Below, piece after piece: positions 1 to 64,000 of a stretch of 64,000 bases of DNA. Each line of letters begins with the position of its first letter. Position 1 is the first letter of the stretch. The position numbers and the translations under genes are program-made. The DNA is from Desulfuromonadales bacterium. Its GTDB lineage: Bacteria; Desulfobacterota; Desulfuromonadia; Desulfuromonadales; JAHYIW01. The notes under the pieces were generated by a model. The model did no database searches, was not told the DNA's origin, and saw only the letters and a program-made list of their open reading frames with translations. The stretch is taken from contig JARGFI010000011.1 of NCBI GenBank assembly GCA_029210745.1, positions 72 to 64,071 of the forward strand, in the 5' to 3' direction.

Positions 1-259
1 GCACAAATCCGACATCTAATCCAAAGGGGGCGCCGATGGTCCTAAGTGTTTTCAGCGTCGGGTTCCCTTGCCCCGTCTCTACGGCCTGCAAGGTTTCGAA
101 GCCTATTTTCAAGACCTTTTCCGCGTAGTCCCTCCTGTTCATGCCCAATACCTTGCGCATCATTCTTGTTGCTTCCGCCAAGGTGATGCGCCCCTCCTCT
201 ATGGCGTCAAACAATTCCCGGCGCAGTCGCTTTATTTCTTTCTCATCTGGTCTTTTCAT
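1..259 (-). CDS. XRE/Cro-C1 family helix-turn-helix protein, putative HipB-like partner of the adjacent kinase (C-terminus runs off the window edge)
   Basis: Manual minus-strand translation from ATG at 259: MKRPDEKEIKRLRRELFDAIEEGRITLAEATRMMRKVLGMNRRDYAEKVLKIGFETLQAVETGQGNPTLKTLRTIGAPFGLDVGFV... This is a typical HTH_3 pattern. It starts 17 nt after the hipA-like stop. It is absent from the ORF track because it is open at the window edge. Confidence 0.7.
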   Translation of the reverse strand, partial: MKRPDEKEIKRLRRELFDAIEEGRITLAEATRMMRKVLGMNRRDYAEKVLKIGFETLQAVETGQGNPTLKTLRTIGAPFGLDVGFV

Positions 260-275
260 GGACACCGACCCCTTA

Positions 276-1466
276 TCACTGTGGCGAACACGCCTCTTTC
301 AATTTTTGGGCTATCTGCCGGATTCTTCCTAAAAGGTCATCGAAAAGGCTTTCCTCAACGCCGCAACAAATCATTATCTCTGGCAGACGCTCAACTTCGA
401 GGGCACAATCAGCAAACCAATTACGCAGGTCTTCGCTGTTGAGGTCTGTTTCCTTTTCGAGGTCCTCAGCTACACGGCCCCAGTCGGGCAATCCGATCTC
501 CTTTTCTCCTTCGGCGTCCCACCGATAAGCCCTGGCGATTCCTTCAGGGTCCTTAAACATCGGGGCAAAATCGAAGAGTGGAGACAGGACGACTTCCCCC
601 GAGGGAAATTTCAGAAATGCTGTGTTCCTTCCGTGGTTATCCGTGTTTCTCAGCGCAACATTGAGGATATCCCTTTTGATGTATTCCAGAATTTCTTTGT
701 GAGGCTCGGTTGTGTAGCGTCGGATCATCTTGCAGGCCTTGTTGTGGGAGCCTCTAATCCCAAATTCACTGATGCCGCAAATCGATGCCATGCTTTCCAG
801 CCCGAATCGCTCCACACCCCCTTGTGTCACCCGTCGATCAAAGCGACGGACAAAGAGAGCGCCGTCTTCATATTCCAGGGGGGCTGCGGTCCGCAGGCCG
901 AAGGCCCTGGCTACCTCGTAATAGGGCGCCTCGTTGCGAAGTACCAGCCTGTCAGCCTCTGTTTTTCCTCTTGGGAATTTGACCAGCCAATGGCACTTGG
1001 CTTGGTCTTCAGGGATGGCGCCCTCTGCATGCCAATGGCCTTTGTGGTCCTCCATCAGCAAAAATTTTGGAGCCTGTCCTTGCACGTCGCTGGCTCCCGC
1101 AACCAGCGCCCCGTTGGCTTCAGCGTACTCAATAAAGTCGACGTTTTTCTCTACAATCTTCTTCTTTTCAAAACCGGGGTGCTCTTTTGGCTCGACGGCG
1201 GCTCCGGCAATGCGAAGATTGCCGGGCGGATTCCCTGTCGCAAATCTCAAAAGCTGCCACCAGGAAGAAGCGTCATCTTTAATCCCAAGCATTTTGAGCC
1301 AGGCATCTCTTGCTGCGCCGGTCGGCAGCAGGTCGAGCAAAAAGGCCGGCCAACTGCCGCCTTCATAGCTGTCAAAGTTAATGGGGTAACGACACCCAAC
1401 CCGGTCGACGATTCGGTCTTCCTCCATTCGCGAGAGGACATAGTCAACATCATACAGGAGGCGCAT
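276..1466 (-). CDS. hipA: HipA-family serine/threonine kinase toxin (type II TA); N-terminus may extend to 1567 through a frame break
   Basis: 396-aa ORF with FLLDLLPTG (HipA N-domain), GQAPKFLL and TDNHGRNTAFL (HipA_C catalytic loop D-x-H-x-x-N). Confidence 0.8.
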   Translation of the reverse strand: MRLLYDVDYVLSRMEEDRIVDRVGCRYPINFDSYEGGSWPAFLLDLLPTGAARDAWLKMLGIKDDASSWWQLLRFATGNPPGNLRIAGAAVEPKEHPGFEKKKIVEKNVDFIEYAEANGALVAGASDVQGQAPKFLLMEDHKGHWHAEGAIPEDQAKCHWLVKFPRGKTEADRLVLRNEAPYYEVARAFGLRTAAPLEYEDGALFVRRFDRRVTQGGVERFGLESMASICGISEFGIRGSHNKACKMIRRYTTEPHKEILEYIKRDILNVALRNTDNHGRNTAFLKFPSGEVVLSPLFDFAPMFKDPEGIARAYRWDAEGEKEIGLPDWGRVAEDLEKETDLNSEDLRNWFADCALEVERLPEIMICCGVEESLFDDLLGRIRQIAQKLKEACSPQ

Positions 1467-2227
1467 TCAGCATGATACCCCGCCCCGTAATTTTTTCCGT
1501 AGACACCGAAGTCGGCTACCTTGCGCCACTCCCCTTCGGCATATATTTCAATTATGACCTCGTCCATCCATTAACTCAAAAATCTTTTTATTGGATTATG
1601 ACCCCATAAAAATGCCATACATTCTTTAAAAATTGGGCTTATAATACAATAATTATTATATTTTGGCTAATTAAATCTGCAAGAATTGGGGGGCGTTGTT
1701 AAGCTGGTTAACTTGTTGTTTTTCCGGGCATTCCCACATCTCAACCCGATTTCTCTTTAAAAAGGCCAGCCTTCCCAAACTCCTCGAATTTGATCACTTG
1801 TGCCCAAGGGGACGTAGCCGATATTTTGACATTCAGCGCTGACAGGTTCGGTCAGAGGGTCAACGTAGTTGATTTGTTGACTCAGTATCAAAATCATGCG
1901 AGATGAACATCATGCCACGAACCGCACGCCTTTGACATACCCGGAGTTCTCCAGCACGTGATCGTCAGCGGGGGATATTTTTCTTGATGACACCGACCGG
2001 CAGTCATTTCTGGATCGTTTTTCCAATTTGCTGACACTGACGAAAATGCGACACAAAGAGGACATCCTTGATATATTGACATTCGGATGAACATTGCAAG
2101 AATGTCAATATTTCAACTACATATGGCTATCAGCTTTCCGTATGACTGGAACGGTCATTCAAATTCTTGCGCCAGCGCCCAAACTCCTTTATGATGAATC
2201 CTTTATTAACCTCTCTGTTTTGAGCAT

Positions 2228-3226
2228 ATGAAACGACGCAATTTATTCATTATTATCGGCCTTGGGCTGTTCCTGTGGCTTGCTGCGGTCGGCGTCGTGG
2301 CCAGCCGTTTCTTGACCACCGCAGTGACTCCGTCGCACGCGGTACTGATCGACGTTGCACCGGGGCAGTCTTTTGCAACCACAACGCAACGGCTGGTTGC
2401 GCAGGGGGTCGTCAGTGATGGGCGAAAATTCAGATTGCTGGCCCGCTGGCGTCAAGCCGCCCGGCGGATCAAGGCCGGGGAATACGAATTTCGCGTGGCG
2501 GCAACCCCCGATCAGGTTCTTGCTCGGCTGATCTCCGGCGATGTCTACAAACGCAAGGTAACCATCCCGGAAGGGTTTGACCTGCGCCAGATCGCCGCAC
2601 GTGTCGCCGCTGCCGACCTTGTCCCGGCGACCGACTTTCTCAGCACAGTGACCGATCCGGCTTTTGTCCGTACACTGAATATCGATGCACAGACGTTGGA
2701 AGGCTACCTTTTCCCCGAGACATATGCCTTTTCCCGTGGCACCTCGGTGGAACAGATCGTCGCCGCCATGGTGGGGGAGTTACGTACCCGACTCAACCCG
2801 GAATTGCTCGCCGCTGCCGCGAAAGTGGGTCTTGATCCTCATCAACTGGTGACGCTGGCGTCGCTGATCCAGAAAGAGACCGGCGTCAATGCCGAAATGC
2901 CCCTGATCTCGGCGGTGTTTCACAACCGGTTGAACCTCCGCATGCCGTTGCAGACCGATCCGACGGTGATCTACGGGATTGAAAATTTTGATGGCAATCT
3001 GACCCGCCGTCACTTGCGCGCCCCGACGCCGTACAACACCTACACCTTTGTCGGGTTGCCACCAGGACCGATAGCCGCACCGGGCGCACAAGCGCTGCAC
3101 GCAGCGGCCCATCCGGCTGAGACTGACGCCCTTTATTTCGTTGCCAAAGGGGATGGAACCCACAAGTTTTCCGGCAACCTGCGCGACCATAATCGCGCAG
3201 TACGACGTTATCAACTTCGTCACTGA
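2228..3226 (+). CDS. mltG: Endolytic murein transglycosylase MltG (YceG family)
   Basis: N-terminal TM helix; motifs VTIPEGF, LEGYLFPETY, ASLIQKE, QTDPTVIYG, YNTY..GLPPGPIAAPG. Confidence 0.9.
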   Translation: MKRRNLFIIIGLGLFLWLAAVGVVASRFLTTAVTPSHAVLIDVAPGQSFATTTQRLVAQGVVSDGRKFRLLARWRQAARRIKAGEYEFRVAATPDQVLARLISGDVYKRKVTIPEGFDLRQIAARVAAADLVPATDFLSTVTDPAFVRTLNIDAQTLEGYLFPETYAFSRGTSVEQIVAAMVGELRTRLNPELLAAAAKVGLDPHQLVTLASLIQKETGVNAEMPLISAVFHNRLNLRMPLQTDPTVIYGIENFDGNLTRRHLRAPTPYNTYTFVGLPPGPIAAPGAQALHAAAHPAETDALYFVAKGDGTHKFSGNLRDHNRAVRRYQLRH

Positions 3227-3259
3227 ACTTTTTGGTGCTGACTATCGCAGCGGGGTACG

Positions 3260-5251
3260 ATGTCGCAACGCATTCTGATCGCTGAAGACAATCCGCATAT
3301 CTGCACCGCGCTGAGTGCACTCTTGCAGCGTCGCGGCTTTGCGCCCGAGACCGTCACCGATGGGGTGGCAGCACTCACGCGGATTGTTTCCTCCCCCCCC
3401 GATCTGCTCTTGCTCGACCTCAAGCTGCCGCGTCTGCACGGCGTCGATTTACTTAAAAAACTGCGTGCAAGTCTGCGCACCAAAGAGCTGCCAGTCATCG
3501 TCATGTCAGGGGTATATAAGGGCGACAAACACGTCCAGGCCGTGCGTTCACTCGGGGTCAGCCATTATCTCGAAAAACCGTTCAAACCGGAAACCCTGCT
3601 CGCGGCGCTTGAGGCGATGCTCCCGGCTGCCGCGAAACCGGCACGCCCTTCAGTTTCTGGCGGCAGCAGCGGGCCGTTATTGGCGTTTGATCAACTGTTG
3701 ATACAGGCCTGGCGACGCCGTTTTACCGGACGCTGTGAGCTGACCACTGCGACCGGAAATCACCTGCTGATCTTTTGCGACGGCTTGCCGGTCGCGGTTC
3801 GCCCCGGCTTTGTCTGTCGTGATCTTGGTGAATACCTGTCTAAACGTAAGCTGGTGACCGCGGCAGAGTGTCGTTACTATCACAGCGGTGGTGAAGGACG
3901 GGCCGAGGCATTCGTGCGCATGGGCTGCTTCGATGATATCGTCCTGGCGCGCGAGCAGTTCGGCTGGCTGGCGGAGGAGTTAACCGCCGGCTTCGGCCTG
4001 CCACCGGGGCAGGTCAAACTGCAACCACTCCCGCCATTATCCGACTGGCGACCACCTGGGGTTGGCATGGCACAGATCATCTATCATGGCTTCCACCGCC
4101 ATGGCAGTGTTGCGGCGCGACAGGAATTGCGACAACGTTTTGGCACCGAGTATGTCGCCTTTGCGCCCGCCTATTTTCGGCATATCAACTTTTTAGATCT
4201 CAACGAGGAGGAACAATCTTTTATCGTGCGTGTCGACGGTAACCGGCGGCTCGATGAGTGTCTGGGGGAGAGTGATAATTTGTTGCCCCTGCTGCAGACG
4301 ATGATCGCGTTACAGATGCTCAACTTCGCCCCCTCTCCACTCGTTTCGGCGACAGCCGATTTTCCGGTGCGGCGTTTTTTCAATATCCCGGAGAGCGACG
4401 ATCTTGATGTGGTTGAAGAAGCGACGCTGGTCAAATTTGACGATCTGGTCAGCGCCGATGATGACGAGGCAGATTTCGCGGCACCACCGATACCGATCAC
4501 ATCTCAGGATGAAACAGCGACAGCGGATCTGGGGCAGCGGATTCGTACCACCCATGCCGAATTTGAAGGGAAAAATTACTACGAAATATTCAAGTTGCGG
4601 CCGGGGGAATTCTCTTTTGACAAACTCAAGGAGCGTTATTTCGATTATACCCGCAGTTTCGGTCCGGAAGTGCTGATGCAGGTGGGAGGTGCCGAAGCGG
4701 TGCTGGTCGAAAAGATTCTCGATACCGTCACCACGGCCTATAACACCTTGTCCGACGTGGTCAAAAAAGAGCGCTACGACGAGATGCTCGGCTCCGAGAA
4801 GGTGGGGCTTGGCGAAGCGGGAGATGATCTTTTTCAGGCCCAGGTGCAATATCAGTCGGCCAAGGTTTTTCTGGAAATGGAAGAGTGGGATAACGCCGCC
4901 AGCGCCTTGCGCGACGCCATCAATCACGATCCTAAAAACGGGGAATACCAGGCGCATCTGGCCTGGGCAATCTATCGTAACCCCAAAAACGCCAGCAGCA
5001 AGGCGATGCTCGACAATGCGCGACAGATGCTCAATCGGGCGATTTCATACCAGAAAACCGCCGACGGCTTTGCCTACAAGGGGTGGATTCTGTTTGAAAA
5101 CGGGCAGGAGAATCTGGCTGAGGCGGAGTTCAGCAAGGCACTGAAAATCACCCCCCGCCACCCCCTTGCCCGCAAAGGGTTGCAAACACTGAATGAAAAA
5201 CGCGAGCAGGATAATAAAGGCCTGTTTAAACGGATGTTTCGCGGTGGATAG
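3260..5251 (+). CDS. Response-regulator receiver protein with central unknown region, J-domain-like segment lacking HPD, and C-terminal TPR
   Basis: N-terminus ILIAEDNP...LLLLDLKLP...VIVMSG fits a REC domain. KNYYEIFKLRPGEFSFDKLKERYFDYTRSFGPEV resembles a J domain but has no HPD tripeptide. The C-terminal repeats look like TPR. Confidence 0.7.
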   Translation: MSQRILIAEDNPHICTALSALLQRRGFAPETVTDGVAALTRIVSSPPDLLLLDLKLPRLHGVDLLKKLRASLRTKELPVIVMSGVYKGDKHVQAVRSLGVSHYLEKPFKPETLLAALEAMLPAAAKPARPSVSGGSSGPLLAFDQLLIQAWRRRFTGRCELTTATGNHLLIFCDGLPVAVRPGFVCRDLGEYLSKRKLVTAAECRYYHSGGEGRAEAFVRMGCFDDIVLAREQFGWLAEELTAGFGLPPGQVKLQPLPPLSDWRPPGVGMAQIIYHGFHRHGSVAARQELRQRFGTEYVAFAPAYFRHINFLDLNEEEQSFIVRVDGNRRLDECLGESDNLLPLLQTMIALQMLNFAPSPLVSATADFPVRRFFNIPESDDLDVVEEATLVKFDDLVSADDDEADFAAPPIPITSQDETATADLGQRIRTTHAEFEGKNYYEIFKLRPGEFSFDKLKERYFDYTRSFGPEVLMQVGGAEAVLVEKILDTVTTAYNTLSDVVKKERYDEMLGSEKVGLGEAGDDLFQAQVQYQSAKVFLEMEEWDNAASALRDAINHDPKNGEYQAHLAWAIYRNPKNASSKAMLDNARQMLNRAISYQKTADGFAYKGWILFENGQENLAEAEFSKALKITPRHPLARKGLQTLNEKREQDNKGLFKRMFRGG

Positions 5252-5263
5252 CGGTCGTTGACA

Positions 5264-5293
5264 TTGACATTTGACGTGCGCAACCGCTATCAT
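5264..5293 (+). promoter_or_regulatory. Candidate sigma70 promoter for def-fmt operon
   Basis: TTGACA (5264-5269, inside a triple overlapping TTGAC repeat), an 18-nt spacer, then TATCAT (5288-5293), about 110 nt upstream of def. Confidence 0.45.
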
Positions 5294-5400
5294 CAACGGG
5301 CGATGAGTCAAAGCATGACAGCCTGTTTTTCATGTCTCTTTTGAGCTTCGTGGCACAGAGCATTGATTTTTATTCCAGAACTGGATAACGAGTTTTAAAG

Positions 5401-5919
5401 ATGGCACTTCTTAAGATATTGCACTACCCCGATCCGGTTTTAAGCCGCGTGGCAGAACCGGTCGACACAATCGACGCTGCGTTGCGGACGCTGGCAAGCG
5501 ACATGGCCGAAACCATGTATGCGGCCCCCGGCGTCGGCCTGGCCGCCCCGCAGGTGGGGATATCCCGTCGCCTGATCGTTCTTGATTGCACCCCCAAAGA
5601 TGAACCACGGCAGCTTTATGTCGCGATCAATCCAGAGATAATTGCGCACAGCGGGACACTCTTTGAAGAAGAGGGGTGTCTTTCGGTCCCCGGATATTAT
5701 GCACGCGTCGAACGCGATGAAGAGATCACGGTACGTTTTCTTGATCTTGCCGGTGAGCAACACGAGCTGACCACTGACGGACTTTTGGCGGTGGCCTTCC
5801 AGCACGAAATCGATCATCTCAATGGAATGCTTTTTGTTGATCGACTGTCATCATTGAAAAAATCGCTATTTCGCAAAAAATACAAAAAAATTCTCGCCCA
5901 GCTGGAGGAATCCCTTTGA
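5401..5919 (+). CDS. def: Peptide deformylase
   Basis: Motifs GVGLAAPQ, EGCLSVPG, QHEIDHLNG. Confidence 0.95.
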   Translation: MALLKILHYPDPVLSRVAEPVDTIDAALRTLASDMAETMYAAPGVGLAAPQVGISRRLIVLDCTPKDEPRQLYVAINPEIIAHSGTLFEEEGCLSVPGYYARVERDEEITVRFLDLAGEQHELTTDGLLAVAFQHEIDHLNGMLFVDRLSSLKKSLFRKKYKKILAQLEESL

Positions 5920-6872
5920 TCCGTCCTGAAGAACTGCGCGTCGTCTTTATGGGAACCCCTGACTTCGCCCTGGCCGCCCTGGAAGGGCTGATTGCTGCCG
6001 GGGTTGATTTGTGCGGTGTGTTCACCCAGCCGGATCGCCCCAAGGGGCGCGGCAAACAACTGACCCCCCCGCCGGTCAAGCTGCTGGCTGAACGCCACAC
6101 CATCCCGGTTTTTCAACCCACCCGGTTGCGCAATCCCGAAGCGGTCGAAGTGGTGCGTTCGCTGGCTCCCGACCTGATTGTGGTCGTTGCCTACGGGCAG
6201 ATTCTACCTCAAAGTGTACTCGATATCCCCCGCTTCGGCTGCATCAATGTGCACGCCTCGCTGCTGCCGAAATACCGCGGAGCGGCACCGATCAATCAGG
6301 CCATTGTTGACGGTGCAACTGAAACCGGGGTGACAACGATGCAGATGGATGCCGGTCTTGATACCGGTGCCATGCTGGTCAAACGGGCGTTGTCCATCGG
6401 CCCCCTCGAAACAGCCGGGGAACTGCACGACCGGCTGGCCGTACTGGGGCGCGAGGCCCTCGAAGAAACCTTGCGCCAGCTGTGCACGGGGACACTGCAC
6501 CCCGAGGTGCAGGATGATGCCCTGAGCAGTTATGCCCCGCTGATGAAAAAGGAAGACGGGTTGATTGACTGGAACCGCAGCGCTGCGGCGATTCATAATC
6601 AGGTGCGCGGGTTGTCTCCCTGGCCCGGAGCTTATACGTTGCTCGACACCACCGTATTGAAACTGGCCGCAACCGCGCCGACAAACAGCCACGGCTCAGC
6701 CGGAATGGTGCTGGCGGTGGAGGCGGACGGAGTCGTGGTCGCCTGCGGGACAGGTGCGTTGCGTATCGGCACCTTGCAGTTGCCGGGGAAGAAGTGGCTT
6801 TTGGCGACGGAATTTGTTAAGGGGTACCCTTTGCCACCGGGAACCCGCCTGGGATCCGCTGGTGACAGATAA
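5916..6872 (+). CDS. fmt: Methionyl-tRNA formyltransferase
   Basis: VVFMGTPDFA, HASLLPKYRGAAPI; TTG start overlaps the def stop (TTGA). Confidence 0.9.
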   Translation: MIRPEELRVVFMGTPDFALAALEGLIAAGVDLCGVFTQPDRPKGRGKQLTPPPVKLLAERHTIPVFQPTRLRNPEAVEVVRSLAPDLIVVVAYGQILPQSVLDIPRFGCINVHASLLPKYRGAAPINQAIVDGATETGVTTMQMDAGLDTGAMLVKRALSIGPLETAGELHDRLAVLGREALEETLRQLCTGTLHPEVQDDALSSYAPLMKKEDGLIDWNRSAAAIHNQVRGLSPWPGAYTLLDTTVLKLAATAPTNSHGSAGMVLAVEADGVVVACGTGALRIGTLQLPGKKWLLATEFVKGYPLPPGTRLGSAGDR

Positions 6873-7668
6873 GGCACCACTGAGCGGCACGGTTTGTGCC
6901 GCCGAAGCAGCATACCGCCCCCGCAAACGCCTTTTCATCGGGCTGTTGATGCTCGCCTGCGGGGTGATTCTCGGTTTAACCGTCCTGCTCTGGTGGGTGC
7001 CGAGTGTCGGGCTGCATGCGATCCACCCGATTCTGCCGGCCATCTTTGGTACCCTGCTGGCCTTTCTGGTGTTTATTATTGTCGGCGGCCTGGCGCTGCT
7101 GATCCTCACCCTGCTCACTGAACGTGACCTGTTTATTTCTGAACGATTACGCGGAATTGTCATCCGCTACCTGTTTCCGGCAATCATCACCATCGGACGA
7201 CTGGTCGGCGTTGATCGAGACACCCTGCAACAATCATTTATCGTTCTCAACAACCAGCTGGTGCGCGCAAAAAAAATTCGCGTCCCCGCCGAGCGAGCGC
7301 TGATTCTACTCCCCCACTGTATTCAACTGTTCGATTGCGCGATCAAGATTACCGGTGATGTGGGCAAATGTGTCCGCTGCGGCAAATGTGATATTTCCGA
7401 GCTGACCGCACTGGCGGCGCATTACGACATCGACATTGCCGTCGCTACCGGCGGCACCCTGGCGCGCAAAATAATTGTCGAGAAGCGCCCGCTTTTTATT
7501 CTCGCCGTCGCCTGCGAACGTGACCTGACCTCTGGTATCCGTGATGCCTACCCGCTGCCAGTACTCGGTGTCCTCAACCGGCGGCCCCACGGCCCCTGCT
7601 TTAACACCAGTATTTTTTTTGACGAGGTTGAGCGCGCATTGCAGGAACACATTATCAACATCTCTTGA
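6862..7668 (+). CDS. DUF116 family membrane protein (start uncertain: GTG 6862 or ATG about 6946)
   Basis: TM helices followed by LLPHCIQLFDCAIKITGDVGKCVRCGKCDI...AVACERDL...PHGPCFNT. The 5' part of the track ORF (from 6754) overlaps fmt and is discounted. Confidence 0.7.
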   Translation: MTDKAPLSGTVCAAEAAYRPRKRLFIGLLMLACGVILGLTVLLWWVPSVGLHAIHPILPAIFGTLLAFLVFIIVGGLALLILTLLTERDLFISERLRGIVIRYLFPAIITIGRLVGVDRDTLQQSFIVLNNQLVRAKKIRVPAERALILLPHCIQLFDCAIKITGDVGKCVRCGKCDISELTALAAHYDIDIAVATGGTLARKIIVEKRPLFILAVACERDLTSGIRDAYPLPVLGVLNRRPHGPCFNTSIFFDEVERALQEHIINIS

Positions 7669-7757
7669 TTTTTTGCCGGTCGCTGCTTATATTAGCGACC
7701 AGAGCTGGGTAAAACGTGCACCGATGAACAACTTTTTTGACAAAGGATAAAACAACC

Positions 7758-8591
7758 ATGATCAATATGATCCGCACCACCGCACTGATGACGCTTCTGA
7801 CGCTGGTCCTGGTGTGGGCAGGGAACATGCTTGGCGGGCAGAGCGGCGCACTCTTCGCCCTGATTCTGGCAGGAGCAATGAACTTCGGTTCCTACTGGTT
7901 CTCCGATAAAATCGTGATCAAAATGTATCGCGGTCGTGAGGTAGGGGAAGGTCCGTTGTTTGACGTCGTGCATGAAATCTGTACCCGCAACAGTTTGCCG
8001 ATGCCGAAAGTCTACATCCTGCCGCAGCCCACGCCGAACGCTTTCGCTACCGGCCGCAACCCGCAGCATGCGGTCGTTGCGGCGACCGAGGGGATTACGC
8101 AGATCCTCAGTCGTGATGAGCTGAAAGGGGTGATGGCGCACGAGATGAGCCATGTGATGCATCGTGATATCCTCATCGGCTCAATTGCCGCGACCTTCGC
8201 CGGGGCCATTTCCTACATGTCGCACATGGCGCAGTGGGCAATGATTTTTGGCGGCGGACGGGATGAGGAGGATGGCAACCCGGTGGCGCTGATCATCCTG
8301 ATGATCCTCGGACCGATCGCGGCAATGCTGATCCAGATGGCGATTTCCCGTTCGCGCGAGTATGAAGCCGATCGCGGCGGCGCGCTGATGTGTGGCAATC
8401 CCCACAATCTGGCCAACGCCCTGCGTAAACTGGAGATGGCCAATAGCCGCATGCCGATGCCGCAAATGAACGAGGCGACAGCACACATGTTCATCGTCAA
8501 CCCGTTGCGCGGCGCTGGACTCAAAACTCTTTTTTCGACCCATCCACCGGTCGAGGAACGCATTCGCCGACTCGAAACCATGCAACCGTAA
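7758..8591 (+). CDS. htpX: Zinc metalloprotease HtpX (M48)
   Basis: [10 protein letters not shown] zinc motif, 4 TM segments, [10 protein letters not shown]; AAGGA RBS upstream of ATG 7758. Confidence 0.9.
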
Positions 8592-8616
8592 CGGGCCTGT
8601 CAGCATAATCAGCTCC

Positions 8617-8649
8617 GGGGGCGTGACTCTCACGCCCCCGCTTTTTTTT
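8617..8649 (+). terminator. Rho-independent terminator after htpX
   Basis: GGGGGCGTGA-ctc-TCACGCCCCC perfect 10-bp stem followed by gcTTTTTTTT. Confidence 0.85.
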
Positions 8650-8662
8650 GGGGAATTCTCTC

Positions 8663-10018
8663 ATGTCACAACAGCCCGATCCCCGGCGTATCGCCTATTA
8701 TGTCTTGCGCAAGGTTCAGGAAGCGGATGCCTACGCCGACCTGGCTTTGGACGCCGAATTAAATGCCGAGCCCCATCTTGACCCACGCGACCGGGCCCTG
8801 GCAACGGAACTGAGCTACGGGGTGTGCCGTTATCGCGGGCGACTCGATTTTGCTCTGGCGCATTTCTGCGCGCAGGCGCTGGCCAAGATTGAACCCGGCG
8901 TTCTCGATCTGCTGCGGCTGGGCGCGTATCAATTACTGATTCTCGACCGAATCCCGCCACGGGCAGCGGTCCATACCACCGTCGAGCTGGCGAAAAAGGT
9001 CGGCTTGTTGCGCGCCGCCGGATTTATTAACGGTGTTCTGCGCAATCTGGAACGGCGCAAGGCTGAGATTCCCTGGCCTGCGCCGGAGCAGCCACTCGAC
9101 TACCTGACCCACTATCTGTCCCTCCCCGGCTGGCTGGCAAAGCGCTGGCTGGACGAACTCGGCGCGGATCAGGCATTGCAGCTGGCCGCCGCACAACTCG
9201 AACCGGCACCATTGACCCTCCGGGTGAACACACTGGTAACCGATCGTGACTCATTTCTCGATCAGCTGCACGCCGCCGACCATCCGGCCACTGCCACCAG
9301 CTACGCTCCCGAGGGGGTGACGCTGAGCGGTCGCGCCGCCATTTCGGCGGCGGCACTGCCCTCCGGAACTTTTCAGGTTCAGGATGAGGCGAGCATGCTG
9401 ATTGCGCACCTGCTCGCCCCGCAAGCGGGGGAGCGGATCCTTGACGCCTGCGCTGCCCCTGGCGGAAAAACGACCCACATCGCTGCATTGGCCGACAATC
9501 AGGCGCAAATCACCGCCCTTGATCTGCACCCGCATCGGGTCAAAATGATCAAGGAGGGAGCGCGACGCCTCGGTTGCTCAGGCATTGATGCCCGCGTCTG
9601 GGATCTGACTCACCCACCGACCTTTCTGCCGCAGGCCGGTTTCGACCGGGTGCTGGTTGATGCCCCGTGCAGCGCCCTCGGCGTATTGCGCCGCAACCCC
9701 GAAGGACGCTGGCGACGGCAACCGGACGATATCCCGCGACTGGCGGAGTTGCAACGGATGATTCTCGCTCAGGTTGCGCCCCTGTTGCGCCCCGGAGGCA
9801 CGCTGGTTTATTCGGTGTGTACGCAGACGGCTGAGGAAACAGAAGAAACCGTTGCCCTGTTTCTGGCCATGTATCCGGAATTTTCCCGGGTCGATTTGCA
9901 TAGCACTGTTCCGGCAGGCTGGAGCGCTTTAATCGATGCATGTGGCGCGTTGCGAACCTGTCCACAACGGCACGGTGGAATGGATGGATTTTACGCGGTC
10001 CGCTTGCGCCGCAACTGA
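8663..10018 (+). CDS. rsmB: 16S rRNA (cytosine967-C5)-methyltransferase RsmB
   Basis: NusB-like N-terminal domain, FQVQDEASM, DACAAPGGKT, DAPCS..G, YSVCT. Confidence 0.9.
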   Translation: MSQQPDPRRIAYYVLRKVQEADAYADLALDAELNAEPHLDPRDRALATELSYGVCRYRGRLDFALAHFCAQALAKIEPGVLDLLRLGAYQLLILDRIPPRAAVHTTVELAKKVGLLRAAGFINGVLRNLERRKAEIPWPAPEQPLDYLTHYLSLPGWLAKRWLDELGADQALQLAAAQLEPAPLTLRVNTLVTDRDSFLDQLHAADHPATATSYAPEGVTLSGRAAISAAALPSGTFQVQDEASMLIAHLLAPQAGERILDACAAPGGKTTHIAALADNQAQITALDLHPHRVKMIKEGARRLGCSGIDARVWDLTHPPTFLPQAGFDRVLVDAPCSALGVLRRNPEGRWRRQPDDIPRLAELQRMILAQVAPLLRPGGTLVYSVCTQTAEETEETVALFLAMYPEFSRVDLHSTVPAGWSALIDACGALRTCPQRHGGMDGFYAVRLRRN

Positions 10019-10064
10019 GTCGCCGACACACTCGAATCAACCACTTACTCATGCGGAGGTTCTG

Positions 10065-10469
10065 ATGACAACCGAGGAACGTATCAGCAAATTTTTCAGC
10101 GCCGAAGCTTTTGCCGTCGCCGGCGCTTCAGCGAATCGCGGCAAATTCGGGAACAAGGTGCTGCGCTGTTACCAGCAGCATCAGCTGCCGGTAACGCCGA
10201 TCAACCCCACTGCCGACGCAATCGAGGGGCTGCGTTGCGTTGCGCATATCGACCAGCTCCCGGCCAATGTCAAGAGTCTGTCGATCATCACCCCGCCAGC
10301 CATCACCATACAACTCATCCCCCAGGCTGCCGCCCACGGGATTGAAAACATCTGGCTGCAACCGGGCGCGCAAAGTCCGGCAGCGATCGCCGCCGCCGAA
10401 AAACTCGGCTTGAACGTCATTGCCGACGGCAGTTGTCTGCTGGTGGTTCTCGGTTATCACGACCATTAA
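10065..10469 (+). CDS. CoA-binding domain protein (YccU/YneT-like)
   Basis: FAVAGASANRGKFGNKV...PINP...VWLQPG-type pattern; GGAGG RBS before ATG 10065. Confidence 0.75.
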   Translation: MTTEERISKFFSAEAFAVAGASANRGKFGNKVLRCYQQHQLPVTPINPTADAIEGLRCVAHIDQLPANVKSLSIITPPAITIQLIPQAAAHGIENIWLQPGAQSPAAIAAAEKLGLNVIADGSCLLVVLGYHDH

Positions 10470-10482
10470 CGAAAAGGCGCAC

Positions 10483-10797
10483 CTACCCTGCCGAGATGCT
10501 GACAAAAACCAGCCCGGAGTCGCCGTGATTCTCAATGCCGTGCGGCTCCCCGGCCGGCGCGTGCAGGATCGTGCCAGAGGTGACATTTCGTGATTCGGTC
10601 TCACTCAGAAACGACCCGTCCCCTTCGAGCACCACCCAGACATGATCCCCTGCGTGAACGTGAGAGTGAATCTGCTGCCCCGGCAGCAGACACCAGAGGG
10701 TTGTCCGGGCATGAACCCCCTCGTGAAGCACCACCTTGTTGGCCTTCTCTTTCGAATAGACCACTTTATCTTCATAATCCCAGAAACTCGTTTGCAT
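10483..10797 (-). CDS. Cupin domain protein
   Basis: HSHVHAGDHVWVVLEG...HAPAGEPHGIEN is a two-motif cupin signature; GGAGG RBS before ATG 10797. Confidence 0.8.
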   Translation of the reverse strand: MQTSFWDYEDKVVYSKEKANKVVLHEGVHARTTLWCLLPGQQIHSHVHAGDHVWVVLEGDGSFLSETESRNVTSGTILHAPAGEPHGIENHGDSGLVFVSISAG

Positions 10798-10865
10798 AGA
10801 ATGCCTCCGAATGAAAAAACGCCCCGGCAATACCGAGGCGCTGAGTCATAAACAGTTGCGGCAGA

Positions 10866-13406
10866 TCAGCCTTTAGTGACCTGAACCGTAACCAGATTGG
10901 TGTCGGCAGGGATAACCTGCTGGATATTCACATCGGCAAAATGATAAGGGGAGAAAATCAATCCCGCCGGAACCTTGCTGCTGACCCGCGCCGGACCGGC
11001 TGTCTCACCCACGGTGGTAACAACTTTGACCGTATCACCAGCCTTGACCCCGATACGGTCTGCATCGACCGCGTTCATTTCGATATAACCACTCGGCGCG
11101 ACCTCGTTGGGACCAGGTGCGCAGGTAGAGGTGGTGCCGAAGTGGAAAAGAATCTTGCCACTTAACAACTGAAAATCGTCAGTCGGCACAGTTTGCGAGG
11201 CAACAGGGGTGTACCGCAAGCTCTTGTCCGCCGGGCTGAAAGAGGCTTTCCAGCAAGCCGCATCGGTAACGAAACAGGTATCATTATAAATCCCTGACAA
11301 CTGCTTGATTTCGAGCTGCACGGTAGACATTTCCGGTCGCACGCCACCACTCAGCCGGGCATACAGTTCAGCCAGAATCGCACCATCCTCGCGGGCCTCG
11401 CCAACCGGATCGAGCGCTTTGCGCAGTACATTGATGCGTTGATCAGCCGCCGTGACGGTGCCACTCTTCTCAAACGGCGTCGCCCCCGGCAGGACAACAT
11501 CAGCCATGAGCGTCAGTTCGGTTGCGAGAATGTCCTGGACGACGAGAAATTCGATTTTCTCCAAAGCCTTGCGCCAGCGGGCACTTTCGGGGAAAGAAAC
11601 CAGCGGGTTGGTTGCCGCCAGATAGAGCGTCCTGATCTCCCCACTCTCAATCCCGGCAAGAATTTCCCCGGCGTTGCACCCGCCTGCGGGGAGGGTCACG
11701 TTCCAGGCTTTGGCGAACGGCGCACCGGCAGCGTAGTCGTGTCCGCCCGGCAGCAGCTCGGGACAGACGCCCATGTCGAGCAGCCCCTGCATGTTCCCTT
11801 TTTCGTCGAGCGGAAAGAGTCCGCCGCAATCACCGTGCAGTGCACCTGACACCAGCGCCAGATTGGCCAGTGCTGCTATTGTAGCTTCTGCCTCGCTCCC
11901 CTTGCTCACATCGGCGCCAAAAATCAGGGCCACGGAATCTGCACCCCCCAAATACCCGGCCGCTTCTTCGATCAACTCGCGAGCAATCCCGGTTACGGCG
12001 GCGGCCTGGTCAAGATCAACCTGGGCCAGATCGGCCTGCAACTCATCAAGATTAACAACAAAACGATTCAGATAATCCTGGTCCGCCAGCCCGCGATCAA
12101 GGATAACCTTGGTCAGCGCCATCGCCAGGGTTGCGCCACTGCCGGGTCGATAGGGCAGCGTTGCATTGGCCTGGCGATCCAGCTTGACTGCGCGCATGTT
12201 GGCGACGACCAGTTTGGCATCACCTTTGCGAGTTGCCTGCTGAATCTGCCAGTCAACCGCCGGAGCCTCGGCAGTGACATCGCACCCGAAAACCAGGATC
12301 GCCTGAGCGACACCGATCCGGTCGAGACGGTTACTGGCCCCTTGAAGATTGAGCGCCGCGCGCAACGTCCGGTAAGTGCGCAGGGCACCAAAGCGCGCCT
12401 CGGAATCGATATTGTTACTGCCGAGGGTAACGCGGAAGAGTTTCTGAAAGAGATAATTTTCTTCGTTGGTCAGCCGCGGCGAGGCGAGGCCGGCAACCGC
12501 TGCGGGAGCAACCTGCTTGAGTCCGGTGACCGTCGCGGCAAACGCGGCGTCCCACGAAACCGGCTGTTGCCGCCCCTGCACTTTGAGGAGCGGTGCGGTC
12601 AACCGTTGCGGAGAATTGGAATAACCGTAACTGAAGAATCCGCCAAGACAAAGGTTGCCGTTGTTGACGGTGGTGTCGTCAGAGGTGATGCGCAGAATTT
12701 GCCCCTTGCTGGAATTGATATCGATCTGGCATTGGGCGCTGCATGCGGTGCAGACCGAGGGCGTTTTTTTCAGCTCCCACGGCCGCGCCTTGAATTTGAA
12801 CGTTTTGGAAATCATCGTGCCGGTCGGGCACACAGCGACGCAATTGCCGCAAAATTCGCACTTGTCGAGGTCCTTGTCGATAAAAGCCTTGTCGCCTTTG
12901 TCGTTGATGAACAGTGCCCCCGAGCCAACCGTTTCGTAGCAGACCTTGACGCACTTTTCACAGAGCACACAACGGTTCGGCACCTGCTGAATCAACGGCC
13001 AGTGATCGATCGTTGCGGCGCTGACATCCTCGGCAGCAAACGGCTGGGAGACGACGTTATGGTCGTAGCAGACATTCTGCAACTCACATTCGCCCCCCGC
13101 ATCGCACACCGGGCAATCGAGCGGGTGATTCACCAGCAATAACTCGATCGTCTGGCGGCGGATTTTTGCCAGCTGCTCCGACTGGGTGGTAACGACAATG
13201 CCGTCAGCCACCGGCGTGTTGCAGGCGGTCATCGGTTTTTCAACCCCGTCGATTTCGACCACGCAAAGGCGACACGCGCCGGTCGGCGAAACCTTTTTCA
13301 AAAAGCACAGAGTCGGAATCCGCACTCCCGCTTTTTCAGCAGCTTCCAGAATAGTCGCTCCAGCGGCAACCTCAACAGCTTTTCCGTCGATGGTCAGCTT
13401 GATCAT
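10866..13406 (-). CDS. sfrA: SfrA-like NADPH oxidoreductase alpha subunit (NuoG/formate-dehydrogenase-like, 2Fe-2S plus 4Fe-4S plus molybdopterin-oxidoreductase fold)
   Basis: N-terminus MIKLTIDGKAVEV...CRLCVVEI...NHPLDCPVCDAGGECELQ, ferredoxin CxxCxxCxxxCP motifs, and a long MopB-like body. It is paired with a GltD-like beta subunit, as in Geobacter SfrAB. Confidence 0.7.
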   Translation of the reverse strand: MIKLTIDGKAVEVAAGATILEAAEKAGVRIPTLCFLKKVSPTGACRLCVVEIDGVEKPMTACNTPVADGIVVTTQSEQLAKIRRQTIELLLVNHPLDCPVCDAGGECELQNVCYDHNVVSQPFAAEDVSAATIDHWPLIQQVPNRCVLCEKCVKVCYETVGSGALFINDKGDKAFIDKDLDKCEFCGNCVAVCPTGTMISKTFKFKARPWELKKTPSVCTACSAQCQIDINSSKGQILRITSDDTTVNNGNLCLGGFFSYGYSNSPQRLTAPLLKVQGRQQPVSWDAAFAATVTGLKQVAPAAVAGLASPRLTNEENYLFQKLFRVTLGSNNIDSEARFGALRTYRTLRAALNLQGASNRLDRIGVAQAILVFGCDVTAEAPAVDWQIQQATRKGDAKLVVANMRAVKLDRQANATLPYRPGSGATLAMALTKVILDRGLADQDYLNRFVVNLDELQADLAQVDLDQAAAVTGIARELIEEAAGYLGGADSVALIFGADVSKGSEAEATIAALANLALVSGALHGDCGGLFPLDEKGNMQGLLDMGVCPELLPGGHDYAAGAPFAKAWNVTLPAGGCNAGEILAGIESGEIRTLYLAATNPLVSFPESARWRKALEKIEFLVVQDILATELTLMADVVLPGATPFEKSGTVTAADQRINVLRKALDPVGEAREDGAILAELYARLSGGVRPEMSTVQLEIKQLSGIYNDTCFVTDAACWKASFSPADKSLRYTPVASQTVPTDDFQLLSGKILFHFGTTSTCAPGPNEVAPSGYIEMNAVDADRIGVKAGDTVKVVTTVGETAGPARVSSKVPAGLIFSPYHFADVNIQQVIPADTNLVTVQVTKG

Positions 13407-13516
13407 CGGTGTCTCACCTCAAACGTTGAATAACGGTCGATAACGCTTTCCAGCCGTATCGACCGCCATTGTATTATGAAACTTCCCGTCGTCTCGATCT
13501 GATCGCGGTCGACCTC

Positions 13517-15475
13517 TCAGTCGTTGACCGCCACCATTCCCACCCGGTAGCAGCGCAGGCATCGCTCAGCTTCACGCACCGCCTGACTTTCCGGCATGGA
13601 CAATTCAATCTCGCCGTAATTCTGTGCCCGCTCGGCACCCGCAACCTTGGGCTGATGCTCACGATGCAAACCGCCGAGAATGCCAATCTGCTCATTCTTG
13701 TCGAACACACCAAGATTATTGATCACGTCTTCCATGGCGTCTTCTTCATCGAGATACGCTTTTCCCTCGGTGAGGTAGCGATGCATCGCCCGCGCCGCAC
13801 GGCGACCGTGACCGACCGCGAGAACTACGGTCATGGCTCCGTACTCGCAATCCCCCCCGGCAAAGACACCTTCATTGTCGGTCATCATCGTCCCGCCCTT
13901 GGTCACAATGCTGTTCCAGCGGGTCTGGTTGATGCCGTAATCCCCATCTTCCAGATAGGAGAGGTCAGGATCCTGACCGATCGCCGGAATGACCATGTCA
14001 CAAGGAATTACGTATTCGCTGCCAGGGACTTCCTGCGGACGCCGTCGTCCCGAATCATCCGGCTCGCCGAGCTCCATCTTGATCACCTCGACCCCGACCA
14101 CCTTGTTGTTCTCGACGACCAGCTTAGTCGGATTACGCAGGAACTCGAACTGAACATTCTCTTCTTCGGCATCATCAACTTCGTACGACTCGGCCGGCAT
14201 TTCCTTCCGCGTCCGGCGGTAGACCAGAATCGACTCCTTTGCTCCTTCGCGCAGGGCGACGCGCACGCAGTCAATGGCGGTATTGCCGCCACCGACGACG
14301 ATAACCCGCTTCGGCGTGACCATCCCCTCATCCAGCGCAACCGCACGCAGATAATGGATACCGCCTTCGGAAAAACCTTCATACCCCTGGTCTTCGCCCT
14401 CGACCCCCATCGGCTTCGATTTGAACGCGCCGGTACCGAGGAAAACGGCATCGTACTGCTCCTTGAGCTCCCGCAGAGACACATCCCGTCCGAGTTTGAC
14501 CCCATACTCAATCTCAACGCCCAGAGCGCTGATAATGTCAGCCTCGCGCTGCAACAGCGGGCGTGGCATCCGGTAGTCGGGGATTCCAACCGCGACGGTG
14601 CCGCCAGGCTCGTTGAGCATATCGATAATTTTGACTTTATGCCCTTCAAGGGCAAGATAGTAGGCACAGGTCAAGCCGGCAGGCCCGGCGCCAACCACCA
14701 TCACCTTTTTCCCGGTCGGATTTTTCGGTGCCATCGGCGGTTGATGATGATGCATCCACTCGTGATCAGAAGCGACCCGTTTGAGCACCATGATGCTGAC
14801 CGGTTCATCGACCAGCGCGCGCCGACAGGCCGTCTCGCACGGATGCGGACAGACCCGACCACACACCGCCGGAATCGGCATGTTGCGCCGGATACTGCCG
14901 AGCGCTTCAACGTGACGGTATTCCTTGATTTCTTCGATGTAGGAAGGGATATCGATATGTGCGGGACATTTGTCAATGCACGGCGCAGTCAATTTGCCGC
15001 GATACGCCTTGGCCGGGGTGGAGCTGCGTTCGCCACGGAGGTAGGCACGATAGTCGTCGCGGAAATATTTCAGCGAATCGAGTACCGGCACCGCCGATGT
15101 CATGCAGAGCGTGCACTTGCAATGTTCCAGCAATGTTGCCGCTGCTTCAAGCGCATCGAGATCCTGTTCCTTCCCCTGCCCGGAGATGATCCGCTTCAGC
15201 GTGTCCTGCAAAACCCGCGTCCCTTTTCTTCCGGGCGAGCACTTGGCGCAGCAGTAATCCTCCTGCACCCGCTGCATATACGCGGCAACCAGGGTCACGA
15301 CATCGGTGGTTTTATCCATGACCACCAGACCGTCCCAACCAATAAACGCGCCGACCTTGCCCTCGGTGAGATAGCTCTCGGGCAAACGGACCTTCAAGGA
15401 CGCCAGGTCAGCGTCGCCACCGGCGCGGTTATCAACAATATTTCTTCCCCAGCTGGAAAAAACGACCTCAGCCAA
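13517..15475 (-). CDS. sfrB: SfrB-like NADPH oxidoreductase beta subunit (NuoF-C-terminal-like plus glutamate synthase small-subunit-like, FAD/NADPH)
   Basis: CGRVCPHPCE, VMVVGAGPAGL, VIVVGGGNTAIDC. I place the start at TTG 15475, preceded by GAGGAGG, giving MAEVVFSSW... Confidence 0.7.
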   Translation of the reverse strand: MAEVVFSSWGRNIVDNRAGGDADLASLKVRLPESYLTEGKVGAFIGWDGLVVMDKTTDVVTLVAAYMQRVQEDYCCAKCSPGRKGTRVLQDTLKRIISGQGKEQDLDALEAAATLLEHCKCTLCMTSAVPVLDSLKYFRDDYRAYLRGERSSTPAKAYRGKLTAPCIDKCPAHIDIPSYIEEIKEYRHVEALGSIRRNMPIPAVCGRVCPHPCETACRRALVDEPVSIMVLKRVASDHEWMHHHQPPMAPKNPTGKKVMVVGAGPAGLTCAYYLALEGHKVKIIDMLNEPGGTVAVGIPDYRMPRPLLQREADIISALGVEIEYGVKLGRDVSLRELKEQYDAVFLGTGAFKSKPMGVEGEDQGYEGFSEGGIHYLRAVALDEGMVTPKRVIVVGGGNTAIDCVRVALREGAKESILVYRRTRKEMPAESYEVDDAEEENVQFEFLRNPTKLVVENNKVVGVEVIKMELGEPDDSGRRRPQEVPGSEYVIPCDMVIPAIGQDPDLSYLEDGDYGINQTRWNSIVTKGGTMMTDNEGVFAGGDCEYGAMTVVLAVGHGRRAARAMHRYLTEGKAYLDEEDAMEDVINNLGVFDKNEQIGILGGLHREHQPKVAGAERAQNYGEIELSMPESQAVREAERCLRCYRVGMVAVND

Positions 15476-15688
15476 GTCGACCTCCTCTTGTTGCCGTCTG
15501 CGAACCAAGCGTAAAAAAAAGACGGAATCTTCCGCGAAGAATAACGCTGTTGGTTTGTTCTTCAGCGCTTACGCAACCCCGTCAGGCTGTATACAGTATG
15601 CAGCTTAATAGCACAACCGCCGCGCGTAAATCAAGGGAAAACTTGAGCATTTCTAACCGTTCCGACGCAGCGGATACAACGTGGGAAA

Positions 15689-16105
15689 TTACGGCAAAGG
15701 ACGGAAATCACTGTCGATCAGCCAGATTCCGGGGCGCGTCCAACCATAATCGAGATAGATCCACTCCAGATCGATCCGGGCGGTGCGAATCTCGGTAGAG
15801 GGCAGCCGGTAATATTCCATCACCAGAGTCATTGGCCGCCGACCCTCGCGCCCCGCTGGCCCCTCTTTTTCAAAATGGACCTCGACCATTTTCAGGTCCT
15901 GCCCCGGCGCGACCACGGCGGTTTGAAACGTCTCCTGCCGTCGTGCGGCAACATGCCGTTGCGCCCCCTGATAATCAGCCCAGCGCAGCCGCTGACAAAA
16001 ATCGTCAGCGCTCGATTGCAAATCGGTCTGGCTTGAATCGAGCAATGCGCAGCCGCACAGAAAGAGCAGCCCCACCATCCCCAAAAAGCGTAAACACCAA
16101 CGCAT
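15689..16105 (-). CDS. Lipoprotein of unknown function
   Basis: MRWCLRFLGMVGLLFLCGCALL has a lipobox; GGAGG RBS before ATG 16105. Confidence 0.55.
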   Translation of the reverse strand: MRWCLRFLGMVGLLFLCGCALLDSSQTDLQSSADDFCQRLRWADYQGAQRHVAARRQETFQTAVVAPGQDLKMVEVHFEKEGPAGREGRRPMTLVMEYYRLPSTEIRTARIDLEWIYLDYGWTRPGIWLIDSDFRPLP

Positions 16106-16152
16106 CGTTGACCTCCATCCTGCAATTTTCTGCGCCACACCGCGCAACAGCT

Positions 16153-18018
16153 TCAGCCGACCTGTTGCTGGGCACGAATCATTGTCAACAATTCCAGTGC
16201 CAGCTCAACCCGCCCGAAAGGCGGCATCAGATAGAAGCCGCCGACGCGCCCGCGCGCAGCAACGATCAACTCCCGCGCGATACTCATCCCCATGGCGACT
16301 CCGACCGCACCGGATGTGCCACGCATCCGCCCGCGAATCTCGTCAGGCAGGGTGATTCCCGGCACTTCATTATGCAGAAACTCGGCGTTGCGCTCGCTGA
16401 CCAGCGGCAAGATACCAACCAGCACCGGGATAGCAAACGGTTCGGTGGCAGCAAGTAACCGGTCGAGAACGGCCATTGAATAGACCGGCTGGGTCTGGAT
16501 GTAACGCGCTCCGGCCGCAACTTTTTTCTTCAGCTTGTGCAGTTGTCCGGCAAGATTTTCCGGATTGGGATTAAACGCCGCGCCAGACTGGAAACTGGTT
16601 CGCCCCCCAAGGGTGTTTCCCATCAGGTCACAGCCATTATTGAGCGCAGCGAGTAATTCGAGCAAGCCGACCGAATTGAGGTCAAAAACGCCAGTCGCAC
16701 CTGCTTCGCCACCGACGGCAACCGGATCACCGGTGACCGCCAGAATATTGCGCAGACCGAGCAGATGTGCCCCCATCAGGTCGGCGTGCAGGCCAATCAG
16801 GTTGCGGTCGCGACCGGTGATATGGACGATCGTTTCCACCCTGCAGCGCTCCTCAATTTCCCGCGCCAGAGCAATATTGCCAAGGCGAATTCGCGCCAGC
16901 GGATTTTCCGCAATACTGATCGCATCAACCCCTGCATCAGCGAGCAGTTGTGCGCCGACAAGAACCTTGTGACAATCGAGACCGCGCGGCGGGTCGAGCT
17001 CCACTGTCACCACGGGGCGCTCTCCCCACGCCGCAAGAAAGTTGCGTTGGGGCACAACCGGTGCAGCGGCAACCGGTACCGCACTCCGCTCAACCGGCGG
17101 GCGCGCAACCTGCGTCCGCACCGGTGTCAGCGCGGCAACCGCAGCGGCCAGGGCGGCAATATGCGCGGGGGTTGTGCCGCAACACCCTCCGATCAGGGCA
17201 ACGCCGTTGGCGACCAGATCACGACCGCGGGCCGCGAAATATTCGGGCGTCGCCAGATAAATATTGCGACCGTCAACATATTGCGGAAAACCGGAGTTTG
17301 GAAAAGCCGACAAAGGCAAGGTGCACGCCGCCGCAAGATCCTCCACCACGCGGATGATCCCCTGTGGGCCGGATCCGCAATTAGCTCCGAGCGCCGCCGC
17401 TCCGGCAGCGCTCAAAGAGCGTGCGGCGGCAGTCGCTGTCACCCCGTCGCGCGTGCGTCCCGCTTCAAGAAACGCCAGTTGCGCCACAGCCGGCAAGCCA
17501 AGCTCATGGGCAATCGCCAGCGCGGTTTCGAGATCTTCAAGATTGGCAAATGTTTCGAGCAGAAAAAGATCGATGCCGCCGTCAGCCAAAGCCGTCATCT
17601 GCTCGCGCAGCACCTCCTGCGTGCGGTCGCCAACTGTTTCGCCATCATCCTCGTGCAGACGCGGCAGCGGGCCGACGGAACCGGCTACTAAACGGTGCTC
17701 TCCCGCCGCCTGACGCGCCAGGGCGGCACCGACCCGATTGATTTCAACGGTCTGCTCCGCCAGGCCACTGGCCAGCAGACGCAGCCGGTTGGCACCAAAG
17801 GTATTGGTCTCAATAAGCTGCGCCCCGGCAGCCAGGTAATCTTCGTGGGCGCGCCGCACCAGTTGCGGATCGCGCAGATTGAGTTGTTCAAAATTAACGT
17901 CAAGCGACACGCCACGACTGTACAGCAACGTCCCCATCGCGCCGTCGCCGACGATCACCCGGGTATTGAGCCGTTCGAGGAATTCACTACTACGAGGAGA
18001 AAAATTTAATAAACTCAT
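16153..18018 (-). CDS. Bifunctional homocysteine S-methyltransferase-domain / methylenetetrahydrofolate reductase fusion
   Basis: The N-terminal half (VGDGAMGT...ETNTFGAN...GGCCGTTP) is a Hcy-binding domain. The C-terminal half looks MetF-like. Start taken at MSLLNF (18018). Confidence 0.8.
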   Translation of the reverse strand: MSLLNFSPRSSEFLERLNTRVIVGDGAMGTLLYSRGVSLDVNFEQLNLRDPQLVRRAHEDYLAAGAQLIETNTFGANRLRLLASGLAEQTVEINRVGAALARQAAGEHRLVAGSVGPLPRLHEDDGETVGDRTQEVLREQMTALADGGIDLFLLETFANLEDLETALAIAHELGLPAVAQLAFLEAGRTRDGVTATAAARSLSAAGAAALGANCGSGPQGIIRVVEDLAAACTLPLSAFPNSGFPQYVDGRNIYLATPEYFAARGRDLVANGVALIGGCCGTTPAHIAALAAAVAALTPVRTQVARPPVERSAVPVAAAPVVPQRNFLAAWGERPVVTVELDPPRGLDCHKVLVGAQLLADAGVDAISIAENPLARIRLGNIALAREIEERCRVETIVHITGRDRNLIGLHADLMGAHLLGLRNILAVTGDPVAVGGEAGATGVFDLNSVGLLELLAALNNGCDLMGNTLGGRTSFQSGAAFNPNPENLAGQLHKLKKKVAAGARYIQTQPVYSMAVLDRLLAATEPFAIPVLVGILPLVSERNAEFLHNEVPGITLPDEIRGRMRGTSGAVGVAMGMSIARELIVAARGRVGGFYLMPPFGRVELALELLTMIRAQQQVG

Positions 18019-18065
18019 GTGACAAATGCTTTCAAATCGGATATTCTCGCAGAATGCCATCCGTT

Positions 18066-19397
18066 ATGCCATATTTCACAATAAAAATAAAGCGCTTCCC
18101 CCGGCTGCCGATGGCCGTTGCCGTGCTGGTGTGCGCCCTGTTGCTGCTCTTTGTCCCGGTCGTTCAGGCGACCAGCATCGATCACGCCTGGCTGAGTGTC
18201 AGCATCGACACGCTGATCCATGACGAGCTGCGCTGGCGACCGGAAAGCGTTGTTTCACTCAACCGTTTTTTCCATCAGCGCGCGGCGGATTTCGGCGACA
18301 CGCTTGCCGAACGGCTGCGGCGTATGCGCCCGAACCTCACCTTCCGCCTGTTACCGACGGCCCCGGATGCGGCGCTGTGGCAATTGCGTGACAACGGTAA
18401 AAAAAACAGCCTGCTGATTGCTGTCGACATCAAATTCGCCTACGTCCCGGTCGCGGCGGATGACAGCCCCCGGTTGACTGCGCGGAGCAGTTTCTGGACC
18501 GCACGGTCTGCAATGCCCCTCTTTTCCTTGCGTTCCGAAGCAACCTTGAGTGCTGTTCTTTTTGATGACAATGGTCAGCGACAATCATTATTCGCAGAGC
18601 TTAACATACCTCTTGAAGAACACGTCGATAATGATTTTTTTGCATCGGGGGAAAACGCTGAAAAATGGGATATCCTGACCGGTCTGGCCGACAAACTTTT
18701 ACCGCGCCTCATTAACCGCAGTATCATCGAATTGGGGCGCATTCCTGTCGAACTCAGCTCGGCCCGGGAACCGACGGTGGCCGCATTCCCTTTTCTGGCG
18801 CGGGTCAATTCCGATCAGGGGCAAGGCAGTGCTTTCGTTATTTCTCGCCGCGGCTTTGCGGTGACCAGCCTGCACGTGGTACAAGATGCCGAATGGTTGA
18901 CGCTAAAGTGGTGTAACGGTAACCCGTTGGCAGCCTTTGTCGTGGAACGACTCCCGCAATACGATCTGGCGGTCCTGTCTTTCCCGCGGCGGCATGAGGA
19001 ACCCGCCGAATTCGGCGATGACAGCGGTCTTACGTCGGCCAGCATCCTTAACGCCATCGGTTTTCCCGGCGCAACCCCGGAGGTGACCACCGCCCGCTAT
19101 CTGGGGCAGGAAAAGCATCAGCAAACCGAAATTATCCGCATCAGCGCCCCCCTCGAACCGGGTTATTCCGGCGGACCATTGCTCGATATTCAGGGACGTG
19201 TAGTCGGCATGACGATCAGCCGCGACAGCAGTCAACCGAACACCGGGTATGTCATTCCGGCAACGACGCTGCGCAAGGTGATCGCCCCCTGGCGCGATTT
19301 CCCCCGCGCCCCCTGGGCACGCACCCAGGACGGTGGATTGAATGGAAAAATTCCCCCGGAAGAGAAACTCCAGGAGTCATCCGGGGGAAGGATTTAA
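18066..19397 (+). CDS. Exported trypsin-like serine protease with unknown N-terminal domain (start uncertain: 18054, 18066 or 18111)
   Basis: Signal-like [30 protein letters not shown]-terminus has [37 protein letters not shown] (His/Asp/Ser triad context). Confidence 0.7.
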
Positions 19398-20053
19398 CCC
19401 CTTGTGCCGTTGTCGTGCAGCGCTTTTATCACGGCAGCATAATCATCCGCACTGAACACCGCACTCCCGGCCACAAAAACATCCGCCCCGGCAGCCGCAA
19501 TGGTAGCGATATTGTCGACCTTGACCCCGCCGTCGACTTCCAGCTCGATCGATCGACCACGCCGGTCGATTTCACCCCGCAGCGCGGTAATCTTCTCCAA
19601 CCCGGAAGGAATGAAACTTTGCCCACCAAAGCCGGGATTCACGGTCATCACCAACACCAGATCCAGATCGTCAAGAATCACGTCGAGCGTGCTGACCGGA
19701 GTTGCCGGGTTGATCGCTACCCCCGCCCGCTTGCCGCAACTTTTAATCAACTGCACTGTGCGGTGCAAATGTGCCGTCGCCTCCTGATGAACGACAATGA
19801 TATCGGCGCCCGCTTCGGCAAAATCAGGAATATAGCGATCAGGATTCTCGATCATCAGATGAACGTCCAGAGGCAGGCGGGTCACCTTGCGCGCGGCGCT
19901 GACGATAAGCGGACCGATAGTGATGTTCGGCACGAAATGACCGTCCATGACATCGATATGAATATAATCAGCACCGGCGGCTTCAACCGCCTTGATTTCT
20001 TCGCCGAGACGGGAAAAATCGGCAGACAGGATGGACGGGGCAATTTTAACCAT
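19394..20053 (-). CDS. rpe: Ribulose-phosphate 3-epimerase
   Basis: [32 protein letters not shown]. Confidence 0.95.
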
Positions 20054-20266
20054 AGGGACTCCATAGAAAAGTTAGGGTGATCCCCTTTTAGCAGATTTCA
20101 GGAGGGAGCTAAAGGGTTTTTCAGAAAAGAGGGGGCCTTTTTCAAGCAAATGTCCCCCAGTGAACAACGGTCAGCAGTCACACAGCAAATAAACCGCGAC
20201 TTGACCGAGATTGAACGGAAGGAAACGGCCATGTTGTCGACCAACAATCCTTTTCCAACGTGCCCC

Positions 20267-20295
20267 TTGCATAGTCCTGGCGAATCGGGGATAAT
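20267..20295 (+). promoter_or_regulatory. Candidate sigma70 promoter
   Basis: TTGCAT, a 17-nt spacer, then GATAAT, 50 nt upstream of the lapA-like gene. Confidence 0.5.
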
Positions 20296-20344
20296 TTACA
20301 CGATACTACAGAATAATTGCTGCCAAACTTTCAAGGAAATACAC

Positions 20345-20569
20345 ATGAAGCAAACAAAGTTGTTCGTCAGTCTGATCCTGCTTGGTGTGGTGCTGCTCTT
20401 CGTTGTGCAGAATCTCGCCGCCGTCGAACTGACTTTTCTTGTCTGGAGCGTTTCGCTCTCGCAGGCTCTGCTGCTTTTGCTTGTCTTCGTTTGCGGCCTG
20501 ACCATCGGTGTACTCTTGACCACCCTGGCCGGACGCAAAACAAAGCGCACGCCGCCGGATAAATACTGA
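20345..20569 (+). CDS. LapA-domain (DUF1049) small inner-membrane protein
   Basis: 74 aa with two TM helices (LFVSLILLGVVLLFVVQN...LLLLLVFVCGLTIGVLL) and a basic tail; AAGGA RBS. Confidence 0.65.
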   Translation: MKQTKLFVSLILLGVVLLFVVQNLAAVELTFLVWSVSLSQALLLLLVFVCGLTIGVLLTTLAGRKTKRTPPDKY

Positions 20570-20666
20570 AACGTTGCGACCAGACAGGAATGCCGCCGAG
20601 TCCGGGTTCCCGCTGGTCCCCCTTACCAACTGCGCTAAATCAAAATCCACTCCAGGGAGAACTGTG

Positions 20667-20951
20667 ATGCTCCAGGCCGATCAAGCCCGAACCTTTCGTG
20701 CTTTTTACGATTCCGCCCGCGCCGCCGGGCTCGATGTCAAAACCACCACGCTGGTCGGTCTGGCGGCAGCCTTGACCGCCGGGTGCTTTCCCTGAGCGGA
20801 GCACTACCTTGGCGTGGCCAGGGACAACGGGATTACCGAGCAGGAAATCAGCGCCGTGCAGGCGCTGGCCATGGCGGTCTCCGCCGGGCGAATCAACGCG
20901 CAGATGCGGGAGATTGAAACCCACATGAAGGAAAAAACAGGCAACACATGA
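20667..20951 (+). CDS. AhpD/carboxymuconolactone-decarboxylase-family protein with in-frame UGA (probable selenocysteine, C-F-P-U motif)
   Basis: ORF MLQADQ...LDVKTTTLVGLAAALTAGCFP stops at TGA 20793-20795. The same frame continues AEHYLGVARDNGITEQEISAVQALAMAVSAGRINAQMREIETHMKEKTGNT to TGA 20949-20951. The UGA falls where the second Cys of the family CxxC motif lies, and a hairpin lies 14 nt downstream. Confidence 0.65.
20807..20823 (+). promoter_or_regulatory. Candidate bacterial SECIS hairpin
   Basis: CCUUGGC-gug-GCCAGGG (7 bp including one G-U pair) starts 14 nt after UGA 20793. Folded by eye only. Confidence 0.4.
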
Positions 20952-21066
20952 ACACGTGTCAGAGATTCACCGCGCGCGACACGTTTTCCCGTGCCGGTGC
21001 CCACGATGGCGAACGGCTCGCGACCTTTACCGGCACTGTTTTCCGCAAGACGAAACGACATCCGGG

Positions 21067-21594
21067 ATGAGCATCGATGTCCGTGCCATCCGTTACTGTC
21101 CGCGCTGCACCTCGGCAAACTACACGTTTCTCGATGACCGCCGCTGGCGCTGCGCCACCTGTGACCTGGTCTACTACCACAATATTGCCGCCGCCTGTGC
21201 GGTCATCCTCACCCGCGGCGACCAACTTCTGCTGACCTTGCGCAAAAGCGATCCCGGCGCGGGGCTGCTCGATCTTCCGGGCGGCTTTGTCGACCCCGAC
21301 GAAAGCGTCGAGGCAGCGGTCATCCGCGAAGTTCACGAAGAGCTCGGCATAGTCATCGATACTCCGCGTTATTTCGCCTCTTATCAGAATCGTTATTACT
21401 TTCGTGAAATCGAATACCGCACCCTTGATCTGATCTTCACCGCCAGCGTGCCGGAAGGTGCTGCACCGGTTGCGGCGGACGATGTTGCAGAGGTTGTCGT
21501 GGTCAGGCCCGAGGATATCGATTTCGAGAAGATCGCTTTCGCGTCAATTCGACAGGCATTGCAAGATTTTCCGGGAGATAAATTCCGTCATTAA
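21067..21594 (+). CDS. NUDIX hydrolase with N-terminal zinc ribbon (NudC-like)
   Basis: CPRC...CATC zinc ribbon and Nudix box GGFVDPDESVEAAVIREVHEELG. Confidence 0.8.
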   Translation: MSIDVRAIRYCPRCTSANYTFLDDRRWRCATCDLVYYHNIAAACAVILTRGDQLLLTLRKSDPGAGLLDLPGGFVDPDESVEAAVIREVHEELGIVIDTPRYFASYQNRYYFREIEYRTLDLIFTASVPEGAAPVAADDVAEVVVVRPEDIDFEKIAFASIRQALQDFPGDKFRH

Positions 21595-21613
21595 TGGCTC
21601 TTCTGTTGCCTCG

Positions 21614-23446
21614 TTAAACCTGCTGACTATGAAAAAAAGCAAAAACCTCCCGCGCCGTCGTCTCCGGCAACCCCGCCACCGCCAGCAGCTCTGCCAACTG
21701 TGCCGCACGGATTTTCTTGACGCTGCCGAACTGTTTCAACAACAACTTGCGTCGCGCCGCGCCGATGCCGGGGATATCCTCCAGCGTTGATTGCAATGCC
21801 GCCTTGCCGCGCAATTGACGGTGGTGCGTAATCGCAAAGCGGTGAGCTTCATCGCGGAGTCGTTCGAGGAGAAAAAGCACTGCTGAGCCCTGCCGTAGAG
21901 TGACCGGGTTTTTGCGGCCGGGGAGAAAAAAACGTTCCTCACTCCGTTCAACCGCCTTGCCGCGCACATTGGCCCGCACCCGACTCTTGGCCATCCCGAC
22001 CACCGCCACCCGCCCGAGCAGGCCGAGTTCTTCAAGCACCGCAACGACCGCACCGAGCTGCCCCTTGCCGCCGTCGATCAACAACAGATCGGGGAGTACA
22101 CCCTCTTCGATACCGCGCCGCAAACGCCGCCGCAACACCTCGCCAAGCGCGGCAAAATCATCGGCGCCACTAATCTCACGGATGCGATAATGACGATAGG
22201 CGCTTTTTTCCGGCTCGCCATTGATAACCACCGCCATGCTGCCGACATTGAAACTCCCCTGAATATTGGAGATATCAAAACACTCGATGCGCGTCGGCAG
22301 CACAGGGAGATGAAAACGGGCCGCCAGATCGTTCAGCAGCGTGGTACGTGCCGCGCGACGACTGCCGCGTTCGCGCTGCGCCTCGCTGGCATTGCGCGCT
22401 GCCAGCTGCACCAGTTCGGCCCGAGGGCCACGTTGCGGGGCCAAAAGAGTGACCTTGCGCCCGCGACGTTCGGACAACCATTCGCCCAGTGTGGCGCTGT
22501 CGGAAGGGAGAAAGGGCAGCAAAATTTCGCCGGGAATCAAGACCTCACGCGCGTAGAATTCGCGCAGAAAGGAGGAGAGCAGTTCATCCTCATCGAGTCG
22601 CCAGTCAAGATTAAAATCGCGCCGGTCGAGCAACTTCCCCTGACGAACGCAGAGTAGCGCAATCTCCACCTCCCCCCCTTCACGATGCAGTCCCACCACA
22701 TCGCGATCACCACCGGCGGCAATCACCACCTTCTGTTGCTCAACCGATTTGTTGATCGCCCGAATCTGATCACGCAACGCCCCGGCATCCTCATAGCGCA
22801 ACTCCTGCGCGGCACGCGTCATCCGCCGCTGTAAATCGGCCAGCACTTCACTTTCCCGACCGCCGAGCAGTGCGATCACCCCGTCCACCAGCTTGCGGTA
22901 ATCCGGCGCAGAAATTTTTCCGTGACAGGGGCCACTGCACTGATCGAGTTGAAAATAAAGACAGGGGCGCCCGCGCCGTCGACAGGTCGCCAGATCATGC
23001 TGGCGCAGCGGAAAGACCTGGCGCAGCGTCTTCAGGGTGGAGCGAATCGCCCCGGTTGAGGAATACGGACCAAAATAGAGCGCTCCGTCATTCACCACCC
23101 GCCGGGTCAGGTTGACCGTGGGGAATTCCTCGTTCAGGTCGATGCGCAGCGACAGGTAGGTTTTGTCATCACGCAGATCGATGTTATAACGCGGGCGATG
23201 TTCCTTGATGAGGAGGTTTTCAAGGATCAGCGCCTCTTTCTCGGTATCGGTGACAATGGTGTCGATCGTTGCAACCCGCGCCATCAGAAAACGAATATGG
23301 CCGCGTCCGTCCCCTGCCGCGGAAAAATAACCGCGCAGACGATTGCGCAGCCGCTTCGCCTTGCCGACATAAAGCACTTGCCCGTCGCTGCCCCGCATCA
23401 GATAAACCCCCGGTGCTGCCGGGTATTTGCTGGATTGAAAATCCAT
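21614..23446 (-). CDS. uvrC: Excinuclease ABC subunit C
   Basis: GIY-YIG N-terminus (PGVYLM..G.VLYVGKA), UVR domain, and C-terminal (HhH)2 IPGIGAARRKLLLKQFGS. Confidence 0.95.
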   Translation of the reverse strand: MDFQSSKYPAAPGVYLMRGSDGQVLYVGKAKRLRNRLRGYFSAAGDGRGHIRFLMARVATIDTIVTDTEKEALILENLLIKEHRPRYNIDLRDDKTYLSLRIDLNEEFPTVNLTRRVVNDGALYFGPYSSTGAIRSTLKTLRQVFPLRQHDLATCRRRGRPCLYFQLDQCSGPCHGKISAPDYRKLVDGVIALLGGRESEVLADLQRRMTRAAQELRYEDAGALRDQIRAINKSVEQQKVVIAAGGDRDVVGLHREGGEVEIALLCVRQGKLLDRRDFNLDWRLDEDELLSSFLREFYAREVLIPGEILLPFLPSDSATLGEWLSERRGRKVTLLAPQRGPRAELVQLAARNASEAQRERGSRRAARTTLLNDLAARFHLPVLPTRIECFDISNIQGSFNVGSMAVVINGEPEKSAYRHYRIREISGADDFAALGEVLRRRLRRGIEEGVLPDLLLIDGGKGQLGAVVAVLEELGLLGRVAVVGMAKSRVRANVRGKAVERSEERFFLPGRKNPVTLRQGSAVLFLLERLRDEAHRFAITHHRQLRGKAALQSTLEDIPGIGAARRKLLLKQFGSVKKIRAAQLAELLAVAGLPETTAREVFAFFHSQQV

Positions 23447-23538
23447 CGTACTCCATAAGCGCAATTGCGTCCGTTAAGCGAAGATAACAACCCCTTGCGG
23501 CAGCTGTCAACACCTCGTGATTGCGACTGAAATAGTCC

Positions 23539-23566
23539 TTGTCGTTTCCAGGACATCCGCTATAAT
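23539..23566 (+). promoter_or_regulatory. Candidate sigma70 promoter
   Basis: TTGTCG, a 16-nt spacer, then TATAAT, 47 nt upstream of ATG 23613. Confidence 0.5.
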
Positions 23567-23612
23567 GGGCGTATTTCGTCTCAAACTACCCCTCGCTGGA
23601 GGACGCTATCAA

Positions 23613-24479
23613 ATGTTGCGAATTGCGTTTTACCTGATCTGTTGCCTGTTGTTGACGCCCCTGTTTGCGTTTGCCGACCCGACCCTGCTCGAAAAGGTCG
23701 CGCACACCTACGCCATCGGCCAAAAGGGACTCGACAACTACCAGGCAACCGTCACTACCGATCAGGTCGGGATCATGATCACCCGCATGACGACCAACAT
23801 GCCCGCCGATGCTCCCCGGCCACAGGTGCCGGAGCTGCGTAAATTCTGGAGCCGCGCGAGCGGGCGCACCGTCATCCTGCCGACAGCGAAAACGGTCTTC
23901 CCCACCATGAGCGAAATGATTCGTTACTTTTCGCGCGAATTCGCCATCGATCCGGGCACCCTCGTGCTGTCGGCAAGGGGTGCGAGCAAGCGTGCCGCGC
24001 TGCTGCAAAAGGCCGAAATCAAAACCTTCGAAACACGTATCGGCAGCGACCGGACCATCTCCATCACCGCACTATTCCGCGACGCTGTCGATGTGGGCAA
24101 CGCATTCTACACCGAGGGGTTGCCACTCCCCCGGACCAATATCAGCGAACTGGTTTTCGACATCGACCCGGACCGCAACATTCTACGCCGGATGGAAATC
24201 GTCGCCACCGGGACGTCGCGACTGATTTTTCAGCTGCGTCATCTCGAGATCGCCGGGAACCTGCTCCCCACGGAGGTTCATCTCACCACCGCGGATGGCG
24301 GCATCGATACCCGCCTGACCACCGAGTTTGTCAACGTCGGCGGGTTTTTGGTACCGGGGAAACAGGTGCGCAACGTCCGCACCCCGGATCGCAACGAACA
24401 CATGGAAGTCACTTTCAGTAACTATATCATCAACAAACCATTGCCGGAGCTTGCCATCCAGGCCCTCAATGGCCAGTAG
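23613..24479 (+). CDS. Exported protein of unknown function
   Basis: Signal peptide MLRIAFYLICCLLLTPLFAFA; GGAGGA RBS. I recognise no motif. Confidence 0.55.
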   Translation: MLRIAFYLICCLLLTPLFAFADPTLLEKVAHTYAIGQKGLDNYQATVTTDQVGIMITRMTTNMPADAPRPQVPELRKFWSRASGRTVILPTAKTVFPTMSEMIRYFSREFAIDPGTLVLSARGASKRAALLQKAEIKTFETRIGSDRTISITALFRDAVDVGNAFYTEGLPLPRTNISELVFDIDPDRNILRRMEIVATGTSRLIFQLRHLEIAGNLLPTEVHLTTADGGIDTRLTTEFVNVGGFLVPGKQVRNVRTPDRNEHMEVTFSNYIINKPLPELAIQALNGQ

Positions 24480-24509
24480 TTCATTGATCATTCTGATGGA
24501 GGATTTGCC

Positions 24510-25034
24510 TTGAACCCACTGTGGAGCAATATTTTCTCGAAAAAAAAGCAGGAAGAATCACTGGCTTTTTTTCTTGGCACTGTGCCGGTTTTCGCGGAAC
24601 TGAGCCCCAAGGAGTTGCATCAGCTCGAACGGCTGATGCACGCCCGTGACTACGCCCCGTTTGAAACCGTTTTCGAACAGGGCGATCCCGGCTCGGGCAT
24701 GTACGTCATCCGCTCGGGAAAAGTGCAGGTTTTCTCACGCAATATCAACAAGGAGGAAGAGGAGCTGGCGGTCCTTGGGCCAGGCGATTTTTTCGGCGAA
24801 ACGACCTTGACTGCTCCCGCCGCCCGCACCGCTTTCGTCCGGACCCTCGAACAAAGTGTACTGATCGGTCTGTTCCGTGCCGACCTGCTCGAAATGGTCC
24901 AGAAACAGGCCGACATCGCCAACAAGATCCTGATGATGCTCACCCGCATCATGAGTGAACGACTGCTCGCCTCGAATACCGAAATCATTCGGCTCAAAAC
25001 CGCGCTCGAAAATGTGAACCACCATGATGAGTAG
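24510..25034 (+). CDS. Cyclic-nucleotide-binding domain protein
   Basis: FEQGDPGSGMYVIRSGKVQV...LGPGDFFGE fits a cNMP-binding fold; TTG start with GGAGGA RBS. Confidence 0.8.
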   Translation: MNPLWSNIFSKKKQEESLAFFLGTVPVFAELSPKELHQLERLMHARDYAPFETVFEQGDPGSGMYVIRSGKVQVFSRNINKEEEELAVLGPGDFFGETTLTAPAARTAFVRTLEQSVLIGLFRADLLEMVQKQADIANKILMMLTRIMSERLLASNTEIIRLKTALENVNHHDE

Positions 25035-26160
25035 CCTACCGAACAGCAGCTCGCGCAAAGGATTCACCCGCGCACAACTGATTATTTTCTATCTGGTCAT
25101 GACGCTGTCACTGGCGACCGGCCTGGCGCTCTATACCTCGGCCACCAACATTATCAATCTGCTCAGGACCGCGACGGCGGGTCTTTTCCTCCCGGTCCTG
25201 TTGTCGCTTATCCTGACTTTTTTACTCGACCCACCGGTCCGTTACTTTGAACGCAAAGGCTTCAATCGCACCCTTGGCATATTCTTTGTCTACATACTGA
25301 TTGCCATCATCGCAACGTTACTGGCATTCTGGCTGATTCCCTACCTCGACGGAATGTGGTCTTCACTCAAAACCGACCTCCCCCGCTACACCGGAAAAAT
25401 TACCGGCCTGGTTAATGAGCTGCAAAACTATCTGATCAACAAGGCTCCCTACGTCACAGAATACGATCTGCCCGGAAAAGCCAAAGCATTGGCGCAGAGG
25501 ATCGCTGCCGACATTCTGGTTGAAACACCGAAATCGGCGCTGCTCATCGGCAGCCTGATGATTCTGGTACCACTCTTTTCGTTCTTTTTTTTACGCGACG
25601 GCCACGCCACCATCCGCAAATGCGTGGCGCTGACCCCCAACCGTCATTTTGAAATGGCGCACGACCTCTCGTTTCTGATCAGTCGGCAGCTCTCCGAGTT
25701 CATTCGCGGGCGGATCATCGAAGCCTTCATCGTCGGGCTGGTCGTCGCCATTGGACTGAGCATGACCGATATCCGTTACGCCCCGCTCCTCGGAGCGTTC
25801 GCCGGAATCACCAATCTGATCCCCTACGTCGGCCCGATCATCGGCATGGTCCCCGGCATTCTGATCGCTTTTGCCGATCTCGGTATCGGCGGCGAGTTCT
25901 GGTGGATTGTCTGCGTCTACATCCTCATCGCCCAGATCATTGTCGACAGTTTTATCCTCATCCCGATATTTATTTCGCGGGTTTCCAATCTGCACCCGTT
26001 CATCGTTATTGTCGCGATCATCATGGGGGGCAAATTGTCCGGCGTCATCGGCATGATTATCGGCGTGCCGGTCGCCAGTATCATCAAAATCGCCGTGCAG
26101 AGTATCATGCAGTACCGCCACAACTTCAGCTTGACGCGTGGCGAATACGAGCAGGAGTAG
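25024..26160 (+). CDS. AI-2E family transporter (PerM/UPF0118)
   Basis: Multi-TM protein with FFFLRDG and NLIPYVGPIIG family motifs. Confidence 0.85.
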   Translation: MMSSLPNSSSRKGFTRAQLIIFYLVMTLSLATGLALYTSATNIINLLRTATAGLFLPVLLSLILTFLLDPPVRYFERKGFNRTLGIFFVYILIAIIATLLAFWLIPYLDGMWSSLKTDLPRYTGKITGLVNELQNYLINKAPYVTEYDLPGKAKALAQRIAADILVETPKSALLIGSLMILVPLFSFFFLRDGHATIRKCVALTPNRHFEMAHDLSFLISRQLSEFIRGRIIEAFIVGLVVAIGLSMTDIRYAPLLGAFAGITNLIPYVGPIIGMVPGILIAFADLGIGGEFWWIVCVYILIAQIIVDSFILIPIFISRVSNLHPFIVIVAIIMGGKLSGVIGMIIGVPVASIIKIAVQSIMQYRHNFSLTRGEYEQE

Positions 26161-26193
26161 GATTTTTGATTTGACACAGAAGGAGAAGGCAGC

Positions 26194-26679
26194 ATGCCCA
26201 GTTTCGACATTGTATCAAAAGTCAACATGCAGGAAGTCGACAACGCCGTCAACCAGGCGATCAAGGAAGTTGAACAGCGCTATGATTTTAAAGGCACTCA
26301 CAATGAAATCGCCCTCGGCAAAGACGAACTGACCATCCTCGCCGCCGATGATTACAAACTGACCGCGATCAAGGACATCCTGATCAGCAAACTGGTCAAA
26401 CGCGGCGTCTCGGCACGCTGTTTTGACTACGGCAAGGAAGAACCCGCCTCGATGGGCGCGGTACGTCAGAAGGCAACGCTGGTACAGGGGATCAGCAAGG
26501 AAAAAGGGAAAGAGGTCATCAAGTTGATCAAGGAGAGCAAACTCAAGGTGCAGGCCCAGATCATGGACGATCAGGTGCGCGTCACCGGCAAAAAGATCGA
26601 CGATCTCCAGGAAGTGATTCAGCTGCTCAAGGGGAAAGATCTGGGCATTGAACTGCAATTTGAAAATATGCGTTCATAA
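26194..26679 (+). CDS. yajQ: YajQ family nucleotide / cyclic-di-GMP-binding protein (UPF0234)
   Basis: [34 protein letters not shown] is the highly conserved YajQ N-terminus. Confidence 0.9.
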
Positions 26680-26703
26680 GCTTCCCCCCCGCAATAGCCA
26701 ACC

Positions 26704-26800
26704 CTTCGCGACAGGATGTCGCTCCCACAACAGCAATACCATCATCGCCGCCCCGCCCCGTCTCTGTGGGAGCGGCTTTCCTTTGTGGGAGCGGCTTCCA
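26704..26800. repeat. REP-like composite repeat, copy A (CTTCGCGACAGGATGTCGCTCCCACA ... TGTGGGAGCGGCTTTCC TTTGTGGGAGCGGCTTCCA)
   Basis: Direct repeat of 29725-29816. My hand alignment gives 4-5 substitutions plus one 5-nt indel. It contains inverted GCTCCCACA / TGTGGGAGC arms. Confidence 0.85.
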
Positions 26801-26892
26801 CAAAACAAAAAAATTTGGGTTCCGGTGTCATTTCCAGCGCCCGTCAGCGCGGCTCCGCCACGCGCTGCCAGCGCCTCCAATCACACCTCCAC

Positions 26893-27783
26893 CTAACCCC
26901 GGTCTTGAATGAGCAGGCGAAAGCCAAGGTAGTTGTAACGGTTGCCCGGAGCGCCCCCGTTCCGGTTCGACGCACGCACGAGCCTCGCTCCGCTGGTCCA
27001 GCTACCACCGCGGTGCACGCGGTCCGAGCCACCTGACGGACCCTGCGGATTCTGCCTGGGACTTTTAGCATAATAGCCGCTGTCGTACCAGTCCTGGCAC
27101 CACTCCCATACATTGCCAAGCATGTCGTGCAAACCAAACGCATTGGCTGCAAAACGTCCCACCGGGGCTGTTACAGCATAACCGTCATCGCAGTTGTGAA
27201 CTGTCCAGTTCGACCATTTTCTTTTCGCACTTTGGTCAGCTACATTCGCATTGCGACAGGCCTGATCCGGACTTTCACCCCACCAGCGTGCCGTTCGGGT
27301 CCCGGCACGGGCCGCATATTCCCACTCCGCCTCGGTCGGCAAACGGAAGCTCTTGCCGGTCTGACGCGACAACCACTTGGCGTACTCGGTCGCATCTTCC
27401 CAGCTGACATAGATTGCTGGCTGATCATCGCCGTTCAGACTATTTCCTCCGTAGTCCTTGCTGGTGTGCCCGGATTTGTATTTGCGATACTGTGCATTGG
27501 TCACCTCAAACTTCCCTATGGAGAATCCGTCAACACACACCTCATGCACCGGCCCCTCGTCACTGCCACGGTCTTTCTCATTTGCCGGGCTGCCCATCTG
27601 AAAACACCCGCCCGGTATCCTGACAAACTCCATCCCGGTGAGTGACTCCGTCCAACTACCGCTGCCGGAACCACCGCTGCGACTCATTTTTTCTCTGCTG
27701 GTGCGAAACTCTTTGATAAACCACGCCTGTGCCGGTTGAGACACGAGCATGAGAGTAAGAAAAAAAAGAAGTATGCGCTGCAT
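26893..27783 (-). CDS. Exported FGE-sulfatase/SUMF1-family domain protein lacking the catalytic cysteine pair
   Basis: Signal peptide MQRILLFFLTLMLVSQPAQA, SGGSGSGS linker, RLPTEAEWEYAARAG, HDMLGNVWEWCQDWY, RVHRGGSW. After GGSW the sequence is TSGARLVRASNR, with no Cys. Confidence 0.85.
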   Translation of the reverse strand: MQRILLFFLTLMLVSQPAQAWFIKEFRTSREKMSRSGGSGSGSWTESLTGMEFVRIPGGCFQMGSPANEKDRGSDEGPVHEVCVDGFSIGKFEVTNAQYRKYKSGHTSKDYGGNSLNGDDQPAIYVSWEDATEYAKWLSRQTGKSFRLPTEAEWEYAARAGTRTARWWGESPDQACRNANVADQSAKRKWSNWTVHNCDDGYAVTAPVGRFAANAFGLHDMLGNVWEWCQDWYDSGYYAKSPRQNPQGPSGGSDRVHRGGSWTSGARLVRASNRNGGAPGNRYNYLGFRLLIQDRG

Positions 27784-27798
27784 CGTCTGCCCCCCTTC

Positions 27799-37852: not shown

Positions 37853-37882
37853 TTGACGGATTCAACAACACTGTGCTATAGT
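37853..37882 (+). promoter_or_regulatory. Candidate sigma70 promoter for carD-ispDF
   Basis: TTGACG, an 18-nt spacer, then TATAGT, 33 nt upstream of ATG 37915. Confidence 0.5.
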
Positions 37883-37914
37883 GTTTAGTCCCAGAGCGGG
37901 AGAGGAGTAACTAC

Positions 37915-38400
37915 ATGTTTAAAGTTGGAGATATGGCGGTCTACCCGTCGCAAGGGGTCGGCATTGTCGAAGCGATTGAATCGCGCGATATTGGCGGCAG
38001 TGTGAATAATTTTTACGTTTTGCGCATCGTCGACAACGACATGACCATCATGATTCCGGTAAACAATGTTGCCCAGGTCGGCCTGCGCACCTTGATTGAT
38101 CGCGGTCGAATCAGCTCTGTTTATAAATTGCTCGAAGAAAAACTGTCCGAGATCCCGGCCACCATCTCGTGGAGCCGACGGCAGCGGGAGTATAACGACA
38201 AAATCAAATCCGGCGATCTTTTTGAAGTGGCCGAAGTCCTCCGCGAACTGTACATGATCAAGGAAGGCAAAGAACTTTCCTACGGTGAGAAGAAGGTGCT
38301 CGAGCTGGCCCGGCGCCTGCTGGTTAAGGAACTGGCACTGGCACAGGGACAAGCTGAAGACATGGTCGTCAAACGCGTCGAAAACATTTTCATTAACTGA
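37915..38400 (+). CDS. carD: CarD/CdnL family RNA-polymerase-binding regulator
   Basis: MFKVGDMAVYPSQGVGIVEAIE is the N-terminus of the CarD_CdnL_TRCF domain. Confidence 0.9.
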   Translation: MFKVGDMAVYPSQGVGIVEAIESRDIGGSVNNFYVLRIVDNDMTIMIPVNNVAQVGLRTLIDRGRISSVYKLLEEKLSEIPATISWSRRQREYNDKIKSGDLFEVAEVLRELYMIKEGKELSYGEKKVLELARRLLVKELALAQGQAEDMVVKRVENIFIN

Positions 38401-38447
38401 CAACGCCCCTGCGGCTTTACCGGTCCCTCCCTGTGATCAGGAGTCAC

Positions 38448-39158
38448 ATGAAAATCATTGTTCTGATCCCTGCCGCGGGAACAGGTAGACGGATGGGCGC
38501 CGCTGTCAACAAACAGTATCTGCTCCTCGGTGACCGCCCGGTTCTGGCGCACACCGTTGCCCTCTTCGACAATGCCCCGCAAGTCGATGACATCTACATC
38601 ATCTCCCCGCCTGACGAGATCGATTACTGTCACACCGCCATTGTAGAACAATACGGATTTACCAAGGTCAGAGCTATCGTCCCCGGCGGCGCACAGCGTC
38701 AGGACTCTGTGCGTAATGGCTTGCAGGCCTGCAGGGCGCAGGACGACGATATTGTCGTGATTCACGATGGCGCACGCCCTTTCTTTCCCATTGCACAACT
38801 CCCGCTCCTCATCGAACAAGCGCGCACCGCTGGCGCCTGTCTGGTTGGCGTTCCGGTTCAGGACACGATCAAGGAAGTTGTTGCCGCGCAGGTTGTATCA
38901 ACCCCCGCACGAGAACACTTATGGCAGGCTCAGACCCCGCAAGCCTTTCGTTACGGATTGATTCACGCCGCCCACGAACGAGCCCTGGCGCAAGGATTTG
39001 TCACGACCGACGACGCCGCGCTGATCGAATGGAGCGGGGCACCGGTGACCATGGTGACGGGGAGCAAATGCAACCTGAAAATTACCACCCCTGACGATCT
39101 GCCTCTGGCCCGCGCCATTTGGGCAGAGCACGAGGCACAACGAGGGCAGCGGGAATGA
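38448..39158 (+). CDS. ispD: 2-C-methyl-D-erythritol 4-phosphate cytidylyltransferase
   Basis: [24 protein letters not shown]. Confidence 0.9.
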
Positions 39159-39631
39159 TGCGCATCGGTCACGGCTACGACGTTCACCGCCTGGTCGCGG
39201 GACGCAAACTGGTTCTCGGCGGAGTCGAAATCCCTTTTGAACGCGGTCTGCTCGGACACTCCGATGCCGACGTCGCGCTGCACGCCATTTGCGATGCCCT
39301 GCTCGGCGCGCTCGGCGCGGGGGATATCGGCAGGCACTTCCCGGATAATGACGAACGCTATCGCGGCATTGCCAGTACCCGCTTGCTGGAGCAGGTGGTG
39401 GCAATGGCCACGGAGCGGGGGTACCGGGTTGTCAACATGGACGTGACCATCGTTGCCCAGGAGCCGAAACTGGCCCCCTACATTGAGCAGATGACAGTTA
39501 ATATTGCCGCCGTCTGCAACGTTGACGTGGCATTTATCAACGTCAAGGCAACCACCACCGAACACCTCGGTTTTGCCGGGCGCGGCGAAGGGATCGAAGC
39601 CCATGCCGTGGCTTTGCTGCACGCGGCATGA
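39155..39631 (+). CDS. ispF: 2-C-methyl-D-erythritol 2,4-cyclodiphosphate synthase
   Basis: [26 protein letters not shown]; ATGA overlap with ispD. Confidence 0.95.
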
Positions 39632-39654
39632 ATCATCCATTATAAGGAACAAGC

Positions 39655-41316
39655 ATGAGCGACATTTCAACATCGTCCGCAAATTTTATCCGTCATATCA
39701 TCACCGAGGATCTCGCCAGCGGCAAGAGCAAGCAGGTTGTGACCCGTTTTCCGCCGGAGCCGAACGGCTATCTGCATATCGGTCACGCCAAGTCGATCTG
39801 CCTCAATTTCGGTCTGGCGGAAGCCTTCGGCGGACGCTGTCATCTGCGTTTTGACGACACCAACCCGATCAAGGAGGAGCAGGAATATATCGACGCCATC
39901 AAAGCCGACCTGCGCTGGCTCGGTTTTGATTGGGGCGAACATGAATATTATGCCTCCGATTATTTCGAAAAACTTTACGCCTTTGCGATCATGCTGATCA
40001 ACCGCGGCAAGGCCTATGTCGACGGCCAGACTGCGGACGAAATTCGCGAGAATCGTGGCACCTTGACTACGCCGGGGCAAGAAAGTCCCTGGCGGGAGCG
40101 TTCGACAGCAGAAAACATCGACCTGTTTGAGCGGATGAGAAACGGCGAATTTGCCGCTGGCCGTTATGTCCTGCGCGCCAAAATCGACATGGCGTCGCCG
40201 AATCTCAACCTGCGTGACCCGGTCATCTACCGCATTTTGCACGCCCCCCACCACCGTACCTCCTCCACCTGGGCGATTTATCCAATGTACGACTTCGCCC
40301 ACGGGCAGTCCGATTCGATCGAGGGGGTCACTTATTCCATCTGTACACTGGAATTCGAAGACCACCGCCCGCTGTATGAATGGTTTTTGCGTGAGCTGAA
40401 CATCTTTGCCCCGCGACAGATCGAATTTGCCCGCCTCAACCTTGATTACACGGTGATGAGCAAACGCAAGTTGCTGCAACTGGTCACCGAAAAACACGTT
40501 GACGGCTGGGATGATCCACGCATGCCAACGCTGTCGGGCCTGAGGCGACGGGGCGTACCGGCAGCCGCAGTGAAAAATTTCTGCGAGCGGATCGGCGTCG
40601 GTCGCGCCGCCAATCGCATCGAACTCAGCATCCTCGAAGATTGCGTGCGCGAAGTTCTTAACGAAAGTACCCCCCGGGCAATGGCGGTCCTGCGCCCGCT
40701 GAAAATTGTCATTACCAACTACCCCGCCGGGCAGGTTGAGGAACTCACCGCCCCCAACCATCCCCAGCAACCCGAGCGTGGCGTACGTACCCTCCCCTTC
40801 GGTCGTGAAATTTTCATTGAACAAGATGATTTCATGGCCGATCCGCCGAAAAAGTTTTTCCGCCTCGCCCCCGGCCGTGAAGTGCGGCTGCGCTACGCTT
40901 ACATCATTAAATGTGACGAGGTCATGCGTGACGCCAACGGGGAAATCTGCGCATTGCATTGCACCTATGATCCGGCTACCCTGGGGAAAGATCCTGCGGA
41001 CGGTCGCAAGGTCAAAGGGGTGATCCACTGGGTTGAGCAGGAACACGCCGTGACAGCCGAGGTCCGGGTCTATGACCGGCTCTTTCGGAGCGCCGACCCC
41101 GATGCCGACAAAGACAACGATTTTCTCGCGGCGCTGAATCCGGAGTCACTCGAAATCGTGACGGGCTGCCGACTCGAACCGGCCCTTGCCATGGCCGACG
41201 CTGGCGACACTTTTCAGTTCGAACGCCTCGGTTACTTTGTCGCCGACCATAATGTCTCGGCCGCAGCACCGGTTTTCAACCGGACGGTCACGCTGCGCGA
41301 CACCTGGGATAAATAG
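39655..41316 (+). CDS. glnS: Glutamine--tRNA ligase
   Basis: [15 protein letters not shown] (HIGH) and VMSKR (KMSKS). Confidence 0.95.
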
Positions 41317-41353
41317 ATCACCGTGTTTTTGCTCACAGGACAATAAAACAATC

Positions 41354-43240
41354 ATGGCGAACAACGCTTTCCAGATCATGATTGTCGATGAAAACCGGCG
41401 CCTTTGCGAAGAGTTGAGTGCGCCACTTATCGCAGCCGGTTGTCGTGTTGAATGTCTCGTCGATGGCAGTAGCAGCTATCGCTCAATCCTTGAGCGACTT
41501 CCGTCGCTGTTGATTCTCGACATCTCGCTGCCGGATCCAGCCGGGCTGGAAACGTTGCGACGGCTCCACAACCATCGCAGTTCGCGCAAGCTGCCGATCA
41601 TTGTTATTTCCAATCAGGCCGAGTTCGAATTCGAGCTGCTTGACGTTTTTGATTTCCTCAAAAAACCGGTCGACCTGCACCGGTTGCTGGAAGATATCCG
41701 TTACCTGCGCGACCGCCAACGCGCGGATAAAATCTTTCCCGGGTTAAATGAAGAGGAGTTGAGGTTATTTCAGGAGTATCTGATTAAACACAGCGGGCTC
41801 TACTTCGAGCGGCGTAATTCAAAGATCCTGGAACGTGGACTCCAGCGCCGCATGCGCGCGGTGGGTGCCGACACCTACACCGACTATTTTGATTATCTCA
41901 ACCTCTATCAGGACAGTCGCGCGGAGTTAAAAAAACTGATCGGTTTGTTGACCGTCGGTGAAACCTCTTTTTTCCGTTACAGCTCCCATCGCGACGCCCT
42001 TGTCAAACATGTCATCCCCGAGCTCATCCGCGAGCGCCAGCATGAACGTACCTTGCGTTTCTGGTCGGCCGGCTGTTCGACCGGCGAAGAGCCCTACTCT
42101 GTGGCGATTTTCTTACTTGAACATTTTCCTCAATTGGCGGACTGGAAGATTGAAATCCTTGCCACCGACATCAACAAGAGGTCGCTGCGCCGGGCGCGCG
42201 AAGCGATCTACAACCCGCGCGCTGTCCGCCTGATGGGGGAGGACTACATCGACAAATACTTTCACTGCGAAAGCAACCTCTACCTTCTCGACCGGCGGGT
42301 GCGTGACATGGTCGAGTTCAAGTATCTCAATCTGCAAGTCGACGAATTCCCGTCACCGACCAACGGCACCAGCGATGTGGACTGCATTCTCTGCTGCAAC
42401 GTCATGATCTATTTCCGCATCGACACCATTCGCGAAATTGTTGCCCGCATCAGTCGTTGCCTGCGTCCGGACGGGTTCCTTTTTCTTGGCCATGCCGAAA
42501 CCATGCAGAATATCTCGGATCGTTTTGTGCGTCTGAATAAACATAATGCGTTCTTCTATCAGCGCCGCGCCCGGCAGACCACCACAGCAGCCCCGCTCAC
42601 CCCTTTGCCACGGCCCCTGATCAGCACGCCCGTACCTGCGCGGCACAAGCCGTCGGCAACACGGCCACCGCGCCCCCTGCCGACGGCTCCAAAGCCGCCC
42701 GCTGCAAAGCCATTTTCAGTCGCACAGGTTTTTTCCGAGGCCGAGCAAGCTTTTCACCATGAAGACTATAGAACAGCATCTCAAAAATATGATACAATCC
42801 TCGCCAAGCAGCCGGATCACAGCGGGGCACTGCTCGGAAAAATCATCATCCTGGCCAACGAGGGGAACTTCAAGCGGGCGGCGGAAATCTGTGAACGGGT
42901 GCTGCAAACTGACGATTTGTGCGCTCCCGCCTATTTCCTGCGCGGACTGATCCATGACATGGAAGATGACCTGGCGGCTGCAATCACCGAATATAAACGG
43001 GCGATCTGGCTTGATATGCAGTTCATCGCTCCCCACTACTATCTGAGCAAGGTGTTGCTGCGACAGGGCAACCACGCTGCGGCGGAGCGCGAACTGCGCA
43101 ACAGCATCCGCCTCCTTGAGAAGTCTACCGAAGAGGCTGTCATCCCCTATTCAGGCGGACTGTCGCGCAGTGTTTTTCTTGAAATATGTCGGGCGGATAC
43201 TGAAGCGGCCCGCACAAAACTGGCCACCAGCGGGAGATAA
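41354..43240 (+). CDS. Hybrid REC - CheR-type methyltransferase - TPR protein
   Basis: REC N-terminus (IMIVDEN...LLILDISLP), CheR core (ETSFFR, RFWSAGCSTGEEPYS, CCNVMIYF), a Pro-rich linker, then TPR. Confidence 0.85.
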   Translation: MANNAFQIMIVDENRRLCEELSAPLIAAGCRVECLVDGSSSYRSILERLPSLLILDISLPDPAGLETLRRLHNHRSSRKLPIIVISNQAEFEFELLDVFDFLKKPVDLHRLLEDIRYLRDRQRADKIFPGLNEEELRLFQEYLIKHSGLYFERRNSKILERGLQRRMRAVGADTYTDYFDYLNLYQDSRAELKKLIGLLTVGETSFFRYSSHRDALVKHVIPELIRERQHERTLRFWSAGCSTGEEPYSVAIFLLEHFPQLADWKIEILATDINKRSLRRAREAIYNPRAVRLMGEDYIDKYFHCESNLYLLDRRVRDMVEFKYLNLQVDEFPSPTNGTSDVDCILCCNVMIYFRIDTIREIVARISRCLRPDGFLFLGHAETMQNISDRFVRLNKHNAFFYQRRARQTTTAAPLTPLPRPLISTPVPARHKPSATRPPRPLPTAPKPPAAKPFSVAQVFSEAEQAFHHEDYRTASQKYDTILAKQPDHSGALLGKIIILANEGNFKRAAEICERVLQTDDLCAPAYFLRGLIHDMEDDLAAAITEYKRAIWLDMQFIAPHYYLSKVLLRQGNHAAAERELRNSIRLLEKSTEEAVIPYSGGLSRSVFLEICRADTEAARTKLATSGR

Positions 43241-43249
43241 GAACGAACC

Positions 43250-43798
43250 ATGGCAAACGATCAACATTCCGGAAATGAAATCAAGGCCGTTCTTGACGAG
43301 ATGCGCCGTGAGTACTGGCGCGGGCTGGAAGAGGTGGACCACAACGCCGGGAAAGAGCTTGTCGACTACCTGGCTTTTGTCATCGGCAATGAAAATTTTG
43401 CGGTACCAACCTCGATCGCCCGCGAAGTATTGCGGCTGCCGCGGCAGATCCCGGTCCCGAATATGCCGGAACATATTCTCGGGGTCTTCAATCTGCGCGG
43501 CGAGATTATTGCCATCACCGATCTGCGCCCGATCTTCGGCCTGCCGGGACGTGGCATCCCCGACCAGGGGAAGCTGATCGTCATGGCCGCTGCCGGGATT
43601 GAAACCGCGATTGTCGTGGAACGCGTTGTCGGTACCCGCAACATCATCCTCGATGACGTCGAGCCCTTCCCCGAAGGACTGGGCGGCATTCCTCGCGATG
43701 CCGTCACCGGGCAACTGACTGAAGATGGTAAACTTACGGTTTTACTCGATATGCACCAACTTTTGTCACACACGGAATTTGTCATCGAACAGCAATAA
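43250..43798 (+). CDS. cheW: Chemotaxis coupling protein CheW
   Basis: FVIGNENFAVP...VFNLRGEIIAITDL is a CheW-like domain. Confidence 0.85.
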   Translation: MANDQHSGNEIKAVLDEMRREYWRGLEEVDHNAGKELVDYLAFVIGNENFAVPTSIAREVLRLPRQIPVPNMPEHILGVFNLRGEIIAITDLRPIFGLPGRGIPDQGKLIVMAAAGIETAIVVERVVGTRNIILDDVEPFPEGLGGIPRDAVTGQLTEDGKLTVLLDMHQLLSHTEFVIEQQ

Positions 43799-43822
43799 AC
43801 CGATAAATTCACCCTCACAGTA

Positions 43823-45625
43823 TTGATGAGCTTTGCGCTCAGCAAAGCAAGAAATTTTATGTTCAAGCGAATCTCCCTGAAAATTGTCAGCGTGCTGGTC
43901 ATTGTCCTCGCCATCCTGATGATCATCTTTACCCAGCAACTGGTTGCCAACCGCAGCGCGGCACTTGAAGCACAACTGCTGACCAAGGCCAGAACCCTGG
44001 CGATCGTCGGTGCTGAAACGATGCAGATCGCATTGGAAGAGGCGCTTGCCACCGGTCAGTTTACCCGCGAAGAGCTGTTTGATGTTGACTATAAGAAAAT
44101 CACCAGCGGACCGCTGGTCGATGCCGATCCACCCAAATTCTCAACCGCCTACGACAGCTTCCTCGACGCAACGATCATGGCCTTCCAGGACTCCATCGTT
44201 GAAAATGATTCGATGGTCGTTTTTGCCGTGCTCGTCGACCGCAACGGTTACCTGCCAACCCACAACAGCAAATATTCCAAGCCGCTGACCGGTGACAAAG
44301 AAAAGGACGTCGTCGGCAACCGGACCAAGCGCATATTCAATGATCCGGTCGGTCTGAAAGCCGGGCGATATGACGGCAAGGATGGCAACAAATTTTTGAA
44401 GCAAGTCTATCAACGTGATACCGGCGAAAAAATGTGGGATGTCTCCGCACCGGTCTATGTCGATGGTCAGCATTGGGGTGGCTTCCGCATCGGTTTCTCA
44501 ATGCAGGAGACCGAAGCGGCGATTGCCGAACTGCGGAACACCGTCGGGCTGTCGATGCTGGCGCTGCTGGCGATTGCCTCGCTGACCATTTTTATTGTCG
44601 TCTCGCGATTCACCAAACCGCTCAAGCAACTGACCGAGGTCGCCAATAAAGTTGCCGGCGGCCAGCTGGATGAAACCATCGTCATCAAATCGCAGGACGA
44701 AATCGGTCAGCTGGCAAACGCCTTCAACCAGATGACCCAGGTCATCGTTAAAAACCTGAAAACAGAAATCGATAAAAGTAATCTGCTGATTAAAAACGTC
44801 AAGGAAGCCATTCAGCAGCTTTCTTCCAGTGCCAATGAAATGATGGCCATTGCAGCGCAGCAGGCATCCGGTGCGACCGAACAGGCCAGCGCCGTGCAGG
44901 AAGCAACGACCACCTCCGAAGAGATCGCCATCACCGCCAAGCAGGTTGCCGAAAATGCCCTGCGCGTCGAGTCCCTTGCCGAGCAGTCCAGTGAAGTCAG
45001 CATCAGCGGCAGCAGCGCCACCGATCATGCCATTGAAGGGATGGACGAGCTCAAGCACCAGGTCCAGTCGATTGCCGAGGGGATGCTGCAACTTGGAGAA
45101 AATTCCCAGAAAATCGGCGGCATTATCGATATTATCGATGAGATCTCCGACCAGACCAATCTGCTCGCGCTCAACGCTGCAATCGAAGCCGCCGGGGCCG
45201 GCGAAGCCGGCAAACGTTTTTCCATCGTCGCCAACGAAGTCAAACGACTGGCAGAACGGACCGCCGACGCCACCAGTCAGATCAAAACATTGATTGAGCA
45301 GATCCAGAAAGCCACCAACGCCACGATCATGCTCACCGAGGATGGCACCAAAGACGTCGACAAAGCCAGCAACCTGGTGGCGAACATCGCCAACGAACTG
45401 GCCCGGATTACCCAGATGGTGCATGACACCGCCAGCGCGGCGAGTGAGATCAAGATGTCGACCCAGCAGCAGACGACCGCCTGCGAGCAGATGGCGGAAA
45501 CCATCGCCGAGGTGCGGGATGTCGCCACGCAGGTCGCCACCGGTTCGCAGGAAACCTCGCAGTCGATCACCGAACTGACGGCTCTGGCGGAACGCCTGAA
45601 GGAACTGGTCGGAGAAGAGGACTGA
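43823..45625 (+). CDS. Methyl-accepting chemotaxis protein (periplasmic Cache-like sensor, HAMP, MA domain)
   Basis: Two TM segments, a HAMP domain (DEIGQLANAFNQM), and a highly conserved signalling hairpin (DQTNLLALNAAIEAAGAGEAGKRFSIVANEVKRLAE). Confidence 0.9.
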   Translation: MMSFALSKARNFMFKRISLKIVSVLVIVLAILMIIFTQQLVANRSAALEAQLLTKARTLAIVGAETMQIALEEALATGQFTREELFDVDYKKITSGPLVDADPPKFSTAYDSFLDATIMAFQDSIVENDSMVVFAVLVDRNGYLPTHNSKYSKPLTGDKEKDVVGNRTKRIFNDPVGLKAGRYDGKDGNKFLKQVYQRDTGEKMWDVSAPVYVDGQHWGGFRIGFSMQETEAAIAELRNTVGLSMLALLAIASLTIFIVVSRFTKPLKQLTEVANKVAGGQLDETIVIKSQDEIGQLANAFNQMTQVIVKNLKTEIDKSNLLIKNVKEAIQQLSSSANEMMAIAAQQASGATEQASAVQEATTTSEEIAITAKQVAENALRVESLAEQSSEVSISGSSATDHAIEGMDELKHQVQSIAEGMLQLGENSQKIGGIIDIIDEISDQTNLLALNAAIEAAGAGEAGKRFSIVANEVKRLAERTADATSQIKTLIEQIQKATNATIMLTEDGTKDVDKASNLVANIANELARITQMVHDTASAASEIKMSTQQQTTACEQMAETIAEVRDVATQVATGSQETSQSITELTALAERLKELVGEED

Positions 45626-45627
45626 CC

Positions 45628-47733
45628 GTGAAGCAGAAATATCTCGATATCTTCGCTCGCGAAGCTGAGGAACACCTGCAGATTCTGCGCAAGGGACTGC
45701 TGGCACTGGAAAAGGAAGATTTCAGTGCCGAGCGGATTCACGAGCTGTTACGCAGCGGCCACACCCTCAAAGGTTCGGCACGACTGGTCGGACTGGAAGA
45801 GCTCGGTCAGGTTGCCCACCTGATTGAGGACATCTTCAAGTCACTCGAAACCGGTGAACGATCAATCAATCCGGAGTTGATTGACGTCCTCTTTCTCGGT
45901 ACCGACGCGGTTGAAGCACTGATCGCGCAGGCCCACTCAGCGGGAGATATCAGCGTCAATGTGGAACAGGTGCTCACCGCCCTCGAAACGGGGGCCATGC
46001 CTGAATCGAAAAGTGTCAGCAATGCTCAAGTGCAAGAAAGCAGTGATCATATCGAGCTCGAAACCGTCCGCACCAGCGTGGTCAAACTTGACCAGCTGGT
46101 CAACCTGATGGGCGAAATCCTTATCAGCCAAAGGCTTTTTAATGAGCGCGGACGAAATCTGCGGGGACTGATGGGACGCATTGAAACCTTTATGGGCGGT
46201 CTGCGCAAAGCGGAAAACTATTGCACAGTCAAGGAAATCCTCGACAACTTCAGCCAGTTGTCCGCTGAACTTGATCGCGATACCGTGCAGCTCGAATACC
46301 TGGTCCGTGAGCTACACGGCAGCGCCATGGAACTGCGCATGCTGCCGCTGTCAGCGATTACCGAAGACCTTGAAGTGATGGCCCGTTCGCTGGCCCGTGA
46401 ACAGGGGAAAAATTTGCAGCTCGATATCATCGGCAAAGAGGTTGAGCTTGACCGAATGATGCTTGAATCTCTCAAGCCGATGCTGCTGCATATGCTGCGC
46501 AATGCCGTCGATCACGGGCTGGAATCCCCTGAAGAACGGCAGCGTGCCAAAAAAACACCGGTCGGCCGGATTGAACTGACAGCCCGTTACGAGCTTGGCC
46601 TGGTGCGACTGGTGATGCGTGATGACGGCAATGGCATCGATCCGGTCATCATCCGTCAGATTGCACAGGAACGCGGCGTTATCAGCGCCGAAGAGGCCCG
46701 CCTGATGAGCGATGAAGAAGCCGTCTACCTGATTTTGCGCCCCGGCTTCTCCACCCGTGAATTCATCACCGATGTCTCCGGTCGCGGTGTCGGCATGGAT
46801 GTCGTCAAATCCAATATCGATCGGGTCAAGGGCAACCTGGTAATCCACTCAACCCCCGGTCAGGGAACCGAGATGATTCTGCATCTGCCGCTGACCATGG
46901 CGGTGATCAATTCGCTGGCGATCGACTGCGAAGGAGAAACCTACGCCGTCCCCCTGCATTACGTGACCGAGATCCTGCGCCTGCGGGAAGAAGATATCTT
47001 TACCCAGGGAGCCCGGGAAGTGGTGCGCGTTCGCGACCGGATGTTGCCTCTCTTTGATCTGGCGACACTGCTCGGCATTCCACATCGGGCGTCCGCAAAC
47101 CGCTTGCAACGGATTACGGTAATGGTGTTGAACTTCCGCGAGCAGCAGGTCGCCTTCACCATCAGTGAGTCGTACGGCACCCAGGAACTGGTGGCAAAAA
47201 ATCTCGGCAAACAGCTCAAGCGCGTGCGCTTCTTCTCCGGCGCAACGATCCTTGCCGATGGCACCCCGGCGTTGATCATGTCGGTTCCTGACCTTTTCAC
47301 AGCCAGTATTCAGGGGAGTGGAACACAACTTCGCAAAGACTTCGCCAGCCATCGCGAAAAGAACAAAAAAGGGAATTTACTGGTCGTTGATGACTCCATC
47401 ACCACGCGCACGATGGAGAAGAATATCCTCGAAACCCACGGATTTTCCGTGACCCTGGCAGTGTCCGGCGAAGATGCACTGGAAAAACTGCGCAGCGGCA
47501 AGTTTGACTTGATGATCAGTGACGTGGAGATGCCCGGAATTAGCGGATTTGAGCTGACCCGCCGGGTTCGTTCGATGGAAAACACTCAGGATTTGCCGGT
47601 GATTATTGTCAGCTCGCTTGCCTCCGACGAACATCGTCGTACCGGGATAGAGGTTGGAGCACAGGCTTATATCGTTAAAGGAAAATTTGATCAAGGGGCC
47701 CTCCTGGAGACGGTCGATGCCCTGATCGGTTAA
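45628..47733 (+). CDS. cheA: Chemotaxis histidine kinase CheA with C-terminal receiver domain
   Basis: Hpt (HTLKGSARLVG), HATPase (DDGNGID, GRGVGMDVV), CheW-like domain, and C-terminal REC (LLVVDDS...DLMISDVEMPG); GTG start. Confidence 0.9.
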   Translation: MKQKYLDIFAREAEEHLQILRKGLLALEKEDFSAERIHELLRSGHTLKGSARLVGLEELGQVAHLIEDIFKSLETGERSINPELIDVLFLGTDAVEALIAQAHSAGDISVNVEQVLTALETGAMPESKSVSNAQVQESSDHIELETVRTSVVKLDQLVNLMGEILISQRLFNERGRNLRGLMGRIETFMGGLRKAENYCTVKEILDNFSQLSAELDRDTVQLEYLVRELHGSAMELRMLPLSAITEDLEVMARSLAREQGKNLQLDIIGKEVELDRMMLESLKPMLLHMLRNAVDHGLESPEERQRAKKTPVGRIELTARYELGLVRLVMRDDGNGIDPVIIRQIAQERGVISAEEARLMSDEEAVYLILRPGFSTREFITDVSGRGVGMDVVKSNIDRVKGNLVIHSTPGQGTEMILHLPLTMAVINSLAIDCEGETYAVPLHYVTEILRLREEDIFTQGAREVVRVRDRMLPLFDLATLLGIPHRASANRLQRITVMVLNFREQQVAFTISESYGTQELVAKNLGKQLKRVRFFSGATILADGTPALIMSVPDLFTASIQGSGTQLRKDFASHREKNKKGNLLVVDDSITTRTMEKNILETHGFSVTLAVSGEDALEKLRSGKFDLMISDVEMPGISGFELTRRVRSMENTQDLPVIIVSSLASDEHRRTGIEVGAQAYIVKGKFDQGALLETVDALIG

Positions 47734-47738
47734 TAGTT

Positions 47739-48794
47739 ATGATCAATGTGCTGATTGCAGAAGATTCAAAACTGACGCGCATGGTGTTGCGTGATCTGCT
47801 CGCGGGGGACTCCCAAATTCATATTGTCGGCGAGGTCGACAACGGTCGCGCCGCTGTTGATGAAACCCTGCGCCTGAAACCAAACCTGGTCATCATGGAT
47901 ATCATGATGCCGGTCATGGACGGACTTGAGGCGGTCGAGGAAATTATGGCGCGCTGCCCGACGCCGATCCTGATCCTCTCCGCCAATGTCGATCGGAATG
48001 ACAACCTCTGCGCCTTTAATGCCATTGAACGCGGGGCACTCGATGTCATGGAAAAACCGCGCGGAGTGGTAACCGAGGCGTTCGATGCCATCGCCGCACA
48101 GCTGATTGAAAAGGTCAAAACCCTTTCCCGCATGCGGGTGATCACTCACTTCCGCAAGCGCAAACGCCACTCTGAAGTGCTGGTGCCAACCGCCACCATG
48201 GTCCCCCCTTCATTGCCACTGGCCACCACTTTTCACACCCTGGCCATCGGGGCTTCAACCGGCGGTCCGCGCGCTGTCATGAAGTTGATTACGGCGCTGC
48301 CCAACGATATCAGCGCCGGGGTCGCAATCGTGCAACACATCTCGACCGGTTTTGACCGTGGCTTCGCCGATTGGCTCAACCGTGAAAGTCAGCTCACGGT
48401 CAGGCTCGCCCACGCTGGTGACAAGATGGAGCCCGGCCTGGTCCTCCTGGCGCCAAACGGCACGCACATGGAAATTCGCCGCCAGCGCGTGCAGCTGATT
48501 GACGGCCCGCCGGTCAACTGCTGCAAACCGGCCGTCGATAAACTCTTTCATTCCCTGGCCGGCAAGGAGACCGCCCCCGGCGTGCTCGGCGTGCTCCTTA
48601 CCGGGATGGGGTGCGACGGGGCCGAGGGGATGCTGGCGATGAAAGAGGGTGGAGCCTATAATATCGTCCAGGATGAGGCCTCCTGCGCAGTCTACGGCAT
48701 GCCCCGCGTGGCGGCGGAACGCGGCGCGGCACATCGCATTCTGCCGCTGGACGACATTCCGCCAGCGATTGTGAAATTGTTGCAAAAACGGTAA
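47739..48794 (+). CDS. cheB: Protein-glutamate methylesterase CheB (REC plus methylesterase)
   Basis: VLIAEDS...IMDIMMPVMDG plus IGASTGGP, HMEI, LTGMGCDGA, DEASCAVYGMP. Confidence 0.9.
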   Translation: MINVLIAEDSKLTRMVLRDLLAGDSQIHIVGEVDNGRAAVDETLRLKPNLVIMDIMMPVMDGLEAVEEIMARCPTPILILSANVDRNDNLCAFNAIERGALDVMEKPRGVVTEAFDAIAAQLIEKVKTLSRMRVITHFRKRKRHSEVLVPTATMVPPSLPLATTFHTLAIGASTGGPRAVMKLITALPNDISAGVAIVQHISTGFDRGFADWLNRESQLTVRLAHAGDKMEPGLVLLAPNGTHMEIRRQRVQLIDGPPVNCCKPAVDKLFHSLAGKETAPGVLGVLLTGMGCDGAEGMLAMKEGGAYNIVQDEASCAVYGMPRVAAERGAAHRILPLDDIPPAIVKLLQKR

Positions 48795-48813
48795 GCTGCG
48801 CCATTTCTTTCCC

Positions 48814-48833
48814 GCAACCGCGGGTTGCTTTGA
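48814..48833 (+). terminator. Possible weak terminator after cheB
   Basis: GCAACC-gcg-GGTTGC followed by TTTGAGTGTTGTT. Confidence 0.4.
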
Positions 48834-48866
48834 GTGTTGTTACCCCCACAAGGAGTTTTTACGCGA

Positions 48867-50345
48867 ATGAGTCTGCGTGTTTACAATACCCTGTCAGGAG
48901 AAAAAGAAGTCTTTGAACCGCGGCTACCTGGCAAGGTCGGCATGTATGTCTGCGGCGTAACCGTCTACGATTATTGTCACATCGGCCATGCCCGCGCCAA
49001 CATCGTCTTCGATGTGATCTACCGTTATCTGCGTTATCTCGGTTACACGGTCAATTACGTCCGCAACTACACGGATGTCGATGACAAGATCATCAACCGC
49101 GCCAACGAACGCGGTATCGACAGCAAGGCACTGGCCGAAGAATTTATCCGCGCCTTTGACGAGGATATGGCGGCACTCGGCCTCGATCTGCCGACCTGTC
49201 AACCGAAGGCCACTGAGCATATCGGCCACATCATCGCCCTGATCGAGAAACTGATTGCCCGCGGACTGGCGTACGCGGCAGGGGGGGATGTCTATTTTGT
49301 TGTCGAAAAATTTCCCGAGTACCTCAAGCTGAGCAAACGCAATCTTGACGAGATGCAGGCGGGCGCGCGCATCGCGCCGGGAGAACTGAAGCGCCACCCG
49401 ATGGATTTCGCCCTCTGGAAGGCAGCCAAAGCGGGAGAACCGGAGTGGGCCTCCCCGTGGGGGAAAGGACGCCCCGGCTGGCATATCGAATGCTCGGCGA
49501 TGAGCATGGAATATCTCGGCGAAAGCTTCGATATCCACGGCGGCGGCAAGGATCTGGTTTTCCCCCATCATGAAAACGAGATTGCCCAGTCCGAAGGTGC
49601 CACCGGCAAACCTTTTGCGCGCTATTGGCTGCACAACGGCTTCGTCAACGTCAATCAGGAGAAAATGAGCAAGTCGCTCGGCAACTTTTTCACTATTCGC
49701 GATATTCTCAAAAAATACGCCCCCGAAGTCATTCGCTTCTTTATCGTGACCGCCCATTACCGTTCGCCCCTCGATTTCTCCGATCAGAATCTGGAGGAAT
49801 CACGTCACGGCCTGACCCGCTTTTACGAGGCCCTGGAACGGGCCGATGCGCACCTCGCCGCGCATACCAGCCGCGACGCCACCTGCGCCGTCCTCGATGC
49901 GGAATCGCGCGAGATATTTGACCGGATCGAGGTGCTCGAAGACAAATTCTGCACCGCCATGGACGATGACTTCAACACCGCCCAGGCGATGGGCTACCTC
50001 TTTGAAGTTGTCCGCGGCATGAACCGGATCATGGCTGAAAATAAATATGCCGAATGTCCCCTGCTGCTGCTGGCGCTCAAGGACGCCGCAGACAAACTGC
50101 GCCGCCTTGGCGGGGTGCTCGGGCTCTTTCAGTCCGTGCCCTCCGAATGGCTGAACAAAAGCAAAAACGAAGGGATCAACGCCAGCGGGCTCAGTGCCGA
50201 AATGATTGAAGCCCTGATCGTCGAACGGCGCGAGGCGCGCGCCGCGAAAAACTTTGCGCGCGGTGACGAAATCCGTGACGAACTCGCCGCCAAAGGAATC
50301 ATCCTCCTCGATTCGCGCACCGGAACCACCTGGAAAATCAAGTAA
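48867..50345 (+). CDS. cysS: Cysteine--tRNA ligase
   Basis: [15 protein letters not shown] (HIGH), [22 protein letters not shown]. Confidence 0.95.
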
Positions 50346-50373
50346 ACGTGCACTACCGGACAGTTCCGTCAAG

Positions 50374-52374
50374 ATGGCCAAATTTGTCTTAAAATCCCCC
50401 TTCGAGCCGTGCGGCGACCAGCCACAAGCGATTGCGGAACTGGTCCTGGGGCTCAATCGCGGCGACCGTCATCAGGTGCTGCTCGGCGTCACCGGCTCCG
50501 GCAAAACCTTCACCATGGCCAATGTTATCGCCCGCACCCAGCGTCCGACGCTGGTGCTGGCGCACAACAAAACCCTGGCGGCGCAGCTCTACGCCGAATT
50601 TCGCGAACTCTTCCCCGACAATGCGGTTGAATATTTCGTCTCCTATTACGACTATTATCAGCCTGAAGCCTACGTTCCAACCACTGACACCTTTATCGAA
50701 AAAGATTCGTCGATCAATGAAGAGATCGATAAACTGCGCCACAGTGCCACGCGCAGCCTTCTCACCCGCCGCGATGTCATTATCGTCGCCTCGGTTTCCT
50801 GCATCTACGGCCTCGGTTCGCCGGAAGCCTATTTCGGCATGCTGATCAGCCTTGAGGAGGGGATGGAGATCGACCGCAATGCACTCCTGAAAAAGCTGGT
50901 TGAAATTCAGTACGAGCGCAACGATATCGATTTCCATCGCGGTGCGTTCCGGGTGCGCGGCGATACGGTCGAAATTTTCCCCGCCTATGAGGAAAAGCGT
51001 GCCCTGCGTATCGAGTTCTTCGGCGACGAGATCGAAACGATCAGCGAAATCGACCCGCTGCGCGGCACCGTGCTCGATCGTATCGGCAAAACCGCGGTCT
51101 TCCCCGCCAGTCACTACGTCGCTACCCGCCCGACTCTCGACCGCGCCGTGCGCCAGATTCAGGATGAACTGCTGGAGCGGCTGCTCTACCTGCGTGAAAA
51201 AAATATGTTGCTCGAAGCCCAGCGCATTGAACAGCGCACCCTCTTCGATATTGAGATGATGGAGGAGATGGGCTACTGCCAGGGGATTGAAAACTATTCA
51301 CGCCACCTGGACGGACGACAACCGGGGGAGCCACCGGCGACCCTCTTCGATTACCTGCCTGACGACGCTTTGCTGATGATCGACGAGAGTCATGTCAGCG
51401 TCTCGCAGGTCGGAGCGATGTATCGCGGCGACCGCTCGCGCAAGGAGACGCTGGTCAACTACGGTTTCCGCCTCCCCTCGGCGCTCGATAACCGGCCGTT
51501 GACGTTCGAAGAATTCGAGGCGCGGCAGCTGCCGACCATCTACGTCTCCGCCACCCCGGCCGACTATGAACTGAGCAAGGCCGAAGGGGTGGTCGTTGAG
51601 CAGATCGTCCGCCCGACCGGGCTGGTCGATCCGCTGATTGAAATCCGTCCGGCACAGCATCAGGTCGATGACCTGCTCGACGAAATCCACCTCACCGTCG
51701 CCAGGCAACAGCGCGTCCTGGTGACCACCCTGACCAAACGGATGGCCGAGGAGTTGACCGACTATCTTAATGAACACGGGATACGCGTTCGCTACCTGCA
51801 TTCCGATATTGACACCCTGGAACGCATCCAGATTATCCGTGATCTGCGTTTGGGCGAATTCGACGTCCTGGTCGGGATCAACCTGCTCCGCGAGGGGCTC
51901 GATATCCCGGAGGTCGCGCTGGTGACGATTCTTGATGCCGATAAGGAAGGATTTTTGCGCAGCACCCGCTCGCTGATCCAGACCTGCGGCCGCGCCGCCC
52001 GCAACGTTGCTGGGCGGGTGATCATGTACGCCGACAAGGTCACCCGTTCAATGCAGGCCTGTCTCGACGAAACCGACCGTCGTCGCCAGACCCAGTTGGC
52101 CTACAACGCCGAACACGGCATCACCCCGCAATCGATCATCAAATCGTTGCGATCCGTCCTCGAAGATGTCGCCGACCGGGAGCAACACGTCCGCGACGAG
52201 GTCGCCGAGGAATTGGCGGAATATCGCACCAGCGGCGCATTGAAAAAAGAAATCGCCCGGCTCAAAAAAGACATGATGGCCGCCGCCGCCGGACTCGACT
52301 TTGAACAAGCTGCGGCGCTACGTGACCGGATGCTGGTGCTGGAACGGCGGGAGCTGGAACTGCCTGGCCGCTGA
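50374..52374 (+). CDS. uvrB: Excinuclease ABC subunit B
   Basis: [31 protein letters not shown], and a C-terminal UVR motif. Confidence 0.95.
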
Positions 52375-52389
52375 CAAGGAGTTTCGCCG

Positions 52390-52782
52390 ATGAAGAAAAA
52401 GCTGCTCTATCTGTTGATCATCGTGGCGCTGGCTGTTGCCCTGCCCTTTGTCATCAAAGGGAAAAACGGTCAGCCGCTGCTGACTGTCGACCATTTCTCC
52501 GCACCAAAGGTCGCCCTGCCCGACCTGACCGGCCTCGAAGCAAAAGCGCGCGATACCCTGAACGAGGCACAGACGGAAATCAACACCGTCAAGGACAAGA
52601 TCATCGCCGCCCTCCCCCAGCCGGAGTCAAAAATCTACAAATGGAAAGACGATAAGGGGCAGTGGCACTTTTCCGATCTGCCGCGCCGGGACGGCCAGAG
52701 TGTCGAGGTCAAAATTGATGCGAAGGTGAATACTTTGCCGACGATGAAACACAAATCGGTGCCGCCACCCGCAGCCAATTGA
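52390..52782 (+). CDS. Exported DUF4124-like protein
   Basis: Signal peptide MKKKLLYLLIIVALAVALPF and IYKWKDDKGQWHFSD (DUF4124 signature). Confidence 0.6.
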   Translation: MKKKLLYLLIIVALAVALPFVIKGKNGQPLLTVDHFSAPKVALPDLTGLEAKARDTLNEAQTEINTVKDKIIAALPQPESKIYKWKDDKGQWHFSDLPRRDGQSVEVKIDAKVNTLPTMKHKSVPPPAAN

Positions 52783-52886
52783 GGCTACGGCAGCGGTCAA
52801 GGACAAGCTTAATGACCCCATCAGGGGGATGAGTAGACGGGAGTTTGGTTATTTCAGGCTCCCTCTTAGATGCTATTCCGTGAAAA

Positions 52887-52926
52887 CGACCCCTAATGTT
52901 TTTTAGACGCGACCCCTAATGTTTTT
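52887..52926 (+). repeat. Tandem direct repeat 2 x CGACCCCTAATGTTTTT (23-nt period) upstream of the methyltransferase
   Basis: Identical 17-mers at 52887-52903 and 52910-52926, 25 nt upstream of ATG 52951. Confidence 0.8.
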
Positions 52927-52950
52927 CTTCTGTTTTCGAAAGGTGATCTA

Positions 52951-53787
52951 ATGACTGAAAACGTACCTCCTGTCGAGACGGTGTCCCGTCGCAACTGTCC
53001 GGTATGTCATTCTGGTGCATACACCTCGCTGCCAGCGTATTCGAAGGATGGCTGGCATATCGTTCAGTGCCTGACCTGTAAGATGGTTTATCTGGAGAAT
53101 CCCCCGGCACAGAATCTTTTAAAAACTGATTTTGCCTGGGAGGGCCGCAAAGATGAAGAGCGCAGGCGGCGCCGAGCAGGTCGATCGTTCTACTATTTCT
53201 TCAGTGACCGTCTGAAGCGTCTGCGTGGCATGCTGCGTCGCTTTAACAAGCAGCCAAAGGAGATACGTTACATCGTTAAGTATTCTCCAGGCCGGAATGT
53301 CCTTGATGTCGGTTGTGGTGACGGGAATATCATCTCTCAATTACCTGATACCTATGTTACATACGGCATTGAACCATCGCCTCAAATGGCGGAAGTTGCA
53401 AATGACACCTTTTCCAGACACGGTGGTCTTTGTATTCACGATGTTGCGGTCGGCGGTTTTGCGCAGATCAATAAAACACGCTTCGATTTTATTTTGATGC
53501 GCTCCTTTCTTGAGCATGATTCCGAGGCGATGGTCACATTGCAGGCCGCACATTCGGTCCTCTCTGAACAGGGGGGTGTGTTGATCAAAGTCCCTAACTT
53601 TGCCTGCTGGAATGCACTTCTACGTAAAAAAAATTGGCCGGGGATGCGTTACCCGGACCATGTGAACTACTTTACGCCATCCACATTAAAAGCAATTTTG
53701 TCTCGTACCGGCTTTTCCCGTGTCTACATGCCTCTTAGTTGGCGTCTGCCATCAAGTGATAATCTTTGGGTTGTAGCTTATCGGTGA
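52951..53787 (+). CDS. Class I SAM-dependent methyltransferase with N-terminal Cys4 zinc ribbon
   Basis: CPVCHS...CLTCKMVY and the SAM motif I VLDVGCGDGN. G+C looks lower by eye than in the flanks (not computed). Confidence 0.75.
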   Translation: MTENVPPVETVSRRNCPVCHSGAYTSLPAYSKDGWHIVQCLTCKMVYLENPPAQNLLKTDFAWEGRKDEERRRRRAGRSFYYFFSDRLKRLRGMLRRFNKQPKEIRYIVKYSPGRNVLDVGCGDGNIISQLPDTYVTYGIEPSPQMAEVANDTFSRHGGLCIHDVAVGGFAQINKTRFDFILMRSFLEHDSEAMVTLQAAHSVLSEQGGVLIKVPNFACWNALLRKKNWPGMRYPDHVNYFTPSTLKAILSRTGFSRVYMPLSWRLPSSDNLWVVAYR

Positions 53788-53869
53788 TCAGTGAAGGAAA
53801 TAACACCGTTAAGTTAGTTAATTTGAGTGCTCTGGCTTGTTCTTCTCTTGCAATTTTCACACTGGAGCT

Positions 53870-55237
53870 TCATCCATCCTTCAACTTGCGATACAGAGTC
53901 TTGCGATCGACACCGAGGATTCGGGCCGCGAGGGTGCGGTTACCGTCGACCTGTTCGATGACCTGATCAATATAGCGCCGCTCTATCTCCGCCAGCGGCA
54001 GGAGGGCGAGGGGGTCGGAGTTCCCCCCCGCGAAGGGGCCAGCACCGGTCGGTTTTTGCAGCTGCTCGGGGAGATCTTCAACGGTGATTCGATCGTGGCT
54101 GGTGAGAGCCAGTGCCCGCTCGATAACATTGCGCAGTTCACGCACATTTCCCGGCCACGGGTAGGACAACAACCGCGCGGCGGCGGGTTCAGAGATGCCG
54201 GTCACCGACTTGCCGAGGTGAGCGGAGAATTCTTTGACAAACTCCCGCGCCAGGAGCAGGATGTCATTCCCCCGCGCGCGGAGCGGCGGCAGGTCGATCT
54301 GAATAACGTTGAGCCGATAATAAAGATCTCCGCGAAAAGTCCCCGCCCTGACCGCTTCGGCCAGATCGCGATGACTGGCGGTAACAATCCGCACGTCACA
54401 ATCGATTTCCTGATTGCCCCCCAGCGGGCGCACCCGGCGCTGTTCCAGCACCCGCAGCAGTTTCGGCTGCAGAATCAGCGGCAGTTCGCCGATTTCGTCC
54501 AGCAACAGGGTGCCCCCCGACGCCTCGACAAAAAGTCCGGCCCGACTCTCACGTGCATCCGTGAACGCACCCCGCACATGGCCGAACAGTTCACTCTCCA
54601 GCAGGTTTTCGGGGAGTGCCGCGCAGTTGATCGTCACCAGCGGACCGTGACAACGGTGGCTCTGCCGGTGCAGGGCACGCGCCACCAGTTCCTTGCCGGT
54701 GCCACTTTCGCCACTGATCAGAATCGAGGTATCCAGGTTGGCCACCCGACTGATCTGCTCCCTGACCTTGTGCAGCGCCGGACTTTCCCCGGCCAACTCC
54801 CCCGGTGCCTGGTGCTGACGAATCTGATCCTTGAGGAGATGAATTTTCTGTTGCTGTTGACGATGTTGCAGCGCCCGCTCCAGCGAAAAACCGAGCAAGT
54901 CGATATCGACCGGCTTGGTCACGAAATCGTAGGCGCCCGCGCGGAGCGCATCGATGGCGGTGTCGAGGGAACCAAACGCGGTCATAATCACAACCGGCAG
55001 GTCGGGGCGGTTGCGTTGCAGCTCGGCACACAGATCGATGCCACTTGGCCCCGGCAGATGATGATCGGTCAACACCAGATCAAACTCCTGACAATGGAGC
55101 AGTTCCCGCGCCGCCGAAACATCAAGCGCACTCCGCACCCGATGGCCACGCCGGGCGAGAGTCTCTTCGAGCAAGTCGCACAGCGCCGGATCGTCTTCGA
55201 CAACCAGCATATACCCTTTTGCCCGCGTCTCGCTCAT
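53870..55237 (-). CDS. Sigma-54-dependent response regulator (NtrC family)
   Basis: REC (MLVVEDDP...[10 protein letters not shown]), AAA+ ([21 protein letters not shown]), and a C-terminal Fis-type HTH. ATGA overlap with the upstream kinase gene. Confidence 0.9.
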
Positions 55238-56712
55238 CCCCCCTCTCCGCGTGCAAGGAGCGGCAGACAGACGGTGAAGCAACTCCCCTGGCCAGGAGTG
55301 CTGTCTACCTCAATCCAGCCGCCATGTTCATCTGCGATCCCGTAGGCAATCGAGAGACCAAGGCCGGTTCCCTGCCCCACCTCTTTAGTGGTAAAAAAAG
55401 GCTCAAAGATATGGGGCAGATCCTCCGCAGCAATCCCCAGCCCCTGATCCTTAACCCGGATACAGCACCAGGGGCCGTTCTCCGCCCCCTTGGTGTCCGG
55501 CGGCGCGCTCGTGCAATCCCCGTGCAATTGCAAGGTCAGCGCTCCTCCCTCCGGCATGGCCTGAATTGCGTTCATCGCCAGATTGAGGAGCACCTGTTGC
55601 AGCTGGCCGGGGTCGGCGTTAGCGGTCAGCTCCTCTGAAAAAGCCACCCAGCGTAAATCGACCCCCTGTTTGCGGGCGGTCGGCGCGAGCAGATCGACGA
55701 CCCCCTTGACCAGTCGCCCGAGCTCCACCGGCTGCTTGCGCGCTTCACCACGGCGGGCAAAGTCAAGCAACTGACGCATGATGGTGGTCATTTTGTCGGT
55801 CTGTTCCCCGATAATCCGCGCGCAACGGGTGATCTCGTCCGGGGTGAGTTCTTCACTGGCGATCAACTTGGCGCGGCCGGAAATCACATTGAGGGGGGTG
55901 CCGAGTTCGTGTGCCATCCCGGCCGACAGGCGCCCGATGGTGGCGAGCCGTTCGTTGTGCCGCAACCGCTCCAACGCCTGCAGTTTGGCGGCGTTCGCGG
56001 CCTGCTCCGCGTCGCGGGCCTCGGCAAGTTGACTGCGCATGCGGTCGATGGTCCCGGCCAGGGTGGCGAGCTCGTCGCGCCCTGAAACGGTCACGGCGGT
56101 GGACAAGTCCCCGGCCCCGATCCGTTCGGCCTGTTCGGTCAGTTTCCGCACCGGACGCTTGATCCAGAGGCTGCCGAGGACGGTCATCAACAACAGCCCG
56201 GAGCCGAGGGTGGCCGCCATCATCAGTGCCGAACGGCGCAGACTCTCCTCGACGTAGCCGCGCAAATCGTCCAGCGATTCACTCAATTCAATCGCGCCAA
56301 GTCGGCCCTGCGTGGTCGTTACGGGGAGATAGGTGATCAGATTATCATGGCCGTCCTCGGCCTCGATCAAGATTGAAACGGTTTGTCCCTGCCGCAACGC
56401 GCTCAAGCGGGACCCGGAAATCCGCGGCACAAAACGACGGTCGCCCGACCCGTCGATCCAGACCCAGCGGATTTCACGCGGGCCACTGACCAGATTGGTG
56501 GAGTTCAAAAAACCGATCGCCGCCTGTTCCCCGCCAATCCGCCAGATTTCCGTTAACAATGCCCGGATGCTTTCGCCCATGTGACGTGCCTCACCACTCA
56601 GGCGCTCCTGCAACTGGGTTCTCTCCCGCTGAAGTGATAAATAGCTGTGCAGGGAAAAGATCAGCGCAACGCCGAGCAGGATGGCAATCGTAATTTTCAG
56701 GGTCAGGCGCAT
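55234..56712 (-). CDS. Sensor histidine kinase (2 TM, HAMP, HisKA, HATPase_c)
   Basis: H-box [15 protein letters not shown]-box [11 protein letters not shown]-boxes DQGLGI and GTGLGL. Confidence 0.9.
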
Positions 56713-56779
56713 CGGTTATGCTCTCAACGAAAAGGAACCCAGAAACCACCCATCATGGGGGGAGCTCACCGGCTGGTCA

Positions 56780-57352
56780 TTAACGCTCCCGGATCAACTT
56801 TGAAATCGCCTTGAACTCCGGTGTGCCTGCCACCCCCAGCAACTGGAAAGTGGCCGTTTCGGTGGTCGTCACCACGGCCCCCGCAGCAGCAGCCAACTGA
56901 AGCGCGTTGTTAAAATCGGTTTTATTTCGCGAACAGATGGCGTCACGCACCAGATGGACATGATAGCCAGCATCGAGCAGCCCGAGGACCGTCTGATAAA
57001 CGCAAACATGCGCTTCCATGCCGACGATGATCGGCCGGGTGCATCCCAGCGCTTTCATGCGCGACATAAAATCAGGTTCACCGCAGCAACCGAAACTCAT
57101 CTTTTCCACCACGCCGTCAGCGCAGGCTGCGGCGAGTTCGAGAACCGTGTGCCCCAACCCTTTGGAGTACTGCTCGGTCGTTACGACCGGAATCTTCAAC
57201 TCCGCCGCCACCTTGAGCAACAGCTCGATACTGCCGAGAATCCGCCGGTAAACCTTCTGATCCATCGCCGGAGTCAGCCGTTGCTGCACATCGACCACCA
57301 CCAGCACCGCCTGATCGCGATCGAGTTGAAATCTGTCCACGTTGTCCATCAT
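56780..57352 (-). CDS. Isochorismatase-family cysteine hydrolase
   Basis: AVLVVVDVQ and GMEAHVCVYQT (catalytic Cys context); GGAGG RBS. Confidence 0.8.
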   Translation of the reverse strand: MMDNVDRFQLDRDQAVLVVVDVQQRLTPAMDQKVYRRILGSIELLLKVAAELKIPVVTTEQYSKGLGHTVLELAAACADGVVEKMSFGCCGEPDFMSRMKALGCTRPIIVGMEAHVCVYQTVLGLLDAGYHVHLVRDAICSRNKTDFNNALQLAAAAGAVVTTTETATFQLLGVAGTPEFKAISKLIRER

Positions 57353-57442
57353 AATAACCTCCTGTGAGTAAAAAAAAGGGGGGGCCATTCAGCGAGATAC
57401 TTACATCCCTCCGGGCGCGATAAATCGCTCCCTTCCTGTCCT

Positions 57443-57964
57443 CTATCCCCCGCCGGGGGAACGCTGCCAGAGCCCGACCCCGCGCTGCCGTGCCCCGGCT
57501 TCAACCGCCAGAAATTCATCTTTTAAGCGATACGAAAATTTGCGGTACACGCTCGCCAGCCCTTCCTCCAGGAGCAGCCGATTGAGCAACCGCCCGTCGG
57601 GCAAGTGAACGTAGGCCAGTAACCGTCCGTAACGATCCCTGCCATCACCGTCGCTGGTCAGCGTAACAACCCGCCCCTTTGCCAGGGCAACCGCCCGTCT
57701 TAACGCCAGCCGGGCGATCGCCCGCAAACGCTGCACGGTTACTCCCTGGCGCACATAATAATTATCACGCGCCGAATCCTCACGTTCCGGGGTATCGATC
57801 CCGAGCAGCCGCACCTTGCCGATCCCGTCAACCTTGAGCGTGTCACCGTCATAAACCCAGGACACCCGACCGGAAAGCGGCTGGGCGTGAAGCGTTGCGC
57901 ACCCCAGAAAAAAAAGGGCCAGCAATACCGCGCACAGGTGCAGGGGCAGGCGCAAAGGGGTCAA
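57443..57964 (-). CDS. Thermonuclease (SNase-like) lipoprotein
   Basis: DGDTLKV...VRLLGIDTPE...RYGRLLAYV...LLEEGLA. Proposed TTG start overlaps the upstream stop (TTGA). Lipobox LFFLGCA. Confidence 0.7.
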   Translation of the reverse strand: MTPLRLPLHLCAVLLALFFLGCATLHAQPLSGRVSWVYDGDTLKVDGIGKVRLLGIDTPEREDSARDNYYVRQGVTVQRLRAIARLALRRAVALAKGRVVTLTSDGDGRDRYGRLLAYVHLPDGRLLNRLLLEEGLASVYRKFSYRLKDEFLAVEAGARQRGVGLWQRSPGGG

Positions 57965-58386
57965 TCTCGCCCCCAAAAAATCCAGGCGAGAATCCCGGTA
58001 ACCAGCCCCCAGAGTAAATTGTAGCCGATGATGAAGACCGGCGTCAGGGCCCCAAGCTTCAGGCCAAGCAGACCATGACCGGTCAGATACGGATAGATGT
58101 AGAGGAGTTGCACACCAGAGGGGATCAGGCTGACCCACAGCCCTTTGCGAGCCCACCGTCGACGGGAACGCGCAGGGCCAACCGTAAGGTAATAGAGCAG
58201 CCCCCAGAGACCGCCCCAGACCGAGGTAGAGTAGAGGGTGTAAAGATCAAGCCGGGCGGATAATTTGACACTGGCCAGGGTGGTAACCCCCCATTCACTG
58301 CACAGCCAGGCCAATACAGCCACGGCGAGACCACCGACAACGCCGGAAGTGAAGCAGACCGCAATCAATGAACGTGCATGGCGCAT
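57961..58386 (-). CDS. Small integral membrane protein, unknown function (about 4 TM)
   Basis: Hydrophobic segments throughout. I recognise no motif. Confidence 0.5.
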   Translation of the reverse strand: MRHARSLIAVCFTSGVVGGLAVAVLAWLCSEWGVTTLASVKLSARLDLYTLYSTSVWGGLWGLLYYLTVGPARSRRRWARKGLWVSLIPSGVQLLYIYPYLTGHGLLGLKLGALTPVFIIGYNLLWGLVTGILAWIFWGRD

Positions 58387-58423
58387 AATTTCCTATCCCG
58401 TCATTTTAGCGCAAACCGTCTTT

Positions 58424-59233
58424 TCAGGGCACCGGTTCATTCATACTCCCGGTGCGGTAACCCTCCAGATCGAGCACGACGTAGGTGAAACCCGCCGCCT
58501 TGAATTCAGCCAGCAGTACCGATCGAAAATCTTCGTCAAGAAACCGTGAAAAATCTTCAACCGCAACCTCAATGCGTGCCGTTTCGTGATGGTAACGCAC
58601 CCGGTAACTGTTGAATTTGTGCTTGCGCAGAAACATCTCGCAACGACCGACCTGACGCAAACGCTCAGCCGTGATCTCAACGCCGTACGGGAAGCGTGAG
58701 GACAAACAGGCGAAGGGTTGCTTGAACCAGGTGGGCAGGCCGAGTTCGCGGCTGAGATAACGGATGTCATTTTTGGTCAGTTCCGCCTCAAGGAGCGGTG
58801 AGCGCACGTCAAGCTCAAGCGCCGCCTGGCGTCCGGGGCGATAATCGCCGAGATCGTCGAGGTTTGACCCATCGAGAATGAAATGGTAGCCAAGCTCTTT
58901 TGCCTTGGCACCACAAATACTGAACAGCGCCAGCTTGCAATGATAACAGCGCATGCGGTCGTTTTGAGCAAAACCGGGAATCTCCAGTTCGTTGCTTTCG
59001 ACCACCTCCTGGCGCACCCCCATGTGCCTGGCCAGCTCACGACTTTCTTCCAGCTCATATTCCGGATACGTCGGCGAACTCGCCGTCAACGCCAACACCT
59101 TTTCCGCCCCCAGGGTATCGCGTGCAACCTTCAGCAAAAAAGTCGAATCCACGCCACCGGAAAATGCCACCACCACAAATTTCAGCTCACGCAGTATATT
59201 TTGCAATTTGGTGTATTTTTGCTGTATAGCCAT
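58424..59233 (-). CDS. larE: PP-loop ATP pyrophosphatase of the LarE / TIGR00268 type
   Basis: VVAFSGGVDSTFLL PP-loop, with conserved cysteines in MRCYHCK and FACLSSR. Confidence 0.7.
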   Translation of the reverse strand: MAIQQKYTKLQNILRELKFVVVAFSGGVDSTFLLKVARDTLGAEKVLALTASSPTYPEYELEESRELARHMGVRQEVVESNELEIPGFAQNDRMRCYHCKLALFSICGAKAKELGYHFILDGSNLDDLGDYRPGRQAALELDVRSPLLEAELTKNDIRYLSRELGLPTWFKQPFACLSSRFPYGVEITAERLRQVGRCEMFLRKHKFNSYRVRYHHETARIEVAVEDFSRFLDEDFRSVLLAEFKAAGFTYVVLDLEGYRTGSMNEPVP

Positions 59234-59249
59234 TCAACCTACCCCCTTA

Positions 59250-59714
59250 TCAAATGTAATACATGAAACGATGATCAAGCTCCTTTTCAAGCCCCAGCTG
59301 TTTCCCCTCATCACAGAGATCCTTGAGGGTGACCGATTCAAAATAGTCTTCCAGCTTTTGACTCGCCTCTGCCCAGATCCGCTGGGTGACACACTGGTTG
59401 TCAAATTCGCACGACTCCGTAGCGTCCGTCTTCTTGTCGCTTTTCGTCAGGGTCATCGCCCCTTCCGCCGCCAGCACAATATCTCTAACACTGATTTCCT
59501 GAGGCTTTTTTGCCAGCGAATACCCCCCCTGAGGCCCACGGCGGCTGTTGAGCAGTCCGGCTTTTTTAAGATCCTGAAAGATTTGTTCCAGATAGCGCGG
59601 CGAGATATTCTGCCGCCGCGAAATATCCTTGATCTGTGCCGGCAGCGTCCCGGAATGATAGGCCATATCAAACAAAGCGCGTAAGCCGTAACGACTCTTG
59701 GTAGAAAATTTCAT
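59250..59714 (-). CDS. Rrf2 family transcriptional regulator
   Basis: MKFSTKSRYGLRALFDMAY...ISPRYLEQIFQDLKKAGLL is the Rrf2 wHTH signature. Confidence 0.9.
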   Translation of the reverse strand: MKFSTKSRYGLRALFDMAYHSGTLPAQIKDISRRQNISPRYLEQIFQDLKKAGLLNSRRGPQGGYSLAKKPQEISVRDIVLAAEGAMTLTKSDKKTDATESCEFDNQCVTQRIWAEASQKLEDYFESVTLKDLCDEGKQLGLEKELDHRFMYYI

Positions 59715-59886
59715 CGTTATTCCTCCAAATAAGGGAAGATTCATTATGCGAATGTTTATCTTATTCGTCAAGAATAACTTGGGGGAAACATAGAGGTTTT
59801 TACGGGGTTTAAACGAGAGATATTCGGAGAAAGATAATTAAATCCAGCGGAGAAAAGCCTGCGCCCCTTTCGATGAAAGGGAGGGA

Positions 59887-60267
59887 TTATTCGGCCACTG
59901 ATTTGTAAATTTGGCTGGCAGTCCGGTAAAATCTCTCAACAGCTTCGTTGTCGGGCTTGCCGGAGGGGAGGAACCCGGTGGCAGCCGGATAGCGGCAACC
60001 GAGATAGACGGTGCTTAATTCAATCAAGGTGTCTTCATCGACAGGGATTGTCAGTATTTCTGCAACAATTCCTGCCAACCGGATCAAGTCATGGACCCTG
60101 GGAACAGGCTGACCGGACGCTTCAATCACGCCCTTGAAACATTTTTCAATGCACTGCTGTGAATGAAAGGCGGCAACATTAGCGAGCCCTTCGTCACCAA
60201 GAAGCTTCTCGACGGTCTTCAAATCTTCCAGGGCTCGGGCCAGCCATTCCTGCGCCATCCCATTCAT
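59887..60267 (-). CDS. HEPN domain protein (toxin of a HEPN/MNT pair)
   Basis: WLARALEDL...AAFHSQQCIEKCFKG...PRVHDLIRL is a HEPN R-x(n)-H region. 4-nt overlap with the upstream MNT gene. Confidence 0.8.
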   Translation of the reverse strand: MNGMAQEWLARALEDLKTVEKLLGDEGLANVAAFHSQQCIEKCFKGVIEASGQPVPRVHDLIRLAGIVAEILTIPVDEDTLIELSTVYLGCRYPAATGFLPSGKPDNEAVERFYRTASQIYKSVAE

Positions 60268-60599
60268 TGCAGCGTAATCCCCTTTGCAAGGATTTCCCGG
60301 CTAAAGGAACTCTGTGAACTGAGCAGGGCCTGCCATTCGGGCTTACTGAAAACAAGCACGTCCAGTGCAACCCGGCGATTAATGTCAGCGAGCAACTTTT
60401 TGACGGCAACCGTGTCCTGCATTTTTTCCCGGAAACAGCTTGATGTCGTGTCTTTGTCTAAAACCACAATCAGGTCGATATCGCTGTCAATGCTGGCGGT
60501 GCCGTTGGCATGAGAACCAAACAAAATCACTTTGGCCGGGTTGAGAGTCCGGAGACAGTTCCTGATTTCTTCGATCATGGGCTGCCGATTTACCCCCAT
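60264..60599 (-). CDS. Minimal nucleotidyltransferase (MNT) antitoxin
   Basis: ILFGSHANGTASIDSDIDLIVVL fits G-S-x(n)-D-x-D of the NTase fold. Confidence 0.8.
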   Translation of the reverse strand: MGVNRQPMIEEIRNCLRTLNPAKVILFGSHANGTASIDSDIDLIVVLDKDTTSSCFREKMQDTVAVKKLLADINRRVALDVLVFSKPEWQALLSSQSSFSREILAKGITLQ

Positions 60600-60703
60600 G
60601 TCCTATTCTCCTCAGCGGTGATTATGGTGAGCTGGAGGCTAAAAACCTTGATCAACAATCTGCCATTTTGGTGTGTTTGTCAACTAGCAAAAGAACTCCA
60701 ACT

Positions 60704-60780
60704 TTGTGGGAGCGGCTTCCCAGCCGCGAACAGGGTTCCATCAACCACCAAAGGCTTCGCGGCTGAAAGCCGCTCCCACG
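60704..60780. repeat. REP-like repeat, copy C (inverted pair TTTGTGGGAGCGGCTTCCCAGCCGCGAA ... CTTCGCGGCTGAAAGCCGCTCCCAC)
   Basis: Same family as copies A and B. Lies 100 nt 3' of the caspase-FGE fusion gene. Confidence 0.85.
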
Positions 60781-60880
60781 ACAAAAGCAGGGCTCCATCA
60801 GCGATCCGAAGCTCCGGGGCACATCCGGCATCGTCCGGGCGGCTCCGCCTCGCCCTCCCGTGCCTCCTGACGCCCCTGCG

Positions 60881-63505
60881 CTACCGCTCTGACCTGGCGG
60901 GGAAGGCCAGCCGGAAGCCGAGGTTGAAGACACGGTAGCCGGGCGTGTCCCTGAAACGATTCACCGACCGCACGAGGGCCGGCCCGTCGTTCCAGCTGCC
61001 GCCGCGATTCACGCGGTTGGAGCCCTTGGACTGACCTTGCGGGTTGTTGCGCGGGCTCTTGCCATAATAGACACTATCGTACCGATCCTGGCACCACTCC
61101 CACACATTGCCAGACATATCATAAAGACCCAGACCGTTCGGCTGTTTCTGGGCGACCGGATGCGTCTTGCTGCCGGAGTTACCGGAGTACCAGGCAAGAG
61201 AATCCACATCACTGCCACCGCAGTACTTCTCTATCTTCCCTCCACTGCGGCAGGCATACTCCCACTCTGCCTCGGTCGGCAAACGGAACGTCTTGCCGGT
61301 CTGCCGGTTCAACTTGCGGAGGAATTGCTGCACGTCGTTCCAGCTCACCTGCTCCACCGGGTAGTTGTCGCCGTTCTTAAAGTATGACGGGTTACTTCCC
61401 ATCACCTTGCGCCACTGCCCCTGGGTGACTTCAAATTTACCCAACCGGAAGGAATCAACACAGACCTCGTGCACCAGCTGTTCGGCGGAGTCCCCATCCC
61501 CAAACTGGTTCCCCATCGGGTAACAGCCACCGGGAACGAACACGAACTCCATCCCTCCGGTAAGTTGATTCAGGCGTTCCCGTTCCCGTTCCCGTTCCCG
61601 TTCACGTATCCCCCGCGCAGAAAGAAACTCCCCGTCCACCAGAGTCAGCAACAGTTCATCGGTCACATCGTTGGCCAGCGCCACCTGCACCACCTTCCCC
61701 CCCGGCCTGGCCGTGACCTGCGGGCGCACAAAGCCGTTTTGCAGCTGCCCATACCACTCTTTGGCGTCATCACGCCCCAGGCGAATGGTGCCGTTCATCG
61801 CCACCTGCACGGTGGCAGACTTTGATTTGTTTGCGAGCGTGAAAGGGAAAACACCCCGATCAATATCGTAGCGCCCGACGTGCAGCGCGAGGGATGTCGG
61901 GTCGATGGGGTAGTCTTTGTTGGACAGGGTCGCCAGCTCTTGCCGCAAGGGCGCGGTCTGGGCGCGTGACTCCTGGTCGATGCGCTGCCGCAGGGCGGTC
62001 AGTTCACTTAGGCGCTGCGCTTCGAGTTCTTTGCGCCGCTCACGGTAAAACCCGGTGGCGTTCTTTTTGCGCGCGGCAAACTCGGCGGCGGTTTCAAACA
62101 TATCCTGCACCAGCGGCTTGCCTTTGGCGGCTTTTTCCTGGGCCTTGACCTCGGCCAGCAGCGCAGCGTAGCGCGCAACGATGCGTTTTTCGGCGACGGG
62201 CTGTTCTTTGGCAAAGGCGGCTTCGATGCTGTCGATCTCTTGTGCCAGGCGCCGGATCTCGGCAACAGCGGCTTCAATAGTGGCACTCTGAGTCGCCGGA
62301 GCGCGCTGACGTTTGGCTTCGATTTCGGCTTTGAGCGCGGCCAGGCGCTGTTCTTCTTCGCTGCGCCTGGCGGCCAACTCAGCTTCTTGCTGCTGTACTT
62401 TGGCAAGGTGCTGCTGTTGTTCGCGACGTAGTTGCTCCTGCCGTTGGGCTTCGGCGGCAAGTTGCTCCTGCCGCAGTTTTTCGGCTTTAAGTTTTGCCTC
62501 GGCAATCTGCCGCTGGCGTTCGGCCTCACGGCGGGCCACTTCGTTTTGTGATTTTCTGGCGGCGGCTTCCTGACGGGCCAGTTCGGCCATCTCCGCTTCG
62601 AGTTTGGCAACTTCGGCGGCTACATCGGCAACTTTCTGCCGCACATTTGGCACAAAAACAAAATCACCACTGCCGTACAATGTCCCGAACCCCGGCGTTT
62701 GGTTGTGGTTGCGCGCGCGAGCATCCTGATAGACCTTTTCTTTGAGAATCGTCTGAATCTCGTTCGCGGTCACAAAATCCCCCGCCGCCTCCAGCGCCTC
62801 GATCAGGCGTCCGGTAAAGACCGAGTGCCCGTTTGGACCTCCGTCAAGCGCCTCCTGCCCCTTGCTCCCGGCGGTCAGTACCTGGCGGACGCGCTCTTTG
62901 GTGATCTCTCTCAGGTAGCCCAAATCGCGACTGGTCGTGCCATCGAGACTCCGCTTGGTGGCGAGCAACCCGCTGTAACAGGCATCCATCACATAAAAGA
63001 CGTGTTTGGCCGGAAGGGTTTTGGAGATCGTATCGCGAATCTCGGCCATAGTGATATTACGATAAATCGCATCGACGGAACCGTCGTAAGGGATCAGATA
63101 GCCCAGATCGCCATCAACATTCTTTTGTTGATTGCCATGTCCGGCCCAGAAGACGAAGAGCGCGTCTTCATTGCTCATCTTCTTCGGCAGATCGGTGGTC
63201 AGCAGGCGCATAATGCGCTCTTTGGTCGCCTGCTCATCGGTCAGGGTGATGATTTCATCGAACTGGTAGTTGCGCCGCAACACCTCGGCAACCCCCTGGG
63301 CATCGCGTACGGCGTTGCTGAGCTGCTTGTCGGCAGGAAGGTTTTTATACCGGTCGATACCGACAATGACGGCGTAACTTTTATTGTAGAGCCGAACTTC
63401 GCCACTTTCGCCGGTGGCCGGGTCTTTAGCGACGATGCTGATGCCGCGCGTGGCGGCAAGGGAGAGGGAGAAGGAGCAATCAGGACAAGAAGCAGATTGC
63501 GACAC
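60881..63505 (-). CDS. Fusion protein: peptidase C14 (caspase-like) domain - long coiled coil - unknown middle domain - cysteine-less FGE/SUMF1-like domain
   Basis: N-terminus YAVIVGIDRY...FVFWAGHG...FYVMDACYSG (His/Cys dyad). An E/Q/R/A-rich coiled coil of about 130 aa follows. C-terminus has RLPTEAEWEYACRSG, YDMSGNVWEWCQDRYD, RVNRGGSWNDGPALVRSVNR. The track start is GTG 63505; see the finding on ATG 63507. Confidence 0.85.
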   Translation of the reverse strand: MSQSASCPDCSFSLSLAATRGISIVAKDPATGESGEVRLYNKSYAVIVGIDRYKNLPADKQLSNAVRDAQGVAEVLRRNYQFDEIITLTDEQATKERIMRLLTTDLPKKMSNEDALFVFWAGHGNQQKNVDGDLGYLIPYDGSVDAIYRNITMAEIRDTISKTLPAKHVFYVMDACYSGLLATKRSLDGTTSRDLGYLREITKERVRQVLTAGSKGQEALDGGPNGHSVFTGRLIEALEAAGDFVTANEIQTILKEKVYQDARARNHNQTPGFGTLYGSGDFVFVPNVRQKVADVAAEVAKLEAEMAELARQEAAARKSQNEVARREAERQRQIAEAKLKAEKLRQEQLAAEAQRQEQLRREQQQHLAKVQQQEAELAARRSEEEQRLAALKAEIEAKRQRAPATQSATIEAAVAEIRRLAQEIDSIEAAFAKEQPVAEKRIVARYAALLAEVKAQEKAAKGKPLVQDMFETAAEFAARKKNATGFYRERRKELEAQRLSELTALRQRIDQESRAQTAPLRQELATLSNKDYPIDPTSLALHVGRYDIDRGVFPFTLANKSKSATVQVAMNGTIRLGRDDAKEWYGQLQNGFVRPQVTARPGGKVVQVALANDVTDELLLTLVDGEFLSARGIRERERERERERLNQLTGGMEFVFVPGGCYPMGNQFGDGDSAEQLVHEVCVDSFRLGKFEVTQGQWRKVMGSNPSYFKNGDNYPVEQVSWNDVQQFLRKLNRQTGKTFRLPTEAEWEYACRSGGKIEKYCGGSDVDSLAWYSGNSGSKTHPVAQKQPNGLGLYDMSGNVWEWCQDRYDSVYYGKSPRNNPQGQSKGSNRVNRGGSWNDGPALVRSVNRFRDTPGYRVFNLGFRLAFPARSER
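61575..61606 (-). repeat. In-frame hexanucleotide tandem repeat (CGTTCC on the plus strand) encoding (RE)n
   Basis: CGTTCC x4 plus CGTTCA CG on the plus strand translates on the minus strand as RERERERERER, at the linker just before the FGE-like domain. Confidence 0.9.
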
Positions 63506-63795
63506 ATAAGGGCACCTCCAGACTTAATTGCAATCTGCGAAGTTTAGTCGATTTCCATTTTGTGGGCAAGGAAAAGAACTCCACCCAGATCCACCAGCAC
63601 ATTTTTTATAAGGGGGTTCCGACCCGCCTTGAGCGGTCTGTTCGATTAAAATCTGGTTAATTTTGCCGCCAATTTTGTCTTCATGGCTGGTTTTCTTAAA
63701 AAGTGGCTTCCTGATTTCCTTTCTGTGCCCATTTTAGGCGCAATTGACCCTTTGGGGATAGCCTCTTCCTGCCGTTTATGTCGATATCTGCCTGC

Positions 63796-64000
63796 CTAAG
63801 CCATGAGCGGCGGGCCCCCTCGGGCCAAAGTCAATATGCGCTCTCGACTCTGCAACAGTAACGCATAAGCCGGTTGCCTGGGGCTGATGAGGATTTGCAG
63901 CTGACGCGAACGCTCCCGGACTTGGCCTGCCAGATTGATAAGTCCGAATCTGACCGCCTTGAACCGTCTACGCCTCCAGCTTGCGGGTAAAACCAGTCGT
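63796..64000 (-). CDS. 3' end of an unidentified ORF entering from the right edge (function unknown; mobile-element origin only suspected)
   Basis: Manual translation gives ...RLVLPASWRRRRFKAVRFGLINLAGQVRERSRQLQILISPRQPAYALLLQSRERILTLARGGPPLMA* with no internal stop over 67 codons. I could not recognise a family. Confidence 0.3.
   Translation of the reverse strand, partial: RLVLPASWRRRRFKAVRFGLINLAGQVRERSRQLQILISPRQPAYALLLQSRERILTLARGGPPLMA

Follow-up and report, generated by a model that had tools for sequence, protein, structure and literature searches.

We consider it probable, though well short of certain, that the fused gene described here belongs to a family of exported C14 proteases that carry a stalk, a β-domain and an interchangeable head, the head in this case being a TvpA-type lectin with a DGR variable region (VR) and its hairpin. 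Throughout, the window denotes the whole stretch of DNA that was analyzed, 64,000 nucleotides in length, and the split pair denotes a TPR-caspase gene and a stand-alone FGE-like gene that lie in the same window. The features discussed are listed in Table 1.

Table 1. Features of the fused gene, the split pair and their surroundings; positions are those of the window and residues those of the 874-residue reading frame.
Feature	Position	Strand	Description
Fused gene, 874-aa ORF, GTG start	60881–63505	−	Caspase, helical stalk, β-domain and FGE-like (C-type-lectin-fold) head
Likely true translation start region	63443–63519	−	GGAGG Shine-Dalgarno 63519–63515, ATG 63507, frame offset from main ORF
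Peptidase C14 (caspase/orthocaspase) domain, residues 43–273	62687–63379	−	Identified by Pfam and catalytic dyad
Catalytic dyad of fused gene	63134–63148; 62969–62986	−	His123 in WAGHG; Cys176 in DACYSG
Helical stalk, residues ~286–529	61919–62650	−	A/E/Q/R-rich predicted coiled coil and conserved two-helix hairpin
β-rich domain of ~100 aa, residues ~530–630	61616–61918	−	Compact; no Pfam, PDB or BFVD match
(RE)n helical linker, residues 634–644	61574–61606	−	(GAACGG)n hexamer repeat, perfect run 61580–61603
FGE-sulfatase-family domain, residues 653–867	60905–61549	−	TvpA-like C-type-lectin type; FGE catalytic Cys pair missing
DGR variable-region-like segment	60887–61026	−	In codon register with template repeats of L006, L008 and L013; 84% identical to D. 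carbonis TR
Post-VR stem-loop of fused gene, putative DGR target-recognition hairpin	60807–60883	−	Starts at stop codon
Head cassette differing from sibling L001	60790–61696	−	53–75% identity; surroundings 10.7 kb at 99–100% identity
REP-like palindromic element	60700–60790		Core TTGTGGGAGCGGCTT; 3′ boundary of swapped cassette
Stand-alone exported FGE-like protein, 296 aa	26893–27783	−	VR 27030–26896, 11/11 variable codons NNC
Post-VR stem-loop of stand-alone FGE-like gene	26817–26893	−	Nearly identical to hairpin after L001 fusion gene
TPR-caspase, 608 aa from signal-peptide start MRRCLCF	27799–29625	−	C14 family separate from fusion caspase
REP-like element, first of two direct repeats bracketing split pair	26690–26810		
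REP-like element, second of two direct repeats bracketing split pair	29710–29830		

The open reading frame exists as first described from the sequence, with its GTG start, and Pfam upheld both terminal domain assignments. PF00656 (Peptidase_C14) matches residues 43–273 with an E value of 8.9e-19 (68.5 bits against a cut-off of 21.4), and PF03781 (FGE-sulfatase) matches residues 653–867 with an E value of 1.8e-47 (162.6 bits against a cut-off of 23.3). His123 and Cys176 align with the SGHG and DSCHSG motifs of yeast metacaspase-1 (4F6O), and the dyad is kept in homologues of the fused protein. Membership of the C14 family with an intact dyad is confirmed by these comparisons, and protease activity, which in orthocaspases has P1 Arg/Lys specificity, is predicted. 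The same fusion is found in about 60 full-length homologues from independent assemblies, at 41–88% identity, which rules out an assembly chimera as its source. No conserved operon partner was found, the neighborhoods being different at every locus examined; a scan of positions 60500–64000 gave no Rfam match, and a scan upstream of the gene gave no sigma-70 promoter.

Between the two terminal domains, the preliminary description placed a coiled coil of about 130 residues rich in E, Q, R and A, followed by about 200 residues to which it could assign no identity. The composition stood (residues 286–419 are 24% A, 17% E, 14% Q and 13% R, and are predicted to form a coiled coil) and the length did not, as the helical region extends over residues ~286–529, about 245 residues in all. 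The remainder resolves into a conserved two-helix hairpin (residues 421–529, containing a DxFET..EF motif), the β-domain and the (RE)n linker. AlphaFold gave a pLDDT of 93 for residues 420–650 of the fused protein and of 87 for the β-domain alone. Searches of the β-domain against Pfam, PDB and BFVD produced no matches, and the predicted topology is tentatively described as OB-like. It is a rare domain, with 104 cluster representatives among 1.84 billion proteins, and it also occurs after N-termini other than caspases, in which case FGE, Lcl or Sel1 heads still come next.

The C-terminal domain belongs to the FGE-sulfatase Pfam family, as had been proposed, and its reading as an enzyme fails, because the domain lacks the catalytic cysteines and, among solved structures, is closest to TvpA. 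The best PDB match is TvpA (2Y3C, E 2e-38), compared to about 1e-27 for true FGEs. The cysteine pair that true FGEs carry in GGSYlCHDSYC is replaced by GGSW-NDGPA in the fused head, and in alignments to 6MUJ, 2Q17 and 2AFT the enzyme sequence lCHDSYCnRYR pairs with the cysteine-free NDGPA-LVR. True FGEs such as human SUMF1 (1Y1E) and the S. coelicolor enzyme (2Q17) share PF03781 with the head over ~175 aligned residues (E about 1e-21 to 1e-27) but have two catalytic cysteines, whereas the corresponding segment of the head is the hypervariable VR. The fused protein also scores far below every cut-off for the NCBIfam equivalogs PvdO, GldK, EgtB, SenA and OvoA. These comparisons argue for a lectin-like ligand-binding domain rather than an FGE-type enzyme, and the PGAP name “SUMF1/EgtB/PvdO family nonheme iron enzyme” is misleading for this protein and for hundreds of its relatives. 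TvpA, the DGR variable protein of Treponema denticola, has the same FGE-sulfatase-type C-type-lectin fold, a VR at its extreme C-terminus, and is exported, and its DGR is of the HRDC type with remote targets; however, it is a stand-alone lipoprotein of ~300 residues that lacks protease, stalk and β-domain. Its TR and RT have been identified, while searches for those of the fused gene gave none (the RT search covering the 64-kb window).

DGR mutagenesis is adenine specific and leaves a recognizable footprint, in which AAC codons of the template become NNC variable codons and K, E, Q, M and W are excluded. The last ~140 nt of the fused gene, ending 6 nt before the stop codon, have this character. 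Compared with the D. carbonis TR, which is a heterologous reference rather than the cognate template and has nine non-A mismatches, the segment differs at 11 of 25 A sites and at 9 of 100 other sites (Fisher p 1.3e-4); taking the A positions of either reference TR, the bias has a p value of 9e-6. Nine of the 11 variable codons end in C, the other two being AAT, as in the templates; the corresponding counts are 11 of 11 in the split FGE-like gene and 10 of 11 in the L001 fusion (that of the sibling MAG). Across the family, K, E, Q, M and W together account for 4.5% at the 11 template-Asn positions, compared with 22.5% in the remaining variable columns (p 1e-34). The same hypervariable NNC-type C-terminal pattern is seen in the DUF1566 heads of chassis relatives, while two fused-family members, P0003 and P0020, have neither the NNC signature nor the hairpin.

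This hairpin, which follows the VR, is common to three confirmed DGR targets and is absent 3′ of template repeats. In an alignment of only six sequences, 19 pairs were found, of which nine have changed on both sides; 91% of cells are paired, compared with 28–42% in slid controls, and none of 500 shuffles reached the observed covariation. A second type of hairpin joins the confirmed target L013 with three fused-family genes, namely P0012, P0007 and that of a 529-residue protein. On the basis of these sequence features, the fused gene bears the marks of a DGR variable protein, and current DGR activity on it is putative.

The preliminary description took the fused gene to be a Rosetta-stone paralogue of the split pair, pointing to a likeness seen by eye between the two FGE-like domains. 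The likeness is genuine, at 47–50% identity (BLASTP E 4e-67). The C14 domains, however, share only 26% identity and fall into different families, and the fusion is therefore not a fused paralogue of the split pair. The TPR-caspase forms its own family of ~610-residue proteins, none of whose top 120 relatives carries an FGE domain. Nor do the pairwise comparisons point to a recent duplication: each FGE-like domain has closer relatives elsewhere, the split copy grouping with a D. carbonis DGR target and the fused domain being 63% identical to another stand-alone DGR target against 49% to the split copy. It is very improbable, and the evidence largely refutes it, that the fused gene is such a fusion of the TPR-caspase/FGE operon in which a protease and a formylglycine-generating (or related oxidative) enzyme act sequentially on a common substrate. 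Both Pfam domains do occur in fused and split forms within one window, with FGE-like domains as similar as given above, and a 2012 survey speculated on combined proteolysis and formylglycine modification (PMC3501461); but besides the divergent C14 domains and the lack of a mutual nearest-relative relationship, the catalytic cysteine pair is gone from a domain closest to TvpA, the C-terminus is hypervariable and NNC-restricted, and nonenzymatic heads (DUF1566, TPR, Sel1) replace the FGE-like domain on the same chassis.

What survives of the proposed functional connection is the association of the modules rather than a fused version of an operon, and the actual link lies in shared DGR-type VRs and hairpins. 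Relatives of the TPR-caspase are found repeatedly beside stand-alone FGE-like genes or whole DGR cassettes (loci L006, L008, L018 and L015), and intact DGRs adjoin them. The VR of the L001 fusion is 83% identical to that of the stand-alone gene at L018, which lies beside a TPR-caspase orthologue, while the rest of the two domains is ~45% identical. The differences between these VRs number 12, 9 and 2 at codon positions 1, 2 and 3, and affect 19 of the 34 template-A positions but only 2 of the 74 remaining ones (Fisher p 4e-10). From this pattern, the fused VR of the sibling strain and the stand-alone VR appear to have been written from one template type. The stand-alone gene itself is 96–100% identical between strains on both sides of the VR and 71–78% identical within it; the two direct repeats around the split pair are ~105 nt long and ~90% identical.

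Searches for a template and for the retroelement were made at several scales. Within the 64-kb window, low-stringency blastn of both FGE 3′ ends matched only the other FGE gene (71%) and gave no template repeat, and tblastn gave no RT or HRDC gene. No intact RT lies within 6–8 kb of the five fused-family loci examined, and two of these, P0007 and P0020, have no RT nearby; beside P0012 there is a decayed DGR in cis, consisting of an HRDC gene and the first 34 codons of an RT. TR13, from the same metagenome as P0012, was rejected as its template (66% identity, no A bias). A scan for the TR family in genome contigs that lack the MAG of the window gave four matches, in unrelated phyla. A cognate-TR pattern allowing either the observed base or A at each position had no match in metagenome contigs, and neither did a pattern for the template family deduced from L001 and L018, which a local control showed to be correct; both results are uninformative, since the other contigs of the organism are in none of the collections searched. 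Two cognate-template scans of viral contigs gave no matches, and the RT family is very large, with 4775 matches, none tied to the MAG of the window.

The chassis accepts FGE, DUF1566/Lcl, TPR and PDZ-S41 heads while its C14 domain remains 65–79% identical. Between the window and L001 the whole head has been exchanged, and this ~900-bp replacement is the product of recombination, not of retrohoming. Its 5′ breakpoint zone (~61696–61600) contains the (RE)n linker, whose (GAACGG)n copy number differs between the two strains. It is conceivable, if unlikely, that the VR is a fossil, that is, that the head is of DGR descent but is no longer diversified by a retroelement and now varies only by recombination of whole cassettes between strains or paralogues. 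The head exchange fits such a history, as do the lack of RT and TR in the window, the decay of the DGR beside P0012 and the lack of an RT near P0007 and P0020, the loss of the signature in P0003 and P0020, and the 13 third-codon positions at which the stand-alone VR differs between strains. Against it, the target hairpin is intact with compensatory changes, the NNC codon signature is near perfect in both window genes, and the VRs of L001 and L018, from different genes and strains, differ almost only at adenine-derived positions; these features count against a fossil because they would decay quickly without ongoing retrohoming. Moreover, HRDC-type DGRs have the Treponema/TvpA architecture and form a lineage known to use remote targets (PMC5758913).

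The N-terminus called for the 874-residue reading frame is probably incorrect. In another frame, MCRNLLLVLIA is read from an ATG at 63507 that has GGAGG 7 nt upstream of it and lies 65 nt (3n+2) from the TRG codons; were the frame restored, MCRNLLLVLIAxFSLSLAA/TRG would form a signal peptide. The shift is likely accounted for by the loss of one nucleotide from a CT-rich tract, which disrupts the Sec signal peptide of the window copy. The start-region DNA is identical in L001. Among 120 homologues, a hydrophobic signal segment precedes the conserved TRG[IL]xVVAKD motif in 117, and it is missing only from the window and L001 copies and from one truncated fragment. The family is accordingly predicted to be exported, and cellular DGR targets usually carry signal peptides (PMC8144416); in this strain, the frameshift may prevent export. 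Inspection of the start of the gene revealed no evident slippery site for a programmed frameshift.

It is possible, though we doubt it, that the window copy has recently been inactivated or mislocalized, having lost its signal peptide, with translation failing to start at the ATG or with the protein remaining in the cytoplasm and lacking function. The out-of-frame Shine-Dalgarno–ATG pair, its identity in two MAGs, and the near restriction of the loss to these two copies are consistent with this. On the other hand, the rest of the 2.6-kb reading frame is intact in both strains, which have exchanged a head cassette, the GTG start uses the same Shine-Dalgarno sequence at a 9-nt spacing, and the CT-rich tract could hold an assembly or consensus error. 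The question concerns the window copy alone and does not touch the function of the family.

For the exported, head-swapping protease that we favor, the following mechanism may be proposed. An HRDC-type DGR elsewhere in the genome would rewrite, or would until recently have rewritten, the binding surface of the head; the variable head would bind selectively, within the periplasm or extracellularly, to ligands that might be phages, competitor cells or polymer surfaces; oligomerization would be brought about by the stalk; and the caspase domain would then cleave the bound target or a nearby host substrate. The outcome would be a protease with reprogrammable targeting. A broader proposal, which we hold only tentatively and think rather less likely to be right than wrong, is that a single extracytoplasmic system of adaptive recognition and proteolysis exists in two versions, the fused protein and the split pair, with a single remote HRDC-type DGR continuously rewriting both surfaces and with heads also shuffled between strains at REP-like and repeat-linker boundaries. 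If so, the cell would hold a repertoire of secreted caspase-like proteases with reprogrammable targets, a bacterial analogue of an antibody-guided protease.

An intracellular role, in which the protein is a cytoplasmic abortive-infection effector whose FGS sensor binds a phage protein inside the cell and triggers the caspase to kill it, seems to us improbable. Combinations of caspase and FGS do occur in the conflict systems of multicellular bacteria (PMC7159879), the PADLOC generic caspase model matches, neighbors of toxin–antitoxin and defense type are present (HEPN/MNT genes in the window and CcdAB, JetB and HigBA-like genes at other loci), and the window reading frame as called has no signal peptide. 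However, 117 of the 120 family members have one, no neighborhood examined contains STAND, MoxR-vWA, EAD or EACC1 partner genes, and the score against the EACC1-associated caspase model (NCBIfam NF047832) is 68.3 bits, below the cut-off of 140.

Caspase–FGE fusions and caspase-bearing DGR targets are already published, and the combination of domains had been recognized before. A 2012 survey listed 33 of 671 prokaryotic metacaspases as combining caspase with FGE-sulfatase (Asplund-Samuelsson et al., PMC3501461), in a Pfam architecture exactly as in the fused gene; its authors took the FGE domain to be enzymatic, and made no mention of DGR variable regions, of the stalk and β-domain, or of head swapping. 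DGR variable proteins with an orthocaspase N-terminus followed in 2020 (PMC7517822), and these cyanobacterial proteins and a CHAT/TIR target from Thiohalocapsa (PMC10907252) resemble the fused protein in joining an N-terminal caspase-type peptidase to a DGR-diversified C-terminal CLec. They come, however, from cyanobacteria and a gammaproteobacterium and are mostly described as cytoplasmic signaling or conflict proteins, with no report of the chassis of signal peptide, coiled-coil stalk and β-domain, whereas the MAG that contains the fused gene belongs to the Desulfuromonadales and the 64-kb window shows no DGR in cis. The FGS effectors or sensors of MoxR-vWA and STAND systems (Kaur et al. 2020, PMC7159879) are also TvpA-like, often DGR-diversified and always C-terminal, and are combined with caspases or other effectors; those systems are multi-gene and NTPase-centered, whereas the fused gene has no fused or adjacent vWA, MoxR, STAND or EAD and its family is predicted to be exported. 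LdtA, a surface-exposed DGR target of Legionella (DUF1566/CLec2 class), is comparable to chassis relatives that carry DUF1566/Lcl heads with an NNC-type segment, but it has no protease or stalk, and the window gene has an FGE-type rather than a DUF1566-type head.

The DGR variable proteins known so far are for the most part passive binders, among them phage tail fibers and surface lipoproteins, and to our knowledge targets that bear a caspase have been recorded only in annotations, from cyanobacteria and from a single purple sulfur bacterium. The present analysis delimits a compact chassis, predicted to be exported, in which a signal peptide and a C14 protease are followed by a helical stalk and a rare β-domain. 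This chassis takes either of the two classical DGR lectin heads, or TPR, Sel1 or PDZ-S41 modules, and it appears that fused lectin genes and stand-alone lectin genes beside caspases can share one template. If active, the fused protein would be a protease directed to its target by a hypervariable domain, which bears on defense against phages or competitors and on how caspase homologues work in bacteria; use as an engineerable binder–protease scaffold is also conceivable.

The fusion gene is present on the minus strand as an 874-aa ORF with a GTG start (see table). Pfam assigns residues 43-273 to Peptidase_C14 (68.5 bits; cut-off 21.4) and residues 653-867 to FGE-sulfatase (162.6 bits; cut-off 23.3), which bears out the fusion of a caspase with an FGE-like domain, and alignment to SGHG and DSCHSG of yeast metacaspase-1 identifies His123/Cys176 as the C14 dyad, intact as the preliminary description had it. 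The same architecture is found in approximately 60 full-length homologues (41-88% identity) in NCBI, JGI, ENA and Logan assemblies, from Desulfuromonadales, Chlorobium and other Pseudomonadota; the gene thus passes the check for an assembly chimera, which these homologues rule out. The preliminary observation as a whole is confirmed, and its interpretation is partly supported.

Among solved structures, the C-terminal domain is closest to TvpA (2Y3C, E 2e-38), the variable protein of the Treponema denticola diversity-generating retroelement (DGR), with the true FGEs behind it (E about 1e-21 to 1e-27). The segment that carries the catalytic cysteines in true FGEs, lCHDSYCnRYR, aligns with NDGPA-LVR in the fusion head, and the enzyme-level NCBIfam models PvdO, EgtB, SenA, OvoA and GldK all score far under their cut-offs on the fusion protein. 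Judged by its sequence, the head is predicted not to be an enzyme.

Complete DGRs, consisting of target, HRDC gene, RVT_1 and template repeat (TR), adjoin TPR-caspase relatives in D. carbonis and at a second locus, L008, where the FGE gene that immediately precedes the TPR-caspase serves as a DGR target itself. In the TR/variable region (VR) pairs, the mismatches fall at template A in 18/21, 12/13 and 10/10 cases. The last 140 nt of the fusion gene align codon for codon with these templates. Against the D. carbonis TR, a heterologous reference, identity is 84%, and 11 of 25 A sites are mismatched compared with 9 of the 100 other sites (p 1.3e-4, or p 9e-6 when A positions of either TR are counted). 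At the protein level the D. carbonis TR reads NNRPENVRSANRNRNTPDYRYDH and the window fusion NDGPALVRSVNRFRDTPGYRVFN. Among 61 fused-family sequences the 11 template-Asn positions are hypervariable, and K/E/Q/M/W make up 4.5% of residues there compared with 22.5% in other variable columns (p 1e-34), while the framework RVxRGGSW..R..P..R...LGFRL is nearly invariant. The variable codons are C-ending in 9 of 11 cases in the fusion gene, the remaining two being AAT, like the templates; the count is 10/11 in the fusion gene of the sibling strain (MAG GCA_032251495.1) and 11/11 in the stand-alone FGE gene of the window (p 2e-6). DUF1566-type heads have an analogous hypervariable NNC-type segment.

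Recognition of a DGR target requires a hairpin after the VR. A stem-loop starting at the stop codon is common to three confirmed DGR targets, is absent behind all three TRs, and is found behind both FGE-like genes of the window. It has 19 pairs, of which 9 are changed on both sides; 91% of cells are paired, compared with 28-42% in slid controls, and 0/500 shuffles match the observed covariation. A second hairpin type is shared by a confirmed target (L013) and three fused-family genes, namely P0012, P0007 and one encoding a 529-aa C14-FGE protein. In P0003 and P0020, which are distant members, the codon signature is lost and neither hairpin type is present. Directly downstream of P0012 (L003, 10833-12043) is a decayed DGR comprising two small ORFs, an HRDC gene that is 47-63% identical to the HRDC genes of four intact DGRs, and the first 34 RT codons, cut off by an HTH/Gp49 toxin-antitoxin insertion; the 529-aa C14-FGE gene lies 2 kb beyond, with the same post-VR hairpin type. 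Searches of the 64-kb window for an RT, an HRDC gene or a TR found none, so that current DGR activity on the fusion gene is an inference. Exact matches to the 27-nt and 11-nt TR/VR framework also occur in Saprospiraceae, Planctomycetota and Hydrogenedentota MAGs (L009-L012); because these are phylogenetically distant, the matches suggest that one DGR/target lineage has spread horizontally. A TPR-caspase homologue (P0144) and a DGR RT homologue (P0303) each lie on a 46,515-nt contig of a Thermodesulfobacteriota MAG, probably the same contig, which would be another co-location of a DGR and a TPR-caspase.

Pfam identifies the split genes as an FGE-sulfatase protein and a TPR plus C14 protein, and tblastn found no further copies in the window. 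Identity between the two FGE-like domains is 47-50% (E 4e-67), in agreement with the similarity originally noted by eye, and between the two C14 domains just 26%. A related strain has a syntenic split-pair locus (L018) with flanks 94-97% identical; the stand-alone FGE genes are 96-100% identical flanking the VR and 71-78% identical across exactly 27030-26896. Third codon positions account for 13/34 of the differences between these two VRs, which points to different templates or to exchange of the VRs as units. The L018 stand-alone VR and the fusion VR of the sibling strain, in contrast, have every framework codon in common, synonymous choices included. They differ at codon positions 1/2/3 in 12/9/2 cases, and over the 108-nt stretch in template register 19 of 21 differences fall at template A, that is at 19/34 A positions and 2/74 others (p 4e-10). 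Outside the VR the two domains are only about 45% identical. The template deduced from both VRs encodes GGSNRVKRGGSWNNEPRNVRSASRNRNNPGNRYNNLGFRLVTQD. The window strain's own two VRs differ in framework (65% identity). The preliminary description had argued for a functional link from the presence of fused and split versions in the same 64 kb. A link stands, though not as proposed there: because of the shared framework codons and the A-biased differences, the fused gene and the stand-alone gene next to the TPR-caspase appear to carry VRs of one template type within the species group, which we would regard as a real functional link.

Heads are also exchanged as whole units. Across 120 relatives the C14 domain is 65-79% identical and the C-terminal module varies, the chassis (caspase, stalk and beta-domain) carrying FGE-sulfatase, DUF1566/Lcl, TPR, PDZ plus S41 peptidase, or no module; among fusion-family relatives, chassis identity and FGE-domain identity are uncoupled. 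Over 10.7 kb the window and sibling strains match at 99-100% identity, with the exception of a single block, at 53-75%, that comprises the FGE-like head and its 3' flank and extends from the RE-repeat linker as far as a REP-like palindrome. The block represents replacement of a whole head by recombination between strains of one species. The core of the REP-like element, TTGTGGGAGCGGCTT, has 8 half-sites compared with 0.25 expected. The TPR-caspase/FGE pair lies between two direct repeats of the element (about 105 nt, approximately 90% identical), and the swapped cassette ends on its 3' side at a palindromic version; several copies surround the orthologous pair in L018.

Features of the window discussed in the text
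Feature	Position	Remark
Stand-alone FGE-like gene	26893-27783	FGE-sulfatase (Pfam)
TPR-caspase gene	27799-29766	TPR plus C14 (Pfam)
Fusion gene	60881-63505 (-)	874-aa ORF
Fusion VR	61026-60887	
Post-VR stem-loop, fusion gene	60883-60807	from stop codon
Post-VR stem-loop, stand-alone FGE gene	26893-26817	from stop codon
Divergent block	~61696-60790	head and 3' flank
REP-like element, core TTGTGGGAGCGGCTT	26690-26810, 29710-29830, 60700-60790	only these three places in 64 kb
(GAACGG)n hexanucleotide repeat, RERERE linker	61580-61603	more copies in window than in sibling strain
Signal-peptide coding region	63443-63519	1-nt frameshift; strong SD-ATG out of frame with 874-codon ORF
HEPN/MNT (nucleotidyltransferase) toxin-antitoxin pair	59887-60599	immediately downstream of fusion gene

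For residues 286-650, Pfam and NCBIfam gave only coiled-coil matches to SMC and TolA, which are spurious. AlphaFold2, using a family alignment of 31 sequences, predicts residues 420-650 with pLDDT 93 as two long helices (421-462, 473-529), a beta-rich domain and a terminal helix. Alone, the beta-domain (527-633) has pLDDT 87, with strands either side of one helix. Neither Foldseek against PDB and BFVD nor a profile search of PDB sequences gave anything significant for it; weak matches recur on the OB-fold proteins SSB, Rim1, SilF and LEF-3 and, because they are weak, the label OB-like is only tentative. The domain is rare, with 104 proteins at E<=1e-3 in a profile search of 1.84 billion cluster representatives. 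In caspase-less proteins it follows the same helical hairpin and precedes FGE-like, Lcl_C/DUF1566 or Sel1 modules. Two such proteins, P0383 and P0385, have the same stalk and beta-domain with FGE-like or Sel1 heads, and begin with a different, signal-peptide-bearing domain of about 170 aa where the caspase would otherwise be; as an adaptor, the stalk module is thus not restricted to caspases. The linker to the head is an (RE)n helix encoded by (GAACGG)n, a repeat whose copy number is strain-dependent and which falls inside the zone where the swapped cassette has its 5' breakpoint. Comparable ER/EK-repeat linkers occur in other fusion-family members.

In 15 homologues read directly, a Sec-type signal peptide stands directly before the motif TRG[IL]xVVAKD, and a hydrophobicity test finds a signal segment in 117 of 120, the only exceptions being the window protein, its sibling and one truncated fragment. 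These signal peptides argue for an exported fusion family; both split-pair proteins also have them. In the window, GGAGG sits 7 nt upstream of an ATG at 63507 whose frame, MCRNLLLVLIA, differs from that of the main ORF, the distance to the conserved TRG codons being 65 nt (3n+2). One added base would give MCRNLLLVLIAxFSLSLAA immediately before TRG, a textbook signal peptide by prediction. The DNA at the frameshift is identical in the independent sibling MAG; in the window copy it may reflect a true 1-nt deletion or else an assembly or consensus error, common to both MAGs, in a CT-rich tract. The approximately 500 nt upstream (63506-64000; sibling locus L001, 1-132) contain no ORF, Rfam match or sigma-70-like promoter. 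Both the window contig (64,095 nt) and the sibling contig stop shortly upstream of the gene, suggesting that a repeated or variable element broke the assembly there.

Gene neighbourhoods of fused-family members are not conserved in the loci examined. They include integrase, primase, toxin-antitoxin pairs, Wadjet genes, a further C14-WD40 protein and DUF4384, a gene content suggestive of accessory-genome islands; in the window, what lies beyond the fusion gene is the HEPN/MNT pair and unrelated housekeeping genes. MNT/HepT-type pairs also adjoin the DGRs of D. carbonis (L006) and L013. DUF4384 proteins are encoded behind a TPR-caspase relative (L007, 6836-7888) and a fusion-family gene (L016, 10281-11672), the latter preceded by a 1037-aa C14-WD40 protein; proteins of both types are possible additional partners of exported caspases.

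Of 671 prokaryotic metacaspases surveyed in 2012, 33 had the C14 plus FGE-sulfatase architecture seen in the fusion protein (PMC3501461). In published work TvpA-like 'FGS' domains figure as sensor or neutralising modules that are C-terminal, diversified by DGRs and found together with caspases (PMC7159879), and cyanobacterial DGR variable proteins can have orthocaspase N-termini (PMC7517822). A DGR target with CHAT/TIR is known, as are both periplasmic and cytoplasmic targets (PMC10907252). DGRs of the HRDC type have the Treponema architecture and make up the lineage that has remote targets; among DGR targets, the second class of lectin is DUF1566 (PMC5758913). Two large DGR surveys make no mention of caspase targets (PMC5758913, PMC8144416). 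As far as the literature can be searched, there is no description of the exported chassis with its stalk and beta-domain, of its use of either class of lectin, of the head swap between strains or of the template type common to fused and stand-alone genes. We propose that the stalk would hold the exported fusion protein as an oligomer, that the hypervariable lectin head would bind a changing ligand, and that the caspase-like domain would cleave either what the head has bound or a host substrate close by. In the two-gene version, the TPR-caspase and the stand-alone variable lectin, both exported, may act likewise in trans.
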